Source: Eledone cirrhosa (lineage: Eukaryota). From it: a DNA stretch of 64,000 bases. The notes under the pieces are model-generated. The model saw nothing but the letters and a program-made list of their open reading frames with translations, did no database searches and had not been told where the DNA came from. Both the position numbers and the translations under genes were made by a program. The DNA lies in contig OZ024755.1 of the NCBI GenBank assembly GCA_964016885.1, positions 8,742,001 to 8,806,000 on the forward strand, read 5' to 3'. This document shows, piece by piece, positions 1-64,000 of the stretch (positions within the stretch are counted from its first letter, which is position 1; each line of letters opens with the position of its first letter).

Positions 1-791
1 CACTCGAGATCGATATTTTGTCTGGAATGAAATATCAAACATATATATATACATGTAAACACATCTGAGATCTTTCAGTGGCGCAATATAGCATTAAAAT
101 ATAATATTATATTACCTTGATAAAGAATAACTGAAAAATTTATTTTGGTTTTAGCGATGAGTGTTATATTTCATAACATTCAATTTATGCCTGAAGTAGG
201 TGTGTTAAATATGGGATTGCTAGAAAATCCTAGAAAGATTAAGCTAACCATTTCAGAAAGATCGACAACGTTTTAAGTACAGTTCAGTATATCCATAAGG
301 AATATTGATGCAGAATACTGCATCTGTAAGCAGATATATGAAGTTGTATATACTGCATGTAGTATACATGAGCCCTGAACACTTGATCGGTTCACAAGTG
401 CACAGTAGTTATATGCTGCATGTCATCGTCATTTAAATCCGATGGAGCACACACAGGTCTATGCAGAAGTATGAGAGTAGATAGAATATCAGATACACAT
501 TTTGTTTTTATATAGTATAAGTTGGAGAGGTCAGCTGGACTAGACTTAACCTAAGGTAAACAAAACTCAGATGAGTATTTGGCAACAGAACAAGAAAAAA
601 AACTGTTATTATATCATATAATATAGTTCATATATAGATGTATATATATATATATTGACATTCATATAGAATGGCTTTATTAATAGAATATCAGATATTA
701 AGCTGTAGTACTACAGAAACTTTGTAAGTTACGATGTAAATAATATAACTAACCATCATGGAAGACCGCACAACAGACACACACAGCACCC

Positions 792-825
<34 letters not shown>

Positions 826-1921
826 AAATAATATACATCTTTAGCCCTCCCTTGGTATTAGGTGTACTGTCTATATTTATAGGTATGAAATCATTCCTGT
901 AAATGCATATATAGTCGTAATATATATGTGTTTATGTGTGTGCATCGTATCTATTTTCATGTGATCATTGGTCATCGTACGTTCTACATGTAAGCTCACA
1001 CATACCTGTTTATATACACATATGTGTAAGCTTGTATGTATACATTTAAATATGGAAACCCATGTGTATGTTTAATATTAAATAAACATACATAAAACCT
1101 ATATATTTTCAAATATACACCATGTATATTTGTGTATATTTTTGTACGTATATATGCTATTGTACATGCCTACATTTGAAAGTATATTAACATGTGTTTG
1201 AGCGTGTATGTATTTATATTATGTGCATGTACATTTAGATAACAATATGACTGATGTCTTTATGTATATGAGCATAGTAATGCATATATATATGAGTTTA
1301 TATAGTGATATACAGATAAATTTATATATAAATATATATTATATATACATACACACATATATATAGATAGATAGATAGATATATTGTGTGCGCATGTGTT
1401 TACATATATGTATATATACATATATACATACATATATAAATATACATGCTTACATTTATATATATATATATATATATATTTATATTTATTTATATATTCT
1501 TGTGTATACATTTACTTTTATATCTCAATTTTACTATATAAGCCATAAATATTCGATACATACGCATATACACATATATATTAATATATCAAAATAAGAC
1601 ACACTTGTATGTACATACGTAAATCGGCTGGCATTTTTTTTTATTTTTTATTAAATGTAGTTCATTTCGTATATACATACAGACACGAACGCACATTCAT
1701 GCGCACTCTCACAGACACGTAAATATAGACAAAAAATAATAACCACCATCATTATTCGATCGAATACACCAATAATTCACCAGCCATGATAAGATAACTG
1801 TGTATGTGTGTTCTAAGTAATCAACTGTGTCTTTATTCGAAACCAATCAAAATCGTTTATGTTTGCTTGGCTTTATCGATTTATTATTTGTTGTATATAT
1901 ATATATATGTGTGTATGTATG

Positions 1922-1975
<54 letters not shown>

Positions 1976-3540
1976 CAAATCTTTACGAAACATTTGTCAT
2001 TTCATAACTATGAATATAAATTTTCTATCTATTTTCTTTCACGCATCATATAATCTCATCATCAATGATTTCCGTCTTGTTTTTTTCTCTATATGTTTGT
2101 TATTTCTTTTATGTTTATCTTAAACTTTATATTTCCTATCTTTAGTACATAATGTAGACAATATATTCCTAAAATTAATGAACTATTTAATTTATTACAA
2201 GTTAAAATCGATAAGATGAAAAACAAAATCACTCCAAACATTCAACCGCATATTAACTTCATATATATGTGTGTTTGAAAGAATATATATGTATGTGTAT
2301 ATACTAGTGTTTCTGTGTGTGAGTTAGTGTATATATACATGTATTTCTTTGTGTATTTGCATGCCTGTACGCAAGGTGATATAGTGGAGCCTGTGTGAAT
2401 GAGAAAATGTGAGCATGTACATATATGTTCCAGTGTGGGCTTTGCGATATGAGTACAAGTAGGTCTGATTGCATATATCTTCATTTTTCAGTGTATATTG
2501 TTTGTTCTTGTAATTCAAAGTTTTTTTTTTTTGTTTGCCTCAATCTAGTATATATAAACAAAATTCTAAATTTTCCTAACGCTTCACCGTTCGATACAGA
2601 TTTTATTTGTTTTATTTATCATTTCATCTGTTTTTATTTTGTGTGCTTGTTTTTCCTTCTTATTCATTTTAGTGTTGGTGGTGGGGGATACCTGAGTTTG
2701 ACATTGTTATAGTCTGCCTAATATAATTTAAGAATACAACAACAATAACAATAATAAATAATGATGATGATGTTTTGTGTATTATTGTTACAAAGGTACA
2801 TTCCTTCAAACAATGAAAATATAGTACATGGAATAGTTAAGTCTGTAGAGCGTCAGACAAACTTATCTGTTATTTAGTTATAAGCGTACATGGCATTCTC
2901 TCAAATTTGCTTTTCTTTACTCCGTCGTTCCAAACCTGTGAATTATTGGAGTTGACATTTATTCGGCCAAATCATCCAATCCCTAAGCTTCTGACCTGGT
3001 CCCTGAATCAGAAACTATTATGATTCTGTAGTTTTCACAAAAGTTATGTTTGTTCAACATCAAATCACTACCCACCACCTCAGGTATTCAGCACAAATTT
3101 TAATATTTTAAGATTCAACAACACAACTAATAATCGAAATATAATTAAATAATACATCATTACATACTATAGACATTTCTATGTTTAACTACACAATTAC
3201 ATGAAGTGAATATTAGAGGCTAATATACAACAAACACGAATCTCCCGTTTCACCATTGATACCAAATTCAGATAAATACCACCAATCTTACAGCAAATGT
3301 AATCTATGCATCATACATATATTTGATGTACTTTTAATCCACTAGTTCCATAAGTATGATATGTACTGATAAGCTCATAACAAAACATTACAATTGTCCA
3401 GGGTGTTCGACTATATATACTTGACGAATGAAAATAAAACTCACTAAATTTCATCGGTTATCCTCACTTCATATTCACTATTAATAGGTAGCTTTGCTAA
3501 TAACCATGATTACAAATATGTATATATATCCATGTATGGA

Positions 3541-3587
<47 letters not shown>

Positions 3588-3795
3588 GCGCACAAACTTA
3601 CTTTAAGTATGGTAGAAAAATTGTTTCACTTCCATCAAGCATATTGCAGATATTTGATAAAAAATGTGGCAATATATCAGATGATGGCATTGAAATAGAG
3701 AAGGTCAGAGTGTCGGTAATATATTTACTATGAATTACTATATAAGGTGGATCTTTACCGCTGCCGTTAACTTCACTCAGTCAAACATTATTACA

Positions 3796-3990
3796 GGGCA
3801 GTGAATTGGTAGTATAGAGGGTAGAGGGTTGGACGCCATGCTTTCCAGCATAGTTACGTCCTTTTACGGTCTGAGTTCAAATCGAGTCGAGGTTAACTTT
3901 GCTTTTCATCCTTACGGGGTCGATAAAATAACGTACCAGTAATGCACTGGGTATTTGCTGGGTTTGTGCCAAAAGTGGGAAACAATTATT
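3796..3990 (+). mobile_element. tRNA-derived SINE (dominant family, short-3' form)
   Basis: A-box-like TGGTAGTATAG, B-box GAGTTCAAATC, core GAGGTTAACTTTGC.TTTCATCCTTACGGGGTCGATAAAATA, ATT tail. Confidence 0.85.
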
Positions 3991-4029
3991 ACATGCAAAG
4001 AGTAATAAAAGTGAAGTGATAGGTATTGG

Positions 4030-4119
<90 letters not shown>

Positions 4120-4122
<3 letters not shown>

Positions 4123-4245
4123 ATAATAATAAATTTGAAAACTAAAATCCAAAGAGGGCTCGATAAGGATAAATATATATCAAATATATAAGAACTCTAG
4201 AGCAAATATTTATTAAAATAACATTTTATTTTAATATATATGTTA

Positions 4246-4252
<7 letters not shown>
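4120..4252 (-). mobile_element. Family A truncated copy (tail arm plus tiny inverted end) in (TA)n
   Basis: Reverse complement of about 4860-4958; flanked by (TA)n on both sides. Confidence 0.75.
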
Positions 4253-4328
<76 letters not shown>

Positions 4329-4592
4329 GTGTGTGTGTATCTGTGTTTGTGTGTATGTATGTGTGTGTGTTTGTTTATCTCTGTGTGTGTGAATGGCTGT
4401 CTGAGTGTATGTAGGTCTTTGTATCTATGTGAACGATTTCCTATGCATAAGACAACGAACATTAACTGTAGCAAGATTCAGTATATATGTAGAATATATT
4501 CCACAATGTAACGTCGAAGTCATTATCAGTTAATACATATATAAGTGTATTTATGAGTATGATGTACGTATGTACATATCTCTCTCTCTGGG

Positions 4593-4638
<46 letters not shown>

Positions 4639-4685
4639 CATCTTGAATTTAAAACTGACTTTTGAATTGCACTTCAAAATCAAAG

Positions 4686-4749
<64 letters not shown>

Positions 4750-4803
4750 TAAAATAACAGATTAAAGTTTAAGCAAAGAATCGCTGCTTTAACCCTTAAC
4801 GGG

Positions 4804-4854
4804 AGTTTCAGAAGATCCCTATAAGAGTGAAAGCAGCGATTCTTTGCTTAAACT
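4804..4854 (+). ncRNA. Second family A HHR copy, stem II partly mutated, distal stem I 5' strand missing
   Basis: AGUUU CAGAAGA UCCCUAUAAGAGU GAAA GCAG cgauucu UUGCUU AAACU; direct repeat of 5268-5318. Confidence 0.55.
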
Positions 4855-5251
4855 TTAATCTGTATTTTAATAAATATTTGCTCTACGGTTCTTATATATT
4901 TGATATATATTTATCCTTATCGAGCCCTCTTTGGATTTTAGTCTTCAAATTTATTATTTTCTTTGCGTGCTATTGTTCTCCACGCTCCACATATGACTTA
5001 TTATCTTCGTTTTTTTCGTTCATTGCCAGAGAACGTCTCTATGCACCACCTAAGAGAACATTAGTCTACGACCTCTTTTATACCATAAACGTGGTTCTGT
5101 CTTTGCGCGTAATTGTTTTTCACCGCTCCTATTAATGACGTATTATTCGTTTTTTCCCGTTCTTTGCCAGCGAACGTCACCACGAACCAAAGTATCGTCT
5201 TCCTGTCTTCCTCCAGTTGCAACGTTTTTTGAAATATCCAGTTCTGCGTTT

Positions 5252-5327
5252 ACAGATTGACTTTGTTAGTTTCAGAAGATCCCGTTAAGGGTGAAAGCAG
5301 CGATTCTTTGTTTAAACTTTAATCTGT
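5252..5327 (+). ncRNA. Extended type I hammerhead ribozyme, variant core (CAGAAGA; family A)
   Basis: Distal stem I ACAGAUUGA (5252-60)/UUAAUCUGU (5319-27), 7-nt bulge, proximal stem I AGUUU/AAACU, core CAGAAGA (U4A), stem II (U)CCC guuaa GGG(U), GAAA, stem III AGCAG/UUGYU. Predicted cut after 5313 (CUU in other copies, UUU here). Confidence 0.65.
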
Positions 5328-5329
5328 TA

Positions 5330-5397
<68 letters not shown>

Positions 5398-5639
5398 TTC
5401 GTGCGTGTGTGTGTCTGTGAATTATAGTGTGTATTCTTGTTTGTGTTGGGGTCTTTGTGTCAGTATATTGCTGGGCATGTATATGATCAATATATGTGTG
5501 CGTGTGTATGTGTGTGTGTATGTGTATGTGTGTGTGTGTGTGCAAGTGTTCATGAAGTTAGCCATTTCAAGACTGTGAAGACTAATTTAACCATATTCCT
5601 CATAATTTTCATCTTCCCAATCAATTTCATATTCATACT

Positions 5640-5972
<333 letters not shown>

Positions 5973-5987
5973 ATAGCGAGTACTTAT

Positions 5988-6204
5988 GGTAGAATATTGG
6001 CAAAAATATTAGCGCGTGAGACCAAATGTTCTGTGTTTTTTCTTCCGTCTCTTTACGTTGTATTCAATTCCCGCGGAGTGTAACTTTACCTTCCATCCTT
6101 TCGGCTTTGATAAAATAAAATGGCAATTCTGTACTGGGGTTAATTTAGCCGATATTTCCCTTCCACCAAAATGCTGGCTTTGCGCCAATGTCACAAATAA
6201 TTAT
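5988..6204 (+). mobile_element. Diverged SINE (long-3' form)
   Basis: TAACTTTACCTTCCATCCTTTCGG..GATAAAATAAA...GCTGGCTTTGCGCC. Confidence 0.6.
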
Positions 6205-6667
6205 ATAATCTGTTTGGATAACGCTATCTGTAAAGAGCTGCTTCGAACGCGACTATGATATCTACAGTTGTCATAATTCCAGTTTTTAATGCATATTTTT
6301 ATCTTCTCAAGGCTAATATCTTTCTTGTATCCTTCAGCATTCTAGGATAGATAAAACAGCTACCCTTGTGATACGGCTTCTACATAATCTAACATTGGCT
6401 TAACCAAAAGAAATTATTATAAATCTCATACCTGAAGCCTTGCGCCTATTTTAGAAATGATGGTTTGTACAGTGAATATTATGATTACTAAATTTTCTAC
6501 GGTCTGTTGTGTCTGAACAAGACCGGAGACACTACTTTTCTGGGTATATACGCAGTATCAAGCAGCACAGTCATATGTACGAGAGCAATTTGTTTTTGGG
6601 GGTCTATTTGCTTAGGATACTTTCTGTTTTATTGGTATCAAGCCTCAAAGCTCCTGTAATTATTATT

Positions 6668-6862
6668 GTGGATTGGCAGTATCGGTCCGGGTCGGACGCC
6701 ATGCTTTGACGCATAGAGTTACGGCCCTTGCCATTCTGAGTTCAAATCCGCAGAGGTTAACTTTGCCTTCATCCTTACGGGGTCGATAAAATAAAGTACC
6801 AGTAATGCACTGGGTAATTGCTGGCCTTGTGCCAAAAGTAGAAACAATTATTATTATTATTA
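6668..6862 (+). mobile_element. tRNA-derived SINE
   Basis: Near full-length copy with (ATT)n tail. Confidence 0.9.
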
Positions 6863-7192
6863 CTGATGACATTTGTTATCATTTATCACTTATAAACTTA
6901 TAATCTATTCATCGTTAGATGAATGGGCAGAAATTGAAGAGGAACGGGACTTAATCCCTTGTGGCATAAGTTTCGTATAATGACACAACTCCAATTCAAA
7001 TCCTGCCAAGGAGGGTTAACTTGATCTTTCCCCTCATTTGGGATAAATTATTTAAGTACCAATAGAAGTCTGAAGTTGCTTCAATTGCCCATATCTTCTC
7101 TTCTGCAAAACTTTGCCTTTTTGTCTATAAAAAGTAAACACTTCCTTCTTTCATATCATGAACAATTGTTAATGTTTTCATTATTATTATTA

Positions 7193-7227
<35 letters not shown>

Positions 7228-8337
7228 TAATTCCACCTGTCACACATTATTTCTAGTAATATTTTGCATTTCAGTATGATACCTTCTTTTGTTAAACATT
7301 TTGCTTTGTTGCTTTCAGCAATCTTTTCTTCCCTTCTTCCAATAAATGTTACCATGATTCATTCATCATCGTTCAATCTTCTATCTTCTACTTATAATAT
7401 ACACATATGTGTATATTTGGGTAGCTAATGATCTCCAATTTGAAATGGAATCCGTGTGGGAAACATTGTACACATACACATGGTATATTCATTTCACTGT
7501 GTAACTATGAAATAACATTGCCTGGAACTGTTACCAATTTATGAACAGTCTTTTGGCTAGCTTTATTAGTTGGGAAGATATATAAATAAAATTGGCAAGC
7601 ATTTTAAAAAATGTGTTTTTGTTTTCCTTTCCATTGAATTGTTGTTGAACTTGTTATTGTTGTTGTATATTCTCTACCGTATTAAAATATGCATATATAT
7701 GTATTTGTATATCAATATATCAAACATAAGTTATTTTATCACGGATATACTGAAATTCTCAATAAAGGATACCTATAAATACCACTTATACATATATAAT
7801 TATATAATTATATCAATAATTATATATATATATATATATATTTGTGTGTGTGTCTGTGTGTCTGTGTGTTTGTGTGTATGTGTGTATGTGTATGTGTGTG
7901 TGTGTACGAATAATGAAACTATGGTTATATTAAGACTCAAGATTAAAGTTCAAAACTTACAAGATGATACAAAAATCGAAGATGCATCTGACCTCGCACG
8001 AATTAATTGAGAGGATCGCATTTTCTCATGCCAGCTCTTGCAACAGAAAATAAATAAACATATCTGTTGGTATGATGATGTTTGATGAGAACAACACTGA
8101 CCAAACAAAAGAGAGCGAGAACGTGTCAGTAGTTGAAAGGAAGTAATGGTGAGTAGCGTGTCAGTAACTGAAAGGAATGGTATATCTTTATGGCGGAAGG
8201 AGCAGGAATCGAAGTGACAGTAGTAGCATCAAGCGTGAGAAGGGACAAGTGAAAGTAGGAGAGGGAGAGAGAGAGAGAGAGAGAGGAAGGAAGGAAGAAA
8301 TGTTAATATATATATATATATGATTATTCTTTATAAT

Positions 8338-8522
8338 TGTCTCTACCTTAGGCACAAGGCCAGCAATTACCCAGTGCATTACTGGTACTTTATTTTATCG
8401 ACCCCGTAAGGATGAAAGGCAAAGTCAACCTCGGCGGCATTTGAACTCAGATCGTAAAGGGACGTAACTATGCTGGAAAGCATGGCGTCCGACCCTCTAC
8501 TGATACTGCCAATCCCCCGCCC
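8338..8522 (-). mobile_element. Full-length tRNA-derived SINE with 16-bp TSD
   Basis: TSD GATTATTCTTTATAAT at 8322-8337 and 8523-8538. Confidence 0.92.
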
Positions 8523-10456
8523 GATTATTCTTTATAATGCTTACTGTTATGTATGTCATTTTCTAAAGTTTACTAAATCTTCTAGAAATAACAGCAAATT
8601 TTTCCTTGGATCCATATTCAATAGAATATTCAGACTGACAACTTTGTTGCATCATGAGTTTTATGACATATTTCCGAGAAGTTTATATCTTGTTTTTGAA
8701 TTCTAATTCTTCGATGGTTAACATTATCTTGCTTCTCTGTTATGCCATTAACATAATTATTAATCCGACTGCATTGTTGATTCCATCAATCATCATTACA
8801 CTTACAATACTTTACCAATTCAAAATCAATTAGGTTTAGGTCCACCTGTTGTCTGAGCGAACTAAGAACATATCAATCTCCACTGCGATCACCTTCTCAT
8901 TATATATTCTTAGCTCCTTGATAACAATTTAATTGTCCATAAACCACCGAGTGTTTTGAATAAGTCACATATATACTATTGATTGTTAAATAATTAGTTA
9001 TGCAGAGCACAGTGTATAATGGGAGATTTAGGATAAATTTAATATAGATATAATGGTAGATTTAAGATAAATATAGATATAATTAAAGCGTTTGAATTGG
9101 AATCTTCGGTATAAAAACAAGGTAGTGTACAATGTAACTGATCACGAGATCAATTCACATGACTTGCATTCGTTAGCCAAGGTAAATAATTGAATAATGT
9201 AATAGTTATGCAGAAGAGTGGGATTTAAGAATTTATTGTTTGGTAATTAAATGTTTATAATTTAAATGAGTAAGTTCCCAAACAAATGCAAGTCAAGGTA
9301 ATTTGACTGGCCTTTTCAGTTAGGTTGTAAACCTTGTTTGACATAAATAGCGACCATAATAAATAAAGATCCCTCTATGGATAATTTAATGATCCTTTGG
9401 TCTTGTTATATTTTCTACGATGCTGGGGTACTAACAATTCTATCTCAGGAGAAACTTCCGGCTACAAAACGTAAGATTTTCTAGCGAGACTCCGATCGAA
9501 CTCCTGACAATGAGACACGTTGCTTATTTATAATAGTCCGCCGAGTCCATTTCTTCCATCCCAAAGGGGTGTTCACCACAACAGGTAGAATCATCTGAAA
9601 AGAAACTACTCCCTGGAAAGTATAAAGAAAATCTCTTACGTTGTTTCCGTGTACAGGCAGAGAAGTAAAAAGTATGTTTATATTTGTTCTCGTTTCACAA
9701 CGGAGCTTCTAATTCAAAACAGTCGTTATATCTACATTAGATTTATCTTAAATCTACTATTGATTGTATACAAAAACAAGACTTCCTTTGGCTATAGGCC
9801 GACGTTGAGTAGCTATCTATCAAGAAATACTAATGGCTTCTTGTTAAATTTAGAATTAATGAAGAATTTATTATTTTCACAATATATAAAATAAAATGTT
9901 CTTACGTTCTTGATGAGAGACAGCAAAGTAAATATTCAATTAACGAACGGTAAAACCGAGAGAGACTATGAATAATGAATATATATATTGATTTCTTCAT
10001 TTGGCATGAGGTCACTATTTTGGAGATTGAACTTGATGGAATGAACTCCAGTGTGAAACTAATTTCTTCTTAGTTTATACTAGTATGACTTACGTGATGA
10101 TGGTTAAGTATGTAAATCTTGTTATGTTTATTTATGTGTCCGGTAAACACGTCTTTTACATCCGGACTATAGTTTGATCATTCAGCCTTTCCATTTAATG
10201 TACAGATTGGCTGATCAAAATAAACTATTGCTGTATACTAAATGATATTACAGTAAATGTAAATGAAAATGTTACTATTATTTGTAGGTAGATTGTACGT
10301 TGGATAAAATGGAGAGTAGTATTGCATTCCATCCTTATACGTTTTCTCCTCAAATTCTTCAGACATGAAGAACTGGTTTATGCTTGAGAGTCGGGCTTAG
10401 TATACTTAAATAATATTTTCAAACTGCTTCCATTAAAATATAGATTACTAAGACTT

Positions 10457-10564
<108 letters not shown>

Positions 10565-11089
10565 TTCTCTCTCCGTCTCTCTTTTCTCCTCTGTTATACA
10601 TACATACATTCATACATACACACATACATACACGTTTGTGTGTACATGTACGTGTCTGCTTAAGTGTGTGTATTTCCAGAGGGTTCATTTGTATGTACTA
10701 CTAGGTAAGGAGAATAAATAGATTACCAATATTATCAGTCAACAAATACATACAATATAACTGTTAATGCTATATACAATATAACTGTTAATAGCAATTG
10801 TTATAAACTAAAAGAACGATAAACACCTCGACCAACCAACCGAAAACAATGAAAGGAGACATTTTACTAATCATCACGTTTGTTTAAAAGTAAAGACATT
10901 AGAACGACATTGTAAATGTTGCTATAACATTAAAATAAACATGATCACAGTTCAAAGTAACCCGAGAAAATCGATAGTAAAACACATTAAATAATGACGT
11001 TACGGAAAAAAGATAGGACAATTTAGTATTTGAAGAAAGAAAAGGTGTGTGAAAAATATATTACTAAAATATGAATACTTTTAATGACA

Positions 11090-11090
<1 letters not shown>

Positions 11091-11140
<50 letters not shown>

Positions 11141-11583
11141 GATTCTGATTTAGGCAGAAGGCCAACAATTTGTGGATAGGAGAAACTTGATGAAATCAAT
11201 CCCACTGCGTTACTGGTAATTTATTTGATCGTCCCCGTAAGGATGAAAGGCAAAGCTAACCTCGGCGAGATTTGAACTCAGATCGTAAAGAGCTGTAACT
11301 CTATGTCCGGCTCTTGCTTTGTGGCATAGTTTCGGTCCTTAATGTTCTGAGTTAAAATCCCACCGGGTTTAATAATAATTATTTCTAATTTAGGCACAAG
11401 ACCAACAATATTTTGGGGAGGGGTAAATCCATTAAATCGACCCCAGTACGTGATTGGTACTTTATTTTATCGATCTCGTAGGGATAAAAGGCAAAGTTAA
11501 CCTCGGCATGATTTGAACCCAGAATGTAAAAGGCCTTAACCATATGCCGCTAAACATGTCCGACTCTCCCCGATGCTGCCAAT
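11091..11583 (-). mobile_element. Cluster of two long-form SINEs (-) with a short + strand SINE piece between; (AAT)n tail expanded
   Basis: Copies at 11139-11305 and 11371-11583; (AAT)n 11091-11138. Confidence 0.8.
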
Positions 11584-12596
11584 AATAATGGTAATAATAT
11601 ATTGAAGATATTGTATAATAAACTCTAGGAAATTCGATAATGTACAGATCAGGTTCATATAAGGATAATACAATTCCAAGAACTGGGGTTTATGCAATCG
11701 ACTGCTCTCCCTACCGGGAAGTGCGTGACAATTGTGCCTAAACATGGATTCGTCATACGTCAGTTTGGCATGACTTACAAAGAACGCACCACCAATGTAC
11801 CATGATCGAGGGCACAGATTTCTGTGGCCCGACAGCACACAATCCAGTTTTTAAATGCATTGAATAGAAAATTTATGGATCTCGAGTTATTGGTTTAGCT
11901 TCACAGCTATAATAAATGTTGCATTTCCGAATTATGTATGGGAATCATACAAATTATGCAGAGTGATTCAAGATAAACAACACATATAAAAATAAAGAAA
12001 TATTTTGTTACATGATCTTCCTACGTGGAAGATGAATCACATTGGTTTGAAAGTTATCATTTCAGATATTAATTTCCTTTGTTTTTCAAGCAGCATATTG
12101 CTGACTGAATAATAATTTCTATAAGAAAATATAAATAAATATGATAAAAAGCTGAAAATAAAACTATTAAAGTATACACGTAAAAATCAAGATAAAATAT
12201 AAAAGTGTATATTATCATCTACTCATTATATATTATCAATAGTATAATTCGTTTCCGTTTCTGTCTTTGTGTCTTTAATTTGATATTGCGAATGAGAAAT
12301 ACAGATATTCCTGTCTCGATATCGGATGCACATTGGTATTCAACTATTCAAGTTAAGCTGGTGTCATTTTTCTCTAGACTATTTCACTGTTTGGCATGTA
12401 GATATCTCAGTGTCACAATTATACGTCACATTCTAGTTATTGACTATTCTATATTCCCGAAAGTGTAGGAGGATGGCTTGTGGCATACATAAATTTTCCT
12501 TAACATTTCGTAGCATAACGGAACGAATATGGTTTCAGCTAGTAGTGGTAGCCTGTTTGTAGTGTTACCGGAGTATTGAAGTTAATGTCTTATTAT

Positions 12597-12691
12597 GCCG
12601 AGGTTAACTTTGCCTTTCATCCTTATGGGGTTGATAAAATAAAGTACCAGTAATACACTGGGTAATTGCTGGCCTTGTAGAAACAATTATT
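12597..12691 (+). mobile_element. 5'-truncated SINE
   Basis: Core and 3' end only. Confidence 0.85.
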
Positions 12692-13699
12692 TGTTCCTGC
12701 TTTCTGTAATGTGAGTTCAAATACCATCGTTGTCCATAAGGCAACAGAGAAAAAAGCACAGATATGCTTCGGCCTTATTGTATATCCTCAGCTTGCATAT
12801 CCGCTAAGCACGTTGGTTATCCTAGAACAGTTAAATAGATATTTACAACAAACGGTAGAGATGTAAATGGTCACATGAAGTGTGTATATTCAAGGTCCAC
12901 ATCGTCTGTATTTACAGAAATTGTTATAAAATATTTAGATCAGTTCAAACTAAAGAAATATCTCCCTTGCTTCATTCTCATTTTCTGAAGACTCATAAAT
13001 GCAGTTTCGCTACTGAAATTCAGATGATTGACTCAAAGTTTTGTAGATATTTCCCACTCACCAAACTGCGAGAATCCAGACTACGAGACTCTATTTGTGT
13101 ATATACAATTTAAGTTCTATCCTCGTTTTGAAATGTTCACGTTTCAAGAACTCCAACAAACCTCAGTCTAATTTCACCCACCCGTTTCCCAATATTTTTC
13201 TTACTGTCACATTTATTAACATATTACATATGTTTCTCCGCCGATCAGCTCGAGGCAGGATCGAACCCGACTATATATATATATATATATATATATATTC
13301 ACTGCAAATTCTTTGGCATTAGACAGTAACAAATAAGCTAACATTCAACGAGAGTCATAGTTGTGTGTTATTAGTGTAGAGAATGTGTTAATTTGAAATG
13401 TGATTGTTTCCATCACATTATAGGAATTGAGTGTATAGCTGTGATAGTGTGATAGTTATCTTCCTTGGTAATAAATGATACTTATTTATCATCTATTTGT
13501 AAATGAGTAACATTGGTGTAATAAACCGAGATGAACTCGATAATTAACAGATTTTTATCTAGCTATAAAATGTCATTAGGTACACATGAATATTTCTTTA
13601 AGTTTTGGAAAAGGCAATAGAATTCAAGAAATAAAGAAGACTACTCGCTTTACTAAAACGATCCTAACCACATATTACTCTATTGGAAGACAACAAAAA

Positions 13700-13777
<78 letters not shown>

Positions 13778-14176
13778 TTATTTATTTATTTATTTAGATA
13801 TATATATATATACATACAGTTATATCTGTATACATAGAGAGTGGGTTACCGAGACTGCATGAATGTGTATATAAATATACCCATATTTTATATGTAAGCC
13901 TGTAAAGAATTTACAGGAAGATATACATTTTATGAAATGCTTCCATCCGTACATATTAAAAATGTATCTACTTAGACATAACTGTAACATACATGTTAGC
14001 CGCTAGCATAATTTTTAATGTATATATAAAACTATGGCTACCCTCGATTGGACCCAAGATTTACATATATAAATAAATATATATATATATATATATATAT
14101 AAATATATATATTTAATATACAATAAAAGAGAAAACACAGGTAAGCATTAAAAAAAGGATTTTTCCTGGTATTTAC

Positions 14177-14325
<149 letters not shown>

Positions 14326-14749
14326 AATACAGAATATGGTTTTATAGGATATATATATGGCATATCTAATCATATACGTCTTTATTCTAAATCCTATATC
14401 ATTCTGTAACAATCGAACATTCAATCATACTCACTTTCTTTCTAACTCTCTTTCTCTCCCTCTCACTCTATATCTCACCTCCCTTGTCTCTCTCGAACTC
14501 TCTCTTAATGTTGATATCACTATAGTGACCCATATCTTGAACTATAACCAATAAAAACATATGTACAGTTAAACATATAAATATCCTGTCATATAGGTGC
14601 TATACTAACTTCAATAGGTATATAAGGTTGTTGTCAGATTTTTCTTCCTCCACTCTTAATTGAATCTGTAACACTAGAAACATTAATAATTCAAAGTTCG
14701 ATACGCTTAATTAATTTAACACCTGTATATGTTCGTTAAGTGTACAAAC

Positions 14750-14890
14750 AGGTGTCATTGGGGTTAAGTTGTTGGGCTTATTATGCTCATAAGGTCAAAA
14801 GTTCAAATACCTGACTGGATGATGCGTTGTCTTTGAGCAAGGCACTTCATAAAAGACAGATCCTTTTTCACTGAGCTGAAAATGAGTATC
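14750..14890 (+). mobile_element. Diverged tRNA-headed SINE
   Basis: GTTCAAATAC B-box-like, then TGTCTTTGAGCAAGGCACTT...CTGAGCTGAAAATGAGTA. Confidence 0.45.
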
Positions 14891-15021
14891 TGTGGTAGCC
14901 GAGATGGAGAAGAGGATGTCGTTGGATAGGTTATACGATACACTGGGCACGTTCGAGCTAGTCATGCGGGCTATTTATTTTCGAAAGTATATATACACAC
15001 ACACATACACACACACACATT

Positions 15022-15054
<33 letters not shown>

Positions 15055-15064
15055 ATGTGTGTGT

Positions 15065-15298
15065 ATTAAAATTACAGATTAACGTTTAAGCAAAGAATCG
15101 CTGCTTTCACCCTTAACGAGATCTGAGTTTCAGAAGATCCTGTTAAGGGTAAAAGCAGCGATTCTTTGCTTAAACTTTTATCTTTTATTCTGTTATTTTA
15201 ATAAATATTTGCTCTATGGTTTTTATATATTTGGTATATATTTATCCTTATCGAGCCCTCTTTGGATTTTAGTCTTCACATTTATTATTATTAGTAGT
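15065..15298 (+). mobile_element. Family A copy (inverted short arm + long arm); HHR has a G12A change
   Basis: 15065-15124 is inverted. From 15126 the sequence is AGTTTCAGAAGATCCTGTTAAGGGTAAAAGCAGCGATTCTTTGCTTAAAC, followed by the family A tail. Confidence 0.8.
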
Positions 15299-15767
15299 AT
15301 AATGTATAATATACTGGGTCATTGCTAGCCTTGTGCCAATAATTTCATGTTAATCAAACACCTGGAACATTCGTCGTTATACCCGTCGGAGGACCAACTT
15401 ATGTATATATGTATCTAAGGCTGTGTATATATTTATATTACTCTTTCATACTTGTCTCTACACATCCTCCATTAGTTTAACTCTTATAAGATATATTGTT
15501 TCTCTTCTCAGCTACTTCCCCAGGCCCTTCTCTCTATATTTCTGTATTCAGCATATCCCAATTTAACACTTGGACAGAAAAGTGATCGATTGTTTAAGTA
15601 TCAGACGTCAAAATATAAGTACCTTTATCGATACGATCGACTAAATCAAGGTTGTGCCCCAGCATACCATAGTCCCATGACTGACACCACTTCAAATAAT
15701 AAATAATATCTCTATTTCTCTCTTATCTTATCTTTGCTTTTTGTCAATTTCTCTTTCTCCACAACGC

Positions 15768-15824
<57 letters not shown>

Positions 15825-15826
15825 AA

Positions 15827-15885
<59 letters not shown>

Positions 15886-15886
15886 C

Positions 15887-15936
15887 ATTTATTTGTCCCA
15901 CTTTTTGATACCCTGGTGGCAAATAAAAAGAAAATT
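15887..15936 (+). mobile_element. Extreme 3' end of the same Tx1-like family, directly after (CTAT)n
   Basis: TATTTGTCCCACTTTTTGATACCCTGGTGGCAAATAAAAAGAAAAT resembles the reverse complement of 28347-28390 (TATTTGTCCCCTTCTTTTGTGCCCCTGTGGCTAATAAAGAAAT). Confidence 0.55.
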
Positions 15937-16333
15937 ATCTATATCTCTCCCTCTCTAGCTATATATCTATCTATCTATCTCCCTCTCTAATTCCTCCAAT
16001 CTCTCTCGGTTCTGATTTGCTTCTTTTAATCTATATTTATTTCTACTTATTTTCTCATCTACTCCCGTTTTCTCTCTCATTCACTTGAGCTGAATATATA
16101 TCGGATTTTCCAACACTCTCTCCATATATCTCTCTGTCCATATGTCTGTATGTTTGTCTGTTTTTCTATCTCTCTCTATCTCTCTCATTCTTTCTTTCTT
16201 TCTTTCTCTTTCCAATAGTCATTGTTCTGTCACTCTGTATAGCTCTCTTTTTCTCTTTTTAGATGTGTTTATTTTAATTCCTTTCACTGCCACTCTCTTC
16301 TCATCATCTTTAGCTAAATAGATATCATCTCGC

Positions 16334-16475
<142 letters not shown>

Positions 16476-17819
16476 TTCTCTCTCTTTCCCTCCATTTTTC
16501 TCACTCTATCTCACTTTCTTTCTCTCATTTTCTTTCTTTTCTCCATCCCCCCCCCCTTCTCTCTTTATATTTCTGTTTTTATTCATACCAATCTTCTCAC
16601 TCTCCCTATTTATTCTCGTTCATAATTTTCGTATTTCCTATTCATCCCCTTCCTCCTACCTTTCTCTTCCTCTACCTCCCCTTCATTCCCTCCATCCATC
16701 ACACTCCCACAACTTCATTTACTTTCCTCCCCTCAAGCTATTTACTTCGGTCCAATGAGGTTATCTTCTACGGGCTTCATCCATCTTAGCTATAATATCA
16801 TCATCATCTATGCGGTATTAGCGAAGCAATAATATAAAACAGAAAGAAAGAAAGAAATATGTTATTACTATTACAACGTTGCTGTAACCATTAGAAACGA
16901 CATCACGTAAGAAGAAAGATGGACGCCATATCATCGAAACATATATGACAGCGGCGTGGCTTTCTCTTTTCTTTCTCAGTCCTGCCAAATGATTGAATAT
17001 GGAGGACAGAAAACATGAAAAGATTAATACCATCCCTACAGAAATCAACTGTTGTTAGGCGACGTTTTTCTTTATATCACTGTCTATTGACCATCAGTGT
17101 TTTTTTTCTAGTTCTTTAATTTTACTAGAATACATAGTTACATGGCTTTATGTAGTTCACTTCAGTGGTTATTATCCAAATTTTATGAAACGAATAATTG
17201 CTTCTTTTTGAACGAATTTCTTTTATTTTTCTTCTTTCCTATTTATCGATACTTCCTCGATTAAACTGAATATATTTAGTTCAAGCATATTCTTGCTATG
17301 TATAAGGACTTCTCGCATTTTATTTTATCTTATCATCTATATGAAATGTAACACGCTAGAGAATTAAATACAACGAAATATAACTTCGGTTAATCAAACG
17401 TGGAAATTGCTAGATTCTTGGAGCAAATTGCGTAACAAGTCTTCCATTTATTGGTTCCTTTCTACTAACACAAGATCCCTATATTTTTATTGGAGATGAA
17501 ATAGGTTGCTGTGACATACAGAGTGCTCACCCATCATTCTCAAGGTCATCTTTTGTGGAATAGACAGATTAGCTGAAAATAGTATTAGCAAGCATCAACA
17601 GAGATAGACACCCACACATAGAATATTATATTTCTCCTGGTATCTGTATTAACCCTTTTGATACTTTTGTCTCGAATGAAATACACAGCTTATGAGTTTG
17701 AATATATTTAGAAAATAATGAATTTGTTGGAATTTAATAATATAGCTTAAGCATCTTTTTTATTTTTCATTTTTAATCTGGTTTTTGGAACATTATTAAA
17801 ACTGTTATTACACAAAATT

Positions 17820-17966
17820 ATAATTGTTTCTACTTTTGGCACAAGGCCAGCAATTATCCAAGTGTATTACTGGTACTTTATTTTATCGACTCCGTAAGGA
17901 TGAAAGGCAAAGTAACTCTTTGCTGTAAAGCATGGCGTCAGACAATTTACCGATACTGCCAGTTCA
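17820..17966 (-). mobile_element. SINE with an internal deletion removing the B-box
   Basis: Junction AAAGTAACTCT fuses two TAAC sites of the consensus. Confidence 0.85.
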
Positions 17967-18204
17967 ATTATAATGAAATATAAGTATACGGGATCGACCT
18001 CTTGGACTTTTTCAAAGCACTGAAGGGATAGGGTGAACAATTTAAAATAAGCAGTTTTTTATTAAAAACTTTTTCGTTTAGGGACATCTTCAAACTGATT
18101 AATATCAAGAGGATACGGGAATCAATTTGACAGAATCCATTGAGAATCGAATATACTGCATTAAAATATGTGTTATGCTTCTCTGCACTCAAAGATCAAA
18201 TCCT

Positions 18205-18536
18205 GTCGTATGGATGGGCCGCATTCGGTTTCCAGTAATTTGATCAAAGGAACAGCCGCTCGTGAAAATATCTCATAGGTGCCTGGGTATTCTACAATCA
18301 CGTATACACTTAACGTAATTCTCAGTGAAATTCAACGTAACAGAATGTGTGACAAGGCTGGTTATTTGAATTATAGGCAAATTACATCGGATGACGGATA
18401 TCCAACGAGTTTCTGTCATTGGCAAATTGGAGGAATTGTCACTTGATAAACATGTCACAGTGTGCGTTCCAATCCGAGAATCCGAGACTTAATAATTGCT
18501 AAGCAAGCATTTTAACCATTCAGCCACACTGCGTCC
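18205..18536 (-). mobile_element. Older tRNA-headed SINE with a Nin/Deu-like central domain
   Basis: Minus-strand head GTGGCTGAATGGTTAA and body CTGAGAATTACGTTAAG...CTGTTCCTTTGATC. Related copies at about 23690-23840 (+) and 63480-63632 (+). Domain naming is from recall. Confidence 0.55.
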
Positions 18537-19043
18537 ATGTTTATTTAGAATTTCACTCATTCGGGATTGGTAATGAAAATGACAGCCCAGTACTAGAACA
18601 TAATTCTTTATCTAGCTATATATTTATATTTCTTTTTTCAAAATATATTTATAACTACCTGTTGGTTATACACAATTAAATTACTTACATCACTTGAAGT
18701 GACAAGTTCTTCTTTACGAAGTGGAGCTTTATGTCTTTGGAAAGAATCAATTTTGAATTTCAATTGAAATGAAGTTGACGCATTTAATTCGGTTGTATTG
18801 CAACATTTATATTCAATATGAAATAAGAGATATATTATAGACATTCATCATGCTATTCTCTGTCTTTCATAAAAGAGGAGGAGTTACAATTTATAAATAT
18901 GTCATAGCTGACTTCTATTACATGTACAAATAGAACTAGTCTGTATATAGAATATAGACATTCAGGAAGGCTTCCAATCAAAACTGACATACCGGAGTAA
19001 AACAGATATACACATATGGTTATGTAAATATAAACACAATCAT

Positions 19044-19090
<47 letters not shown>

Positions 19091-19326
19091 AACTCAGAGA
19101 GATCGAAACCTCAGTTTAGCATATGTTAGCCAAAATCATGCCTATCACGTGTTTAATAACTTATTTCCGAATAATATTCAATTAATATAACTTCCTAAAC
19201 CGGTAGACGTAGTAGTAGTAGCAGCAGCAGCAGCACCCGCTCAAACACGACTAACAACAACAGCAATAGTAACAGCATAAACAAGAGCAAACAAACATGC
19301 ATCCACAACAACACAATAGGGACGTC

Positions 19327-20368
19327 GCCGAGTAACTTGTATCGATTGAATCAGTGGATGAATTGTTAATGAAATTTTGTTGAATAATTTCTTAAACGAT
19401 GTCTTGAATTCATAGTAATATCCAATTATTTTCTTCAACCTTCAAGATAACTGAGAAAAGAATATCAATAATAGAAATTAAGGCTCCCCACAGCACTTAT
19501 GACAGACTAATACACATTGAAATGCACAGTTTCATTCTCAAGACGAAAGTGATCGTCTCTAAAGCAGTTATCGTCTCAACTTTAAACTCATGAGTTTTGG
19601 ACACTATACCTATGAGATTTAAGATTCCACCCAACGGAACTATACTTCGTCCTTCTCATTAACTGGGTCGATCACGTAACAAACACCGATCATCTTCAGA
19701 ACTTCTATCTCCAATATTGTGGCTGTGATAATAAGCCATCGACTACAAATGGGCAGAATATACAGCAATAGAGGGACATTATAAATGACCACGGACCATC
19801 TTCTTTATAGACCTTACTAAAAGCAAATTACCTCGTGCTGCACCCAAACTACGTTTTAACGACCAACACCTAATATATCTGATCGAAGCTGAAATCAGTT
19901 CCAATATATGAGAGGTGATATCTGCAAAACGTAAAACCTGGAGACTTTCAGCGTTCAAATATTTTCGAAATTCAACTAAGACTCTATTAACAACACGTCA
20001 CTGTAAGCAGAGTGAAGATAAACAGGCCAGGCCATCCTCCTAGATTGTTATGCAACATATGCCAACCGCTATTTCTTATCAAATTCTCACTGTCAAGCCA
20101 AGTCCTTTGTCAGCAACATGGCGGCAATATTTAACTGAATCTAGAAAGAAAGCAATGCTCAGAATAGAGCTGGCGCCAATGGCGACTCGTTTCGTCATAG
20201 ATACTGCCGAATAACTTTTATCGATCGAATCAGTGGATGAATTGTTAATACAATTTTGCTAAATATTTTCTTAAAAGATATCTTGAATTTATAGTAATAT
20301 CGAATTTTGGATTAGGAATCGACTTGCCTTCATACGTCTGCAGTTAGAATTATTTTCTACGACCTTCA
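19327..20368. repeat. Diverged ~120-bp direct repeats flanking ~760 bp of complex sequence
   Basis: GAATCAGTGGATGAATTGTTAAT...TCTTGAATT.ATAGTAATATC at about 19327-19446 and 20206-20368. Confidence 0.7.
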
Positions 20369-20427
20369 AAACGAAAACGGCATTAAATGATTAGAATGGT
20401 TGAGTGTGTACATGTGTGTTTATGTGC

Positions 20428-20509
<82 letters not shown>

Positions 20510-20524
20510 GCACATAAACACACA

Positions 20525-20604
20525 TATGTGTGTATGTATATATGTTTCAGTGTCTTCATGAGAATGTATCTACACACCTATATATATATAAAATCTACGT
20601 AATC

Positions 20605-20656
<52 letters not shown>

Positions 20657-20725
20657 GATTTTATATATGTAGGTGTGTAGATACATTCTCATGAAGACAC
20701 TGAAACATATATACATACACACATA
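20525..20725. repeat. Inverted duplication (~70-bp arms) around a (TA)n tract
   Basis: 20525-20597 is nearly the exact reverse complement of 20655-20725. Confidence 0.85.
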
Positions 20726-21399
20726 CGTATATATATACATATATATACATACATACATAAATATATACATACTTACATATATGTACACACATACACTAAT
20801 ATACATATACTCACACATAAATACACACATACTTATATACAATTCACAGACACATTCTTACCTATATACACACACTTACATACATAATTGCGTATATACA
20901 TACATATATACATACATATATACATACATATATACATACATACACGTACATACTTACACACATACTCACATATATACCTACATACATACATATATACATG
21001 CACACATACACATATACATACATACATCTGTATGTATGATTTATTGCTGTAAATCTTCAAATTGTTTGCAACATATTACAATTAAACATTTCTTTTTAAC
21101 ATTTAAGCTTATTTTCTGCACCAACACAACCCCACGCCATAAGTATGTGCTCTTGCACACACATACACTCACACTAACACACACAAACACCACTCCTCTA
21201 TGCAAGTCTCTCTCTCACTTTCCCTTCCCCTCTCTCTCAGTCTCTCTCTCTCTCTCACTGTCTACATAGTTCTCTTGATTTCTCTTCCCCCCTACCACAT
21301 CTTAATATATATTTATTTTAATACCCAATCCGTTTAATACTCCAATAGAACGAATCAACCATTTGATTTGTTTGAACATGAAGCATTATTTTTCTTCAT

Positions 21400-21434
<35 letters not shown>

Positions 21435-21895
21435 TAATAATAACATCAACATCATCATCATCATCATCGATAACAACATTAGTATCATTATCATCATCAT
21501 CATGATTTCTATTTTGCGGTATCTACATAGTTTCCTGGGTGGTGAACAGCTGTGGTGGTCGTCTTTTTCAAAGTCGTAGACATGGGTAAATCAAATACCA
21601 AGAAAAGGTGACCACCTTCCCAGGAACCATTCAATGTAGACAAATGGCTCAAATGTAGAATAGCGGAAGCTAAAAATAAAACACCGCCGCCAAATTAAAA
21701 CACAAACGGCCTGATATTTTTGTTTGAGACCCCAAATTAAAAAACATATTCACGGTTGTAGACATCGGCTGCCTACTCGATGTCAATGTGGTAAAAGAAA
21801 CTACAAAAGAAGGAGTGAACCTACAGATTATTGATGAAGAGTTTGCACATCTTCTACCCAAGATACACATTCATTTTGGTAGCTATTATTATTGG

Positions 21896-22072
21896 TTGGC
21901 AGTATCGGTAGAGGGTCGGACGCCATGCTTTGAAGCATAGAGTTACCTCCCTGTATGATCTGAGTTCAAATCCCGCCGAGGTTAACTTTGCCTTTCATCC
22001 TGACGAGGTCGATAAAATAAAGTACCAGTAATGCACTGGGTAATTGCTGGCCTTGCGCCAAAAGTAGAAACA
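21896..22072 (+). mobile_element. tRNA-derived SINE with 11-bp TSD
   Basis: ATTATTATTGG at 21885-21895 and 22073-22083. Confidence 0.9.
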
Positions 22073-23963
22073 ATTATTATTGGAGTTACAGGATATATAC
22101 TAAACCGCCTGGACCAAAGTATGACTGATCAGTACCTCCTTTATCTATAACGTACCTCCTTGATCCATAAGCTCAAAAGGCCGTGACATCTTGATCCTTC
22201 GAAACTTATAAACAATTCGTACAATACAAAGGATTAAATCTTGCACAAGGGACGATGAACATTTCCTTTTCTTTACAACCTTGCCACCGGGAAATTGTTC
22301 AGTCTAAATTAAATTCAAAATTATGAGAAAGAGAAATGCATAAATACATGCACGCATACATGCATACATAGATGCATGCATACATACATACATACATACA
22401 TACATACATACATACATACATACATACATGCATACATACATATATACATATACACATACATAGATCCATACATATATAAATACATACAGACATACATACA
22501 TAAATACATACACCTTACGTCGTATATATTTTCATTCTTCGAGAATTAAAAGACGTTTGTTCTTGCTGAACTTTGATGCGATAAGTGGAGAATGAATGAA
22601 CAAGAAAGTTAACTGATACCCATAGAAGATATAGCTTTACAATAGAACTAAGCAGCTATCTTAGTGTAATCATTAATATCATTATTTCTCGCCGCGTAGA
22701 AGATTTCTCGATAATGCAGTAAGGACACGAATGAAGTTCACATTGCAATGGAGAATTAAGTAAGGTAGAATACGATAAAAATCATTTAATTTATATTTAA
22801 TTAGAAAGCAACCAAAGGTAATTATTTGAACAGTAACTAACACTCAGATCAGAGTATATTTGCATTTCTTGTGTGGATTATATCTAAATGGTTTTCTGGT
22901 GGTTTGTACGAGATACAAAAGAGATAAAGTGAAAATAAATTCATAATGGAATTTTACACAAATTTAAAGTTGTATTAAGGTTAGATATTTTGTTGTTTCT
23001 GTTATAAATTTCTTCAATATATTTGTTTGTGTGTGCGCGTGCATGTGTGTATGGGGGCGTGGAGGTGTACGTGTTTGTGTGTAGTGTGAGTACAGGTTAG
23101 TATACGTTTTTACGTCACAGCTTATGTATTGTATTTCAGCTATGTATCTGTAAAATTCAGAAGGATTGCCATATCTCTATTTATGATCACCGTTACACAT
23201 GGTATCAAGTAAGTGCCTGAGTTCCAATGATGGAGATAGCCTCTTTGTGGCTGTTTCATCTGCTAGATATAGTAGCTAATTGCCACAACATTCTAAACTA
23301 AGGATTTAGCTTTATTGGCACTCAAGTTGTAATGCAATCCAGGATACATATAGAAACAAAATACTATTTTTTAACAAAGCCACAAACCTTTTGAAGAAAA
23401 TGTATGCGATTCTTAATTCGTTTCATGCTATAAGGAAATGGCACAAACTGAGATGTTTGGCTATATGGGTTTACTATATAAGATTGTCTGTGAACACAGC
23501 ATGGCCAAATAGACAAGAGATTCGCTTCGTAATCGTTACCTTATGAGGGTAAACCCACAGCGCGTGATCTTCTACAAGTGTTATTTATAATAGCCTCGAG
23601 TCGACGCATACCTTATGATTGAATCGTAACTGAGGTAATCTATTTAGAAGCCCGTGGGACCGACAGTACACATTATCATTCTGACAGTACACATTATCAT
23701 TCTGAAGTTCCCTCACAATTACGTTAAGGTTACACATCTGTGTGATATGCCCAATCATGTACACATTATGTTCATAAATCAGGGTCTTCCGTTGATTGAA
23801 CAACTTGAAGGTTCATCATTGAAACTGACGGATATCCGTCGATATCTATTAATATTGTTCTTTGATATCAATTATATTATTAGATCTAGTAAGTATTATC
23901 AAAGTATTCAAGCGATTTATTGTTTAAAGTGCACATATATAGAGAACAAATGTTAATACAGTG

Positions 23964-24056
<93 letters not shown>

Positions 24057-24224
24057 GACTTTCTTTCCCTCTGTCATTTTAAGCATATATATATAATATA
24101 TACAGTATACACTATATATATATATATATACACTATATATATATAACACTATATATATATATATACACTATATATATATAACCAGCATCTTCATCATCAT
24201 ATGATCGAGCTTTCTCGGCTTAAA

Positions 24225-24270
<46 letters not shown>

Positions 24271-24888
24271 TATATGTGTGTGAGGGGGTGGGGGGTATAT
24301 GTGTGTGTTCGGGCGTGCCATTATGTATGTGTATGCTTGTGTGTGTAATGCATTATATGCATTACATAATTATATAAAACCAAATCCTTTTCAAATATCT
24401 TCAACCTATGAAAGAATTATATTTTAAACAACAAAAATACAGGAGCGTTCTCTATTTTTTCCTTTTATCAACGTGAAAATCACATGTGACAATGACAGAC
24501 ATATTTCAACTATAATATAAGAGGTTATGAGAAGATTTGTAGAATATAGCACATATATTACGTTATTGGGGGATTATACTGGCAAGATTTACACAAGTAC
24601 ACGCAACAAACACACACACAGACATAGGCAGACACACAGGTATGTGTATTTCTGTATATATATCTATATATATTTATATATAATAATAAAAATAATAGGT
24701 ATATATAGAGGTTGTAGCTGCAGTAGAAGAGCAGATACCAATCGAATTGTTGGAGGCATTCACACACACACACGCACACACACATACACACACATACACA
24801 CACACACATACATACACACAGACACACACATGCACACACACATATATATATATATATATAATGTATATATCAATCTATCTATCCTTTC

Positions 24889-24931
<43 letters not shown>

Positions 24932-25324
24932 GTTGTGTAAGTTATAGTTCACTATTAACGACGTTCAACACCCCGGTTGTATTTATAAGGGTCAATCTCT
25001 TTCAAAATCCATCCATTTCTCTTTCCATCTGTTACCTTCTCAGGTTTCTCTTGGGCTCATCTTGCAGTCATTTTATAACAACTTTGTCCGTAAGAAGTGA
25101 ACATAAGGCCGCTTAAGTCGCTTAACTAAAAATATCTTTATCGGATACGTTAGATTTATTGTTGAAATCTGTCATTGTCAGCCGCCTTAATTTTCGCTTG
25201 TTTGAAGAAAACCGGTATCGATTTGCAAAATATTGGCCTAGCACATTATTGGCCACTAATATAAATCCATTGTAAACGTTTATTGGTCTCTCGTTGACAG
25301 AATATTTTATAGAGAGAATAATCG

Positions 25325-25490
25325 CTGACACGGTCGTGTGGTTAAGTTGGCCGCTCTAAAACCACATGTGTTCGGGTTCAATCGCTTTGTTTGACAACAT
25401 CAGTAGGTTTCCTATACTATAGGTCTCCAGTTCATCAAAGGTGTTTTCACTGGAATGAGGTAGACGCACACAATGGGAAAACCCGTGGTA
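25325..25490 (+). mobile_element. Diverged tRNA-headed SINE (different family)
   Basis: GTGTGGTTAAG...GGGTTCAATC head followed by CTATACTATAGG...GGTAGACG body. Confidence 0.5.
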
Positions 25491-25833
25491 TATATATGAA
25501 ACGCAAAGCACTCTATACTGTGTTCTAACGTCAATTCGCCGTCTCGATAACTCGAATACAGTTTGTATATCATAGAATGGCGAATTGGTTACCTCAGATA
25601 AATCGATTTCTGTTAAATGTGTGCCTCGTCAATAACGATCTTTCGCAGCTAAACTTGTTGTTTGACTTGAGGGCCAATCATTTCAATGTTTAAAGCACTT
25701 AATTAAACTAATGTTCGAAAAGTTTTCCGAGGTGTGAAATTCCTGGCCCTCAAGTCACTGATATGGATTCACAGCTACAATATAATACATTACATATCAT
25801 TATAATCATATAATAATATTTATTTCTTTCGTT

Positions 25834-26015
25834 GGGGCGGTGAATTGGCAGTATCGGTAGAGGGTCGAACATGCTTTACAGCATAGTTACGTCCCTTTAC
25901 GATCTAAGTTCAAATCTTGCCGAGGTTAACTTTGCCTTTCATGCTTACGGGGTCGATAAAATAAAGTACCAGTAATGTGCTGGGTAATTGCTGGCCTTGT
26001 GCCAAAACTAGAAAC
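25834..26015 (+). mobile_element. Full-length SINE with 19-bp TSD (2 mismatches)
   Basis: AATATTTATTTCTTTCGTT (25815-33) / AATATTTACTTCTATCGTT (26016-34). Confidence 0.9.
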
Positions 26016-26398
26016 AATATTTACTTCTATCGTTTACAATGTCAAACATCCGCCTTCTCTTACTCCGTTGGGACGGTGCCAGTACGAAATATTCAGAAGT
26101 TAGGGGCTCACAAACACCCACACACATGCATATATATATATATATATGTGTGTGTATGTGTATATATATATATATATATATCCAAATGTGTACACACAGT
26201 TAAGAGTATATGTATATACGCATGTAAACATACATATATGTATTCATATATAAACAGATGCATGTACGAGAGTAAACGATATAGTTGCAATAGTTGTTCA
26301 TTACATGCTGTGATTCCATAAAAGATGCAAAATAATGATAAGGAGACCAACACATAGTAATAGTTGCGTAGGCGTTCATATCTGTAAAAACCAATTTA

Positions 26399-26578
26399 AC
26401 ACAGTTTATACACGCACATTGGTAGTAGTTATATGTCTAGTGTGGTGTAGTGTTGCGTTTAATAGTTCATACTTCACAATGGTGGTAGCTATATGTATAG
26501 TGTAGTGCAGTGTTGCTGGTAACAGTTCACATATGCACAATGATGGTGGAGATATATATGTAGAGTGTTGCCGTTAAT
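26399..26578. repeat. Degenerate ~60-bp minisatellite x3
   Basis: Units AAYAGTTYA...CACAWTG.TRGT.G...TATAT...AGTGTTGC. Confidence 0.6.
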
Positions 26579-26720
26579 ATCTCTGTTGACCCTCATGCTG
26601 TGTTAATTCTAACTGATTATTGTATAGAACATGTCGCGGAACAGGAAGCAAACGATACGGTGCGATTATGACTTGACAAATTACCAGAATTTTGAATGAC
26701 TTCCATCTGTTGTTGATGTG

Positions 26721-26794
<74 letters not shown>

Positions 26795-26797
<3 letters not shown>

Positions 26798-27018
26798 TAT
26801 TGAAGTTTCCGTTGAAAATTGAAAACGTCATAGGAGTGAAGAGTGCTCTATGTAAGTTACAGAGCTAAATTTAATGTATAATAAACAATACAATATAATT
26901 AGCTCATTACCAGAGGTTTCCCGAATAAGACGAACGACTGAGGACGTTTCTTGTATTCGTCTTATTCTGGAAACCTCTGGTAATGAGGTAATTATATTGT
27001 ATCGTTTATTATACATTA
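26795..27018 (-). mobile_element. Family B foldback PLE-like element with HHR 3' half
   Basis: Arms 26872-26934 and 26956-27018; tail 26795-26871. GAAACCTC tggtaat GAGGTA (26970-26990) forms a 5-bp stem III plus GUA. (TA)n on both sides. Confidence 0.7.
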
Positions 27019-27129
27019 TATATATATATATATATATATATACCAACACTGTTTGTACTACACTCATCGTTATTGTGTTTGTTTTCTTGTTTTTAACTTC
27101 TACATATATATATACACACACAAAATATA

Positions 27130-27214
27130 CAAAGAGGGCTAGATAATTTCGAAAGATCCCGTTAGGGGTGACAGCAACGATTCTTTGCTTAAACTTGAAT
27201 CTGTTATTTTCATA
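27130..27214 (+). mobile_element. Family A degenerate or rearranged fragment
   Basis: CAAAGAGGGCTAGATAA (inverted tail piece) is joined to GATCCCGTTAGGGGTGACAGCAACGATTCTTTGCTTAAAC...CTGTTATTTT, then (TA)n. Confidence 0.65.
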
Positions 27215-27287
27215 TATATATATATATATATATATATTCATTCCTGTATATTGATCTGGACAATGGATATGTCTAGAGCAGTATACA

Positions 27288-27323
<36 letters not shown>

Positions 27324-28240
27324 ATAACAGATTATATATATATATATATATATATAGTTATATATTTATTTATTCTTTATATCTATGAAGTTGGAGGATT
27401 TATCAAGTAGTATGGTAATACAGGTGAATTTACTGAAGTTTATGTCTGTTTACCATGATTACCTATCAGTTATTCTCTACATGATTATGGCTAAAGGGAT
27501 ATAGGACAATATATTTCGATGTTGCTAAACATATTAATAACATACTGGCGGTCTTTAAGTCATGTTACTAATATTGATCTTAATACAGATAAAATATCTA
27601 TCTATTTCATATCCAAACAGCATAGATTATTCTCAATAGTAATTTTTCGTTGCCATAACTACAGAGGCAACTTCAAGCATGGTCGCGTTCTTTTTATATT
27701 GACAAATAAACTCTAGAACGCTTGACTACAGTTAACTCATGCTTCATCAGTTACCTTAGCATTGGATTGTCAGGTTGTCATAGCAGCAGATATCAAGTTG
27801 ACATCATAATTAACTCTGCAAAGATATGGACAGGATATCCCGGATGTCATTGCTAGATTCCCATTAGCTTTTTTTTCCGTACATATTTCTCTCATACACA
27901 TTGTAGTAAATACTCATCGCTGTTGCTGTTATCAGTAGCATCATTAAACTCAATAAGATGCACCAGAGCTGAATAATTAGCTTCGCTCGCTCGCATATAT
28001 AAGGACCACAGTTCGATCTTTTACCATAGTCTTAGATCGATTCAAGCTTTGAATATGGAATTGAGTACACGGTAATTGTTTGGAAGGGTTGTACTTGTAA
28101 TAATTCAAAGAGACAGCCATTCCACACAATGGCAGTATTTTTCCGTTACGAAAATATATTTTTCTTCGACGGCATGGCTACCCATATCTTTATAGTTCGT
28201 AAACGTTTAATATGTATATATATGTATATATATATATTTA

Positions 28241-28324
<84 letters not shown>

Positions 28325-28346
28325 TAGATAGATAGATAGATAGATA

Positions 28347-28966
28347 TATTTCTTTATTAGCCACAGGGGCACAAAAGAAGGGGACAAATACAAAGGGGGA
28401 AGTTTACATACAATAAAAACGTGTAAAATGTTATCACAGATGGAATTTAAAAGTTAGTCGATTTTCCCCAATAGAGGGAGACAGTTTATATGGGTAACAC
28501 AGACCCCCGAAAAAAATGTGCAACCCTCATCTCCAGGAGTACGAAGAGCTTGTACTCCTTTCCTCTCCTCCTCCTTTTCCTCAACCTACAGGCTGATATA
28601 GAGAGAAGGCCCATTCACTCGGGCCATTCTCGCCACTTTCACCCACCTTTCATAAAACTTGCTGGGGTACAGCACCTCTCTCTCCATCCTGATTCTTCTT
28701 CCAAAGTGGTATTTGAAAAAAAGAATCAGTTGTTGGCCGGAGAGAAAGGTGTCTGACCTCAGCCCTTTCAACCTTGTCCACCATACAACCTCTTTCGCCA
28801 TAGCTATCACACAAAGGAAAACCGCCTCTCCTTCGTTTTTGAAGGAGGGTGGCGGTTTGATCATGACAATGGACTCGGTGGTCAACTGGATTGGTCCCAC
28901 CCGCGACAATAGTCGTTCCACATAGCCCCACAGGTCAGTGACGCCCGGGCAGTGTATGAATGCGTG
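28347..28966 (-). mobile_element. 5'-truncated Tx1/L1-clade LINE (ORF2 C-terminus + 3'UTR) in (GATA)n
   Basis: Peptide HAFIHCP..LWGYVERLL...AKEVVWWTR...FYERW resembles the region following the zf-RVT zinc finger of L1/Tx1 ORF2. Stop at 28586, AATAAA near 28353-28358, (GATA)n on both flanks. Confidence 0.75.
28586..28966 (-). pseudogene. LINE ORF2 C-terminal fragment (open frame, ~126 aa)
   Basis: Non-repetitive part of ORF 28586..29065; the upstream part of that ORF is (TATC)n translation. Confidence 0.7.
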
Positions 28967-29022
<56 letters not shown>

Positions 29023-29025
29023 TAT

Positions 29026-29211
29026 CAGAATGGCGGCTGTGAAAATCAGTTAGACCATTATTCACCAGAGTACTCGGTACTTGGAGTAGTAGAGTGGGTA
29101 ATATGAAAACATTCAGGATCCCGACGGCTGAGCTCCTGCCGTTTCAACATCTAGATTCGGATCTAGCTGTTGAAATGGCAGAAGCTCAGCCATTCGGTTC
29201 CTGAATTTTTT

Positions 29212-29215
<4 letters not shown>
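29026..29215 (-). mobile_element. Family C foldback PLE-like element
   Basis: Hairpin centred at CTAGAT-TCGG-ATCTAG. Minus strand reads GAAACGGC aggagctca GCCGTC. Tail shared with 32045-32123. Confidence 0.75.
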
Positions 29216-29310
<95 letters not shown>

Positions 29311-29590
29311 ATATATATATATATATATATATAAGAGTTTTTACTACAAACATAATTTACCAGATACTTCCTTGTGGCATCAACTATTTTTCTGCATTAT
29401 TTACATACAAATATATAATTTTACAACTGAATAAACATATATAATTTAAGTTGATAGGAATGAATTTAAAGTATAAACAACTATTTTGTGAATTTGTTTT
29501 GATAATATATAACAGAAAAGCGACCTGGTTCTTTGCTTCTCTTATTACACTATGAATGTGTGTGTATACATACAAATATATATATAAACG

Positions 29591-29675
<85 letters not shown>

Positions 29676-30193
29676 TATATACAGTTATTTACACTCAATA
29701 ATCAAAAGAAATAACGAATACACTCTAACAACATCCGATTTGACATTTTCTTTGGTTTCTTAATTCACCGAAACTAAAAAGTTTTTTTCACGCATAATAA
29801 ACTCTTTCATTCAATGACATCAAAATCTGACGCACAGTTTCTGCAGACATACATATATCAAATAGTTAATTACATCACTTCATTTCTGTCAATATTGATG
29901 TTTAAGTATAAATGGTATTAAGAGAATTTATACAGTAGTATACAAAAGGGACGTATCATAGTCGAGTGGTTAAAATCATTCGGGAGGCCTGATATCTATA
30001 CTACTGAGTTTTGGCAGTTGTCTTTCATGTTAGACTCATATAAGGTATTGTGGTTTGAAATTTTGTAGACGCATATAACCTCTCTCACACACAAACTCAC
30101 ACCCCCATACAGAGATACACATACATACTACTAAAAACACACACACAGCATAGGCTCTCCATACAATACTTGTGTTGCGAATCTTTCTGTCTG

Positions 30194-30298
<105 letters not shown>

Positions 30299-30393
30299 AT
30301 ATATATATATATATAGAGAGAGAGAGACAGAGAGAGAGAGAGGGAGAGAGAGAGAGAGAGAGAAAATATATATATATATATATATGTATATAT

Positions 30394-30634
30394 AGGATGT
30401 TGGCAAGGCAGTGACAGCAAGAAGGTTTGGCTGACAAAATTCACAAGAAACTCAATGGGTTGACTCGCTTGTTAGTTTGAGGGGAGAGTGTAAGCGTTTT
30501 GTTTATATTGTATGACAAAGCTGGCTTCTTGAATTATAAGTGCAACCCATATTTAGCACAAAGCTGGGTCCTGGAATCGAATACACGGCTGCACGTTCGT
30601 GAGCTGATCTACGCAACCACTATGCCAGGCGCCT
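30394..30634 (-). mobile_element. Diverged tRNA-headed SINE
   Basis: Minus head AGGCGCCTGGCATAGTGGTT...TATTCGATTCCAGG. Confidence 0.5.
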
Positions 30635-30915
30635 TCAAAGACACGTAGACACACACATACATATGCATACATACACACACACATACACATAGAGGCATAT
30701 GTATACATAAATACTTATTTCCTGAATCCATTTCAACACATGATAAACAATAGCTATGGAGTCGTTTGATATATATAATATAGGGCTTGAGTGATAAAAT
30801 TATCTTTCACTATATTATTACTAACGACCTATTACCCATCATCACCGCTGTAGCTATAACCTTATTAGTAATATGAATGCCATCGCAGCCGATGATATGC
30901 ATTCATGTATCATAA

Positions 30916-30976
<61 letters not shown>

Positions 30977-31052
30977 TATATATTTATGTATATATATATA
31001 TATATATATTCCTATATATATACTTATATATATATATATATATATTAATAAA

Positions 31053-31093
<41 letters not shown>

Positions 31094-31617
31094 GTATGTA
31101 TATATAAATATATATATATACACCCACATATATATCACGGCATACTATTGTATTTCTTTGTTGTTCTTCTTTCTTCCTAGTCTCCCTTTACTTATAGTCC
31201 GCTGATAAACCAATAAAATCATTGGTTGATGAGCTGTGATATTTAAATAGATATATCTCGAATGCAATATCTAAATTATCCCATATACACCAATAGTGTT
31301 TATATGAGAGAATAAAATAGAGTGGTCTTATCAAAGAACTGCCATTAGGCACAATTCTCCAGAGAATATCTTACCACAGAGATTGCACCTTATCAAGAAT
31401 TTTCCGCACCACCTACAACCTTCTAAAGGGTGTACTTTTATAGATGATTTACGAATCATTTCACAGAAAAATTCATAACCACTCATAAACAGTCACTCCT
31501 CCTCACACTCCGTTTGACGTTGGCGACTAACCAACGAAATACACTCAGAATATTTCAAGTATTAGCTTTTTAAGTACCCGTTATAGATGCATACATACAT
31601 ACATATATATATATACA

Positions 31618-31664
<47 letters not shown>

Positions 31665-31684
31665 TATATATATATATATATATA

Positions 31685-31855
31685 TAGGAAAAGGTTCAGG
31701 AATCCGACGGCAGATTTCAAACCGTTTCGACGGCTATTTCTTGAGCTCTGCCGACGGGGTCCTGAACTTTTCCTATTACCCACTCTACTACCCAAATTAC
31801 CGAGTACTCTGGTGCGTTATGGTCCACCTGGTTCCTTACCACACTTCCTTCGTTA
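31685..31855 (+). mobile_element. Family C element (short inverted arm + long arm)
   Basis: Homologous to 32045-32247 in the opposite orientation; TA-flanked. Confidence 0.8.
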
Positions 31856-31959
31856 TATATATATTCATACTGAATAGGTTCATACTGAACCCGGTCATTG
31901 AAATGGTTATAGTATAATAAACCTTTTAAGGAATTACACGAGTCCAGCCTCCTGTTATT

Positions 31960-32044
<85 letters not shown>

Positions 32045-32047
<3 letters not shown>

Positions 32048-32247
32048 CGAAGGAAATGTGGTAAGGAACTAGATGGACCATAACGCACCAAAGTACTCAA
32101 TACTTAGGGTAATAGAGTGGGTAATAGGAACGAGTAGGACCCCGACGGCTGAGCTCAAGCCGTTTCGACGGCTAATTCTGGACCCAGTGTCCAGAATTAG
32201 CCGTCGAAGCGGCTTGAGCTCAGCCGTCGGGGTCCTACTCGTTCTTA
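32045..32247 (-). mobile_element. Family C element with a near-perfect 60-bp hairpin and HHR 3' half
   Basis: Arms 32124-32183 and 32189-32248 (2 mismatches), loop CCAGT. Minus strand 32166-32144 is GAAACGGC TTGAGCTCA GCCGTC (stem III plus GUC). Tail 32045-32123. Confidence 0.85.
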
Positions 32248-33616
32248 TATATATATATATATATATATATATGCGTATGTTTGTTTGTGTTTATGTTCCA
32301 CAGGAATTTGTGTTTCATTCTTACAGTATCCCTAAAATAATATACCAGTCATGAACTGAGGTTCATTTATTATCTTTACCCTTCCTCAAAATCTGTTGGC
32401 CTTTCATCTAAATTTGAAATTAATATCATATAATAGAGATTAATAGATTATCTGAGTGATAAGCAGCATGATCATAAATACAGGTAGCCCATTGTCAGTC
32501 GACACTAACATGTCCACATGTACAATCATGAGTCATTGCATCAAAAGTGAATCTTTCACTCTCTCGCCCTCTTTGTCTCTCCCTCTCTCTCTATCTCTAT
32601 CTCAATGCCTTTCTCTCTCTCTCCCTCTTTCTACCTCTCTCTCACTCTCTCTCTCTCTCTCTCTCTCAGTCTTCTACTGCTTTCTGCCCTAATCTGTTGT
32701 GATTCAGCTGAAGGTATCAATTTGCATTTAAGCACATCCGTATCATATCTCATAAACAGTCTCCTCTGATTTCTTGAAACGAGAGACAAATTTAAGCCGA
32801 GTATTTAGTTATATTGCTGACCGAGTTTTCTCCAATATTACAGTTTTCACTGTAGAAATACCTATTCTTTGGTAACAAGCCTGTTTCCCTCAATCACAGA
32901 GTTTGACAACCTTTACACTCTTAAGAAGTATTTTTAGATTAAATATTTTCAATTAAAATTACAGTCAATTATTTGTTCCAGCAACAGTATTTATTATATT
33001 TTAAAAATACTTACAACAAAGAATGGATTTAGCTAAAAAAGAATTTCTTACTCAATGCAATTGAATCTTATCTGAAATTGTTTCAATATCTGTATCGACC
33101 GGTTCCTTTTAGCGTCGGTTACGGTCGAAACATTTAGTTTCCTCGGACACAAAACTGCTGGTTTGGTCTGTAAAATCGGGAAAACAGTAGTGTTTTATTA
33201 AAGAACATGCTAGATACTATCTCTTCCTTATTGATCGTATGGATATGTGTGCCCGTTGTGCCAGCGGTGTGTTGGTGATTGGTGTGTTTTGGTAGGGCAT
33301 CTGACTGGGCGCTCTGGATGTTGTTGTTAAGTAGTAAATCGTTTCTCTTTCCCATTTTTTTTTTAATGAAAGTTTAATGTATTATGCTTCTATGCAAATA
33401 AAGGAAATTATGTATGTTTGACTAAGTCATAATTGATCGATTCTCGTAGTGTTTGATATGACGAAATATCTTTGCATTATTCATATAGATGAACTGAAAT
33501 TCTTTGATATGAACTAAACAATTCGATTCAAACGTGAGGTGGTCTCTCTATATAAACATATAAATCTATGTATCTCTCCCCTTCTATCTCTCTATATATA
33601 TAGTTACATACATATA

Positions 33617-33720
<104 letters not shown>

Positions 33721-33748
33721 CATATATATAGAGAGAGAGATAAATGTG

Positions 33749-33853
<105 letters not shown>

Positions 33854-33986
33854 GTGTGTGTGTGTGTATCTCACATACCACCAAATTCAAAATAACGACA
33901 GAACGTAGTTTCACTAATATAATAGAAAAATATACACCATATTCGTGTTCTACCTTTTTAATGACCACATTTCGTGGTCTTTACAA

Positions 33987-34065
<79 letters not shown>

Positions 34066-34246
34066 GAGAGAGTAAGACTGAGCAAAATCTTCTAACAAAC
34101 TAACATTGTCATCTATGTTATAGACTTATCACTGAACTCGTATCACAAAAAAGGAAGATGCGCTGAATAAACGAAAACAAAGCAATTCAGTAAAGTTGAA
34201 CGTGTCACAAATTATTCAATATCTAACTTTAATTGGATAGCCAATG

Positions 34247-34277
<31 letters not shown>

Positions 34278-34280
34278 ATG

Positions 34281-34337
<57 letters not shown>

Positions 34338-34782
34338 GTATGTGTATAAATGTATTGAAAATAGTGTGAGCCAACTCGTTGTACTCTATGTTTTTATGGT
34401 ACATTAACTCTGTACTGAAGCAGAATTTTCGATATGGCGTCTCGTTTAGTTGTATCGAGACGCCATATTAGTTATATCATATCTCGTGTGAAATTTAAAG
34501 AGCGTTATCACGCCGACTTTTATGGTGGATATAGCAGCATCATAAACCGCATGAAGACTTTCGACGAATTTTCAATATTTCAAAATTTTCCATCTCTTTC
34601 ATAATCACGCTATGATGCGCGGCTCTTCATTTCTATAGCACTCGACCGTTTAGTCTTTCTTAAATATCAGAATATCAATTGAATAAATGTGCGAACGATA
34701 AAAATAGTGAAATACTTTGAAAGAAAACAAAAAAAAAACGAAATTATACAAGTAATCTGCCTTTGTAATATATATATAGATA

Positions 34783-34837
<55 letters not shown>

Positions 34838-34944
34838 GCATATGTATATATATATACATATATGTGTATGTATATGTATATAGATATATATATATATAGA
34901 GAGAGACAGAGAGAGAGATGTATTTATATATATATATATATATT

Positions 34945-35041
<97 letters not shown>

Positions 35042-35045
35042 TAAC

Positions 35046-35091
<46 letters not shown>

Positions 35092-35627
35092 ATGTACATT
35101 ATTGTACGTATGTGTGTGTCTGTATGCGTGTCGAAACATTGATAGACCAATTTCTTTTTGTAAATCACATTTCTTTTTTCAACTGTTACTTCTTAGAGAT
35201 TAAAATGGAGATTTTATGAAGCAATACTACAGGGTGCACAACAGGAGGTACAAATCTCAGTCATATTGACAGCATTACTATAATGACACACACATATAAC
35301 ACGGACACATACACACTAGCACACTAACATTCATCAATATATATATATATATATGTATATATATATGTGCGTATATGTTTATGTGTTAAGCAAAAGAGAT
35401 CGAAGCTTCAGTTCGGAATATCTTTACGTAATCACAAGCAAAACGTGTTTCGTAAACGTCTAGTCCGGAGCTTTATTCGGTAACAAGCAGCTCGACTTTA
35501 GGATCGATTATCTCTTCTTGGGTATTGGAAATTTGAAACGGAGTATAAGCATCTATATTCGTCTAAGACACTAGACATGCCTCTCTCTCTCTCTATCTCT
35601 ATCTCTCCCTCTATATATATATATATA

Positions 35628-35794
35628 GTGCGGGTAAAATTCCTGAGATCCATGGACGAGTTCTCTCCAGCGGTCTCTGTCCCTCATTATCGCTACCATG
35701 TCCTGCGTCTCTAACAGACCAGTGTCTGTCCTTAGGGCATCAACATACGTTAACCTTGGTCTTCCTCTTCCAGTGTGTCCATGCAGGGGCTCCC

Positions 35795-35795
<1 letters not shown>
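35628..35795 (-). mobile_element. RTE-clade LINE 3' fragment
   Basis: WEPLHGHTGRGRPRLTYVDALRTDTG...MRDRDRWRELV matches the RTE ORF C-terminal motif W.P..G.R.RGRP..T..D....D.....DR..WR; lies between (TA)n and (TG)n. Confidence 0.8.
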
Positions 35796-35878
<83 letters not shown>

Positions 35879-36285
35879 GTGTAATCTGTTGAGCGCTCTA
35901 TACGTCCGAGTAACCGTGTAATTGGACCTCCGAGAGATTGACTAATCTCTGAAAAATATACCGACTCTATCCAACAGGCCATATTCTAAACTCCTCCTTC
36001 AGAATTAATGAAGTTGAGTCGTCTAGTGCTTCGGTTGTGTCTTCTAGTACTTACAGTGGTGATGTCGTGGGCGATGCATTTGTTCCTGAGCAGAGAGAAA
36101 AAGAAATAATTTCTCGCTGTTCCATTCCTCTCAACTGGCAATGTGAGCCAATACTACTAGCTTCGTCGATGGCCTGAGTTGGGGAAGGAGGAAACGTCAT
36201 GTTAAATACTAACGATGGGCAGACTTTAACTTTATAATTACACACATACACATACAGACATATATATATATATATATATATATAT

Positions 36286-36462
36286 AACAAAGAAGGTGTG
36301 ATACGATACCAGGTGGAGCATAACGCACCAGAGTACTCGATACTTAGGGTAATAGAATGGGTAATAGGAAAAGAGTCAAGACCCCGACGGCTGAGCTACG
36401 GCCGTTTCGACAACTGGATCAAAACGCCCGGAGATCAGCCGTCGGGGTCCTGATTCTTTTCC

Positions 36463-36464
<2 letters not shown>
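36286..36464 (-). mobile_element. Family C element
   Basis: Same tail and GACCCCGACGGCTGAGC...CAGCCGTCGGGGTCC foldback; TA-flanked. Confidence 0.8.
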
Positions 36465-36501
<37 letters not shown>

Positions 36502-36954
36502 AGGTATGTATATATATATATACAAAATAGAGTAGATACAATTCATATGCCATCGTCTGTGTATGGCAGTGTGGCATCGAAAAGAATGAGCGCAAGAATA
36601 CTTAAAGAATTCATTTACGTAATTTTGTATTCAAAAGATTATATTAGTTCTTTAACACAAGAAGATATTCTTTAAAAAGAGACACGCATAAATACATTAA
36701 AATATAATATACCATTATATTTTATGATTTGCTGCTGCTCTTATATATATGTATAGATTTTTGTTTTTGTAATCATGTATAGATTTTTATTATATGGCTC
36801 TTATATAATATGAACAATTCAAAACATTTGTAAATTCCAAATGTTTCTCTAATAACATTCTCATTTGTTAAATAACAGCAAGATCTGTTTAACCTTTTGA
36901 ATACGCATTCGCCTTTAGTCTCTCTCTCTCTACCACACTCTATTCTCTCTGTTG

Positions 36955-37002
<48 letters not shown>

Positions 37003-37321
37003 ATCTCTCTCTCTCTCTCTTTATATATGTATATATCCGCTTAGTATTGACAGTAGCAAGAATAAGTACTCAATACCACAGTAGAGATAAATATTTCCTA
37101 TTGAACGTGATTTCGAGGTTTCAACTTAGTTCGATCATCTAAAAATATGTATTTATATGTGTACATATATATGTCTGTATGTAGATGTACGTGTATACAA
37201 ACATGTATGTCGATAATATATGCCGACTTTTATAAATAAAGCTTCTTCAAATAAGGATATTACAAGGGTTCTTAACTTGTCAAATTGTCATTATTTCCGC
37301 TGAATAAATAAATAAATAAAT

Positions 37322-37372
<51 letters not shown>

Positions 37373-37411
37373 CAGATATAGATATATTTATACATATATA
37401 TATATTTATAC

Positions 37412-37525
<114 letters not shown>

Positions 37526-37574
37526 ACGTATGTGTGTGTATGTATGTATGTATTATGTATATTTGCATGTATGA

Positions 37575-37614
<40 letters not shown>

Positions 37615-39659
37615 GCAAGTTATATGGATCAAGAGAAAATAATGACAATTGACAGTTTAAGACCTTTTTATATTGTGTGTATATTTGCGTGTGTAAATGC
37701 GTGTGTGGCTTAGTTTATATGTAATTCATGCAAAATAATGCACAAAAAAATGTATAATTCAGTAGGCTCCATTTATGTAAATGCAATTTATATTAGTAGC
37801 TGTTGATTGTGTATACAACACCTGTTTATATATCGTTGTAATTGGTAGTTTTGTATCTAATTTCTATAGCCTGGAGACGTCTCTGGTGAGTTTGGTGGCA
37901 TTGCTTTAACAGTCACGCAAAATTCGCTCTTCCTACATGCAAACCAGTCTGACCGTTTCCTTGTATGGTTTTTCCGGACACAAAATTACCTGTGTCATAC
38001 ACTGTGGTGTCAGAAGCCCGCTGGCTCATCATCAACTGCATCTGGTACTTATTTCCTGTTGAGAAGAATGAAGCAATGATAATTGGAATGTTTTGCTCAA
38101 GTACGGAACCTACCATCCATGCTAGAATCTAAGAGAAGTGAGCAAAATCATACATTCATACTGTTTGTTTCTATCGTTAATTTTCCCATGATTTCAGAGC
38201 CTCATACATATTGCTTTTTAAAGTCATCTATGTATTATGTCCACCTCCTTCCTTGTTGCTACTTTAATTGATTTAGAAAGTCTATTCATTTTCCATTTGA
38301 AAACTATCGTATTCCACAATGAGAATTATCAACGTTCGAAGTATTTGATCATCTGTGTTAGTTTTGACCCGCTCATCTCAAGTATAATGTACACAAACTC
38401 TCAAGTTATGACGATTGTCTGATCAAATCGTTTGAGCTACTATTTGATACGTTTTAACATGATTCTATGGTCTTATTAAGTATGTAAAAGATATAGTTGG
38501 CTGTATAACATATGGTGTAGTATTCTTTGCTCTCAGTCATTCGGCAGTGTTAACATTAGCAGGGAAGTTCATTTCAGATTTAGAAGTTAGCAATAGTAGC
38601 ATAGATAAAACAGCCGACAGAAAGGAAAAAACATTACACATATGACGAAAATCATCGTATTCAAAACTTGAAACGTTGCGGGATTGAACTCATACGCTGA
38701 TAAACACGAAGAACACTTGAAAGATTTTTTACGAAAGATTTGGACTCCTTCTCAAGGCTTTCGCACAATCTGACAAGTTGTTGTTTGTCTTGGAGATTTT
38801 AATACCAGAGTTTATATGAGTCATGATAGCTGGGAGGGCTTACTTTACAAGTATGGTAGTACAGAATATTTGAATTGTATCAGGCTTTCATTTCGGAAAA
38901 TTTGTGTTTAATACAATTTTCATTTTTCAAACTCTGTTTTCTCTTTCTAATAGCCGGTTATTGACTGCTGACTAGCAAACTTAAAATTGTAAGGATGCCA
39001 AAAAGACGTCTGCAAGCGAAGAAGTCGGTTGATAGATTGAATGCTTGAAATTAGGGAAAAGGCAACAAAAAGAAATATACAAGAAAAAATAAAACAGAGC
39101 TAATTAAATCCTTTTTCTAACAGCATCATGAAAAACTAAAATATGTTAAACCTGGAAAAACAAGTGTTGATAACTACCACAGCACACTCACAATCGAGGA
39201 TGACTTGGTAACATGAAGTATGTCTTTGGTAATGGTTTTCAGGGGCCATCTTTTCGAGGAAACCTTCTCAACCCTCTCACACATGACCGTGTGCAACGTC
39301 TAAGGTGAAAATGCTAGTGAGAGATTGTAATGCCTCAGGATGAAAGGCAAAGCAAACCTCGATCGAATTACATAAAAAAACGTAAAAAGCCGAAATAATT
39401 ATCGCAACGCATTTTTCCCGAAGCTCTAACGATTGTGCGCCACTGACCGCCTTGTCGATAAGTAATGGGTTTTAGTAAGAGATGTGGTTCATAAATCAAG
39501 TGAAATATATTCTCCATCTGGTTGGCCGAGACCAAGAGGCAGAAGGTAAGATAGCTGGAAATGGAGAACACTCGTTCGGATGTCACATATATTTACACAC
39601 CTTCCATTGGTTTTTATTCATTGTATATATGCGTATATATGCGTATATATGCATATATA

Positions 39660-39875
<216 letters not shown>

Positions 39876-39995
39876 TTAACATTCTAACATGCATATTATT
39901 TTGTTTTCATACTATGATAGTAAGAGAGAAATCTTTACAGAATACAAATTTGTCATCCCATATTCTCTCTCACACATACACACACATACACACAG

Positions 39996-40112
<117 letters not shown>

Positions 40113-40675
40113 AACAAGCAATGCCTGTCAATCCTGGTTGACGGTGATATGAAATGACGTACTACAATGGCGATTTTATCAATGTTTAATATATGTTCAA
40201 TTTTCAAATAATTTTGTCTGCTTCCTGCAGAAACTTCAGACAAATTAATTGACTTGGTTTGGAAGTAAATCAGGATAAATCTATTTTTGTGTGCGATATA
40301 GCAATTAAATTCTAAAAACTGCTAATAATTCAACAAGAAGGGCACCAAAGTGTATAAGGCCATGACAAACTCTATCAGTGTGAAGAGATAGAATGGAGTT
40401 ATTATAAGAAACCTATTCCTTCTGAAGAGTAAAGAAATAGGAACTGTGAGAAAAGGGGAAAAGTGAAGTGTGAGGAGGAGTGTGGAGTGTGGGGTGGTAT
40501 GGAGTGAAGTGTGAACTGGAGCAAGGTGTGGTTGGAGTTGTGGTGATAATAACGGGTCGAAGATAAACAGAGAATGGATGTATAGTGGAGGTGAGTGTGA
40601 GGGACGTTGAAATTGAGAGAAGATAATGTAGTTGATGTAGATGGCGGTGGAGAACGGATAAGAAAGGGATGAAGT

Positions 40676-41114
40676 GAAGGAGGAGGAGGAGGAGGAGGAG
40701 GAGGAGGAGGAGGAGGAGGAGGAGGAGGAGGAGGAGGAGGAAAAAAGAAAACAAACAGACAGAGAAAATATTTGGAAGGGAGTGACAAATGATAGACGAA
40801 AACGAAAGAGATTTTGAAATAGAGAGAGAAAGACGACGACGACGACGACAACGACGACGAAGAAGAAGAAGAAGAAGAAGAAGAAGAAGAAGAAGAAGAA
40901 GAAGAAGAAGAAGAAGAAGAAGAAGAAGAAGAAGAAGAAGAAGAAGAAGAAGAAGAATTTGTCGGTTGGAAGGTCATAAGCATTAACTGTCCATCCATAG
41001 TAGATTTCTAATTAAACTGCCAACAATTTCTCGGCAACTGTGTGAAAGTTCATTTCATGCTGGCGGCTGGTTTGATGGAGCACTAAGCTGGATAAATCAC
41101 TTTGTACACATATT

Positions 41115-41174
<60 letters not shown>

Positions 41175-41300
41175 CAGCACAAGCTGTAATAGTACTAGTT
41201 GTTGTTATAATAGTAGTAATAGTAGTTATATTTAAGTTCGTGATGGTGTTGATGATGATAATAGTTGCATTTAGGTTTGTAGTGGTGGTGATAGTGGTGA

Positions 41301-41390
<90 letters not shown>
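40676..41390. repeat. Cluster of (GGA)n, (GAC)n, (GAA)n and (AGT)n microsatellites
   Basis: Direct reading; these produce the poly-S, P, R and T ORFs. Confidence 0.95.
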
Positions 41391-41575
41391 CAACATCAGT
41401 AATCTGAATCATCTACAATGAAGGTAGAGATATACTATCAATCACATGTATAAGGTATTCGCTTTTTCTGAGGTTTTCCCGGCTGCGAGGTTATTCCCCT
41501 TTATATCTCCTTCGTAGCCGAATGGGGAAAATGTAAGATTCACACTCATTATATCGTGTGTTCTATCCCCCTAGG

Positions 41576-41923
41576 CAGTGGCGGACTGGCCAGGTTGCCA
41601 GGTTGCCCAATGGCAAGTTGGCCACAGAGGGGGACCACTCTAGCATTACAAGGGCCTACTGAAGCATTGCAGGGCCCACTGTAGTATTTTAGAGGCCCAT
41701 GCTTTGCTTTCAAAAAATAGCTGAATTCTAAGAGAAAGAATAACATTTAAAAATAAATAAATAAAACAATTAAGCAAACCCCAGGGAATTACCAGAACCC
41801 AAAATATACGATAGTGCAAATAGCTGGAATCAGTGGTTGTACATTCTACTAAATCTAAAGCTTAGTGTATTCATTTATGCATGAAAACATACATGTATTG
41901 ACAGAGACACACAAGCATATGTA

Positions 41924-41994
<71 letters not shown>

Positions 41995-42881
41995 TTATAC
42001 ACGAACTACTGAGCAAATAATACTTGGTATCAATGGGTTAAAGATGTCAAATCAATTAGTGGTTAAGGCGGTATACACCCATACACACACACACATATAT
42101 ATATGTATATATACAGGTATATATATTGAGTGAGTGTGAAAGGCCAAAGGTCCTTATTGAAAGTCACTGATTTCACAAAATACACGCAAATGATTTAGAA
42201 GTCGACCCTAAGTCAGAGCAATAAGATTAAGAAGGATATGAACACCACAACACTTTGTTTTCAAAATTTTGAAAGTAGGTTTATAAGTATGAATTTTCAT
42301 AACGCTTTCGTAGTTGTCTCTGTGGCCTAGTGGTAGGTACTAGAGACGGTGGAGATCCTGACCTTGGGTTCAATCCTGGTCAAGCGGTACATGTAACCAT
42401 TTTCTATTTTTATTTTACAACCAATAGAAAAAAAACTGAAAAGGTTTACTGGGAACCCTACTCCCCACCAGGATCGAACTTCAGACCAGGTTCGCCACAG
42501 TCTATGATTCCTCAAACTAGGCCACTGAGACAGCTACAAAATTACGATGAAAATTGATAATGATAAACCTACTTTCAAAATCAAAGTTAAAAAGATGTGG
42601 TGTCGTTCATAGCTTTTTTTTTTGGAGCTATTAGTAACATTTATGCTCGACTTTTGGTCATTACTGAAAGTCTCTGGATTTCGCAAAATACATAATATTT
42701 TTTTTATTGGGGAAGGTAAGATGATTTTCTGCAAAAATTTGATTCCACTGTTTTGTTTCCACTTTTGTATTTTTCGAAAATGTTATTCATTCATTATAAA
42801 AATTAAATGATATCATTCTATATGTAGGTGGGCTCCCTTCATCTCCTGGCAACCCCTATGTTTAGACCCAGTCCGCCACTG
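41576..42881. mobile_element. Non-autonomous hAT-like DNA transposon
   Basis: Perfect 14-bp TIRs CAGTGGCGGACTGG (41576-89) / CCAGTCCGCCACTG (42868-81). 8-bp TSD CCCCTAGG / TCCCTAGG (1 mismatch). No transposase ORF. Confidence 0.8.
42238..42610. repeat. ~370-bp imperfect foldback whose arms each contain a tRNA-like head
   Basis: Left GTCTCTGTGGCCTAGTGGT...GGGTTCAATCCTGGT. Right (-) GTCTCAGTGGCCTAGTTTG...AAGTTCGATCCTGGT. About 75 bp of upstream flank is also inverted-homologous. Confidence 0.7.
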
Positions 42882-44654
42882 TCCCTAGGTGGCAACTTGG
42901 TTCAGTGTCATTTACCATGGTCTCTGCCTTGACAAATGCCTTCTATCACGCTGTGTGTGTGTAGAAACATTGATGATGAATATATAGAAGGAAAGCCATA
43001 GACAAGGCTATTGGCTAAGAGAACGTTTTCAAACATTTCCCCTATAGTTTCACATTTGAGTTCCATGAATTTAAGACGATTTGGAAGATAGTAACCATCG
43101 TTTGTGATCGACGCAGAAAAGATGTACAGTTACCATTATATAAATTTACGAAAGGTCTGGATTTGTCGGCTCTTGTGGTATGTGGCTGTAATTATTGGAA
43201 AATTAAAATTACCAATCTATATTATAAAAATCGCATAATATTTTTGTCCGCCTGTCACAGAAACATTGCGTTAGTTTTACATGTGTTTTTTTTTTGTTAT
43301 GTTTTACACACGTTTTCTCTAGAAAGAAATGGAAAAGGAAATGATAAAAAAAAACTTCACGAAAGCTCCATTATTCACATAGAGATGTGTCTATATATTA
43401 TAATCTGTGCCATGTCTTACGACATTTACCATTAACCCTTAATTTCACATATTCCAGGATCTTCAGGGACTTCGTAATATACGATTATATATATAAACTA
43501 ATATCAGGAGAATCTATAAAAAGGAATATTATAATAAAACATTAAAGAATATCATTGAAGCTATATGGATTGTCATAAATAGAATTATTAAGTATGTGGA
43601 TAAATTCCAGTTACTCTCAACCAGTCATTGATAATATATACATGTCTGTGTGTTGTGTGTTGGAGGGTTGGCATAAACTATATACATACATCTGTAATAT
43701 GAATAAATATACTTCTGTATTAAAGTCAGCCTAAATTACCTCTCATGAGTTGATCGGTCTCTTTACATTTCATATCTTTACCAGAGCAGTACTACTGTGA
43801 TGCAATCGATGACTTAATACTTTCAAGATATCACCTCAGAATAGCTACAACACCATGGAAATATCTGAGTACTTAACACGTTCCAAATTTGCAGGGGTGC
43901 CGTCATGACATACGGCATGTCGTGGGCACTTTACATTTGACGCAGAACACCTAACAATGTCTAAATTCATTCGACGTCTCCCAGAAAATGATACTTATTT
44001 CATCGACAACGAATTGATGAAAAATAAAAGGTTACCACGAAAGGATTTGATCTCAGGTCCTAGATAGCCAAACTTATGCCATAAACACAAAGCATTCTAT
44101 CCGACGTCAAGCAATAGTTCCATAAACGTCACAACTAAAAGAAAGACTATAACAGTAAATCTAATCCCAGCCGTTATATTTCTCTATACCAAGAGATTTA
44201 CTTTTAAGGTTTCTGAACTACTGAGAATAAACAGTCTTTAACTCTGAACTCAAGATCTCACAGAGACCTACATAACGAACCACCGACACGCTAAGTTTGA
44301 CGGAGCCGTTTTTATTGATGAGTTACCGATCACAACTATAAATTGATTGAAAGTTAAAGGAAGAAGTATTATTGTAATCTTTTATTCATTTTCCTCTGCC
44401 TGTCTGTTTCACTTTTCCTGTATTTTGATGATGCATTGCCACGATATGTTCAGACTTGACAGAATTAAGTTGGATCAATTCCAGAGTTTGTATATAATGA
44501 TTGCTGAGATAACCGATCAAATTGCCAATAAATTAATTGAAAGCACGATCAGTTCTTTCTCTGATGATTCAATGGAAATAGATTTCTTTTTCCTCCCAGC
44601 GTTTAATATATACAAATAGTACAGAGTGAGTGTCGGGAAGGAGAATAATGTGGG

Positions 44655-44694
<40 letters not shown>

Positions 44695-44744
44695 ATGTAT
44701 ATATGTATAAATACACAAACACACACACACAAATATGTATGTAT

Positions 44745-44783
<39 letters not shown>

Positions 44784-45621
44784 TGAGAATATGAGACCAA
44801 AGGAGGTAGTATGAAATAAAATAAAACAAAAGGGAGATAGAGAGAGTGTCAGATAGACCGATTAAGGAATGGAGAAATGTTGATATAATCAACGAGGGGG
44901 AGGTTAAACTAAAGAGATATGTACCCGATATTATGCAGGTGTGTATGGAGGAACTAGTTGGAGATTTTATTTTAAATAAGAAATGAAGACACAGAGTGTG
45001 TGTGGGGGGGCGTGTGTGTGTGTGTTTATGCATGTGTATGTGTGTGTTGCTGATTGAAAACAGAAGGGTGTTACGTAAAAGGGAGAGACGCAGGTGAGAC
45101 TCCAGAGTAACAAGGCTTAGCCATAATAATACTTCGGTATTGAGTTTAGATGTGTGTTTGGGTAGTTTGGGGAGAAAAATATAGTTATTGGGGAGTGGCG
45201 ACCCCCTACTCTCCCCCCACCCACGTCCAGTTTTACCACCCCTGAATGAGTGAGCGAGAGAAAGAGAGAGAAATGTGTTGATATCTAAGAGAAGGTTGGC
45301 TATTACAAAGCAAGCTATCGTTAATATATCCTAAGATATAATTCCATTTGATTACATCTACGTAATATTGATTTCCATCTTAAACCCAGGACACCATTAT
45401 ATTGCTTCCGTTATCGATTCTGAACTGTGGGTAAGTAATCTAGATTCAACTACTATAGGAATTGAAATTGGAAATAGCCACCTCATTGATTTAGTTACGG
45501 CTCAGTCCTGCGTAGGTTTAGTTCACCTCCTACTATGAGGTGGCATCTCCTGGGAGTTTTCTTGTGTGTTTTAATGATGGAGGCACCAGTTATCACACAC
45601 ACACACACACCCACAACACAC

Positions 45622-45653
<32 letters not shown>

Positions 45654-46130
45654 TACACACACAAACACACTCACACACACACTATCTCTCTCTCTATCTC
45701 TCTCTCTCTCACGCACACACACACACACATTAGCCTTTATACAGTGTTTCTAGAACTACATTCGTTCGTGGTTTAATGTAACACCAGTTGCTGCAACACT
45801 TCTCTCGTTGTCACCCTGTCGCATCACTTACAAACCCTGACACTGCAGCCCATATAGCAAAAGAGACAATGATTTCTAATTACTGGGACTTGACTGGCTG
45901 CTTTCTCTTCGTATCAGTCGATGTTAAAATCTCTGGTGTCTTCGGTGTCCGGTCTCTCCGAGGAAAGGACAGGTGAGGTAGAATCGCTGATGCAGTGGGT
46001 ATCACTGGCCGCACTCAGCACAGTGTTTAAGCCATCATGTTCGCAGAGCGCAGCTGAGATATACACTGAAAGCACGAATATAATGATTGCCCATACCTCT
46101 TTTTCTCTCTGTCTCTCTGTATATTGGCAA

Positions 46131-46323
46131 GGGGCGGTGGAGTGGCAGTATCAGTAGAGGGTCGGACGCCATCCTTTGCAGCATAGAGTTATAGCCCTTG
46201 CCATTCTGAGTTCAAATCCCGCCAAGGTTAACTATGCCTTTCATCCTTACGGGGTCGATAAAATAAAGTACCAGTAATGCACTGGTAAATGCTGTCCTTG
46301 TGCCAAAAGTAGAAACAATTATT
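46131..46323 (+). mobile_element. Full-length tRNA-derived SINE
   Basis: Starts GGGGCGGTGG; has A/B boxes, core and ATT tail. Confidence 0.9.
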
Positions 46324-46857
46324 TCAATTTTTCCTTTACAAATACATACAAAATTGTATATTTCTGTTCAACAACGAATATATATGATTATATTTAAATC
46401 TGTCGAGGTAGAGCTTGGCTGCTCTATCGAGGAAGTTTGGCTGCCTTTTATTGAGGGCGAGAAAACACGTAGGAGTTTCCCTTTTATTATTGGTCGAATT
46501 TGTTATTGTTCAAATTAAACTTTCATCTTTCCAGGGATAAATACAGCGTGAGTATGTGAAACATACATTGATTTACTAGACAAAACATTCTTCTCAACAA
46601 AATATATCGCTATGTGTAACATAGAAATCAATACGGACTGATCGTAATACATATCAAGACAATAAGATTATTCGGTCTATTAACCTCCTGTTTAGAGATA
46701 AAACATTTCAAATATTTATATGTATATTACACTCTGGTTCGCTCGGTTTCACCAACGTTCATCATCGAATAAAACACTTGATGTTGATCAGAGATCAAAC
46801 CAATTGAAACGTGCAATTTTATACACACACAGATATATACACATATATAGATATATA

Positions 46858-47166
46858 TATAATATAGAAGATCAAAAGATGATTAAAAGAGTTCCAAGTA
46901 TTTTATTATGCGCATTTCAAAAACAAATATCATCATGCGATGACATTTGTGTTTTCGTCAGATAAAATAGGGAGACATGATACGAAGGTTAAAAAACACT
47001 TGTGAATAGTGCAGTTTTAAATCAACGTAATCAAAATACATGGAACTCTTTTAACCATCTTTTGATCTTATATATTATTTATACTCCAGTCCTACACACT
47101 GTAGAGTGCTACTTATCCGATATCTGCATTGCTTTATTGTACTACAATAAAACTCACACCTCCTAC
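46858..47166. mobile_element. Family F element carrying the canonical HHR
   Basis: Inverted arms about 46858-46906 and 47028-47079; ~90-bp tail to 47166; TA-rich flanks. Confidence 0.75.
46899..46969 (-). ncRNA. Type I minimal hammerhead ribozyme with canonical core (family F)
   Basis: Minus strand reads UAUUUUAU-CUGACGA-[AAACACAAAUGUCAUC gcau GAUGAUAUUUGUUUUU]-GAAA-U GCGC A-UA/-AUAAAAUA. This gives an 8-bp stem I, an intact CUGANGA/GAAA core, a ~16-bp stem II with one mismatch, a very short stem III with a palindromic GCGC loop, and an AUA cleavage triplet (cut between 46907 and 46906). It matches the minimal HHRs described in Penelope-like elements. Confidence 0.85.
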
Positions 47167-47205
47167 ATATATATCTATATCTATATATATATATATATAT
47201 ACATA

Positions 47206-47260
<55 letters not shown>

Positions 47261-47264
<4 letters not shown>

Positions 47265-47514
47265 ATAATAATAAATTTGAAGACAAAAATCCAAAGAGGG
47301 CTCGATAAGGATAAATATATATCAGATATATAAGAACCGTAGAGCAAATATTTATTAAAATAACAGATTAAAGTTTAAGCAAAGAATCGCTGCTTTCACC
47401 CTTAATGAAACAGTTCTAGTCCTGTAGAAGCTCTTCTATATTAAAACTTTTATACTCTTCTATGTATTGAGTACTTTACTTACTGTGGTTACCGCCGATT
47501 GAGCCCGGAATAAG

Positions 47515-47516
<2 letters not shown>
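47261..47516. mobile_element. Chimera of a family A arm (-) and a different HHR-family arm (+)
   Basis: 47261-47405 is the reverse complement of family A up to the stem II loop. 47407-47426 is GAAACAG ttctagtc CTGTA (stem III plus GUA), followed by an unrelated tail. (TA)n on both sides. Confidence 0.65.
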
Positions 47517-47570
<54 letters not shown>

Positions 47571-47939
47571 TATGTTCATATATACTCAGTACAAAAGCGC
47601 TGCATTGGTAAAGAAGGTAAAAACAAGAGAAATATATTTAAATACTAAAAAACGTAATAGTTTCACACATAGTGCACAAATTAGAAAATAGAGGACACGA
47701 GTGTGACAAAATATATGCGTAAAAGTATGAATGATATGAATTATGTGTGTACAGTTGGAATATTGACGCCAAATAGAATTTGGAGAATACCTCTAATATT
47801 TCGGTATAAAAAATTTTGTCAGAGGTAGAGTAAAGAAAGCAATGAATAGAGCATTTTATATCTTGTAGGAACGATACCGAGTTTAAGAGAAGTGGTTTGA
47901 ATAGCACATCCTGCAGAATCCACGCATACACACACACAT

Positions 47940-47986
<47 letters not shown>

Positions 47987-48017
47987 CGTGTGTATATAAA
48001 TATTTGTGTTTGAACAT

Positions 48018-48058
<41 letters not shown>

Positions 48059-48127
48059 CATATATGTGTGTGTGTGTATGTATATATATACATGTGTATA
48101 TATTTACATGTGTATATACAAATATGT

Positions 48128-48213
<86 letters not shown>

Positions 48214-48709
48214 TTATTTATTTATTTATGCATATATATACATATGCACAAACATTATGCACGTTGAAGTTTGTTTCCTCTTTATTTTCATATACATTTC
48301 AGAAATCGCATAAATCAATTACAACTTTTAAAGGCGGCAATTTGGTCAATAGAATCATATTTCTGTTGAATCTAATTAATTTCTATACATAGTGTATTCT
48401 AATATTCTCGTTCGTTTTTAACAACTTTGATCCAACAGACGATACCAAGTCGCTCGGCCTATTTAACTATAACACTTTAGCTCTGTTTTAAAGGCTGACA
48501 TTAACGATTGCAGTAATTGACAACAGGCGATGAAAATTACGTCTGTTTGTTTAACACTGCAGTTCCATTATACACACACACACACGCACACATACTCACA
48601 CACTCACACACACACACACACACATACACACATACATACACATGCATACACATACATACACACCTTGATGCACACACATACAGAACACACACTCTCTCTT
48701 CTTCTCTCG

Positions 48710-48749
<40 letters not shown>

Positions 48750-48750
<1 letters not shown>

Positions 48751-48980
48751 GGGGTAACAAATACAGTTATAGTTAGTCCACTTAAGTGTAATCCAGTTAT
48801 GGTACTCCGGGTAGTGGATGATATCAACGCTTGGCTAAGTTTGACTCAACAAGGCGTTAGAATAACGTGAAAATAAGCGCGTAGCGATCTCTAGACCTAC
48901 CAGTTCAGAGAAACAATTGTCAGCAATGAGATTAAAAATCTTTTTTGTATAGCAATCCGTGTCACTCTTCTTTCCTAATT
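48750..48980 (+). mobile_element. TA-flanked insert with minimal HHR 3' half (family H)
   Basis: GAAAC AATT GTC at 48910-48921; non-repetitive island between (TA)n arrays. Confidence 0.45.
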
Positions 48981-49063
<83 letters not shown>

Positions 49064-49267
49064 AACATAATAAAACCAGAAGAACATACACACATAAATA
49101 CATTCATACATACATACATTAATACATATATACATGCATACTTACCTTTGTAGCTACCTACGTACCAATACTGCAGTCTCATTACACACACATATAGACA
49201 CTTTCTTGTTGTCTCTTTCTCACTCTGTGTTATATATATATATATATATACATACATATATATATAT

Positions 49268-49351
<84 letters not shown>

Positions 49352-49355
49352 ACCA

Positions 49356-49396
<41 letters not shown>

Positions 49397-51292
49397 TGGA
49401 AATATATACACAAAATAAAACCACCAGAGCATATATACATACATACATACATACATACATACATACATACATACATACATACATACATACATACATACAT
49501 ACATACATACATACATACAAGCATACATTCGTACATATATACATACGTATATTCGTACGTACATTTGTTCCAACACATTCTTAAGAAGCAACACTGAAGT
49601 GTCTAAGTCATAAACATCTTTGTCTTTGTTCTTTTTCCATCACATTAGATTCCTCGGTTCTGTATTTGTGTAAATTGATTTCATATAGTTTAACACTTTC
49701 ATTACGTGTTTCTAATTAATTACACTAATTATGCTTATAATTTTTCAAATACTTTGAAATATCCAAGAATTTAGAATGCTTTATCAATAACTAACTTTCT
49801 CATTATTAAGCAGATGTTTATAACATATTCTGACAATAACCTTTGTTTAGCATATTTCTTATGAAATACAACGTCTGTTACTTTCAAATAATTTTGAAAA
49901 TATTCAAGAATGTGGGAGGATTTAGTAAAATAACTAACTTTCTCAATTATTTAATTGGTGTTTGTAACACAACCATTTTTCTTACATAAATTTATAATGA
50001 TAGTTTTATAGATAAATATAACTACATTAAAACAAACAGCCTTATATAATACAACCAGAGGCTGTTTGGTTATAAAAGTGTTATTCACCAGTTGTGAGAC
50101 TAGTTTCTAATTAAGTCTTCTTTGTTCTTATTCCACCTTGTATTGAATGTCTCAGAGGGCTTGGACCAGCCGCCACTTTTGACAAGAACTCTCACACAAA
50201 TAAGATAAGCATTTCACGCTGTTCATAAAGTTATTAATATTTCTAGTGTCATTCAAAATATAATTAGTACATGGTCTAGAGTACATTGACATTTAACTTA
50301 CACACATACACACGTATACACACACATATACATATATATATATAATATGTGTGTGTGTATATATATATGTATGTAGGTATATAAAAAATAAAATTTCACT
50401 CTCTCTATATATATATAGCATGGCCTCAGTCGGATGACTCGGATAGGTATACGAGTAAAAGAGTATGTATATGTATTTATATTAAAAAGAAATATATATA
50501 TACGCATATATGTATATGCATATATGTGTGGGGGTTGGTTTTTGTGTGCTGTGTTGTGTGTGTGTGTGTGCATGCATGGTAGTAATGAAATAGCTACTCA
50601 GATGAGGTTGAAACAAAACTAATTCCAATGTGTATAAAGATTAGAAAACCTAATTAATTAGAAAATATGTCAAACAGTAATGAGAGAGGCGGGTGTATTT
50701 ATGTATTTATGAGTATATATATTTATATATTTATGTATTTTTGTATTTATGTATTTATAATCTAGATGTTGGATACACAATGATATATCTATTTTATATA
50801 TATTTTATTCTATTTTATTTTCAATCAGATATAATGATTTCTGACGCTGGCACAATGCCCGAAATTTATCGGGAAAATGACATGACTTTTGATATATTTG
50901 TGGTAATTATTTTATCGACTAAAAAATAGTTGAAAAAACAGAATGGATCTCTTCCTGCCACATTATCAATGAGAATGTAAAAGCAAGGCATTAGCTTAAT
51001 ACTCTAAAGGATTTCTCCCCGACACCACTCTACTAATTCCTTCATTCATAGCCTTTCTTTTAAATCTGATTTATACTCTAGATAAATACAGTTCATTATA
51101 TGTAACAAGGCGATGATATAGTGCCAGCCGCTTGCCTTCTTTTTATCATATGTTGTTGTTGTTCTCTTGCTTGTTGTTTTTCTTCTTGCTGTTGCATTGG
51201 TTGATATCACTGTCGTATGTATTGTTGTTTTTGTTGTCTTTGCCATTGTTGCTGCTGGTGTTGTTATTGTTGTTGTTAATGATGATGATGAG

Positions 51293-51372
51293 GATAATAT
51301 TTAGTCCCTGGCGAAAATGACTACAAGCGATGATGATAATATTTAGTCCCTGGCGAAAATGACTACAAGCGA
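51293..51372. repeat. 42-bp-period tandem duplication
   Basis: GATAATATTTAGTCCCTGGCGAAAATGACTACAAGCGA occurs twice. Confidence 0.9.
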
Positions 51373-52916
51373 AATCATTCTAGCTATGGCTAGCCCATCT
51401 TTGAAAACGCCCGTGGAACAACATTATACAATTTACTATCTCCGTTTTCCAACCTAGTAGAGTGGAGTCTGATGAGGGTGAGACTTTGCAGATATATCTA
51501 ATACGTGTGACCATATCTCTCTTTTCTCTCACCTGTGGTTAAACACCGTTGTTGTTTAGCTCCATATCAAACACATTTATTATCAAAAGAATTCCCATCT
51601 TTTAACGGCATCTTGAAATATATTACTTAATATATGTTATCTGAGTGAAAATCCCATTGATATCAATCCAGATGAAACCACCCTGAATATTAGATTCTAG
51701 GCTGTTTATTTTAAATTGTTTGTATTAATTTAAAAATCAACTTTCTAAAATAATTTTATATGGGAATTTTTCTTAAAATATGTTCCTTATACCAGCTTTA
51801 TAATGTGAAATATAGTCGTTTTGATAAATCACGCGAAATTATTTTAAAATCCTGGGAAGTGTTTTTTATCAGAAATATGGCAACGAAATGGTTAAATATT
51901 ATACTACATCGAACTTCTTCTATCAATAAAAAAAAATCAACAAAATGCAGAATTGAGTATTTGAAATCTCAAAACAGGTAGTTACAGTAGTGATAATATT
52001 TGCAACTAATCATATGAGCTAGCAGTTGTATAGTTTCTTTCTTATCCCCTATTAATACAATGTTGAATAAACTTCTATATAACACAATTATCCACGTTCT
52101 TTTAGCAGACACTCCCTGCGCTACCTTACGTACGTGTGTCTACGATACAGAAATGCAAAGAGGCGGAGAAACAGATGCAAAATGAAAAATAAAAGTTCAA
52201 TTATAAACACAAATCTTTTGATACTTAATATTGATTATTTCTGATCGATAAACTTTCAAAAGACATTGCTGTGAATTATAACAGGCTACATATCATCTTT
52301 TATCTATTATTTTTGTTAGTTTTTAACATTTTTTAAATTTGTATATTACTTTAGTTTTGTTTTGATTTCATAGCAAGTTTAAACTGATTTAATGTCTTTC
52401 CCAGAAAACTATTCTCTTCAAAGCAGCTATTTTTCATATTTTTTTTTCGTTCTTTCTAAAGTCAGATTTAAACAAATTATAAAAATAACATCTTACTGTA
52501 TAAAACTGAAATAATTTCGTATTTATGGTATGTATTCAGTAAAACACTGTACAATATGGCTGACTAGCCACGTTACACTGCAATTTTGTTCACTGTTGAT
52601 CATTATCTCCCTTGCGTGAATTTTCAATTACTGATTTATAAAAGTTAACAAAAAATAAAATAATACTAAATATAATAAGTAGTAAAAGTTATTCAATAAC
52701 AGAATTATTGCAATAAAAATTTGAAGACGGCGAATATTTTTAAAACAGGTTTTCATTTTAAAGTCAGAGAAATATTTAGCTGTTTGAAAATCTGCTGGTA
52801 ATTATTTTAAAGCGGAACCAAATATTAGATTTAGTTAGAATGGCGTCGCAATGAATAACCTCTCTCTCTTTCTCTCTTTCTCACAGCCTCTCTCTCTATA
52901 TAAATGTACATATATA

Positions 52917-52988
<72 letters not shown>

Positions 52989-53028
52989 ACATACATATAT
53001 ATATATATATATAGATATAGATATGTAT

Positions 53029-53060
<32 letters not shown>

Positions 53061-53233
53061 GTATATGTATAGGTATACGTGTGTAGCTGGGAGAAGCAAG
53101 ATGAATTGCATGGATAGAAAGATGTGTAATTTATTATATTTTAGATAAAATATACTCAACACACCCATACACACACACACACACAAACATATATATATAT
53201 ATATATAGTAATAATAATAGATTTGAAGACTTA

Positions 53234-53303
<70 letters not shown>

Positions 53304-53602
53304 CTTCCTTCAGCTTCTTCTAACGCCAGAGAGAAGAGATAAGCGGTTAATATTTATTTCGAAATAATATATATTTTTTAATGATATCATTTGTTTTAAT
53401 CTATAAATATAGCTGCTGAATTTCTTATGCCGTATCTGTTTCTCTTGTATTTCTTTCGCTCTATCTATTTTCTATTTATTTAGTTTTCTTGTGTATTGAT
53501 TCTCAGAAGAATCTGGCTTTTTTGTTCTGGAACTATATCGTGGAGATAAGAGAAACGTTGCAGTGGAGAAAGCTTCATATAGAGAGGGGAAGATAGAGGG
53601 TC

Positions 53603-53661
<59 letters not shown>

Positions 53662-53884
53662 GCAGAAAAGCCATACGCACAGCAGATTCACACTAGGAGA
53701 GAAAGGGAGAAAGTCATCAAGAAAAATCGGTGCACACAAATGCATAATGAGAGAGTGGTGCACATATACGGTGAGAGAGACAGAAACACAGCAACAGATA
53801 AAGAGAGAGAGTGTGGGTGAGATAGACCTACACAAAATGAGAGAGAGAAGGAGAGAAACACAAAATCACAGTGATATATATATA

Positions 53885-53964
<80 letters not shown>

Positions 53965-53987
53965 TTTATATATATTTATTTATATAT

Positions 53988-54028
<41 letters not shown>

Positions 54029-54275
54029 AATAAAGAAAGACAGGGAAAGATAGAGAGATGTAGATGAAGAGAGAGTGAAAAAGATTCAGAGAGATAGAAG
54101 GAGTAAAACATTTCGAAAGAAAGAAAGGGAGAGACATACAAAGGGAGAAAGAGAGGAAAATGCACAAGTGCACAGTGAGAGGGGAATAGAGACAAACATA
54201 CACTGCTGTGATAGATAGAGAGATGTTTAAGAAGACGAAGATAACAATATACAGAGAAAGAGAGAGGGAGAGATT

Positions 54276-54319
<44 letters not shown>

Positions 54320-54740
54320 CATATACAATGAGAAAGAAAAAAATACACACATGCTGTGTGATATAGAGAGACATTGATAAAGAAAGAGGGAAGAAAGGCT
54401 GAATGTCAAGTTATTGGAGGGCGAGAGAGAGAGTCAGACTGTGAGAGAGAGAGATAGACAAATACAGCGACTGATAGAGAAATCTCGAGAAAGATGCAAG
54501 GAAAAAAAGATATAGTGAGAGAAAGAGAAACAGCGAGAGCGAGAGGGATATATTCAATGCTTTCTTTATTAACCACAAGGGTTTTGGTGCTTTCTTTAAT
54601 AACCTAAAAAAGAAAGCATTAAAACCCTTATGGTTAGACAGATATGATGTAAAGATTGAGAGAGAGTGTGTGGGAGAGGCATAGGGACATACACAGAGAG
54701 AGATAGGGAGAGAGAGCGCGAGAGATACATGCAAACAAAC

Positions 54741-54813
54741 ATAATTGTTTCTACTTTTGATACAAGGCCAGCAATTATCCCAGTGAATAACTGGTACTTT
54801 ATTTTATCGACCC
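54741..54813 (-). mobile_element. SINE 3' fragment
   Basis: Matches the 3' 70 bp of the family. Confidence 0.8.
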
Positions 54814-54942
54814 TTCTGACTCTTTCTCACTCTTTCTCTCTCTTTCTTGCTCTTTCTCACTCTTTCTAACTCTTTCTCGTTCTCTATTTTCATTTCTCTT
54901 TCATATTCTTATACTTCCTCTGTCACTATGGATCTCCCTCAT

Positions 54943-54974
<32 letters not shown>

Positions 54975-54998
54975 CACACACACACAAACTCACATACC

Positions 54999-55052
<54 letters not shown>

Positions 55053-55110
55053 TACACATATTTATATATATATATATATGCGTGTGTGTGTATGTATATG
55101 TGTGTGTGTG

Positions 55111-55157
<47 letters not shown>

Positions 55158-55612
55158 TTATGTGTGTGTGAGTGTATACTATTCTCTTCTTTGAATCAAC
55201 AACAAAAAAATGGACAATTACAAAAACTCATCCTTATTATTAAACTTTCATTTCTTTATCCCCCAAGGCTCAAACTGCAGATTTCTTCCACCTTAATAAT
55301 TTATATTCCAGTGTTTCAATATAGGTGGCGGGGATGTAACTTCTGTTATTTATGTCAATAAAGAGTTGCTTTTATGATATTTTCATTCCACCTGTGCAGG
55401 GAAATTCGAATATTTCTCTGGTGTGTACAAATACGAAGTGGAGTGAAAACTACTTTGGGAAGGATTTACAAGTAGAAGGTAAACAATACTTCGTTGTGAT
55501 GAATGAATTAATAACAACGATGTTAAATTTCTGAAACCCTTAAAATATTTACAAATAACATCTTTCTTTCTCTCTCTACCCTCTTTCTATCTGCCTGTTT
55601 TATGTATGAATA

Positions 55613-55680
<68 letters not shown>

Positions 55681-55688
<8 letters not shown>

Positions 55689-55823
55689 ATAAATAAGTCA
55701 AATATTTAAAATTTAAATATTTGACTTATTTTACATTACTCCGGAGTTACCAAACCAGCCTGCGCACTTCGTCGAGTGCTCCAATCTGTATACTGAGGTG
55801 TCGGTAAACAACCAACATATACT

Positions 55824-55826
<3 letters not shown>
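55681..55826 (+). mobile_element. Family G small foldback plus tail in (TA)n
   Basis: Perfect 20-bp inverted repeat 55691-55710 / 55712-55731, followed by a ~95-bp tail, between TA arrays. Confidence 0.5.
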
Positions 55827-55870
<44 letters not shown>

Positions 55871-56050
55871 ATACTTGGGGAGGGTCATATTTGTTTAATA
55901 ATATTGCCAGAATTAATAACAGAACACGCTCACTGTTTGGTTGGTTTTCGCTTCTGTGTCTTTTATATCGGTTAATTTAATTTATTCGGTCCTCAATGTT
56001 ATCATTGACTGACCAAAAGATACAGATACAATATAGACACAAACACCAAG

Positions 56051-56177
<127 letters not shown>

Positions 56178-56226
56178 TATAGTATCGTAAGATAGGATGG
56201 AGCGGAGAGATACAACAAATATACAG

Positions 56227-56262
<36 letters not shown>

Positions 56263-56283
56263 ATACATACACATATAAATATA

Positions 56284-56435
<152 letters not shown>

Positions 56436-56670
56436 GTATGTATGTATGCATGCATATGAATATATAGAAATGTATGTATGTATATAAAACTGTGTATATG
56501 TGTGTGTTTAACACAGGATAAACTGAAACTTCTTTCTCTCGTACTTAATATAAACACTTTGCAAATTACATCAATAACAATGTATTGCTGCCTCTAATAC
56601 AGACTTTCAACAGGGAACATCATGTTCATATAATAGCATTGAGTGCTTAAACTGATTCCAACTATAAAAT

Positions 56671-56878
56671 GATAATTGTTTCTAGTTTTGACACAAAGCC
56701 AGTAATTTGAATGAAAGTAGAAAGTCAACTAAATTGACTTATTGCGTTGCTGGTACATCGTTTTATCGACCCTTTAAAAATGAAAAGCAAAGCCAACCTC
56801 GGCAGGATTTGAAATCAGAAAGTAAAGGGCCACAACTACTTATATACAGCAAAGCATGTTGCCCGACACTGCCACTGC
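56671..56878 (-). mobile_element. Diverged long-form SINE
   Basis: TTTTATCGACCC...TGAAAAGCAAAGCCAACCTCGGCAGGATTTGAA. Confidence 0.65.
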
Positions 56879-57247
56879 ATGTCCTATTTATTATATATGT
56901 AATAGTATTATATTTTATATCTAGTCACAAATATACTCACAAAAACATTTAATAATTATCAACCATTTTAAACATCTATAACATATCAATACATACATAT
57001 ATATATATATATATATTGTTTTGTTCAGTCTACTGAAACAATCAAAGAATAACCAATAACCGTTCTTCTTCTTCTTGATCATCATCACCATCACCATCAT
57101 CATCATCATCACAATAACAACTCTGCCGCCGCCTTCTATATTATTTTCCTTCACCATGCAATTTACTAGACACTTCATTAGTTCCTACATAACTTATACT
57201 AGTGATTTGAATAAAATTTCAAGAAAGCCAGACTATAAGGCCACTTT

Positions 57248-58420
<1,173 letters not shown>

Positions 58421-58765
58421 ACGCATGCTTGATTCACATACATACACACACATATACACACATAATTGTAATTATGTCTGAGTTTATCTATCTGTTTATT
58501 TATCCATTGAAAGATATACAGATTGATATATAGGTACATATATATATGTACTTATATGTGTGTGTATGTCTCTATAAATGTGCGTGTGTATGTGTAGTTA
58601 TATATGTGCGTGGATATACTTGTTGCACACACAAATTATCTATGTACTTTTATTATACAGGTGAACCTTCGATGAAGCTCTGATTTGAAATAACAGTCTT
58701 TATCAATAAAAAACTGAACTATTCTGATAGAAAGAATCTACAACGTTTGTAGCATTATCGTACCA

Positions 58766-59128
58766 TTTGGTAGTATCGGTAGAGCGTCGGACACCATGCT
58801 TTGCAGCATAGAGTTACGCCCCTTTATGATCTGAGTTTTAATTCCGCCGAAGTTAACTTTGCCTTTCATCCTTTCGGGGTTGATAAAATAATGTACCACT
58901 GACGTACTAGGGTCGACTTGGTCGACTTTCCCCTCACCCCAGGTTGCTGGCCTTGTGCCTATACTCGAAATCATTATTATTATACGGTGGTGGATTGGCA
59001 GTATCGGTAGAGTATCGGACGCCATGCTTTCCAGCATTGAGTTACGTCCCTTTACGGACTGAGTTCAAATCCCACCGAGGTTAACTTTGCCTTTCATCCT
59101 TACGGGGTCGATAAAATAAAGTACCAGT
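58766..59128 (+). mobile_element. Tandem SINE pair (long form 58766-58983; second copy 58986-59128 truncated at 3' end)
   Basis: Two head-to-tail copies; the second ends at GTACCAGT, followed by (TA)n and the family D element. Confidence 0.85.
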
Positions 59129-59140
59129 TATATATATATA

Positions 59141-59390
59141 TCGTTTCTGAATTTGTTTAGCAAGATTCTTTATCTGAAAACGTGTGTTGAAACCGATATT
59201 GTTATACTTTGGAAGGGTTATGTTGCCAATAAGAAACACACGCACCACATGCTTTCACTTCAATTTATTATAATAAATTTATAAATTTATAAATTCCTAA
59301 ATTTATAAATTTATTATAATAAATTAAAGCGAAGCAACTGGTGCGTGTGTTTCTTATTGGCAACATGACCCTCCCAAAGTATAACAATAT
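59141..59390 (-). mobile_element. Family D foldback element (same architecture, no canonical NUH)
   Basis: Arms about 59196-59280 and 59305-59390 with an AT-rich centre; 55-bp tail 59141-59195; TA-flanked. A related end occurs at 55865-55890. Confidence 0.7.
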
Positions 59391-59398
59391 ATATATAT

Positions 59399-59478
59399 AG
59401 TAATAATAATAAATGTGAAGACTAAAATCCAAAGATAAATAAAGATAAATATATATCGAATATATAAGAACCCTATAG

Positions 59479-59483
<5 letters not shown>
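59399..59483 (-). mobile_element. Family A tail fragment
   Basis: Matches 47261-47350 with an internal deletion; flanked by TA. Confidence 0.7.
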
Positions 59484-59555
<72 letters not shown>

Positions 59556-59620
59556 ATTTATATATTTATATATTTACATATATATATGTATGTATGTATA
59601 TGTATATGTACATATATATA

Positions 59621-59685
59621 CAGTTTTCGGCGAAAGATGGCGAAAGGCCGGGGCTCAGCCGTCGGGGATCCTGACTCTTTTCCTA
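59621..59685 (+). mobile_element. Family C short-arm fragment
   Basis: GCTCAGCCGTCGGGGATCCTGACTCTTTTCCTATA, followed by TA. Confidence 0.65.
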
Positions 59686-60326
59686 TATATATATAATATT
59701 AAGGATACTATTTATAGTTATGTATATTTTAAACTATAAACAGGGAAGGTCAGTAATTTATTACTACCTTAAGCCAGTAAGGCCCAGTAAGATAAGTAGC
59801 TCAATGTAATAACATCAGTTGTTCTACAGAGCAGTTATATAGAATTCACAAGAATCAAAAAATACCCTACCACTACAACCACCATAATACTCTTGCTTAC
59901 CCGCTTAAAGTGGTTGCGTTATATGTAACACCTTGCCACCCAATAATCGTATATAAATGAGACACACTTGCATGCTCCATGTGTGACTAACGCATACACT
60001 ATCTACTATATCTGATTATCAAACTATCCTCTTACATTATCTGTGTTATCTGCCGCATGTATTTTAATTTTTATTTAATTTTAATTTTAATTTTAATTTT
60101 AATTTTAATTTTGATTTTGATTTTAAATTTGAATTGGTGTACAAATATAGTATAGTATAATATATGTCACTCCACTGTACATCAATATATATATATGTAT
60201 CTGTATGTCTCTTGCGTTGGATAGGAGGTCAATTATATGTACAAGCATTGAAAAATGCTCCGAAGTCTCCAAGTGAATAAATGCTTTGAACATAGCTTTG
60301 ATTCTTGTGAATTCTCTCTCTCTCTC

Positions 60327-60424
<98 letters not shown>

Positions 60425-60494
60425 TGTGTTTTCAATATATATATATATATTGAAAAAACGGTAACCCATTCTTGTGTTTTTTTGTCTATATACA

Positions 60495-60566
<72 letters not shown>

Positions 60567-61957
60567 TGTATGTGTTCGTGTATCTGTATGTGAATATTAG
60601 GTATATATGAGTCAGTTTAATTTCTCCATATATATGGGTGTGGGACTCGATCTGTAAATATATATATATGTTACATTTAACCTTCTCTTTGAGTGCTAAT
60701 TATTTGAATCTTATTTTCTTTTGAACTTTCTAGAGTGGCGGTTTCCAAATTTAACATTTAAAATGGTGTTTCGTTCCAAAATACTCCTCTCAATTATCAC
60801 ATTTTAGACATTTCTTGCAGAAACCTAATTTAACCTAACTGAAATGTCAACAGCGAAATAACGATTCAATAGGAAGGCTGAACACTTTAGAAAAAAACCT
60901 GCTAAACTAAGATTTTTTTTCCTTAAGTGTATACTATACAAGACAGAAGTTTGGGGGATTAAATAAGCGGCTGCCATTGATAGTGTTTATTATATATGGC
61001 GGCGATTTGGCAACCGAGTTATATATTAATTTACTGATTTCAAGCATTAGATTACGGTCATGCTGGGCACTGCCTTCATTTAACCGCTCATATCGATCCC
61101 AGTACTTATTTTAATGATCTCACTTTTGAAGATCCGCTAAGTTACGGAGCATAAGCAACAACAGAGACACAAACGTAAACATAAGCACAAACAAGAAAAC
61201 GTGTGTTGTTGTTAGCAAGCCATCTTAAAAAATGAAAAAGATAAAGCAAAAAGAGGTTACATTGTTCAAGACTTATTGAATAGGAGAAATGGAGGCAGAA
61301 ACATTTATATATGCGTGTATTTGTGTATTTGTGTATTTGTTCATAGCTGTCACATTATGAATGGAGTGGTGTACGTTGTACCGTGACTTCATTTGAAGGT
61401 TTACTGTATATGCCCATGTGTTATTATGAATGTGTATGTGTGTGTGCGTGTTTGTGTGTCTGTGTGTATGGTTGATAAGTGCAGGAAGTTCTACAGCTCT
61501 GGAATGACAAATGACAAGCTGTGTGTGTGTGTGTGTGTGTGTCAATGGGCTCATGTGTGTGTTTACACGTATTCATGTACGCTCGTTCAAACTTTTATAT
61601 GTAGACATGCCTCCACACATACAAGCACAGGGAAGATTTACTTAATACATTAAGTAGAGCTAAAATGCTAGCAATAGTGTTGACTTCCTACTAGAGAGAC
61701 CGGAAATTTGCCGTGGAGTGTGCAGTCGAATTTATCATCTCTGGACCTCGACTGATGCATATTTAAAAGTACCTAAAATGATAAATGACTTTATTGAACT
61801 TAGCAGAATTTGAATTCAGAATGTTAAGGGATGTAACTATAAACTGCAAATATTCGCGAAAACAAATAACAAAGCATAAGGTTTATGATCATATACAGTA
61901 CCAACTGAATAAATGAGGTGGGAAATGAAAGTAAGTGAGGCATGAAATATCTATCTA

Positions 61958-62049
<92 letters not shown>

Positions 62050-62168
62050 GATAGATAGAAGTAGTTCCACAACAGTTAGTTCACCATACTGAGAACAAAT
62101 GTTTCACCTTATGCGCGCATTTATATATTCATATATGTATATATGTATATATGTGTATATGTATATAA

Positions 62169-62229
<61 letters not shown>

Positions 62230-62248
62230 GCACATAAATAACAAAAAC

Positions 62249-62289
<41 letters not shown>

Positions 62290-62297
62290 CTTGTGTA

Positions 62298-62800
<503 letters not shown>

Positions 62801-64000
62801 TGTATGTATAAACTTTCCACCGAAGTTAACAAAGGACTTAATAGATCTACATAGCAAAATAATAAAATTAAATTGTTATAGAATAACAACTACAAGTCAA
62901 GTGATTCTTTTCCTTTTTTCAAATATATATATATATTTATATAATTAAATATTTGTGGTTTACCTTAAATTTCGTATGTATACCGTTTTTATCCATTATT
63001 ATGCGTTCATATCAATTTACATTATTCGGTTGAATAATTGATAAGGTCTATGAACCATTTTCATTAGGACTTATAGTTGCTTTTTTTATATTTTAAGACC
63101 TAATTAATTGATGTTAGCACTTTAACTATTTTAGTGTTAATGTGTGTGTTTTGTCTTCTGTGCGAAGATTACACTTGGAAAGGGATTAAAACAATCAAAC
63201 AAAGCTGTATTTAAATAAATTACTGACGTTCTACTTGTCTTTTCTTATACCTCTATGGTTTACTAAAACTATATGTTAACTGTCACTATATGTGTAAAAT
63301 GTTGACGTAGCATAGGCAAATAGGGAAGAAATTCACTTTGAAATTATGTTTTCCCCGGTTTGAATGTTATTTACCATAGCCTTGGGTTTATACTTAGCCT
63401 GTGGGTGAAATTCAGCAACATCAAACTGTTAGAAAGTTCGTCAGATACTCTGTATCTGTAATTCTACGGGTGAGCCCTGACATAGACTATGTCATGCTGA
63501 ATCTGCCGGGGAATTACATTAAGGACATATGTGGCTGCCGAACGCCTAACTCCTATTATGTTAATTCCATGAGCTGGTTATTCCGTTGATTGAACACTCG
63601 AAACACTCATCGTTGAAGTCGATGAAGATCCATTCCTATTCCTACACGTGTAAACAAATAACTGGGAGAAGGATGTGCACATTGTAGGGCTAGCTTAAAG
63701 AGCTAAACACTCAAGCATTGGCTCTGCATCTTCTTGGATAAGAACTCCTAAAATGTGTATTTACCCGAGTTATAGTTTTATCGAAGGTATCACAATTGTT
63801 TTCACTGTTCACATAGGCAGTATAGATATTTGAGAAGATGAAATGAAAGAAAATGTTCAGGGAATGTTGCCAACAGCCAGCAATATTTGGAAATGGTGAT
63901 GATAATTTGGGAGTGTTCTAACAACTATGAAAATAAAAATGATTTTATTTTTTGAAATTGAAAAAACACTTTCTTTCTATATCTATGTATGCATTGTTAA

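Follow-up and report, generated by a model that had tools for sequence, protein, structure and literature searches.

In the genome of Eledone cirrhosa (3.0 Gb and microsatellite-rich), a Hydra-clade Penelope-like element of approximately 18,000 copies carries in its pLTR what its sequence identifies as a type I hammerhead-type motif, with A instead of U at position 4. The copy considered here lies on the forward strand at 5252..5327 of a 64,000-nucleotide stretch of contig OZ024755.1, hereafter the window. The reading we favor, with a probability of roughly 0.55, is that of a maintained extended type I hammerhead fold with A4, which would cut after U17 slowly or with the help of the element protein. 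Because the rest of the shape is kept in old and young lineages, the motif is likely a slowed but maintained ribozyme. Since it has neither U4 nor a 10.1-11.1 pair, and since its cleavage is predicted, it is treated below as a new core variant and not as a proven ribozyme.

Layout of the motif and identity of position 4

Three helices can form around the core, with stem I open, and they are invariant between subfamilies. Stem I can pair as a distal helix of 9 bp, including one G·U (5252-5260/5319-5327), and a proximal helix of 5 bp (5268-5272/5314-5318), separated by a 7-nt bulge (5261-5267). The core CAGAAGA (5273-5279) is followed by U10.1 (5280), stem II (5281-5283/5289-5291) with its loop (5284-5288), U11.1 (5292), G12-A14 (5293-5295), stem III (5296-5300/5308-5312), and H17 (5313); hammerhead numbering places the predicted scissile bond at 5313/5314. 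C3, G5, A6, G8, A9, G12, A13, A14, A15.1-U16.1, and H17 are all present between 5273 and 5313, and these bases are the same in the majority rows of all four subfamilies. Three departures are combined in the motif: A at position 4 (5274), where hammerheads almost always have U; U·U in place of the 10.1-11.1 pair, with a 3-bp stem II; and a CUU cleavage site. The preliminary description gave this site as CUU, which most of the family has (28 of 30 unbiased loci) and which is also found in the copies at 4809 and 15131, but the copy that it cited reads UUU at 16.2-17 (5311-5313). UUU instead of CUU (window 5308-5313; L001-L030) marks a young sub-lineage with a G·U at 15.2-16.2, whose 40 best genome matches are 99-100% identical.

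The CAGAAGA 7-mer alone is not enriched in the window (8 matches vs 5.6 expected). A full descriptor with position 4 left free (core, stem II of at least 3, stem III of at least 4, and stem I of at least 5 pairs), whose thresholds were set after the motif had been seen, matches the window solely at 5273 and matches none of 40 dinucleotide shuffles. As the preliminary description had anticipated, strict searches miss this putative natural hammerhead: a CUGANGA descriptor cannot match it, and an Rfam hammerhead is absent both from the 7 matches at E<=10 in 4760-5335 and from the 150 of 292 window matches listed. Elsewhere in the window, at 46900-46965 on the reverse strand, another repeat family has a canonical type I hammerhead with CUGACGA, a long loop II, and a palindromic stem III.

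A4 is a fixed trait of the family, common to all four subfamilies. A 35-nt core pattern has 17,908 genome matches, and position 4 of these copies is A in 17,720 (98.95%), T in 73, and C or G in 115, which puts T4 at the level expected of mutation. The older subfamilies also have A4, in 28 of 29 non-palindromic cores; this older group of 226 matches was found via the loci of a looser U4 search, and 69 distinct sites were examined. The earlier observation of CAGAAGA at 4809, 5273, and 15131 is confirmed in the sequence, and its interpretation as a family trait rather than decay agrees with these counts. When contigs of four runs were compared with the motif, position 4 was unchanged among the 40 of 60 rows listed, from which nothing is concluded.

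An apparent sister lineage with U4 and the same stem II (921 matches) was rejected, as 28 of 30 loci, judged by eye, are fold-back junctions in which the T is supplied by the inverted arm. Such junctions (L197-L226) yield false canonical CUGAAGA cores that lack stem I and are a trap for descriptor searches. The proposal that A4 creates a new splice acceptor was also discarded: no copy is joined at that AG, and the intron of the element ends 102 nt upstream. Because no hammerhead could be assigned in the nearest outgroup, a 52%-identical family in L032/L308, the direction of change from U to A is taken only from the 25 Hydra families listed in PMC8557442. In other families, C occupies position 4 of hammerhead-like motifs (L014:+2856, L161:+2727, L122 (-), and L058:+929), and the motif in L122 stands after an endonuclease fragment. 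Since one family shows C4 in two of its copies, the requirement at position 4 may be looser in several families.

Published hammerheads share much of this core. The layout of CNGANGA-U, a short stem II, and U-GAAA is that of Hydra hammerheads (PMC8557442). The U10.1·U11.1 mismatch, which the preliminary description had counted as a variant feature, is indeed present but is not unusual among these hammerheads: by our count from File S2 of PMC8557442, it occurs in 14 of the 25 published Hydra families (U17 in 10 of the 25), and it is described as the best-tolerated mismatch (Perreault et al. 2011, PMC3088659). In contrast, U4 and G16.2 (GUH) occur in every one of the 25 listed families, against A4 and C16.2 in the present one; stem III here has 5-6 bp and a non-palindromic loop of 5-7 nt, compared with 3-4 bp and a 1-3-nt loop in the published Hydra motifs (PMC8557442). 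No natural U4A was found in the literature searched, the figures and alignments of which may hold an A4 case. A U4C variant of a viroid is slow in vitro, yet viable, and the rare natural core changes with reduced activity in the same source are single cases (PMC3088659), whereas A4 is fixed in approximately 18,000 copies across subfamilies.

The parent element and its copies in the window

The Hydra-clade assignment is based on protein motifs and element layout. One locus, L236 (G000:C1:18180900-18185300), holds the whole unit, consisting of the motif, the tail, a 645-aa open frame, the 3' UTR, and the motif again, with a motif-ORF-motif spacing of 3,259 nt (3,264 nt in L036). The frame encodes an RT and, C-terminally, a GIY-YIG-type endonuclease, the ends of which are also found in L001, L035, and L036. 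Its motifs are DKT, RWR (RWK-like, with R for K), GLYRDDG, CNCRNRVDC (CxCx5C), CDLC (CxxC), and CKH (CxH); DKT, RWK, a CxCx5C linker, and CxxC and CxH around E and N are Hydra-clade features (PMC8557442). The protein has 912 homologues at E<=0.001, the best at 57%, and a Pfam search with it gave no significant family. When compared by eye, it is unlike that of Hydra-1_Obim (PMC8557442). Other Hydra-like frames with 38-53% amino acid identity are nested beside the element in L032/L308 (G000:C28:31963600-31966700), L027, L034, L037, and L010. In addition, many further canonical hammerhead families flank L001-L196, often at a distance of 1.5 kb or less and in the same (TA)n tracts.

The motif lies approximately 940 nt past the stop codon, the same place relative to the stop that Hydra hammerheads occupy (PMC8557442 File S2). 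Like those hammerheads, it is of type I, near the 3' end, and in a pLTR, and the element shares with theirs (TA)n targets, inverted truncated copies, and a tail; unlike the published Hydra elements, it is a 3.26-kb unit with a 750-nt intron in its 3' UTR (PMC8557442). Two 3' ends approximately 90 nt apart were found among 30 unbiased loci, 17 of which are short and 12 long-tailed, with 1 running on into the ORF; the long 3' end is the Penelope 'tail'. The canonical CUGANGA-GAAA motif is absent between the 5' and 3' motifs of L036 and from the L035 unit. A metazoan non-LTR retrozyme, a non-coding tandem of 170-400 nt with a canonical type I hammerhead, was considered and rejected because the motif belongs to a coding element of 3.26 kb.

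Hammerheads of Penelope-like elements, a context that the preliminary description had not recognized, are as a rule weak or protein-assisted, and two further groups of them offer comparisons. The minimal hammerheads of PLEs (Cervera and de la Pena 2014, PMC4209133) resemble the present motif in occupying both pLTRs, in having an extra base after A9, and in their low expected activity, and the intron of D. virilis Penelope likewise ends near the motif. However, they have no helix III or a tiny palindromic one and an ill-defined loop 1, which is not the case here, and the core variant reported for them is U3-A8, not A4 (PMC4209133). Their cleavage in vitro is poor (PMC4209133). In PAc, a Poseidon element of Anolis (Frangieh et al. 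2024, PMC11167929), two internal RT starts give the tail and uncut RNA is the insertion template, as here, and the hammerhead has a similar position at the pLTR-ORF junction. In contrast to the present motif, the PAc hammerhead belongs to the Poseidon clade and overlaps the start codon; it cuts only with protein, and this assistance, demonstrated for PAc, would be an inferred property here (PMC11167929).

Element copies sit within (TA)n and frequently carry an inverted truncated arm; the window insertion at 4746-5337 has this typical structure. Its main part, delimited by blastn, is a 5'-truncated copy of the element 3' UTR and pLTR (4957..5337, forward strand) that is 96% identical to the full-length copy in L236 and terminates at the short 3' end, beyond which lies (TA)n. 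Upstream lies a short forward copy (4804..4956) that starts G-AGTTT and contains the core at 4809, stems II and III, the proximal part of stem I only, and the long 3' tail. It forms a hairpin with an inverted 5'-truncated arm (4746..4803, reverse strand), outside of which is (TA)n, and folding of 4750-4870 gives z = -16.5. A MITE or DNA hairpin at 4746-4873 was rejected, since the structure there consists of an inverted truncated arm and, joined to it, the same RNA end copied in direct orientation. A second forward insertion (15064..15293) consists of an inverted arm (15064-15124) and a short copy from G-AGTTT (15126-15293), the core of which, at 15131, has decayed by replacement of G12. The extended stem I of the preliminary description is present in the 5273 copy and missing from the other two: the 4809 and 15131 copies begin at G-AGTTT behind an inverted arm, without the distal 5' strand and bulge.

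The remaining window copies are partial. A decayed copy lies at 27144..27224 on the forward strand; the reverse strand has one with the 3' half of the motif and the long tail (47263..47405) and two tail-only fragments (4121..4223 and 59401-59489). The 3' UTR intron contains an internal 140-nt duplication with 77% identity (window 4960-5048 and 5100-5189). A different interspersed repeat of approximately 200 nt has at least 10 copies in the window, at 3787-3993, 6661-6855, 8331-8522, 21884-22081, 25834-26039, 46131-46341, 58976-59131, and other sites.

Probable constraint on the fold and traces of element RNA

Subfamilies were compared in an alignment of 140 copies with intact upstream sequence (Y1, 103; Y2, 21; S1, 8; S2, 3; 5 mixed copies omitted), and majority rows were compared only at columns that the pattern for retrieving the S copies did not include. 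Across all subfamilies, differences between these rows fall in 1 of 36 paired or core columns, 8 of 13 unpaired columns (bulge, N7, and loop II), and 28 of 80 upstream columns (Fisher p 2e-5 and 1e-4), where the S1 and S2 rows represent 8 and 3 decayed copies and the subfamilies are related rather than independent. S1 alone differs at 0 of 36, 5 of 13, and 19 of 80 columns, respectively (p of 7e-4 each). The sole free core base is N7, which is U in S2, while a sixth stem III pair of S1 is lost elsewhere via a change in loop III. Single copies differ by 5-9% from their own subfamily majority. Older subfamilies have diverged by 24-31% upstream and 22-27% in coding sequence, yet at only 0-1 of 36 paired or core columns; old S coding fragments are 73-78% identical to the young element, a divergence that includes copy decay. 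Such a pattern of differences is what selection on a hammerhead fold would predict. The motif also overlaps the presumed start site, which could constrain the sequence for other reasons.

The stem I of 5 bp, a 7-nt bulge, and 9 bp had been offered as independent support for the fold; it can form, but it brings no independent support from energy, as folding of the window copy gives z = -1.14 and a minimum-energy fold other than the hammerhead. The predicted minimum is lower than the hammerhead fold by 2-7 kcal/mol in each of the four majority rows, and the probability of the 2.1:1.1 pair is at most 0.05 with A4. The covariation that the preliminary description proposed to look for did not appear: no double change was found at 22 pairs in 140 copies (0 of 3,080 cells, 81 of which hold broken pairs), nor was compensatory change seen in 8 aligned copies. 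Invariant pairs show constraint, not pairing. Two further ideas were dropped. An on/off switch by A4-U11.1 pairing reaches P = 0.39 in Y1 and Y2 but no more than 0.01 in S1 and S2, so that the switch is not conserved, and a bulge/loop III pairing that had looked compensatory has a P of at most 0.05.

The Schistosoma mansoni hammerhead has a G10.1-C11.1 pair and a 4-bp stem II. As in that extended type I motif, stem I is interrupted approximately 5-6 bp from the core here, and U1.7 and loop II's last A are available for a Hoogsteen contact (PMC6155905, PMC11875169). In Schistosoma and sTRSV hammerheads, these two bases make that contact (PMC11875169). In the present family, U1.7, drawn as a G·U in the distal helix, is invariant between subfamilies. 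A stem I with a bulge is also listed for Hydra-1_cRog (PMC8557442). Whereas S. mansoni has a canonical CUGANGA and its fast cleavage has been shown (PMC6155905, PMC11875169), the present motif has A4 and a predicted cleavage.

The ends of genomic copies preserve a record of element RNA. Approximately 10% of copies begin at the A of a TTAGTT site (5268, forward strand), often with an extra G. G precedes AGTTT in 1,451 copies, and 30 of 30 such loci are 5' junctions (three pairs being the two arms of one insertion); A or C precedes it in 1,155 copies, with junctions at 14 of 20 loci. Two unbiased samples each gave 3 of 30 starts at AGTTT, compared with 7 of 30 scattered elsewhere in the motif. 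The start site is TTAGTT, or TCAGTT in the old group, which we take to be an initiator-like word. It is likely a capped transcription start, the cap having been copied as G; alternatively, RT may have stopped strongly there and added bases. In 20 of 30 G-AGTTT copies (L087-L116; the window copies at 4804 and 15126 are also G-AGTTT starts), a T precedes the G, and several such copies are palindromes arranged back to back around a single central base, a pattern that would result if RT had added C and then A opposite a cap.

Splicing left a second trace. The 3' UTR intron is a 750-nt GT-AG intron with its donor 80 nt past the stop codon (L236) and its acceptor 102 nt upstream of C3; in the window copy, which retains the intron, the acceptor AG is at 5169..5170 on the forward strand. 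Genomic junctions comprise 228 exactly spliced (approximately 9%) and 2,353 unspliced cases, and the retrieved loci 37 unspliced, 3 spliced, and 2 with other donor sites. It follows from these junctions that RNA with the motif's polarity was transcribed, spliced, and reverse transcribed through the uncut motif. At the predicted cut, 5' ends show no clear pile-up: a base other than T precedes it in 219 of 11,692 copies, and among 30 loci of this kind 13 are junctions, including 6 snap-backs through stem I.

Readings of the A4 motif

Under the favored reading of a slowed but maintained ribozyme, transcription would begin at the A in proximal stem I, leaving the 5' copy in the RNA without distal stem I and the bulge while the 3' copy would have the complete fold. 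A start inside stem I thus would bias cutting to the 3' end. A4 would weaken the U-turn, and the contact between loop II and U1.7 may partly offset this weakening. Slow cleavage would spare intact RNA as template, and late processing of read-through or tandem transcripts could still take place. A more specific form of this reading is put forward tentatively: the motif would be a natural U4A hammerhead that is active, under selection for slowness, and dependent on position for its activity. The 5' copy would then stay off, protecting the cap and the template, and the 3' copy would cut via its loop I/loop II contact, probably once the element protein binds.

The strongest competitor, a serious one although we think it the less probable, is a catalytically dead fold: U4A would have abolished cleavage long ago, transposition would need none, and the sequence would be preserved through the start site that overlaps it and through an RNA structure on which RT binds or starts. 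The lack of a cleavage footprint in copy ends is consistent with this, as are the copies that begin inside the motif and the failure of U4 copies to expand (73 T vs 115 C and G). In a type III hammerhead subjected to deep mutagenesis, activity was low for every single and double change of CUGA except a C3/G8 swap (PMC9901934), and Naiads thrive without canonical hammerheads (PMC8557442). However, the unpaired catalytic bases G5, A6, G8, A9, and G12-A14 are fixed while the intervening N7 changes (G12-A14 lay inside the S-copy selection pattern), and the terminal A of loop II persists in 36 of 37 old copies despite variation at the four remaining loop bases; neither a promoter nor a plain hairpin predicts this pattern at N7 and loop II.

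Full activity at canonical speed, with the bulge/loop II contact or a new A4 contact compensating wholly, is improbable. Stem III, at 5-6 bp, would be competent in a monomer, stem I is extended, U1.7 and the terminal A of loop II are conserved, and none of the four subfamilies has lost A4, as though it had become necessary; for core variants, an offsetting role of tertiary contacts has been proposed (PMC3088659). Nevertheless, thousands of copies, the 228 spliced junctions among them, stem from read-through RNA, which fits poorly with fast co-transcriptional cutting of the 3' copy, and the core variants in the published sources are slower than, not equal to, canonical hammerheads. Slightly less probable still is an absence of constraint, with A4 hitch-hiking in a young family on a successful master copy; the low divergence of copies within subfamilies and the broken, uncompensated pairs would suit it, but the near-identity of paired and core columns in the diverged older subfamilies argues against it.

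U4 is treated as invariant in hammerheads, and CUGANGA descriptors and Rfam models miss this family of approximately 18,000 copies in a single genome. If the motif cleaves, the natural core consensus is wider than assumed and genomic hammerhead counts are too low. Otherwise, the family offers a clear example of a hammerhead fold preserved in the absence of catalysis, which would bear on what hammerheads do in Penelope-like elements. Should the position-dependent reading be true, a natural A4 core would be described for the first time, and the family itself would serve as a test of the role of Penelope-type hammerheads. The spliced copies and the likely cap-derived G are DNA records of the element RNA, which fix the polarity of the transcript without RNA data.

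Follow-up and report, generated by a model that had tools for sequence, protein, structure and literature searches.

Arm ends of putative Penelope-like inverted stubs cluster just upstream of the hammerhead GAAA in a stretch of Eledone cirrhosa DNA

Nucleotides 32046-32248 of the window, i.e., of the whole 64-kb stretch of Eledone cirrhosa DNA analysed here, form a head-to-head stub in a (TA)n repeat, which adjoins the unit at both ends. The stub contains a palindrome with 60-nt arms (32124-32183 and 32189-32248; 58 of 60 positions matched, two mismatches) and the 5-nt loop CCAGT at 32184-32188, where the first-pass annotation of this DNA had placed it. Throughout, positions are counted on the element sense strand from +1, the G of the hammerhead GAAA, -1 being the preceding base, and the arm that carries the tail is termed the long arm, the inverted one the short arm. 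Both arms of the palindrome begin at -17 and run in the same order through 17 nt, GAAA, a 5-bp stem III, the GUC cleavage triplet and the 3' strand of stem I. The mirrored part of the long arm (32124-32183, minus strand) thus harbours the 3' half of a type I hammerhead between 32166 and 32144, with GAAA at 32166-32163, the 5-bp stem III and GUC as the NUH triplet. From there the long arm extends 78 nt further to 32046; this one-sided tail (32046-32123, minus strand, +44 to +121) represents its 3' end, abuts (TA)n and terminates identically in the related copies at 31686 and 36286. The short arm (32189-32248, plus strand) covers -17 to a fixed end at +43, also abuts (TA)n, and has its GAAA mutated to GAAG. 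The 5-nt junction insert does not derive from what naturally lies upstream in this family; its first four letters, which reverse-complement the adjoining CTGG, suggest a local templated patch.

The family to which this stub belongs, termed C, is very abundant and comprises four two-armed copies and one solo short arm in the window; the short end lies at +43 in each of them. The same end is fixed in sequencing reads, 3575 of which (run X12, see below) pass into the TA repeat at 32124. In the unit at 31686-31854 (plus strand) the short arm reaches to about -13 and the long arm begins at +8, within stem III; the short arm carries sequence that is missing from its long arm. Two further units on the minus strand belong to a second subfamily: one at 29024-29215, with the long arm at about -12 and the short arm at about -15, and one at 36286-36465, with the long arm at about -12 and the short arm at -2. 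The solo short arm at 59641-59686 (plus strand) begins at -1, and a small patch of mirrored, duplicated sequence lies before it. None of the five copies in the window carries the CUGANGA core, and since no copy with a complete ribozyme is at hand for family C or family B, stem II of these families is undefinable from the window alone. As separate observations, a natural 6-bp hairpin centred on the family's own GAAA (32157-32172) competes with stem III, a number of arms start on the 3' side of this hairpin (+3 to +9), and the sense strand has an open frame of about 47 codons.

Family A possesses a complete hammerhead. In the reference copy (5250-5336, plus strand) the 5' strand of stem I (5268-5272), the core CAGAAGA (5273-5279), the stem II region (5280-5292) and GAAA (5293) are followed by stem III, UH and the 3' strand of stem I, such that the full motif spans 5268-5320, with the core at -20 to -14 and the stem II region at -13 to -1. 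The core with its U4A change is found in three copies (5273-5279, 4809-4815, 15131-15137) and is probably the family A state. Upstream sequence of the reference copy reaches back to 4959, and the segment 4959-5250 includes a direct repeat of ~145 nt that has diverged, and no recognised ORF. In the unit at 4742-4958 (plus strand) the short arm stops at -13 and the long arm, which begins at -25, retains the core; the direct copy 4959-5336 follows, yielding a partial tandem. In a similar unit at 15066-15296 (plus strand) the short arm extends to -16, and the long arm, starting at -25, again includes the core. At 27120-27210 (plus strand) the long arm is cut at +90 in the tail and the short arm starts at -26, and the junction of the unit at 4118-4250 (minus strand) falls downstream of the ribozyme at +33/+33, the short arm occurring twice with TA in between. 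The proposal that inversion leaves the insertions ribozyme-dead by truncation fails in this family, as the long arms at 4803 and 15124 start at -25 and include both stem I and the core; for family C, whose own sequence has no core nearby, it is unsupported. The short end of family A also recurs tail to tail around a separate palindrome with 21-bp arms at 27199-27333.

The remaining hammerhead-bearing units involve other families. At 47196-47515 a family A long arm, which ends at -8 (47405) in family A loop II, is joined to an unrelated family with a hammerhead half, which begins at 47407, at most 5 nt before its own GAAA. Both arms of the family B unit (26796-27016, minus strand) end at -14 and are separated by a 21-nt spacer. 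This spacer contains CTGAGGA at 26938, contrary to the claim that family B has lost such letters; as a candidate family B core the motif was rejected, since it has no matching stem I or II and the likeness between loop and arm end is low. In the family F unit (62370-62699) both arms end at -62 around a 71-nt spacer composed of two hairpins; the hammerhead of this family is minimal, with a palindromic stem III and a core shortened in both arms. The family G unit (46860-47077, minus strand) includes a complete hammerhead whose 16-bp stem II was read through by one arm; the start of the other arm falls somewhere from -2 to about +12. This hammerhead (46890-46975, minus strand) features an 8-bp stem I, a palindromic stem III and an unusually long stem II of 16 bp, and for the segment z is -4.4. 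The hammerhead is complete in family G, complete with U4A in family A, and reduced to the 3' half in families B and C. All hammerhead variants were judged by eye against published layouts.

Other palindromes and repeats are scattered over the window. A palindromic unit at 59196-59390 has a 60-nt centre consisting of a run of repeated AT-rich mini-palindromes, and a TA-flanked unit at 55683-55835 starts with a 20-nt mirrored stretch and lacks any hammerhead part. All counts exclude the palindromes at 59196-59390 and 55683-55731, in which no valid hammerhead half was found. The segments 20507-20736 and 27199-27333 are inverted duplications centred on or enclosing TA runs, and 42266-42581 is a diverged 316-nt palindrome with tRNA-like arms. 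Moreover, a dispersed SINE-like family of about 200 nt (3787-3993, 6661-6862, 8331-8522, 21884-22081, 25834-26039, 46131-46341 and others) shows up to 14 mutual matches.

The architecture of the hammerhead units suggests that they belong to the endonuclease-bearing (EN+) Penelope-like elements (PLEs), for which inverted 5'-truncated copies and one-sided tails are standard (PMC8557442; PMC3846280). The window units are inverted 5'-truncated copies with a one-sided tail, they bear the hammerhead motif in what corresponds to the pseudo-LTR, and they are inserted in (TA)n or AT-rich sites; both unit flanks are TA repeats, which mask any target-site duplication. In the passages compared, published EN+ PLE insertions (PMC8557442 Fig. 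2; PMC3846280) have the same head-to-head pseudo-LTR ends, one-sided tails and (TA)n targets, as well as the same kind of partial tandem (here 4742-5336) and palindromes at the inverted junction. In contrast, the tails here measure 78 nt in families C and B and 94 nt in family A, instead of 30-40 nt, and the units are 130-600 nt long with no ORF. The 140 open frames searched, of 146 with at least 55 aa in the window, gave no PLE RT or GIY-YIG match, and such stubs would lack these parts. A Pfam search returned four sub-threshold, unrelated hits only. Rfam reported no hammerhead on the two complete motifs, nor among the best 150 of 292 whole-window matches, which were microsatellite-driven miRNA only, and pattern scans for families C and A gave no match in viral, genome and metagenome collections.

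Family A resembles the hammerheads of the Hydra clade, including Hydra-1_Obim (the part of PMC8557442 File S2 compared), in the order of the core, an unpaired T, a short stem II, T and GAA; this clade also inserts in (TA)n, but the family A core differs (CAGAAGA, U4A). Eight short motifs of families A, C, F and G were not found in the portion of the PMC8557442 supplement searched, and hence the families here appear not to be the ones listed there. A non-LTR retrozyme origin was rejected, because the units are dispersed and inverted rather than tandem complete hammerheads (as defined in the relevant part of bioRxiv 10.64898/2026.07.22.740005).

The ends of the arms are not uniformly distributed. 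A homology search identified 21 arms of families A and C, distributed over 13 units, and we compared all of their ends with a null of uniform ends from the 3' end back to -50. Eleven of the 21 arms end at -17 to -1, where 3.2 are expected (P ~7e-5), and 14 end at -27 to -1. When one arm per unit is counted, 6 of 13 fall at -17 to -1 (P 0.006) and 9 of 13 at -27 to -1 (P 0.0004). Seven arm ends were placed by eye and differ from the local aligner (e.g., 4803 short arm, -13 versus -22; 36415 long arm, -12 versus -3); with the aligner's end positions the counts are 10 and 14 of 21. The clustering in families A and C is real. Among the 12 head-to-head units with a hammerhead half, both ends lie at -17 to -1 in five, one end in three and none in four, a tally in which the family G partner arm is ambiguous (-2 to +12).

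The first-pass annotation had placed such junctions upstream of GAAA in stem II and had named a uniform distribution of breakpoints as the outcome that would speak against it; in the window the breakpoints are non-uniform. The junctions it cited besides 32184-32188 (29158, 36415, 26935-26955, 4803, 15124 and 47405) exist about where it put them. These seven are a selection from the 12 units, all belonging to units with both ends or one end at -17 to -1, and five units were omitted, namely 31740 (long arm +8), 4223 (+33/+33), 27145 (+90/-26), 62498-62570 (-62/-62) and 46860-47077. The position upstream of GAAA holds, but the assignment to stem II does not: only 2 of 12 family A arms end in true stem II (-13 to -1; 1.4 expected, P 0.41, in a small sample). 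Three of the 12 start at -25, -25 and -26, where 0.4 are expected in a window chosen post hoc, and retain the core; among the other arms, five stop downstream of the ribozyme, one stops within the core and one reaches -334. The stop zone coincides with an AG that closes a U-rich tract (5257-5269) in family A and with TTAG at -20 to -17 in both family C subfamilies. An acceptor-like U-rich tract ending in TTAG, which lies at -24 in family A, is thus found at the arm-end hot spots of two unrelated families, A and C.

Whether the hairpin at 32184-32188 corresponds to the natural stem II of family C was addressed with four public runs, which were aligned to 32046-32215 at 80% likeness and yielded 16,699 contigs (X1), 23,231 raw reads (X12), 8 contigs (X4) and 5 contigs (X8). 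This read evidence concerns family C only; for families A, B, F and G the evidence consists of the copies within the 64-kb window. If the hairpin were natural, depth should carry on through its 17 bp. Instead, X12 depth drops from 2678 (32178-32183) to 43 (32184-32189) and 7 (32190-32195), i.e., 0.2% continue, and X1 depth drops from 1.22 M (32178-32183) to 47 k and then 38 k (32190-32195), i.e., 3% continue. A fall of X12 depth at 32177 was rejected as biology, since 7236 molecules end there at an AATT restriction cut. Past 32183 the loose ends are AT-rich and start with TAAAT or AAAAT (plus strand) in all four runs; their consensus is supported by at least 127 contigs and 1100 reads with an agreement of 0.45, and in the other two organisms by 1 and 2 contigs. 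No CUGANGA occurs in the 30 loose-end letters beyond -17 (to -47; the core could sit further upstream), where -17 is also the homology limit of the family C reference used for the reads. The second subfamily departs at 32174, and its X1 consensus enters a TA repeat 12 letters on, at about -20. A very long natural stem II of family C centred at about -42 was considered on account of a 10-nt palindrome in three loose ends; the window gave no match to it above chance.

Because the reads reveal an AT-rich natural upstream sequence and not a mirror, the 32184-32188 hairpin is a product of the inversion and not the natural stem II of family C. The idea put forward in the first-pass annotation, namely that the cDNA folds back on the stem II of the ribozyme and that the junction centres represent loop II, is thus refuted for that locus, where no natural stem exists. 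In general, we regard it as highly improbable. In its favour, the ends cluster where the 3' strand of stem II would lie, 47405 falls in family A loop II, the loose-end consensus of the second family C subfamily may form a weak hairpin (by eye) with 29158 in its loop, and families B and F are judged without their natural upstream sequence. Yet, the family A arms show no excess in stem II, which is a stem of 3 bp with a predicted cDNA fold of -1.8 kcal/mol, and the long stem II of family G, the strongest in the window, was copied through. Failing at its founding locus, the stem II model adds no mechanism. What stands of that proposal is that the units are inverted stubs of PLE type, that some junctions are exactly symmetric and that spacers bear marks of local fold-back synthesis.

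The crucial question is whether one or two cDNAs underlie a unit. A folded-back cDNA copies only its own content, and therefore a short arm that reaches further upstream than the long arm cannot be its copy, barring later deletion. This arrangement is present in 3 of 8 two-armed A/C units, namely at 31740 (-13 versus +8), 27145 (-26 versus +90) and 29158 (-15 versus -12), and in all 12 listed opposite-strand read joints (long arm ends +20 to +87, short arm starts -2 to -18), five of which lie at the alignment edge 32130 and seven away from it. These read-derived joints are the best-supported ones, a selection that gives no unbiased rate. The long arm is equal or reaches further, as snap-back would permit, in 5 of 8 A/C units and in 3 of 5 rows of a second read-joint table, and 2 of 8 A/C units have exactly symmetric junctions. 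X1 rows with centres at 32184-32191 sum to 122 contigs, with possible double counting; the AATT cut in X12 masks symmetric junctions with an intact AATT, and contigs break at palindromes. Arms within a copy are 0.79-0.95 alike, compared to a mean of 0.72 between copies, and the own partner is nearest in 4 of 4 cases, with one tie. Finally, the junction inserts are short and apparently copied from nearby (the 32184-32188 loop, the second read-joint table, the family F spacer), which points to local fold-back, as patching or as priming, on chance pairs rather than on stem II.

We lean, with modest confidence, towards two separately primed cDNAs that are joined at their truncated ends. The stubs would be the 5'-truncated ends (pseudo-LTR plus tail) of EN+ PLEs in (TA)n. 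Both nicked target strands would prime a cDNA, one at the tail start and the other at the short start, on templates from one source, either a single RNA with its two pseudo-LTRs or a pair of associated RNAs. Both cDNAs would tend to end some 1-27 nt before GAAA, at the ribozyme's 5' edge, whereupon host end-joining enzymes would connect their 3' ends head to head, using 0-2 nt of microhomology or inserting a short stretch templated by neighbouring sequence; the central hairpin would be the outcome of this join. Rather than stalling on a stem, we favour as the cause of the stop that the RNA-cDNA hybrid is lost once synthesis enters the U-rich tract that closes with TTAG, or that a short template RNA has its 5' end there. 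Pairing of rU with dA is weak and would explain a stop at a U-rich tract simply.

Priming on both strands is suggested by analogy with Poseidon of Anolis (PAc), whose protein nicks and extends both target strands in vitro; two RT start sites bound the tail, the protein is a predicted dimer, and ribozyme cleavage is not needed in vitro (PMC11167929, parts compared). The two fixed 3' ends of the stubs match these two start sites and thus support the two-cDNA reading, and AT-rich targets are shared as well. PAc differs in clade and host, and 5' junctions and inversions lie outside the study parts compared (PMC11167929). Twin priming of L1 similarly extends two target ends by RT and subsequently joins them, and two-RNA inserts occur; yet, L1 arms copy adjacent, nearly non-overlapping parts of the RNA, and the arms of the stubs copy the same terminal segment (PMC11702581, passages compared).

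Several features fit the joining of two cDNAs less well. Symmetric junctions are commoner than two independent stops easily give, all the more if the spacers of families B and F are not natural, and the likeness of each arm to its own partner is explained most simply by a single folded cDNA. The junction at 4803 matches the register of a weak core-centred fold (4 of 6 pairs, by eye), and the fixed short end could stem from the endonuclease cutting a hairpin intermediate (PMC8557442, part compared). The symmetry and the arm likeness speak for generic self-priming, whereby one cDNA stops in the zone, folds back on a few chance pairs outside stem II and is extended along itself, and the endonuclease cuts the hairpin at the fixed short end. 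Such a course of events, rather unlikely in our view though to be reckoned with, also accounts for the exact symmetry at 32184-32188, at 4223 and in families B and F, and for the hairpin-rich spacers in family F and at 59260-59320. It was proposed in 2013 from junction palindromes of Penelope (PMC3846280), and cDNA snap-back occurs at R2 5' junctions (PMC11371274); in the parts of these reports and of PMC11331408 compared, the same fold-back of a cDNA 3' end gives an inverted 5' junction, with no tie to a hammerhead stem, whereas the inverted arm here has a fixed end and often exceeds the long arm. For self-priming, both this excess (3 of 8 units, the 12 listed joints) and the two-family join need extra steps, and the predicted fold leaves the cDNA end at 32183 without a pairing partner unless the insert is present.

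Palindrome centres are known to be unstable, and the units might have been longer or perfect palindromes at birth, the centres of which were trimmed and patched by host repair, such that the present positions reflect survival of GC-rich arms. The arms indeed halt where GC-rich sequence meets an AT-rich tract, and the centres bear deletions and patches; however, solo non-palindromic ends share the zone (the second family C subfamily at about -20 in X1 contigs, 59641 at -1), and the two-family join was never palindromic, which renders later remodelling distinctly improbable. It is scarcely credible that the palindromes are fold-back artefacts of assembly or library preparation. Library chimeras can yield perfect-looking palindromes, and no aligned piece covers this exact stretch, but the arms are mismatched at 2 of 60 positions here and diverge by as much as 21% in other units, the fixed ends and one-sided tails are seen repeatedly, and similar centres are found in independent contigs. 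Quite unlikely, too, is a variant in which the stop zone is a real RNA boundary: short RNAs would start or be spliced there, a dimeric RT would prime both strands, stubs of 150-250 nt would be the regular product, and the CUGANGA half of family C would lie beyond an intron. If so, the family C ribozyme would form only after splicing. The intron of D. virilis Penelope terminates where helix I begins (PMC4209133, passage compared), yet a spliced first exon in family C is argued against by the inserts after -17, which share no common sequence.

Inverted copies, tails and self-priming have already been published, and a 2014 study noted pairs of hammerheads on opposite strands at distances of 100-700 bp (PMC4209133, passage compared). 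A mapping of PLE junctions onto the hammerhead was found neither in the passages of PMC8557442 and PMC3846280 compared nor elsewhere in the literature searched, a scope outside of which lie most subscription papers, older Penelope work and supplements; the same applies to the hot spot of arm ends. A genome with many thousands of short stubs per family constitutes a natural data set to distinguish two-strand priming from self-priming as the mechanism of PLE 5' inversion. The clustering of 5' ends is real and merits counting across the genome; it provides a measurable handle on the start of the template RNA or on RT drop-off.

Follow-up and report, generated by a model that had tools for sequence, protein, structure and literature searches.

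An intact hammerhead ribozyme, predicted to be dimer-dependent and probably silent where it lies, in a two-armed stub of a Hydra-clade Penelope-like element

The role of the hammerhead ribozymes carried by Penelope-like elements (PLEs) is still unclear (Craig et al. 2021, PMC8557442), and one in vitro study has found PLE hammerheads dispensable for insertion. In the passages of Cervera and de la Pena (2014, PMC4209133) that describe metazoan PLE hammerheads, these belong to type I and have a palindromic 15.2-16.2 segment, a large helix II, a dimer mode and low activity in vitro, occurring as pairs on opposite strands, with single motifs mostly in truncated PLEs. The C-terminal EN+ elements of the Hydra clade, as set out in sections of PMC8557442, have a single ORF for RT plus GIY-YIG at the C terminus, with DKT, a CxCx5C linker, CxxC and CxH around E and N, and no CCHH; their targets are (TA)n, and their copies show a sense hammerhead near the 3′ end, an inverted truncated arm and a one-sided tail. 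In Poseidon PAc of Anolis, passages of Frangieh et al. (2024, PMC11167929) report that two internal start sites define the tail. A further reference point comes from full-length L1 and SVA insertions, where an extra G at the 5′ junction is the mark of a copied cap (passages of PMC3287187). PLE transcription start sites lie in the pLTR. Here we describe an intact hammerhead in the pLTR of a Hydra-clade PLE, preserved in a two-armed 314-bp stub within a TA microsatellite, predicted to cut only as a dimer and likely silent where it lies, a reading that we hold at a probability of roughly 0.85.

The window, a stretch of 64,000 nucleotides from Eledone cirrhosa, sits in a 3.0-Gb AT-rich animal genome. 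Its 314-bp stub has two arms inserted in (TA)n, and the ribozyme lies in the inverted one. We count positions from the predicted cut, with +1 as the first base past it. The inverted pLTR arm covers −123 to +53 (46854–47029, minus strand), is 91% identical to a full-length copy found elsewhere in the genome (L062) and has its 5′ end at the family's hot spot. Three bases that the arm alignment leaves ambiguous (47030–47032, no strand given) separate it from the direct arm (47033–47167, plus strand), which is 5′-truncated, begins near +3 (or at −2, allowing for an insertion of 1 nt) and ends at +135, is 93% identical to L062 and has no ribozyme core. Comparing where direct arms end with where inverted arms start delimits a one-sided PLE tail, +54 to +135, which occupies 47084–47167 (plus strand) and measures 82 nt in L062. 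A (TA)n-like remnant of the target lies on the left (46835–46853) and a (TA)n tract on the right (47168–47261). The joint at this hot spot, at 47026, also appears in public DNA runs from two studies, one of which may be the assembly's own sample. The stub is a dead member of a known clade, and with one ribozyme at the locus a dimer would need a second RNA.

The window holds several other repeats. A whole-window repeat search was swamped by microsatellites. At 26903–27015, adjoining (TA)n, a different hammerhead family, marked by its very long stem II, has left a fold-back stub; it is truncated and holds no complete core, and that family is complete in two other loci (L018 and L115). A further two-armed stub with a perfect inner hairpin lies between (TA)n tracts at about 32040–32265, and 46129–46332 is a separate 200-bp high-copy repeat that also occurs beside many of the family loci compared.

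The hammerhead motif is real and intact. It occupies 46899–46969 on the minus strand, where it has a three-helix type I layout with open stem I ends and strong stems I and II. Stem I has eight perfect pairs (46969–46962 with 46906–46899), C3–A9 reads CUGACGA (46961–46955), and stem II (46954–46919) comprises 16 positions, 15 paired and one a C-U mismatch, under a 4-nt loop; G12–A15.1 follow at 46918–46915, and a 2-bp stem III with a GCGC cap leads to U16.1-A17, placing the predicted cut at 46907/46906. The type I core nucleotides are all present (C3-U4-G5-A6-N7-G8-A9, G12-A13-A14, A15.1-U16.1 and H17). The initial annotation had proposed just such a complete hammerhead, and its intact core, 8-bp stem I, long stem II and GCGC-capped 2-bp stem III were all confirmed. 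Its wording 'canonical minimal' was loose, as helix II has four times the length of the canonical 4 bp and is closed by A-U in place of the G10.1-C11.1 pair; with that pair lacking and a 2-bp helix III and 4-nt loop present, the motif is not a min-HHR in the strict sense. The self-complementary stem III that it had recognized stands, but the stretch is longer than GCGC, extending over 8 nt (46915–46908, positions 15.1–16.1, minus strand).

A strict descriptor (stem I of at least 6, stem II of at least 3) found 0 matches in 300 dinucleotide-shuffled windows, whereas a loose one gave 0.14 matches per shuffled window; the second loose match in the window itself, at +26938, was rejected as part of another family's truncated stem II. 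Rfam returned no hammerhead at the gathering score, nor among 15 matches at E ≤ 10, and the long stem II probably falls outside its hammerhead models. The motif shares its type I form, palindromic 15.2-16.2 segment, large helix II and occurrence in opposite-strand pairs with the hammerheads described in PMC4209133, from which it differs in having a helix II of 16 rather than 7–8 bp, a helix I of 8 rather than 4–5 bp and no G10.1-C11.1. It also differs from Hydra-1_Obim and the other ribozymes listed in the relevant part of PMC8557442, which have a 3–4-bp stem III, 1–3-nt loops and a shorter stem II; the Octopus bimaculoides family in that paper's supplement is a different family.

Folding predictions favour cutting between two molecules. 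In ViennaRNA secondary-structure predictions, which ignore tertiary contacts and help from proteins, the monomer's minimum free energy (MFE) structure is not the active fold, which lies 4.9 kcal/mol above it (−10.9 versus −15.8 kcal/mol), and the 2-bp helix III of the monomer has a probability of 0.002. The active dimer, in which helix III grows to 8 bp, reaches −41.7 kcal/mol against −31.6 kcal/mol for two monomers; the dimer MFE itself contains both stems I and the 8-bp helix III, and the palindrome duplex alone (46908–46915) is worth −10.5 kcal/mol. The motif is thus predicted to be active only as a dimer, in agreement with Cervera and de la Pena (2014) and with passages of a review (PMC6765202), and the palindrome-mediated dimer mode anticipated from the sequence is supported both by these energies and by conservation of the palindrome. 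When a minus-strand RNA reads through the whole stub, the other arm is predicted to pair with +3 to +53 and capture the 3′ strand of stem I, whose pair probability falls to 0.00; forcing stem I costs 5.3 kcal/mol. Stem I is weak in the element's own context too (0.13–0.40 in L062). By these predictions, the hammerhead is likely silent at this locus.

We then turned to copies elsewhere in the genome, taking the first 100 tail matches on one contig as a tail-anchored sample. After 3 of the 100 loci were dropped as second views of one place, 97 supplied 111 arms spanning the whole motif. The core is intact in 102 of the 111 and the 8-nt palindrome in 96, bearing out the core conservation across genomic copies that had been named beforehand as a check. 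No variant is shared by at least five arms at any of the 11 core or 6 palindrome positions, against 20 of 100 flank positions with such variants (Fisher P = 0.026, H17 included); N7 shows a shared variant, and where shared variants hit paired stem positions the pair is kept in 8 of 8 cases. Across 15 distinct stem III segments, drawn from the window and 163 scanned loci and possibly including some chance matches or other ribozyme types, 24 of 28 unforced inner pairs are self-complementary. Judged from these alignments, core, stems and palindrome are kept in the copy-making lineages across subfamilies and sister families, indicating that the motif is under selection. Because most copies have an intact core, its integrity in this copy is itself uninformative.

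The family is large. A 241-nt query returned 1,512 candidates, the 40 of them that were scored showing 86–95% identity, and the unit common to the matches is short and flanked by (TA)n. Exact patterns counted genome-wide place ribozyme and tail in line in 4,485 copies and find at least 7,155 family tails, with 0 matches to reversed control patterns; sister ribozymes with a UAURUA stem III number 48,738, and related hammerhead motifs at least 50,000. In 3 of 30 loci the tail runs on into an ORF. L062 is a full natural unit with a period of 3,709 bp and two ribozymes 3,709 nt apart, its start codon 218 nt past the upstream cut and its stop 1,094 nt (about 1.1 kb) before the next. The ORF encodes 798 aa, RT followed by a C-terminal GIY-YIG, with YRDD at residue 356, a GIY-YIG-like motif at 678, DKG changed to DKT at 123, the CxCx5C linker, CxxC and CxH at 657, 757 and 785, and no CCHH. 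Pfam recognized neither RT nor GIY-YIG in it and a PDB sequence search with the ORF returned nothing useful; in the nearest Atlas clusters, some of the members have HTH_animal, GIY-YIG or RVT_1. All these protein features match those given for the Hydra clade, as do the (TA)n target, the sense hammerhead near the 3′ end and the inverted arm with a one-sided tail. On the grounds of motifs, architecture and Atlas neighbours, we assign the parent to the Hydra-clade PLEs, and the PLE origin proposed at the outset is further supported by ORF-carrying copies such as L062. The element departs from the descriptions in PMC8557442 in its unit length (3,709 bp versus 1.1–3.0 kb in the listed Hydra families), its tail (82 nt versus the 30–40 bp stated for PLEs) and its N-terminal RWK position, which reads RWI, with RW present and K replaced by I.

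Other GIY-YIG ORF remnants with the same cysteine linker (L061:7297–7881, minus strand, and upstream in L057) represent further Hydra-type families. A short ACTC...GAGT hairpin sits just behind the +53 site (47086–47113 in the window, plus strand) and recurs in sister families (L164–L193), which also show two 3′ ends about 85–90 nt apart. In L037/L038, L050 and L174/L175, head-to-head arms that both carry a full tail or a full ribozyme reach the ORF start, and such copies could give long double-stranded RNA.

To read which RNA had been copied, we compared the ends of 100 direct and 44 inverted arms in the tail-anchored sample. Direct arms end at +135 in 87 of 100 cases and at +133 in the other 13, and the 44 neighbouring inverted arms start at about +53. 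Their 5′ ends concentrate at −126 to −122, where 21 of the 100 direct and 27 of the 44 inverted arms begin, a hot spot common to five subfamily tags; about a dozen long arms that BLAST ended early at an internal duplication are counted as reaching beyond −126. The cut is crossed by 81 of the 100 direct arms, and an early impression, from a query-biased BLAST sample, that direct arms start there was rejected, as only 3 of 100 start within −3 to +4 (1.7 expected). Genome-wide, 4,186 arms start at −124 with a preceding base that differs from the C of the element, and G precedes the start in 2,041 of them (49%, a share inflated by ambiguous joints). When the first 100 G junctions were inspected visually, roughly half could be put down to the partner arm or to local duplication, and 8 were clean (TA)n-G-start joints. 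In the 97 loci, the base that precedes −124 (G 7, A 9, C 8, T 8) is uninformative, both strands of the joint being counted. The cut itself has 141 junctions, of which about one-fifth are deletions of 3 nt; a matched control site has 84 (P = 2 × 10−4) and another site 27. In four loci (L067, L074, L077 and L094), inverted arms start instead at −1051 to −1054, in an internal TA tract just past the stop codon (about 43 nt past it in L062), a third priming site; this suggests that the start is chosen in part through annealing with the (TA)n target.

Since a copied cap leaves an extra G in L1 and SVA and PLE transcription starts in the pLTR, we read −124 as a capped start. L1 and SVA belong to a different retroelement class, and the G here marks short, pLTR-sized arms. 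The 4,186 arms at −124, set against 141 at the cut, point to a capped template that had not been cut, and we suggest that capped, uncut RNA is the usual template. The element would be transcribed from −124, upstream of the cut, and its enzyme would prime both strands of the (TA)n target at internal RNA sites, +53 giving the inverted arm and +135 the direct arm; short arms would extend to the capped end through the uncut ribozyme, and long arms would derive from a downstream repeat or a re-ligated circle. Two internal start sites, here 82 nt apart, recall PAc, where the passages of PMC11167929 place the starts within the ORF, at a position that lacks homology to the target; those here, by contrast, fall in the copy of the 5′ UTR and in the 3′ end, at UA-rich bases matching (TA)n. 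Those passages describe no fixed, G-marked 5′ end for PAc, nor did we find one reported for any PLE in the open-licence literature, though subscription journals and supplements may contain one. The copy ends point to genomic support for the in vitro result of Frangieh et al. (2024). A small share of templates may nonetheless have been cut, because junctions at the cut exceed the control and the direct arm of this very copy starts within 3 nt of it.

On this footing, the hammerhead might act when two copies pair through the palindrome, for example in a tandem 3.7-kb transcript, whose cutting as a dimer could release an uncapped RNA of unit length. The cut separates the putative cap from the start codon, and also the ORF from the priming sites downstream. 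Cleavage would thus strip the message of its cap or sever those sites, which may limit the element or feed a circle route. Our tentative reading, held at somewhat less than even odds, is that the stubs record in vivo copying of capped, uncut RNA and that the hammerhead is a dimer-gated switch that restrains or diverts the element instead of serving to mature its template.

The model of Cervera and de la Pena, in which the ribozyme cuts tandem transcripts and re-ligates them into circles, would make circles the template of most copies. Circles would also yield the many cut-crossing direct arms, at least 2,343 arms read through −124 (counted via one subfamily's upstream sequence) and tandem copies with two ribozymes a unit apart exist; yet a circle has no 5′ end, and can explain neither the arms that stop at −124 nor their G. 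We find it doubtful as a general account, and possible for long arms only.

It seems unlikely, too, that −124 is merely a preferred stopping or joining point, at which cDNAs anneal at a short palindrome or RT stalls at a structure. The site is indeed a 6-nt palindrome, perfect fold-back joints are common (15 strand matches in 97 loci) and, of 29 paired insertions that have an arm ending there, 16 have both. Only one arm does so in the other 13, however, the ribozyme's own 8-nt palindrome, although the better one, attracts no pile-up (27 junctions), clean (TA)n-G-start joints exist, and the G frequency at −124 contrasts with about 14 of 80 and 9 of 84 at control junctions, counted by eye. Splicing or trans-splicing at −124 was ruled out, there being no AG acceptor upstream.

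We consider it very improbable that the stub is a separate non-coding family, a retrozyme or MITE that borrows only PLE machinery. Short two-armed stubs are the commonest form and might themselves be transcribed and recopied, but in coding copies their sequence runs without a break into the 3′ UTR and the start of the ORF, five subfamily tags have the same ends and the arms are unequal, unlike terminal inverted repeats; L062 largely refutes the idea, and a metazoan retrozyme, as a non-autonomous non-coding family, is ruled out because members carry the ORF in continuity. Least probable of all is that host RNA transcribed across the locus on the minus strand is cleaved by the ribozyme, affecting a host gene: core and stem I are intact and perfect in this copy and large introns can exceed the window, leaving room for transcription, but no exon was recognized in any of 232 non-repetitive frames of at least 45 aa in the window (three weak Pfam matches, all below cut-off), the single ribozyme folds poorly as a monomer and in the stub context, and its intact core is the norm in neutral copies and so no sign of selection at the locus. 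Among public sequencing runs, no RNA run is listed as containing the locus sequence. The host-intron setting assumed by the initial annotation is not supported, and we do not regard the motif as the ribozyme of a host intron.

The ribozyme itself is ordinary, a standard end piece of a known kind of retroelement. What the family adds is that a likely capped start outnumbers the cut site by about 30 to 1 among copy ends while the ribozyme stays under selection, with both start and cut predicted to the base. Copy ends thereby show, at little cost and over a large sample, which RNA was really copied. If the switch reading is true, the hammerhead would cut only when two ribozymes meet, removing the cap or the priming sites.
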